The notes under the pieces: generated by a model
Databases searched by the model: none
What the model was told of the DNA's origin: nothing
Seen by the model: only the letters and a program-made list of their open reading frames with translations
Assembly: GCA_027031765.1 (NCBI GenBank)
Contig: JALVPN010000201.1
Location: 1 to 7,025 of the forward strand
DNA from: Promethearchaeota archaeon
GTDB lineage: Archaea; Asgardarchaeota; Thorarchaeia; Thorarchaeales; Thorarchaeaceae
Direction of reading: 5' to 3'
Length of the DNA stretch: 7,025 bases
In this document: in pieces, positions 1 to 7,025 of the stretch
How positions within the stretch are numbered: position 1 is the stretch's first letter
Layout: each line of letters begins with the position of its first letter
Program-made: the position numbers and the translations under genes

Positions 1-1
1 C

Positions 2-445
2 GGTATTGGCGTCCGCCTTGTTTCCGAGCCGGCGGACATCGAGCACATCTACGACCTGTTGAAGTTCCACCTCAGGGCCAACCAACAGGGTGCATTCATG
101 CTCCAGGAGTACGTCCACAACTCGGGCTTTGATATCCGGGCGCTCGTGGTCTGTGACCGTCTGGTGGCGAGCATGCAGCGTGTGCGACACGGTGCCTTTC
201 CCACGAACATCCACCAGGGCGGTGTGCCACGGCCCAACGACAGGGATGTCAGTGAGCTGGCAGTGGCTGCGTCCAGGGCCGTCGGGGCCGTCATCGCTGG
301 CGTTGACCTGATCCCTGATGCTGACGGCAGGCTGTGGCTGCTCGAAGTGAACGGTACCCCTGCATGGGAGGGCCTCCAGTCGGTGACCACCACTGACATC
401 ACACACCGCATTGTGGACTCCCTTGTAGGCCTCCTCGACCGGTGA
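2..445 (+). CDS. RimK/LysX-family ATP-grasp ligase (alpha-L-glutamate ligase-like), C-terminal part; 5' end lies outside the window
   Basis: Frame is open from position 2 (GIGVRLVSEPADIEHIYDLLKFH...). It shows ATP-grasp hallmarks: end of the G.GV.L loop, MLQEYV..SGFDIRALVV, TNIHQGG, GVDLI and the catalytic LLEVNGTPAW (E-x-N). Ends at TGA 443-445. The 59..445 call in the ORF track is an internal TTG. Confidence 0.92.
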   Translation, partial: GIGVRLVSEPADIEHIYDLLKFHLRANQQGAFMLQEYVHNSGFDIRALVVCDRLVASMQRVRHGAFPTNIHQGGVPRPNDRDVSELAVAASRAVGAVIAGVDLIPDADGRLWLLEVNGTPAWEGLQSVTTTDITHRIVDSLVGLLDR

Positions 446-694
446 ACATGGCCTGCCCGCCGGGTGCCCATGACCTGTCTGGGGACCGCACTGCACTCTG
501 CCCCGCAGCCCTGTCATGTCCCGGTCTGGCACGGTGCGGCACAGCACATGTCACTACAGGACCCGTCATCGGCCCGAGTGGCCTGTGCCGGGGCTGGTGC
601 GGTGGCCCTCTCAGATGGTCAGCGGGTCGGTCCGCCCTGTGTCCCTGCCGTCCACCAGTCATATGTGGGCCCGGGCCAGTGAGAACGGTCATGA

Positions 695-709
695 GGATAA
701 ACTTTTAAG
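695..709 (+). promoter_or_regulatory. Archaeal-type promoter (BRE + TATA box) for the 832..3591 unit
   Basis: GGATAAAC (purine-rich, BRE-like) followed by TTTTAAG at 703-709. It is the first A/T-run island after about 240 nt lacking AA/TT and lies about 120 nt upstream of the TTG start. Confidence 0.7.
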
Positions 710-739
710 CGACCCTTTGCGGGGGGAGCACACGTCGAA

Positions 740-814
740 GGACTCTGGGGCGTCTTATGACGCCCAATTGAGAGGAATCCGCCCTGTTCAGCAGGGCTGT
801 AAGACGATGTTCTT
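740..814 (+). other. Putative structured 5' leader (tandem hairpins) of the coiled-coil gene
   Basis: Perfect 7-bp stem GGGCGTC-TTAT-GACGCCC (748-765), extendable by CTCT 743-746/AGAG 771-774 and GGA 740-742/TCC 778-780. It abuts a second hairpin GCCCTG(T)-TCA-(G)CAGGGC (781-797). A weak third stem AAGA..TCTT lies at 801-814. Confidence 0.4.
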
Positions 815-831
815 GAGTTGAGGTTCGGAGT

Positions 832-1995
832 TTGACCGAAGCGGCCGAGACCACCACCGAAGACATAGAGTTCCTGCGAGCGCGCCTCAGAGAGCTCAAG
901 AGTCAGGCACGGAGAGACCTCGAGGAACTCCGCAGATACCGCGACAAGATGAGAGAGTACAGGGCAATACGTGACGAGCACAACCGTGAGGTGAGGAGCC
1001 TCATCGAGTCCGTCAAGGCTGAGCGCGAGGCACGCGACCGCATCAATGCCCAGATACAGGAGCTGAAGGAGCGACGTTCGGCTCTGCACAGGCAGCTCAA
1101 AGAGATCTACGATGAGATCAGGGAGCTGCGTGGCAGCATAGTCGGCAGCCCCTCCTCAGACCAGCGTCGTATGATGCGTCGTGTGGAAGAACTCGAGTGG
1201 CGCCAGCAGACAGAACCCCTCACTCTCGAAGAGGAACGTGCCATCGTCGAGGAGATTGCCCGCATCGAGGCGAAGCTTGTCAAGATTGGCCAGGAGAAAG
1301 AGAAACAGGACCGCATCAGCGAGCTCCGCCGGCTGGCACGACGCCTCAAGGACGAGGCCTCGAAGGTCCACCAGCAGGTGCTCGAACTCTCCGAACAGTC
1401 ACAGATACACCACCTGCAGGTGGTACAGTGCCGAACGAAGCTCGAAGAGTACAAGCGTTCTGCCGACACCGCCCACCAGAACTTTGTCGAGTGGCTCAAG
1501 AAGGTCAAGGAGGGCGAGGCACAGCTCAAGAAGCTCCGCGCCGAGATCGCTGAGATTGAGGCCAAGATAAAGAAGTGGGAGGCCGAACACGGCCGCGTCG
1601 ACCGGCGTGCACAGGCCCGGATGGCCGAGTGGGAGCGTGCCCAAGAGGCAGTTGCAAAGCTCGAGTCCGGCAAGCGTCTGACCTTTGACGAGTTCATAAT
1701 CGCACAGCGCTATTCCGAGAGGGCCCGTCGTGAGAAGCGGGCCGGGAGGGGCGCTCGTGAAGAAGAGAGCACTCCTGCTGCTGATGCGACCGAGAGTCCC
1801 GGGGCAGGCGGGTCTGATGCTGGACAGGAGACCGGGGATGCCGACACGGGCCCGGCAGGTGCCGCAGAGCCCACCAGTACGGCGGCGGAGGTCGTCGAAG
1901 GATCCAGTGCCACCAGCACATCAGGGGAGGACGCGGCAGGGCCGGGGTCACCAGCGTCCGGGGACACCACCGGGGAAGACATCAGCGAGGAGTAG
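832..1995 (+). CDS. Archaeal coiled-coil protein (COG1340-like) with a ~93-aa acidic low-complexity C-terminal tail
   Basis: 387 aa, E/K/R/L-rich heptads. Motifs ELEWRQQTEPLTLEEERAIVEEIARIE and AQEAVAKLESGKRLTFDEFII resemble the 'QQT..L..EEE' and C-terminal 'GEKLT.EDL' signatures of COG1340 proteins as recalled. TTG start with GAGG/GGAG upstream. Confidence 0.85.
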   Translation: MTEAAETTTEDIEFLRARLRELKSQARRDLEELRRYRDKMREYRAIRDEHNREVRSLIESVKAEREARDRINAQIQELKERRSALHRQLKEIYDEIRELRGSIVGSPSSDQRRMMRRVEELEWRQQTEPLTLEEERAIVEEIARIEAKLVKIGQEKEKQDRISELRRLARRLKDEASKVHQQVLELSEQSQIHHLQVVQCRTKLEEYKRSADTAHQNFVEWLKKVKEGEAQLKKLRAEIAEIEAKIKKWEAEHGRVDRRAQARMAEWERAQEAVAKLESGKRLTFDEFIIAQRYSERARREKRAGRGAREEESTPAADATESPGAGGSDAGQETGDADTGPAGAAEPTSTAAEVVEGSSATSTSGEDAAGPGSPASGDTTGEDISEE

Positions 1996-2061
1996 GCGGC
2001 CCACATCAGAGGCCCGTCCCCTTGTGGCTGCGGACACCACTGTAGGGCAGGGGGTACGTCT

Positions 2062-3321
2062 GTGAGCAGTGCGAGTCAGAGGCCTGTTGGTCGTCGTTCA
2101 GCAGCACTGGTCTTCTACCTCCTCGCAATGGGCTCTGGCGTGATGCGGACGGTCTCGGTCGTCTTCGATGTGGTGGCACTCAACACGGTGCTCCCCCAGC
2201 CGCTCGCCTTCGGCCTGCTCTCACAGTGGGTGAGCTTTCTCGTCACAGCCACCGCCATTGTGTTCCTCAGTGTCCCGCACACCGTGGACGGACACCGGCG
2301 GGCACTCGGCTACTCCCTAGACCCTGACTTTGGTAGGATTGGCCTCCTGCCACGCCGGCCGCTGGCATACATGGCACTGGCAGGACTGTTTGCAGGTGTG
2401 TCGACGTTCTTCTACTACATCCTTGTCGGTTCCACCGATGCCTCTGCGGTCCTCCCATATGGCCAGCTCGTGCTCGTGTACCTCCTCCTGGGTGACCTCG
2501 TGTCCGAGAAGGACACCCCCACCATTGTCGAGGTGCAGTGCGTCCTGTCCGTCATGATTGGCGTGATGCTCGTCGGCGTGTCACCCGGGGGCTTCGATGT
2601 CATGACGCTGCTCGTCGTCCTGGGGCCCATGAACGTGGCCTCGGCACTGGTGACGTACTTCCAGCGCCAGACAAAGCGGATGGAGGTCGGACCGGGGCTC
2701 CACGTTGACTCCCTGAACATGCGGCTGTGGTCACTGCTCTTCCTGGACCTGACCTTCACGGCCCTCGTGCTCCCACTGCTCGGCCCGTCCGACTATGAGC
2801 TGATGGTCACCAACTTCGTCCCGCTCCTGTGGCTGATGGTCGGCTCCTCCCTGACGATTTTCCTCTCCCTGGTGTTCTACGTCCGCGCCCTCGGCAGGGG
2901 CTCCATGGCCGTTGTGAACTCCCTCGCGTCAGTGTCCGTCGTGCTGGGCCTCCCACTGACCGTGGTCGGTGACCTGTTCCTGCCCGGTGCCTTCGGAGAG
3001 TTGCCTTCCGACCCCTTCACATGGTCGCTCCGCCTCTTCGGCGTCCTCCTCGTGATGATAGGAGTGGTCGCACTGGAGGCTGCCGATGTCCGCTCAATCG
3101 TCCTGATCTCTGTCCGCACCGGGACTGGCGACATCCTGCCCGCGCTCTTTGACATCAAGGGTGTAGAGAAGGCCTCAGCAGTGGCCGGTACCTTCGACTA
3201 CCTGCTGTGCATCAAGAGCCGCAGCCTCGGCAAGACCCGCACCAACATACTCAAGAGGGTGCAGGAAATCGAGGGCGTCATCGAGGTGAGGACGCTCGTC
3301 GTGCTCAGGGACTACCGCTAA
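2062..3321 (+). CDS. EamA/DMT-superfamily 10-TM transporter fused to a C-terminal Lrp/AsnC ligand-binding (RAM) domain
   Basis: Ten hydrophobic segments in two EamA-like repeats (FYYILVGSTDASAVLPYGQL...IGVMLV; FYVRALGRGSMAVVNSLASV...GVLLVMIGVVAL). Residues 343-419 (nt 3088-3318) show the RAM beta-alpha-beta-beta-alpha-beta pattern with G-T-F-D and VQEIEGVIEVRTLVV. GTG start with GGGGGT SD at 2050-2055. Confidence 0.88.
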   Translation: MSSASQRPVGRRSAALVFYLLAMGSGVMRTVSVVFDVVALNTVLPQPLAFGLLSQWVSFLVTATAIVFLSVPHTVDGHRRALGYSLDPDFGRIGLLPRRPLAYMALAGLFAGVSTFFYYILVGSTDASAVLPYGQLVLVYLLLGDLVSEKDTPTIVEVQCVLSVMIGVMLVGVSPGGFDVMTLLVVLGPMNVASALVTYFQRQTKRMEVGPGLHVDSLNMRLWSLLFLDLTFTALVLPLLGPSDYELMVTNFVPLLWLMVGSSLTIFLSLVFYVRALGRGSMAVVNSLASVSVVLGLPLTVVGDLFLPGAFGELPSDPFTWSLRLFGVLLVMIGVVALEAADVRSIVLISVRTGTGDILPALFDIKGVEKASAVAGTFDYLLCIKSRSLGKTRTNILKRVQEIEGVIEVRTLVVLRDYR

Positions 3322-3345
3322 CTGTTCCATGGGGTGAGACTCGAA

Positions 3346-3591
3346 TTGACAGTCATGGCCTACATCCTTATGGTCACCGAAATCGGCCGGACCGATGAGG
3401 TGATAGAACAGCTCCGCCTCGTCAATGAGGCGGTGCGCGTCGCAGTCACCACGGGAGAGTATGATGTCGTCGTGCTCGTGGAAGTGGACGACCTTGCAGC
3501 ACTGTATGATGTCACCGTGCAGCGGATCCACAAGATACCGGGCATAGTCGCCACCACCACCGCCGTCGTCGAGAAGATGATATCGGTGTAG
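3346..3591 (+). CDS. Stand-alone Lrp/AsnC ligand-binding (RAM) domain protein with no HTH (COG1522-type, 'demi-FFRP')
   Basis: (M)TVMAYILMVTEIGRTDEVIEQLRLVNEAVRVAVTTGEYDVVVLVEVDDLAALYDVTVQRIHKIPGIVATTTAVV, with canonical TGEYD and I.KIPGI..T.T motifs. TTG at 3346 is preferred because GGGGTGA (3331-3337) is an SD at correct spacing. Alternative starts are GTG 3334 and ATG 3355. Confidence 0.92.
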   Translation: MTVMAYILMVTEIGRTDEVIEQLRLVNEAVRVAVTTGEYDVVVLVEVDDLAALYDVTVQRIHKIPGIVATTTAVVEKMISV

Positions 3592-3745
3592 GACGCACCG
3601 GACAGCAGGGTGTGGGCCAGCTACCTGACGGTGGGCGACACCTGCCACCTCCTCAGACACAGCCCCCGGATCGGCATACCGGTGAAACCGGCCCAGTCCG
3701 ACCACCGACGACAGCCCCTGCCCCCATGGACTAGATGTATGCTCT

Positions 3746-3762
3746 GTTGTCAACCCTTATTT
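3746..3762 (+). promoter_or_regulatory. Probable BRE/TATA promoter for the ABC transporter pair
   Basis: CAACCC-TTATTT (TATA-like at 3757-3762) is the main A/T-run island in this intergenic region, about 105 nt before ATG 3869. A GTTG-T-CAAC palindrome at 3746-3754 overlaps the BRE position. Confidence 0.5.
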
Positions 3763-3868
3763 GCCCGGTCTGCTGACCAGTGTGGGACTGTGGAGGGCCC
3801 CATACCATGTACCGGCCAGGACAGTACTGACCGCGTCAGACACGGGGCCCGTCTGGTCGTGATGTACC

Positions 3869-4813
3869 ATGGACGAGGTCGTTACAGAGAACCTCTCTAA
3901 GCACTTTGGCGAGACCGTGGCTGTTGACGGCATTGACATGACAGTGCCACAGGGCGCTGTGTTCGGCCTCCTTGGCCCTAACGGTGCCGGCAAGAGCACC
4001 ACGGTGCGGCTCCTCTGCACGCTGCTCCGTCCGACCTCGGGCGGCGCGGTGGTGGCAGGGCACAACATCCTTGAAGAGCCAGTCGAGGTACGCAGGGTCA
4101 CGGGCGTGCTCCCTGAAGAGGGGAGCCACACGGTGTACCCGTCAATGACAGTGTACGAGAACCTCGAGTACTTCGCCCGGCTGTACGGCCTGCCAGAAGA
4201 GACCATCCCAGCTGAGATCGAGCGGCTCCTCAAGTTCATGGAGCTGTGGGAACGTCGCGATGACCGTGCAGGCGAGCTGAGCACCGGCAACCGGCAGCGG
4301 CTGGCGCTCTGTCGTGCGCTCATCCACAGGCCACGTGTACTGCTACTGGACGAGCCCACCGCCTCGCTCGACCCCATTGCCGCAAGACGTGTGCGCGAGC
4401 TCATCCTGCGCCTGTCAAAAGAGTACCAGCAGACGTTCTTCATCAACAGTCACAACCTCGCTGAAGTGCAGCGGGTGTGTGACCACATAGCCATCATCGA
4501 CAATGGGAAGATCCTCCTTGCCGGGCCCACCGACGAGCTCCGGAAACGGCTCCGGGCCCGACAGGTGTTCCGTATCAGGGTGTACGGCGACACCGGTACC
4601 GCCGAAGAGGTGGCATCGACAGCCGAGTTCGTGCACTCGGTGGAACGTGATGCCGACTGCCTCCTCGTGACGGTCGACGACCCGGTGGAGAACAACTCCC
4701 GCCTGATGCGCCTGCTCCTCGATGCAGGTGTCAAGATCGTGGAGTTCGCCGAAGAGGAAGCCACCCTTGAAGACCTGTACCTCCAGGTCGTCCGCGGAGG
4801 GGGTGATGCGTAG
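3869..4813 (+). CDS. ABC-2 type exporter ATP-binding subunit (DrrA/NatA/CcmA-like) with C-terminal extension domain
   Basis: Walker A GPNGAGKST, Q-loop region GVLPEE, signature LSTGNRQ, Walker B VLLLDEP, D-loop TASLDP, H-loop NSH, and C-terminal EEATLEDLYL typical of this subfamily. Confidence 0.96.
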   Translation: MDEVVTENLSKHFGETVAVDGIDMTVPQGAVFGLLGPNGAGKSTTVRLLCTLLRPTSGGAVVAGHNILEEPVEVRRVTGVLPEEGSHTVYPSMTVYENLEYFARLYGLPEETIPAEIERLLKFMELWERRDDRAGELSTGNRQRLALCRALIHRPRVLLLDEPTASLDPIAARRVRELILRLSKEYQQTFFINSHNLAEVQRVCDHIAIIDNGKILLAGPTDELRKRLRARQVFRIRVYGDTGTAEEVASTAEFVHSVERDADCLLVTVDDPVENNSRLMRLLLDAGVKIVEFAEEEATLEDLYLQVVRGGGDA

Positions 4814-5571
4814 TGGACATCCGCAAGTCAATGGTCGTGGCCCGTGCCGACATCAGGATGGCCATGAAGGTCGGATACGTCAAGTACAGCGTCATCGCCC
4901 TCAGTGCCATGGGCCCAGTCATCGCATGCCTGTCCATCATCGGGATCTCGGCGAGCGTACCCGCAGGCGTTGACAAGGTGACGTTGCTCAACATGTTCAT
5001 CCCCCTCGCGGCGGCCCTCCTCACAATGATGTCCATCGTCCCCGCCACCATGATCGCCGCCAACGCACTGGTCGGCGAGCGCGAACAGAATACCCTCGAG
5101 CCACTGCTCGCCACACCCCTCACAGATATCGAACTCGTGGTCGGGAAAATGCTCAGCTCCCTCCTCCCAACCCTCGCAGTACTGTTCTCCGGCACGGCGG
5201 TGTCGTCAGTCGTCGTGTTCTCCGGCACCCTCCTGCTGAGCGGCGACCCGGTGCTCTTCCCCGACCCGCCAGGCCTTTTCCTGATTGCCTGCATCGGGCC
5301 TGTCGTGGCACTCTCCGTCGTGTCCGTCATGATACTGATAAGCAGCAGGGTCAGACGCGTCTACGAGGCATACCAGACCGGCGGCGCAGTCGTGATGCTC
5401 CTCATCATCCCACTGATGCTGCCCATCGCCGGCCTCGAGTCCCCGGCCAGCACCGACTACGTGTGGGGTGTGAACCTCCTGACCTTCCTGCTGGCAGTCC
5501 TGCTTGCTGTGGTGACGTGGGCCATGGCACTCCGTAACTTCAACCGCGACTACATGATATCTCTGCGGTAG
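4813..5571 (+). CDS. ABC-2 type exporter permease (about 6 TM)
   Basis: Hydrophobic 252-aa protein with the ABC-2 motif LVGEREQNTLEPLLATPL...GKML. The GTG start overlaps the ATPase TAG by 1 nt (TAGTG), with SD GGAGGGGGTGA inside the upstream gene, indicating translational coupling. Confidence 0.92.
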   Translation: MDIRKSMVVARADIRMAMKVGYVKYSVIALSAMGPVIACLSIIGISASVPAGVDKVTLLNMFIPLAAALLTMMSIVPATMIAANALVGEREQNTLEPLLATPLTDIELVVGKMLSSLLPTLAVLFSGTAVSSVVVFSGTLLLSGDPVLFPDPPGLFLIACIGPVVALSVVSVMILISSRVRRVYEAYQTGGAVVMLLIIPLMLPIAGLESPASTDYVWGVNLLTFLLAVLLAVVTWAMALRNFNRDYMISLR

Positions 5572-5650
5572 ACCGACTGCAAGGGCGTACCCGGCCGGGT
5601 CCACGGGCCCGGCACGCCCACCGGGGAGGCAGGGACACCTGCCATGAGGC

Positions 5651-5758
5651 TGCACGGCACCTGGTGCATACTGTCCTGCTACGTGATGAGAACGCCCAGT
5701 CCCCGGTCGCATATGTCCGGGAGTGTACGGCACCTGATGCATGCTGTCCTGCCACCTG
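5651..5758. repeat. Two 35-bp imperfect direct repeats (5651-5685 and 5724-5758), 73-nt period
   Basis: tgcacggcacctggtgcatactgtcctgctacgtg vs tgtacggcacctgatgcatgctgtcctgccacctg: 30/35 identical without gaps, separated by 38 nt. Confidence 0.8.
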
Positions 5759-5824
5759 GCTGTCCACTATGCACCAGGGCCCCGACCGGGGCGTGACGAC
5801 CGACTGCGCCACTGTCTGCTGCAG

Positions 5825-6349
5825 TCATCCCTCGGCCACGAGCCTGTCAGCGTACGTCCGCGCGAGCTCCCTGTATATGGCCTTGTGCCTTGCGAGCTCC
5901 TCCCTGTGCTCAGGCCTGAGGTCACCGATTACGCGCGCCGGTACACCCACGGCCACCTTTCCGGCCGGTATCTGGGAGCCCTGCGTGACGACCGCGCCCT
6001 CTGCAACGACGGCCCATCTCCCAACGACGGCAAAGTCGGAGACCACCGCCCTGATCCCTATGACCGCGAGGTCATCGACCACGGCGTTGTGCACCACGCA
6101 GCCGTGTCCCAGCGTGACCTCCTCACCAATCACCGTCCTGCCTTCAGGCCGTGCGTGCACTATCACGTTGTCCTGGACGCTCGTCCCTGCGCCCACCACG
6201 ACCTCGCCATAGTCACCACGGATGACCGCCCCAGGGAGGACGATGCACTCCTCGCCAATCGTGACGTCTCCAATGACGGTGGCCGAGGGGCTCACGAACG
6301 CTGAGCTGGCTACCCTCGGGTGCCTGTCACCAAATGCGTACACTGTCAT
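5825..6349 (-). CDS. Gamma-carbonic-anhydrase-like / hexapeptide-repeat protein (COG0663; YrdA/PaaY/CaiE family)
   Basis: MTVYAFGDRHPRVASSAFVSPSATVIGDVTIGEE...IRGD...SVQDNVIVH...LGHGCVVH: hexapeptide repeats and all three Zn-ligand His positions are present. ATG 6349 is preferred because it matches family N-termini and has GGTGG upstream. The ORF track start at 6397 adds 16 atypical residues. Confidence 0.93.
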   Translation of the reverse strand: MTVYAFGDRHPRVASSAFVSPSATVIGDVTIGEECIVLPGAVIRGDYGEVVVGAGTSVQDNVIVHARPEGRTVIGEEVTLGHGCVVHNAVVDDLAVIGIRAVVSDFAVVGRWAVVAEGAVVTQGSQIPAGKVAVGVPARVIGDLRPEHREELARHKAIYRELARTYADRLVAEG

Positions 6350-6430
6350 GTCTTCAACCACCGGCCTCTGGACGCCACCCTGCCCCTCCCCACTCATCTA
6401 GTTTACGGCCCCGCATGACCGGCCCACGGC

Positions 6431-6443
6431 CGAAACGTTAAAG
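6431..6443 (+). promoter_or_regulatory. BRE + TATA promoter for the 6499..6900 gene (may also serve the divergent gene)
   Basis: CGAAA-CG-TTAAAG fits the archaeal BRE-TATA layout. On the minus strand it reads CTTTAACG. Confidence 0.6.
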
Positions 6444-6498
6444 GCCAGCCGCACGTCTCTGTCAGGGGGACATCTTGCGTGTTGTTGGTGGTCCAAAA

Positions 6499-6900
6499 AT
6501 GAACGATGATGAGGTTGGGCACCCGGAGGACGTGCCCCTGTTCCCAATCCTGCGTGGCGAGTCAGTTGGGGAGAACGGCGAGCTCAGTGGCCATGCCGTA
6601 CTTGTGTTCAGACCCGAACAGCTCAACCGCGAGTGGGGGCCTGACGACATTGCAGTCCTCAATAAAGACCTTGAGGACCACTTCCGTGACAACCCGGGCG
6701 ACCTCGACTCACTGCTCGCCCAGGTCAGAGGCGTCATCGCAGAGTTCGGCGAGCCTGTCGGCGACCTCGCGTCCCTCGCCTACGTACGGGAAGTGATATG
6801 TATCACCAAGACAAGGGACGCGACGTTCGTCCTCGAAGATGACATGCACATACGCCTGGTGGCAAACGAGAACACTGGTGAGGTCTTCTTCATAGACTAG
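6499..6900 (+). CDS. Stand-alone PEP-utilizing-enzyme mobile (swiveling beta/beta/alpha, phosphohistidine-carrier-like) domain protein, degenerate at the phospho-His
   Basis: Aligns by eye to the PF00391-type pattern along its length: ILRGESVG..GELSGHAVLVFRPEQL...GPDDIAVL...GVIAEFGEPVGDLASLAYVREVICI...DATFVLEDDMHIRLVANENTGEVFF. Start is ATG 6499 (GGTGGT SD) or TTG 6475 (AGGGGGA SD). Confidence 0.75.
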   Translation: MNDDEVGHPEDVPLFPILRGESVGENGELSGHAVLVFRPEQLNREWGPDDIAVLNKDLEDHFRDNPGDLDSLLAQVRGVIAEFGEPVGDLASLAYVREVICITKTRDATFVLEDDMHIRLVANENTGEVFFID

Positions 6901-7025
6901 CCGCAGACCGTCCGCGCCCCCGGACACTGGCCCGCCCCGTCCACGTCACGACCGGCGGCCCCAGGGGGCCACCCAGACGACTGCCCACCACCAGTGACAC
7001 GGGTGCCACGGCCCCGACCGTGGGC

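Follow-up and report, generated by a model that had tools for sequence, protein, structure and literature searches.

The window analysed here, a stretch of 7,025 nucleotides from a Promethearchaeota archaeon, was reported in a preliminary description to encode a ten-helix permease fused in one frame to a complete cytoplasmic RAM domain. This raises the question whether the fusion is genuine and what a domain otherwise familiar almost exclusively as the effector part of DNA-binding regulators does at the end of a transporter. To our knowledge, no secondary carrier of the DMT type has been described that is under direct allosteric control of a fused ligand-binding domain, and a literature search found no paper on a permease-RAM architecture, in line with the earlier statement that no characterization of it was known.

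A permease and a RAM domain in one gene

The fusion is a single open reading frame with a GTG start (P0001), and this start is supported because the orthologues share the N-terminus MSSxSQRPV and are nearly all exactly 419 amino acids long. Membrane part, four-residue linker and RAM domain belong to one gene (Table 1), and their succession in frame, as proposed before, is borne out by the reading frame, by an AlphaFold2 model of the 419-residue protein (pLDDT 72.8, pTM 0.68) and by the Pfam family PF01037. In the model the last membrane helix ends at residue 340 and the first strand of the RAM domain begins at 343; the linker length is conserved among the Thor orthologues.

Table 1. Features of the two-gene locus, in positions of the window.
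Feature	Position	Strand	Basis
Fusion gene, 419 aa, DMT-fold permease with C-terminal RAM domain	2062..3321	+	Open reading frame, homologues
Membrane domain, aa 1-338, ten TM helices, predicted DMT fold, N-in/C-in	2062..3075	+	AlphaFold2 model, structure matches
Linker EAAD between TM10 and RAM domain, aa 339-342	3076..3087	+	Sequence, AlphaFold2 model
Tethered RAM domain, aa 343-419, basic, net charge +5, G376-x-x-D379 and T411	3088..3318	+	PF01037, fold
Free stand-alone RAM protein, 85 aa, acidic, net charge -6 (P0122)	3334..3591	+	PF01037, 46.4 bits

Against PF01037 (RAM/AsnC_trans_reg, gathering cut-off 25 bits) the whole protein scores 30 bits and residues 335-419 alone 34.5 bits. A beta-alpha-beta-beta-alpha-beta unit is formed by residues 343-414 of the AlphaFold2 model, and its fold matches the stand-alone RAM structures 2djw (Z 12.8) and 2zbc (Z 11.8). 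Profile searches with the family matched the RAM proteins 2cvi, 2cg4 and 2e1a in the PDB, with E-values from 4e-4 to 9e-3. Together with the motifs AGTFD at 375-379 and IEGVIEVRTLVV at 403-414 this confirms the RAM domain that had been claimed. A helix-turn-helix family was matched neither by the fusion protein, whose N-terminal 340 residues are membrane helices, nor by the free RAM protein encoded downstream. The name 'Lrp/AsnC family transcriptional regulator' on some database records is wrong for the fusion because it has no helix-turn-helix domain.

In the regulator Grp (ST1022) the amino group of the ligand is bound by D102 of the loop G99-x-x-D102 and the carboxylate by T132 and T134 of the neighbouring dimer (PMC2504300). 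The tethered RAM domain retains G376, D379 and T411, and the first Thr of T-x-T is replaced by V or I (V409 in the window). Across diverse fused forms G376 is found in 92% and D379 in 88%.

The fusion gene is single-copy in its own genome and has 244 homologues, most of them exactly 419 amino acids long and 58-68% identical over the full length. Among 301 sampled Asgard genomes, each at least 80% complete, 124 carry the fusion, all but two of these with a single match. The window's own family has it in 64 of 70 genomes. About 30 full-length fused cluster representatives have identities down to 25%, and the source names include Thor-, Baldr-/Odin-, Asgardarchaeia, Heimdall-, Hod-, Nanohalo- and Woesearchaeota. 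The fusion also occurs in DPANN, and one ESM Atlas cluster is mostly from Thermoplasmatota. Among sequencing runs it was listed for no RNA set and for a single DNA set, a hydrothermal-vent metagenome that is probably the source sample. A stop codon between the two parts in relatives had been named as a test of the fusion; almost none was found, as only 4 of 126 matches have reported internal stops, one each. That the gene is an artefact, whether two genes read through as one, a chimera made in assembly or a tail that resembles PF01037 by chance, has a virtually negligible probability and was ruled out: the same continuous frame is found in more than 120 independent genomes, closed chromosomes included, with almost no stop at the junction, and the tail is a RAM domain by both Pfam score and fold. 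The fusion of a permease with a RAM domain is real and old.

A divergent membrane domain of predicted DMT fold

The hydropathy profile shows ten hydrophobic segments and the AlphaFold2 model as many long helices (14-42, 47-70, 98-124, 127-148, 155-171, 180-204, 217-239, 242-279, 282-306 and 318-340), in agreement with the ten TM helices described before. In VIA-align the modelled domain matched LicB (7b0k) best, with Z 23.0 over 252 residues at 2.8 A, followed by TPT (5y78, Z 20.5), SLC35B1 (Z 19.3) and YddG (5i20, Z 18.3). Overall, the DMT structures matched with Z 17-23 across 250-300 residues, which is most of the chain, and the top 14 Foldseek matches were all DMT proteins (E 2e-4 to 1e-3). 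The predicted fold of the membrane part is thus clearly that of the DMT superfamily (TC 2.A.7).

The preliminary description went further and assigned two EamA domains (PF00892). This family is usually matched twice per protein with a gathering cut-off of 28.2 bits; the fusion stays below it, with 12.1-13.7 bits (E 0.08-0.25) in one region only. However, more distant fused relatives come closer to PF00892 or exceed its cut-off (P0164 38 bits, P0151 25.9, P0146 24.2). The DMT assignment therefore rests on the fold and on distant family members. All matches in a profile search of the PDB with the family alignment were RAM proteins; DMT chains were absent, and the membrane domain is therefore not placed by sequence alone. 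Judged by its profile scores, the window's protein belongs to a divergent clade outside the current Pfam EamA model and is no textbook EamA protein. The helix count of 5+5 in the model is compatible with two five-TM halves, but the hhalign match between profiles of the two halves, with TM3-5 onto TM8-10 in register, was not significant (E 0.042, probability 1.2%).

The Arg/Lys clusters from which an N-in/C-in topology had been deduced are present at the sites given, and in 26 diverse family members the predicted cytoplasmic segments contain on average 15.2 K+R versus 1.6 in the external ones. This predicted topology, which places the RAM domain in the cytoplasm, is well supported by the charge distribution. 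A G-D-L motif had been noted in both halves. The first (144-146) is invariant in the Thor orthologues, whereas the second (303-305) is specific to the window's sequence and reads G-N-L in most orthologues. Invariant across the family are D36, E157, G167, D216 and R221. In addition, the family has conserved motifs of its own: LDPxF in loop 2-3, EKDTPT..E at TM4-5, DSLNxR ahead of TM7 and RALGxG behind TM8. A conserved docking surface on the cytoplasmic side was considered and dropped, as the difference in conservation between the cytoplasmic (0.49) and the outer face (0.42) is too weak.

A free RAM protein beside the fusion

The fusion had been treated as a self-contained protein, but the conserved unit is a module of two genes. 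In 60 of 62 loci from Thor, the group sampled in bulk, a gene for a free RAM protein of about 83 amino acids adjoins the fusion, either within about 40 nt downstream or overlapping its end, and in five distant lineages (Odin/Baldr, Heimdall, Asgardarchaeia, Woesearchaeota and one other) it lies directly upstream while the remaining neighbours are unrelated. In the window the free RAM gene starts with GTG; TTG at 3346 or ATG at 3355 are possible alternatives.

The free RAM proteins show a mean column identity of 67% in their alignment. In 32 sequences from six lineages G41, D44 and T74 are invariant and T76 is conserved at 90% or more. The two RAM domains carry opposite net charges, with means of +5.0 for the tethered and -5.5 for the free form; in 23 Thor orthologues the tethered domain ranges from +3 to +7. 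The positive charge of the tethered domain could simply reflect its location beside the membrane. BLASTP gave no alignment between tethered and free RAM, indicating that they are not recent duplicates.

A heterodimer of the two domains was predicted with an ipSAE of 0.79, while the best of three controls, which were unrelated proteins and not other RAM domains, reached 0.00. Of 80 solved complexes 58 attain that mark, as do 2 of 110 mismatched pairs. The runs agreed in at least 97% of contacts, with a partner pLDDT of at least 88, and the predicted interface is the canonical strand-swapped RAM dimer. The score may only reflect family likeness, because RAM homodimers have already been solved, and the tethered and free domains could instead form separate homodimers. 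In the closed Thorarchaeota chromosome CP070658 the fusion is present, but an orthologous free RAM gene was found neither next to it nor elsewhere on the chromosome (best match 58.7 bits), and the 157-aa gene downstream of the fusion is not RAM-like. The partner is therefore not strictly obligatory.

Proteins of the same fold and size as the free partner have been described as stand-alone RAM proteins or 'demi-FFRP', i.e., DM1 of P. horikoshii (2cvi, 2e1a), STS042 of S. tokodaii (2zbc) and TTHA0845 of T. thermophilus (2djw), and they have the G-x-x-D and T-x-T positions in common with the RAM domains of the module. No pairing of theirs with a membrane protein is known, however, whereas in the module a transporter carries one RAM domain as part of its own chain and the gene for the other lies alongside. 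Amino acids are bound by DM1, which also assembles with full-length Lrp; a hetero-octamer with the Lrp protein FL11 was reported in vitro, and the physiological role of stand-alone RAM proteins was called unclear (PMC2995911).

Gating, direction of transport and rival roles

The near-constant free RAM neighbour suggests, from gene arrangement, that a metabolite of the cell may switch the transporter directly. Our best explanation, to which we give about an even chance of being right, is a transporter gated by a metabolite, probably an amino acid, through a two-part sensor. Lrp/AsnC proteins have their ligand pockets between RAM dimers. Such an assembly could probably not be closed by a membrane-tethered RAM domain alone, so that the free partner would complete the sensor. 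The two archaeal genes would provide a DMT-fold secondary transporter with a RAM tail and a small, oppositely charged and soluble RAM protein, and both RAM domains would assemble beneath the transporter as a RAM dimer or perhaps a higher oligomer. This assembly would be altered when it binds a small molecule of the cytoplasm, most likely an amino acid, and the short linker would relay the change to TM10, by which the transport cycle would be locked or released. All four Grp-like positions in the free RAM and G376, D379 and T411 in the tethered one were counted for an amino-acid signature. Counted against it were the missing one of two conserved Thr residues in the tethered domain, and that RAM-like domains also bind other ligands or none. 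AhbA/B, a protein with RAM-like domains, is an enzyme. DM1 responds to 2-oxoglutarate (PMC2995911). A more elaborate form of the gated transporter, which we consider unlikely, would be a mixed ring or arc of tethered basic and free acidic RAM domains under the membrane, with a cytoplasmic amino acid, possibly tryptophan, at the dimer-dimer interfaces, that gates and perhaps clusters the DMT carriers. Such a ring would be comparable to the gating ring of the K+ channel MthK with its four tethered and four soluble RCK domains.

Concerning the direction of transport, the characterised bacterial EamA/DMT amino-acid carriers YddG, EamA and RhtA are exporters, and the preliminary description had proposed an exporter by this analogy only. 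In such a reading excess cytoplasmic ligand on the RAM assembly would open the DMT domain as a post-translational overflow valve, replacing the usual gene pair of Lrp regulator and exporter. YddG is indeed among the fold matches, and the fusion could be a shortcut of a circuit in which Lrp/AsnC regulators often adjoin the EamA-type carriers they control, e.g., PA2577/PA2576 (PMC8707732). However, the fold is equally matched by importers and exchangers, namely TPT, SLC35 and, with the highest score, the choline importer LicB. The nearest unfused relatives, found in bacteria (hhalign probability 99.8%, E 2.5e-30), adjoin trpS in 5 of 5 distinct loci, with a TrpE-like gene in one and a TrpD-like gene in another, and two of the host genomes (G301, G449) are about 1 Mb in size, which fits uptake. 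The unfused form is rare, occurring in 3 of 201 genomes phylum-wide and 2 of 13 order-wide around one bacterial carrier, and its substrate may differ because it is only about 23% identical. As a lead, the trpS adjacency points to tryptophan being taken up rather than exported. Among the Asgard genomes, overlaps of the fusion with TrpA (7 versus 21 expected) and with IGPD, used as histidine control (20 versus 43 expected), are both depleted, in counts confounded by phylogeny. A tryptophan-specific auxotrophy of the carriers was rejected, since the control is depleted too. With lineages mostly lacking TrpA and IGPD, overproduction that needs export seems less likely. We regard the exporter as doubtful and weakly favour an uptake carrier that would be shut off by its accumulated substrate (trans-inhibition).

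The RAM tail could also act on transcription, with transport regulation secondary or absent: the tethered domain would draw the free RAM protein, or else full-length Lrp regulators, to the membrane depending on transport state or ligand, for which PtsG-Mlc and AmtB-GlnK are models. About 13 further RAM domains in short and full-length frames of the window's genome, a soluble and charge-complementary partner and the ability of different RAM kinds to hetero-oligomerise, as FL11 with DM1 (PMC2995911), would suit such a transceptor. We hold it to be quite unlikely, as the conserved neighbour has no helix-turn-helix domain, the examined loci lack a conserved Lrp regulator gene, and the 10-TM domain is strongly conserved, with the invariant intramembrane or interface residues D36, E157, D216 and R221, which speaks for a functional carrier and against a simple anchor. 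Very unlikely in our estimate is a purely structural role, in which the RAM pair would dimerise or stabilise the transporter independently of a ligand. The loss of the first Thr of T-x-T in the tethered domain, the fusion without dedicated partner in CP070658 and the prediction that several archaeal Lrp-like proteins do not bind amino acids (PMC2995911) are in its favour, but the free RAM retains all four backbone-binding positions and most fused forms keep the Gly and Asp of the loop.

The gated transporter we prefer shares features with several known systems. With the DMT carriers LicB, YddG, TPT and SLC35 it has the ten-helix fold and the N-in/C-in orientation in common; it differs from them by its scores below the EamA cut-off and its own motifs, and we know of no cytoplasmic ligand-binding domain or dedicated soluble partner in the solved DMT carriers that were matched. 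With Lrp/AsnC (feast/famine) regulators such as Grp (ST1022), FL11 (PH1519) and E. coli AsnC it shares the PF01037 effector domain and probably the dimer interface, but not the helix-turn-helix domain. The methionine ABC importer MetNI, which shows trans-inhibition through its C2 regulatory domains, is alike in principle, since binding of the transported amino acid to a small ferredoxin-like cytoplasmic domain locks the carrier; however, the domain belongs to another family, sits on an ABC ATPase subunit and has no free partner. In MthK and AmtB-GlnK a membrane transport protein is likewise under a cytoplasmic ligand-binding assembly of tethered and/or free small subunits, but the folds differ, the gene of MthK itself yields the free subunit through an internal start, and GlnK is unfused.

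A module of transporter-RAM and free RAM would show that metabolite sensing can be shifted from transcription to the transporter itself, and would supply a concrete partner for the stand-alone RAM proteins, which have long lacked an explanation. If a mixed tethered/free RAM assembly is true, it would be their first physiological role and would represent an undescribed class of allosterically regulated secondary transporters that is widespread in Asgard archaea. The trpS link of the unfused bacterial cousins provides a concrete and testable lead to the substrate. In several Asgard families in which TrpA and IGPD, markers of Trp and His biosynthesis, are mostly missing, nearly every genome has a single copy of the module, which may therefore be central to the amino-acid supply of these uncultured relatives of eukaryotes.

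A membrane domain with a C-terminal RAM domain

The orthologues of the fusion share the N-terminus MSSxSQRPV and nearly all of them are exactly 419 amino acids long, which indicates that the GTG start is right. Hydropathy analysis showed ten hydrophobic segments, and the last 77 residues matched PF01037 (AsnC_trans_reg) with 30 bits for the whole protein and 34.5 bits for residues 335-419 alone (curated cut-off 25 bits). The ten transmembrane segments and the RAM domain claimed in the preliminary description were thus borne out, and all motifs it quoted are present. G-D-L does occur in both halves of this membrane domain; however, the second one (303-305) is G-N-L in most orthologues and is therefore not a family feature. 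Of the two expected Pfam domains only the one in the tail was found, as the fusion scores 12-14 bits against PF00892 (EamA), below the cut-off of 28.2 bits. P0164, a distant member of the fused family, does reach PF00892 with 38 bits.

Modelling with AlphaFold2 from 23 orthologues (pLDDT 72.8, pTM 0.68) gave ten long helices followed by a beta-alpha-beta-beta-alpha-beta unit at 343-414. In an exhaustive structural comparison the membrane part matched the choline importer LicB (Z 23.0, 252 residues, 2.8 Å), the triose-phosphate translocator (Z 20.5), SLC35B1 (Z 19.3), PfCRT (Z 18.6) and YddG (Z 18.3), all DMT-superfamily carriers, and the tail matched the stand-alone RAM proteins TTHA0845 (Z 12.8) and STS042 (Z 11.8). 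Foldseek agreed with this comparison. A search of the PDB with the sequence profile of the fusion returned RAM proteins only, and the N- and C-terminal halves of the membrane part, five helices each, showed no significant sequence similarity (E 0.042). From the structural matches and the EamA score below the cut-off, the membrane part is a DMT-fold protein of a divergent clade overlooked by the Pfam EamA model. The Pfam score does not bear out the name 'EamA-type' permease, and the assignment to DMT is based on the fold and on distant members of the family. By its predicted fold the fusion belongs to the DMT superfamily, and by Pfam and fold its tail belongs to the RAM family.

Arg/Lys clusters are found at the N-terminus and in loops 2-3, 6-7 and 8-9, and in 26 diverse family members the predicted cytoplasmic segments contain on average 15.2 Lys and Arg residues versus 1.6 in the external ones. 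The proposed N-in/C-in topology is well supported and the RAM domain, joined to TM10 by four residues, is therefore cytoplasmic. Four charged residues of the membrane domain (D36, E157, D216 and R221) are invariant family-wide, in keeping with a functional carrier.

The fusion is genuine and of old origin. A word-indexed search returned 244 homologues; almost all of the top 120 have a length of 419 amino acids, with 58-68% identity over the full length, and most of them are named from Thorarchaeota MAGs. When 1.84 billion cluster representatives were searched exhaustively, about 30 full-length fused forms were obtained (378-426 amino acids, identity down to 25%), with source names including Baldr-/Odinarchaeota, Asgardarchaeia, Heimdallarchaeaceae, Hodarchaeales, Nanohaloarchaea and Woesearchaeota. 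In the ESM Atlas a cluster was found at TM-score 0.81, with Thermoplasmatota as the commonest phylum. Among 301 Asgard genomes, each at least 80% complete, 124 carry the fusion, with one match each except in two genomes. It is present in 64 of the 70 genomes of the window's own family, in all sampled members of several other Asgard families and in none of the 92 genomes of the largest family; the window's genome, at 95% completeness, carries it once. This recurrence excludes a read-through or assembly artefact. One Asgard family (f25; P0133; G107, G170, G203, G209 and others) has a longer variant with open frames of mostly 463-485 amino acids, in which homology begins only at about model position 65, so that the N-terminus is different or extended.

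The free RAM protein as partner

The free RAM gene, which encodes a stand-alone RAM domain, begins 12 bases past the fusion stop codon. In a Thor set of 63 loci, taken from species-representative genomes and those fetched by identity, 62 records extend far enough downstream; 60 of these have the free RAM gene after the fusion, and both exceptions are the same chromosome, CP070658. In five distant lineages it adjoins the fusion upstream, 2-25 nt apart or overlapping, and the remaining neighbours are unrelated. The Thor-specific neighbours (RimK-like ATP-grasp, DUF7121 coiled-coil protein, DrrA-type ABC ATPase, ABC-2 permease and hexapeptide transferase) were not kept outside the Thor group in the loci compared, with locus L072 as a partial exception. 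Because the free RAM gene stays adjacent while the other neighbours change, the conserved unit is the two-gene pair. The closed chromosome CP070658 lacks an orthologous free RAM gene, adjacent or elsewhere (best match 58.7 bits), so the partner can evidently be lost.

Features of the window and the unfused homologues
Feature	Coordinates	Strand	Remarks
DUF7121 coiled-coil protein	832-1995	+	75 bits; weak SMC-like matches; directly upstream of fusion
Fusion ORF	2062-3321	+	419 codons; GTG start
Free RAM gene	3334-3591	+	85 aa; PF01037 46.4 bits; TTG 3346 or ATG 3355 as shorter alternatives
DrrA-type ABC ATPase, then ABC-2 permease	3869-5571	+	ATPase TIGR01188 270 bits, below its cut-off
ORF, 141 aa	6475-6900	+	no Pfam match at E <= 0.01
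Unfused homologues	L075:4001-5035; L076:4001-5050; L077:4001-5041; L079:633-1652; L083:1282-2334		beside trpS

On CP070658 a 157-aa gene of no known family lies where the free RAM gene would be (L001:7415-7888, the same locus as L029). The DUF7121 gene is kept upstream of the fusion in the Thor loci and L072, not in other lineages. The ABC ATPase and ABC-2 permease genes, of which the second starts overlapping the stop of the first at 4813, follow the RAM pair after a 277-nt gap and are kept only in the Thor loci and L072. The window's genome encodes about 13 other RAM domains, several in stand-alone frames of 81-123 amino acids, and P0187, a distant match of 564 amino acids, has three to four tandem RAM domains (PF01037 96 bits, 3 stretches).

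The tethered and the free RAM domain give no BLASTP alignment and are old, divergent paralogues. The tethered domain is basic (net +3 to +7, mean +5.0 in 23 Thor orthologues) and the free one acidic (mean net -5.5 in 32 sequences). A complex predicted for residues 338-419 with the free RAM protein reached an ipSAE of 0.79 versus 0.00 for the best control, with at least 97% contact agreement between runs and a partner pLDDT of at least 88. Of 80 solved complexes 58 attained this mark, as did 2 of 110 mismatched pairs. The predicted interface is that of the canonical RAM dimer, pairing strand 369-378 with 75-85 and strand 410-419 with 34-43. As solved RAM dimers exist and only unrelated proteins served as controls, the score may reflect RAM-dimer likeness alone: it shows that the two domains can be modelled like a RAM dimer and does not establish a preference over self-pairing.

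In Grp of S. tokodaii the pocket lies between dimers: the amino group of the ligand binds D102 of the G99-x-x-D102 loop, and T132 and T134, to which the carboxylate binds, belong to the neighbouring dimer (PMC2504300). In the free RAM protein G41, D44 and T74 are invariant over the 32 sequences and T76 is kept in 90% or more of them; the tethered domain keeps G376, D379 and T411, and its first Thr is replaced by V/I. With only four residues between it and the membrane, a RAM domain would probably be unable to build a closed Lrp-type oligomer alone, and the inter-dimer pockets would have to be completed by a soluble partner.

Substrate and direction of transport

The archaeal loci give no pointer to the substrate. 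The exhaustive search also found unfused relatives of about 340 amino acids without any Pfam match, whose homology extends across the ten helices (hhalign probability 99.8%, E 2.5e-30), on contigs that look bacterial (two of the host genomes, G301 and G449, are of about 1 Mb). Their gene adjoins the tryptophan-tRNA ligase gene trpS (TIGR00233 above cut-off) in five of five distinct loci. These loci look like a tryptophan-supply module; L079 also has a TrpE-like gene, and L077 has a TrpD-like gene upstream as well as BtpA. The trpS linkage hints at tryptophan or a related aromatic compound as the substrate and at uptake as the direction.

TrpA is rare among Asgard carriers of the fusion (7 overlaps versus 21 expected), and so is IGPD, the histidine control (20 versus 43), both counts being confounded by kinship; the window's genome has no match to TrpA (PF00290) or IGPD (PF00475). 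A tryptophan-specific auxotrophy thus failed its specificity control, and all that can be read from these counts is a shortage of amino-acid biosynthesis in the carrier lineages. Because of this and of the trpS linkage of the unfused relatives, we lean weakly towards an uptake carrier with feedback inhibition rather than the exporter proposed in the preliminary description, whose observation is confirmed and whose interpretation is supported in part only.

Relation to known systems

The importer MetNI is locked when its substrate binds to a small ferredoxin-like domain, MthK combines tethered and free RCK subunits, and AmtB-GlnK has an adjacent free sensor. The module would resemble these systems in its proposed working and is a member of none. 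'Lrp/AsnC transcription regulator', the name on some database records, was rejected since the fusion has no HTH. Lrp regulators are often encoded beside EamA-type carriers under their control (PMC8707732), a link that may exist in post-translational form in the fusion. A survey of Asgard transporters names only 'uncharacterized DMT families' (PMC7997004), and a full-text literature search found no paper on a DMT carrier with a RAM domain. The fusion and the free RAM protein form an uncharacterised yet widespread archaeal two-gene module, which is best read as a putative metabolite-gated DMT transporter with a tethered-plus-free RAM sensor.

What the first reader, a model, noticed from the sequence alone, without database searches (positions are those of the whole stretch)
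3088..3591. Membrane-tethered basic RAM domain paired with an adjacent free acidic RAM protein: candidate two-part sensing module
Seen: a stand-alone RAM protein starts 24 nt after the fusion's stop codon. Hand charge count: the fused RAM has 13 K/R vs 8 D/E (net about +5); the free RAM has 6 K/R vs 12 D/E (net about -6). The contrast is sharpest after the GxYD strand (KSRSLGKTRTNILKR vs EVDDLAALYDVTVQR). The free copy keeps canonical TGEYD; the tethered copy has AGTFD. Known: Lrp/FFRP RAM domains dimerize and assemble into ligand-dependent octamers, and HTH-less 'demi' proteins (Pyrococcus DM1) hetero-assemble with full-length FFRPs. Inference: the free RAM docks on the transporter's RAM in a ligand-dependent way, analogous to GlnK-AmtB, to gate transport or to sequester Lrp-family factors at the membrane. 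This is the best candidate for an undescribed system here.
Basis: partly seen in the sequence, partly recalled or inferred. Interest (0 to 1): 0.8.

Follow-up and report, generated by a model that had tools for sequence, protein, structure and literature searches.

The report
Asgard transporter with paired RAM sensors
An Asgard archaeon has a 10-helix DMT-type membrane transporter ending in a small-molecule-sensing RAM domain, always followed or preceded by a gene for a free copy of that domain; this conserved pair probably forms a two-part sensor on the transporter, a role not yet described for stand-alone RAM proteins.

Summary
ORF 2062-3321 (419 aa) is a 10-TM DMT-fold protein ending in a RAM (PF01037) domain. 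ORF 3334-3591 is a stand-alone RAM protein. The charge counts are exact.

- A same-strand RAM gene lies within 41 nt of the fusion in 117 of 117 informative Asgard loci (94 unique pairs).
- It lies downstream in the Thorarchaeota family and upstream in 13 other families, so the order changed but the adjacency held.
- The free-RAM orthogroup occurs only beside the fusion.
- Opposite net charge holds in 88 of 94 pairs.

A complex prediction gave only weak support: ipSAE 0.40, best control 0.00.

The charge-docking idea is weakened. All RAM proteins of this genome are acidic. The basic residues of the tethered copy cluster, by fold topology, at its membrane-proximal pole.

Best reading: a dedicated soluble RAM partner co-assembles with the tethered RAM into a small-molecule (probably amino-acid) sensor that controls the transporter. 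The architecture and the substrate are unresolved.

I found no paper describing this. First readers of this scan noted the same pair in three other genomes. It is a new variant of a known kind.

The parts
2062..3321 (+). Gene for the 419-aa DMT-fold transporter with a C-terminal RAM domain (GTG start; homologues are also 419 aa)
   Evidence: ORF. Homologues have 60-65% identity over 100% of the length. AF2 model: pLDDT 82, pTM 0.79.
2062..3081 (+). Membrane domain, residues 1-340: ten TM helices, N-in/C-in
   Evidence: Foldseek matches to SLC35 transporters, TPT, LicB (TMt 0.81), YddG 5i20 and PfCRT, prob 1.00. The inside loops hold 8 K/R and the outside loops 0. No Pfam EamA hit for this protein; homologues score 22-24.5 bits against a cut-off of 28.2.
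3088..3318 (+). Tethered basic RAM domain, residues 343-419, joined to TM10 by about 4 residues
   Evidence: PF01037 at 30 bits. beta-alpha-beta-beta-alpha-beta in the model. Foldseek hits to Lrp/AsnC proteins and the stand-alone RAM 2djw. R387 is kept in 100% of 94 orthologues.
3322..3333 (+). 12-nt spacer between the fusion's stop codon and the first in-frame start of the free RAM gene
   Evidence: Sequence. Spacers in 94 orthologous pairs range from -53 to +41 nt.
3334..3591 (+). Gene for the free acidic stand-alone RAM protein (85 aa from GTG 3334, 81 aa from TTG 3346, 78 aa from ATG 3355)
   Evidence: PF01037 at 46.4 bits. Closest solved relatives are the stand-alone RAM proteins 2zbc (E 4e-14) and DM1 2e1a/2z4p (E 2e-13).

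Best explanation
This is a conserved two-gene module of Asgard archaea. The first gene encodes a 10-TM DMT-superfamily transporter whose cytoplasmic C-terminus is a RAM (Lrp/AsnC ligand-binding) domain. The second encodes a dedicated soluble stand-alone RAM protein.

The two RAM copies most likely co-assemble on the cytoplasmic face of the transporter. They would form a hetero-oligomeric small-molecule sensor, probably for an amino acid, since that is the usual ligand class of RAM domains. The ligand-dependent assembly state would switch transport on or off after translation.

Shown: the domain architecture, the topology, the strict co-occurrence and adjacency, and retention of the ligand-backbone-binding Asp and Thr residues.

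Inferred: physical binding, ligand class, substrate, direction of control and stoichiometry. Two stoichiometries are possible. One is a 1:1 heterodimer. The other is a tethered homodimer flanked by free dimers at the dimer-dimer interfaces where Lrp-type ligand pockets form.
For: Architecture:
- Pfam RAM matches in both proteins.
- AF2 model with pLDDT 82 and a DMT fold by Foldseek.
- Positive-inside rule: 8 K/R inside and 0 outside, which places the RAM domain in the cytoplasm.

Gene linkage:
- A same-strand RAM gene lies within 41 nt of the fusion in 117 of 117 informative loci (75 downstream, 40 upstream, 2 both). These make 94 unique pairs.
- The same holds in a Nanohaloarchaea MAG and in a MAG labelled 'Thermoprotei'.
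- The other neighbours (DUF7121, ABC transporter) are conserved only within families f1 and f2.

Orthology:
- The fused RAMs form one clade (SH-aLRT 94).
- The upstream and downstream free RAMs intermix.
- Both groups sit apart from 9 other RAMs of this genome, with weak support of 79.
- Over 301 Asgard genomes, every full-length match of 79 bits or more to the free-RAM profile lies beside a fusion gene or at a contig end. Genomes without the fusion reach only E 1e-13 to 1e-19.

Ligand residues: the Grp ligand residues D102, T132 and T134 (PMC2504300) correspond in the free copy to D (100%), T (87%) and T (100%). In the tethered copy they correspond to D379 (97%), V409 and T411 (87%).

Precedents:
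- RAM proteins assemble as dimers and octamers, with the ligand bound at dimer-dimer interfaces.
- The stand-alone RAM protein DM1 forms hetero-octamers with the full-length regulator FL11 (PMC2995911).

Complex prediction, full-length fusion plus free RAM:
- ipSAE was 0.40 (three runs: 0.39, 0.40, 0.40) and the best of 3 controls was 0.00. The verdict was 'weak support'.
- In the calibration the mark was reached by 58 of 80 solved complexes and by 2 of 110 mismatched pairs.
- A score of 0.60 or under was seen in only 7 of those 80 solved complexes, and in both mismatched pairs that passed.
- The runs agree in at least 76% of their contacts, and the partner's pLDDT is at least 80.
- RAM-RAM dimers have been solved, so this pass may reflect likeness to known structures.
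Against: - The complex score is weak, and no interface was reported.
- I could not run a comparison of homodimer against heterodimer.
- No natural protein that carries both RAM copies in one chain was seen among 105 cluster representatives at 50% identity.
- The acidity of the free copy is generic for RAM proteins of this genome, net -1 to -9, so charge complementarity is not specific evidence.
- Canonical Lrp-type pockets need a dimer-dimer interface, which a lone 1:1 heterodimer would lack.
- The tethered copy has lost the first Thr of the T-x-T motif.
- The substrate is unknown, and the window protein does not reach the Pfam EamA threshold.
Confidence: 0.55

Rival explanations
1. The two genes share an operon but the proteins do not touch. 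The free RAM would be an independent small-molecule-binding protein, for example a homo-oligomeric buffer, chaperone or regulator for the transported compound. The transporter's own RAM would act alone, for example by homodimerising two transporters.
For: Stand-alone RAM proteins form homo-oligomers and their physiological role is unsettled (PMC2995911). This genome has at least five other stand-alone RAM genes not linked to a transporter. The complex score is only weak. A radial two-fold axis in Lrp dimers would suit a homodimer of two tethered copies (my inference from the known octamer geometry).
Against: The orthogroup occurs strictly beside the fusion. Adjacency survives a change of gene order across 14 or more families. 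The free and fused RAM trees show the same family groupings.
Confidence: 0.2
2. One reading: the acidic free RAM docks electrostatically on the basic tethered RAM and plugs or gates the transporter, as GlnK does on AmtB.
For: Opposite net charge holds in 88 of 94 pairs. The sharpest contrast is fused K385/R387/K391/R393 against free E48/E53/E54/D57. The operon logic is conserved, as it is for glnK-amtB.
Against: Other RAM domains of this genome are equally acidic. By ferredoxin-fold topology, the end of beta3 and the start of alpha2 lie at the same pole as the N-terminus of beta1, which is tied to TM10 by about 4 residues. The basic cluster therefore probably faces the membrane or the conserved acidic loops (D87 and D216 are invariant), not the partner. 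The equivalent faces of two RAM subunits do not meet in known RAM dimers, which pack sheet to sheet (PMC2504300). The fold is not PII.
Confidence: 0.1
3. The free RAM links the transporter to transcription. It would hetero-assemble with full-length Lrp-type regulators, and the tethered RAM would sequester them at the membrane.
For: DM1 forms hetero-octamers with the full-length FL11 in vitro (PMC2995911). The genome encodes full-length Lrp-like proteins of 145-168 aa.
Against: No Lrp-type gene is conserved next to the pair. Nothing in the data ties the free RAM to a DNA-binding partner.
Confidence: 0.07

Closest known systems
Stand-alone RAM ('demi-FFRP') proteins: DM1 of Pyrococcus horikoshii (2e1a/2z4p) and STS042 of Sulfolobus tokodaii (2zbc)
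   Same: A single RAM domain of 75-85 aa without an HTH. The alignment is full-length and gap-free, with E 2e-13 and 4e-14. The Asp and T-x-T ligand residues are kept. DM1 hetero-assembles with another RAM-bearing protein (PMC2995911).
   Different: Here the partner implied by gene linkage is a membrane transporter, not a DNA-binding regulator. The orthogroup is tied to one neighbouring gene across a phylum.
Lrp/AsnC (FFRP) transcription regulators, including Lrp/AsnC regulators that control divergent EamA transporter genes (PA2577-PA2576, PMC8707732)
   Same: The same ligand-binding domain family, and a functional pairing of a RAM sensor with a DMT/EamA transporter.
   Different: There is no HTH. 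The RAM is fused to the transporter itself, so control would act on the protein rather than on transcription. Database names such as 'Lrp/AsnC family transcriptional regulator' are therefore wrong for this protein.
Transporters and channels with tethered plus soluble copies of one regulatory domain (MthK RCK ring, Trk/Ktr with TrkA/KtrA), and the ligand-binding C2 domains of MetNI; from my own knowledge
   Same: A cytoplasmic ligand-binding domain on a transporter that works through oligomerisation, in some cases with free copies of the same domain.
   Different: The fold differs (RAM, not RCK or ACT-like C2). The carrier is a DMT protein. The free copy comes from its own gene rather than from an internal start.
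GlnK-AmtB
   Same: A conserved operon of a small soluble sensor protein and a membrane transporter.
   Different: GlnK has the PII fold and AmtB has no tethered copy. Docking is shown for GlnK-AmtB and only weakly predicted here.
AhbA/AhbB sirohaem decarboxylase (PMC4145669, abstract seen)
   Same: Two paralogous Lrp/AsnC-like proteins that form a heterodimer.
   Different: AhbA/AhbB is an enzyme, is not attached to a membrane, and has no sensing role.
DMT-superfamily carriers: YddG (5i20), LicB (7paf), SLC35 nucleotide-sugar transporters, TPT
   Same: The 10-TM fold, with Foldseek prob 1.00 and TM-score by target of 0.6-0.81.
   Different: Only 10-17% identity. The conserved cytoplasmic loop motifs (around D87, and D216-N219-R221) and the C-terminal RAM domain are specific to this family. 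The substrate is unknown.

Membership tests
RAM / Lrp-AsnC ligand-binding domain (PF01037) | Profile match above Pfam's gathering score | tested here: met
   The tethered copy scores 30 bits and the free copy 46.4 bits, against a cut-off of 25.
RAM / Lrp-AsnC ligand-binding domain (PF01037) | beta-alpha-beta-beta-alpha-beta fold | tested here: met
   The AF2 model has strands 343-351, 368-373, 380-386 and 406-414, and helices 359-363 and 391-402. Foldseek matches 1ri7 and 2djw at rmsd 1.8-2.7. The free copy was not folded. Its gap-free alignment to solved RAM proteins stands in for a fold.
RAM / Lrp-AsnC ligand-binding domain (PF01037) | Residues that bind the ligand backbone (Grp D102, T132, T134; PMC2504300) | tested here: inconclusive
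   The free copy keeps D (100%), T (87%) and T (100%). The tethered copy keeps D379 (97%) and T411 (87%) but has V409 in place of the first Thr. Ligand binding itself was not tested.
Lrp/AsnC family transcription regulator | N-terminal helix-turn-helix DNA-binding domain | tested here: not met
   Neither protein has an HTH family hit. The N-terminal 340 residues of the fusion are ten TM helices. The free protein is the RAM domain alone.
DMT superfamily / EamA (PF00892) | EamA profile match above the gathering score | tested here: not met
   The window protein has no hit at E 0.01. Homologues score 24.5 and 22.4 bits against a cut-off of 28.2. One homologue carries a precomputed PF00892 hit.
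DMT superfamily / EamA (PF00892) | Ten-TM DMT fold | tested here: met
   36 PDB chains match at E <= 0.001, all of them DMT carriers (SLC35, TPT, LicB, YddG, PfCRT, Vrg4), with TM-score by target up to 0.81. An ESM Atlas EamA cluster matches at TM 0.81.
DMT superfamily / EamA (PF00892) | Transport activity and substrate | not testable with these tools
   This needs proteoliposome or whole-cell assays.
Stand-alone RAM (demi-FFRP, DM1/STS042 type) | A single RAM domain of about 75-90 aa with no other domain | tested here: met
   78-85 aa; orthologues are 79-99 aa. The best PDB matches are DM1 and STS042.
Stand-alone RAM (demi-FFRP, DM1/STS042 type) | Ligand-dependent dimer-octamer assembly and hetero-assembly | not testable with these tools
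   The only data are a 1:1 complex prediction with weak support. SEC-MALS or native mass spectrometry is needed.
GlnK-AmtB type sensor-transporter pair | PII-fold trimeric sensor | tested here: not met
   The soluble protein is a RAM domain, with no PII family hit.
GlnK-AmtB type sensor-transporter pair | Conserved operon of a soluble sensor and a transporter | tested here: met
   117 of 117 informative loci.

The most novel reading that the evidence does not exclude
This would be the first transporter regulated by a RAM domain. The module would be ancestral to much of Asgardarchaeota. A membrane-tethered RAM and a dedicated soluble RAM would build a hetero-oligomeric amino-acid sensor that gates a DMT carrier directly. 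That would give one stand-alone RAM orthogroup a defined physiological job, and it would replace the bacterial 'Lrp regulator controls EamA gene' logic with control at the protein level.
Probability: 0.4. Interest if true: 0.7.

Novelty: new variant of a known kind. Interest (0 to 1): 0.6.

Why it matters
A 2010 review states that the physiological significance of stand-alone RAM proteins remains unclear (PMC2995911). Here one orthogroup of them is tied by strict gene linkage to a single membrane partner across many Asgard families. That yields a directly testable role, with simple experiments: co-purification, a ligand screen and a transport assay.

It would also add the RAM domain to the short list of ligand-binding modules that control transporters after translation (RCK, CBS, PII, ACT-like). 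In addition, it corrects a common mis-annotation of these proteins as transcription regulators.

The module lies in the archaeal lineage closest to eukaryotes, and the carrier has the fold of the SLC35 and TPT carriers. I make no evolutionary claim from that.

Tried and rejected
- Inter-protein covariation. Mean-field DCA on 94 paired RAM sequences had an effective number of only 54. The top couplings were artefacts of conserved or gapped columns, and the best inter-chain pair ranked 251st. It is uninformative.
- Expression. No RNA holder was listed.
- Natural protein carrying both RAM copies in one chain. None was found among 105 representatives. The 460-470-aa forms of family f27 carry an insertion in cytoplasmic loop 2-3, not a second RAM.
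- Literature. Five searches found no description of a DMT-RAM fusion or of its free partner.
- Range outside Asgard. ESM Atlas labels the best-matching cluster 'commonest Thermoplasmatota', with the phylum known for only 14-16 members. That cluster is probably this protein's own, and I could not verify the label. A search from the Nanohaloarchaea member found only 3 clusters.
- Model geometry. I could not measure the position of the basic cluster relative to the membrane or to the loops, so it rests on fold topology.
- Locus L087, which seemed to lack the partner. It has a 100-N gap directly after the fusion's stop codon.
- Bacterial promoter and terminator scan. Not used, because the organism is an archaeon.

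Full report
**What is in the window**

The window is a whole 7025-base contig of a 2.95-Mb Asgard MAG (95% complete). Its closest protein relatives are named Thorarchaeota. The only sequencing run that holds it is from a hydrothermal vent metagenome.

ORF 2062-3321(+) encodes 419 aa, and residues 357-416 match the Lrp/AsnC ligand-binding (RAM) family PF01037 at 30 bits (cut-off 25). The next ORF, 3334-3591(+), matches the same family at 46.4 bits.

The free gene has three in-frame start candidates:
- GTG 3334, 12 nt after the stop.
- TTG 3346, 24 nt after the stop.
- ATG 3355, 33 nt after the stop.

**The membrane part**

Pfam gives no hit for residues 1-340. Some homologues score just under the EamA threshold, at 22-24.5 bits against 28.2.

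An AF2 model built on 28 orthologues (pLDDT 82, pTM 0.79) shows ten long helices followed by a beta-alpha-beta-beta-alpha-beta domain. Foldseek against the PDB returns only DMT-superfamily carriers for the membrane part: SLC35 transporters, the triose-phosphate translocator, LicB (TM-score by target 0.81), YddG and PfCRT. For the tail it returns Lrp/AsnC proteins and a stand-alone RAM.

The cytoplasmic loops hold 8 K/R and the outer loops hold none. The topology is therefore N-in/C-in, and the RAM domain is cytoplasmic, tied to TM10 by about four residues. There is no HTH, so database names such as 'Lrp/AsnC family transcriptional regulator' are wrong.

**Is the pairing conserved?**

I collected loci by four routes:
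- Searches of related genomes.
- Regions fetched from those genomes.
- A scan of one genome per GTDB species, which gave 76 loci, all Asgard by title.
- Two look-ups of distant members.

Of 124 loci, 117 have readable flanks. All 117 carry a same-strand RAM gene within 41 nt of the fusion: 75 downstream, 40 upstream and 2 on both sides. These make 94 unique pairs. The seven uninformative loci end at a contig edge or, for L087, at a 100-N gap.

In the window's own family the free gene is downstream. In 13 other families it is upstream. The order changed while the adjacency was kept. The other neighbours (a DUF7121 coiled-coil protein and an ABC transporter) are conserved only within the window's family and order.

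**Orthology and distribution**

A quick maximum-likelihood tree shows three things:
- The fused RAMs form one clade (SH-aLRT 94).
- Upstream and downstream free RAMs intermix as one orthogroup.
- Both groups sit apart from nine other RAM domains of this genome, with weak support of 79.

A profile of the free RAM searched over 301 Asgard genomes is bimodal. Every full-length match of 79 bits or more lies beside a fusion gene or at a contig end. Genomes without the fusion reach only E 1e-13 to 1e-19.

The fusion itself is in 133 of 301 sampled Asgard genomes:
- It is near-universal in some families (65/76, 18/19, 9/11).
- It was not found in others (0/68, 0/21).

Named members include Thor-, Hod-, Loki-, Odin-, Baldr-, Hermod- and Heimdallarchaeota. 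One Nanohaloarchaea MAG also has it. So does one MAG labelled 'Thermoprotei', whose contig also carries an Arf/Ras-type GTPase gene.

**Charge**

Opposite net charge holds in 88 of 94 pairs, with a median of +4 for the tethered copy and -5 for the free copy. The tethered copy has K385, R387 (100%), K391 and R393. The free copy has E48, E53 (95%), E54 and D57 at the matching positions.

Two points weaken the docking reading. First, the other RAM domains of this genome are also acidic, net -1 to -9, so only the basic tethered copy is unusual.

Second, there is the position of the basic cluster. In the ferredoxin-like fold, the end of beta3 and the start of alpha2 lie at the same pole as the N-terminus of beta1. 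Here that N-terminus is fixed to TM10. The basic cluster therefore most likely faces the membrane or the transporter's conserved cytoplasmic loops, where D87 and D216 are invariant.

**Ligand site**

In Grp the effector is held by D102 of one dimer and by T132 and T134 of the neighbouring dimer. The two Thr residues are conserved throughout the family (PMC2504300). Ligands sit at dimer-dimer interfaces (PMC2995911).

The free RAM keeps all three residues: D 100%, T 87% and T 100%. The tethered RAM keeps D379 (97%) and T411 (87%) but has V409 in place of the first Thr. Both copies thus look competent to contribute to a pocket. A canonical pocket would need more than one dimer.

**Binding**

One complex job, the full-length fusion plus the free RAM with my alignments, gave 'weak support':
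- ipSAE was 0.40 and the best of three controls was 0.00.
- The calibration mark was reached by 58 of 80 solved complexes and by 2 of 110 mismatched pairs.
- Scores of 0.60 or under were seen in only 7 of those 80 solved complexes, and in both mismatched pairs that passed.
- The runs agree in at least 76% of contacts, and the partner's pLDDT is at least 80.
- RAM-RAM dimers have been solved, so the pass may reflect likeness to known structures.
- No interface was reported.

I could not compare hetero- with homo-assemblies. Covariation analysis was underpowered, and no RNA data were available.

**Mechanism**

The best-supported reading is that the free RAM is a dedicated partner of the tethered RAM. 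Together they would form the sensor that controls the DMT carrier after translation. Two architectures fit the known geometry of Lrp assemblies:
- A 1:1 heterodimer, in which the free copy supplies the missing half of a RAM dimer under a single transporter.
- A homodimer of two tethered copies, with its two-fold axis along the membrane normal, flanked by free dimers at the ligand-binding dimer-dimer interfaces. This would resemble the DM1-FL11 hetero-octamer (PMC2995911).

The ligand class (amino acids) and the substrate are inferred from family habits only. RAM effectors are amino acids. Many EamA carriers handle amino acids and related metabolites. In bacteria, Lrp/AsnC regulators control neighbouring EamA genes (PMC8707732).

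**Novelty**

Five literature searches found no description of this fusion or of its partner. First readers of this scan noted the same pair in three other genomes.

Transporters governed by fused or soluble ligand-binding domains are well known. A RAM domain in this role, with a dedicated soluble copy, is a new variant of that kind.

Noticed in passing
L053:1935-2186 and L055:3775-4026: Two Asgard families (f14, f25) carry a second, divergent free RAM gene downstream of the fusion as well as the usual upstream one. These loci therefore hold three RAM copies. The extra copies form their own long-branched clade.
   Followed up: partly
L046-L049 (family f27): The fusion is 460-470 aa here because about 35-45 residues are inserted in cytoplasmic loop 2-3, next to the conserved acidic loop motif.
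   Followed up: no
window 832-1995 (+): A 387-aa coiled-coil protein of family DUF7121 with an acidic, low-complexity C-terminal tail. It is a conserved upstream neighbour of the pair only within the window's family and order.
   Followed up: partly
window 6475-6900 (+): A 141-aa ORF without any Pfam match at E 0.01. An earlier first-reader note (e1-5456050) calls it a swivelling phosphocarrier-like domain with Asp in place of the phospho-histidine.
   Followed up: no
L063:1-336: The contig of a MAG labelled 'Thermoprotei' that carries the pair also encodes an Arf/Ras/Roc-type small GTPase, which is typical of Asgard archaea. The label may be wrong.
   Followed up: no
L062 (Nanohaloarchaea MAG): A shorter fusion of 381 aa, with an upstream free RAM, sits among genes for an M20 peptidase, two GNAT acetyltransferases and an MR/MLE-type enzyme. 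This is a context related to amino acids or peptides.
   Followed up: no
P0170-P0223: RAM-less relatives of the membrane domain, about 335 aa long, match residues 80-340 only (E 1e-12 to 1e-4). They occur in bacteria such as candidate division WWE3 and filamentous cyanobacteria. None reaches a Pfam family.
   Followed up: partly
G115: C266:190-1658 and C138:2685-4143: One Asgard genome holds two separate fusion-plus-free-RAM pairs on different contigs. This could be a paralogous duplication or a mix of strains.
   Followed up: no
ESM Atlas cluster, row 4: A cluster of isopropylmalate/homocitrate-synthase-like enzymes carries a RAM domain in 96% of its members. This is another case of RAM used as an add-on to a protein that does not bind DNA.
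   Followed up: no
G000 loci L003, L004, L006, L008, L011: The genome encodes at least five further stand-alone RAM proteins (77-108 aa), all acidic and none next to a transporter in the stretches fetched.
   Followed up: partly
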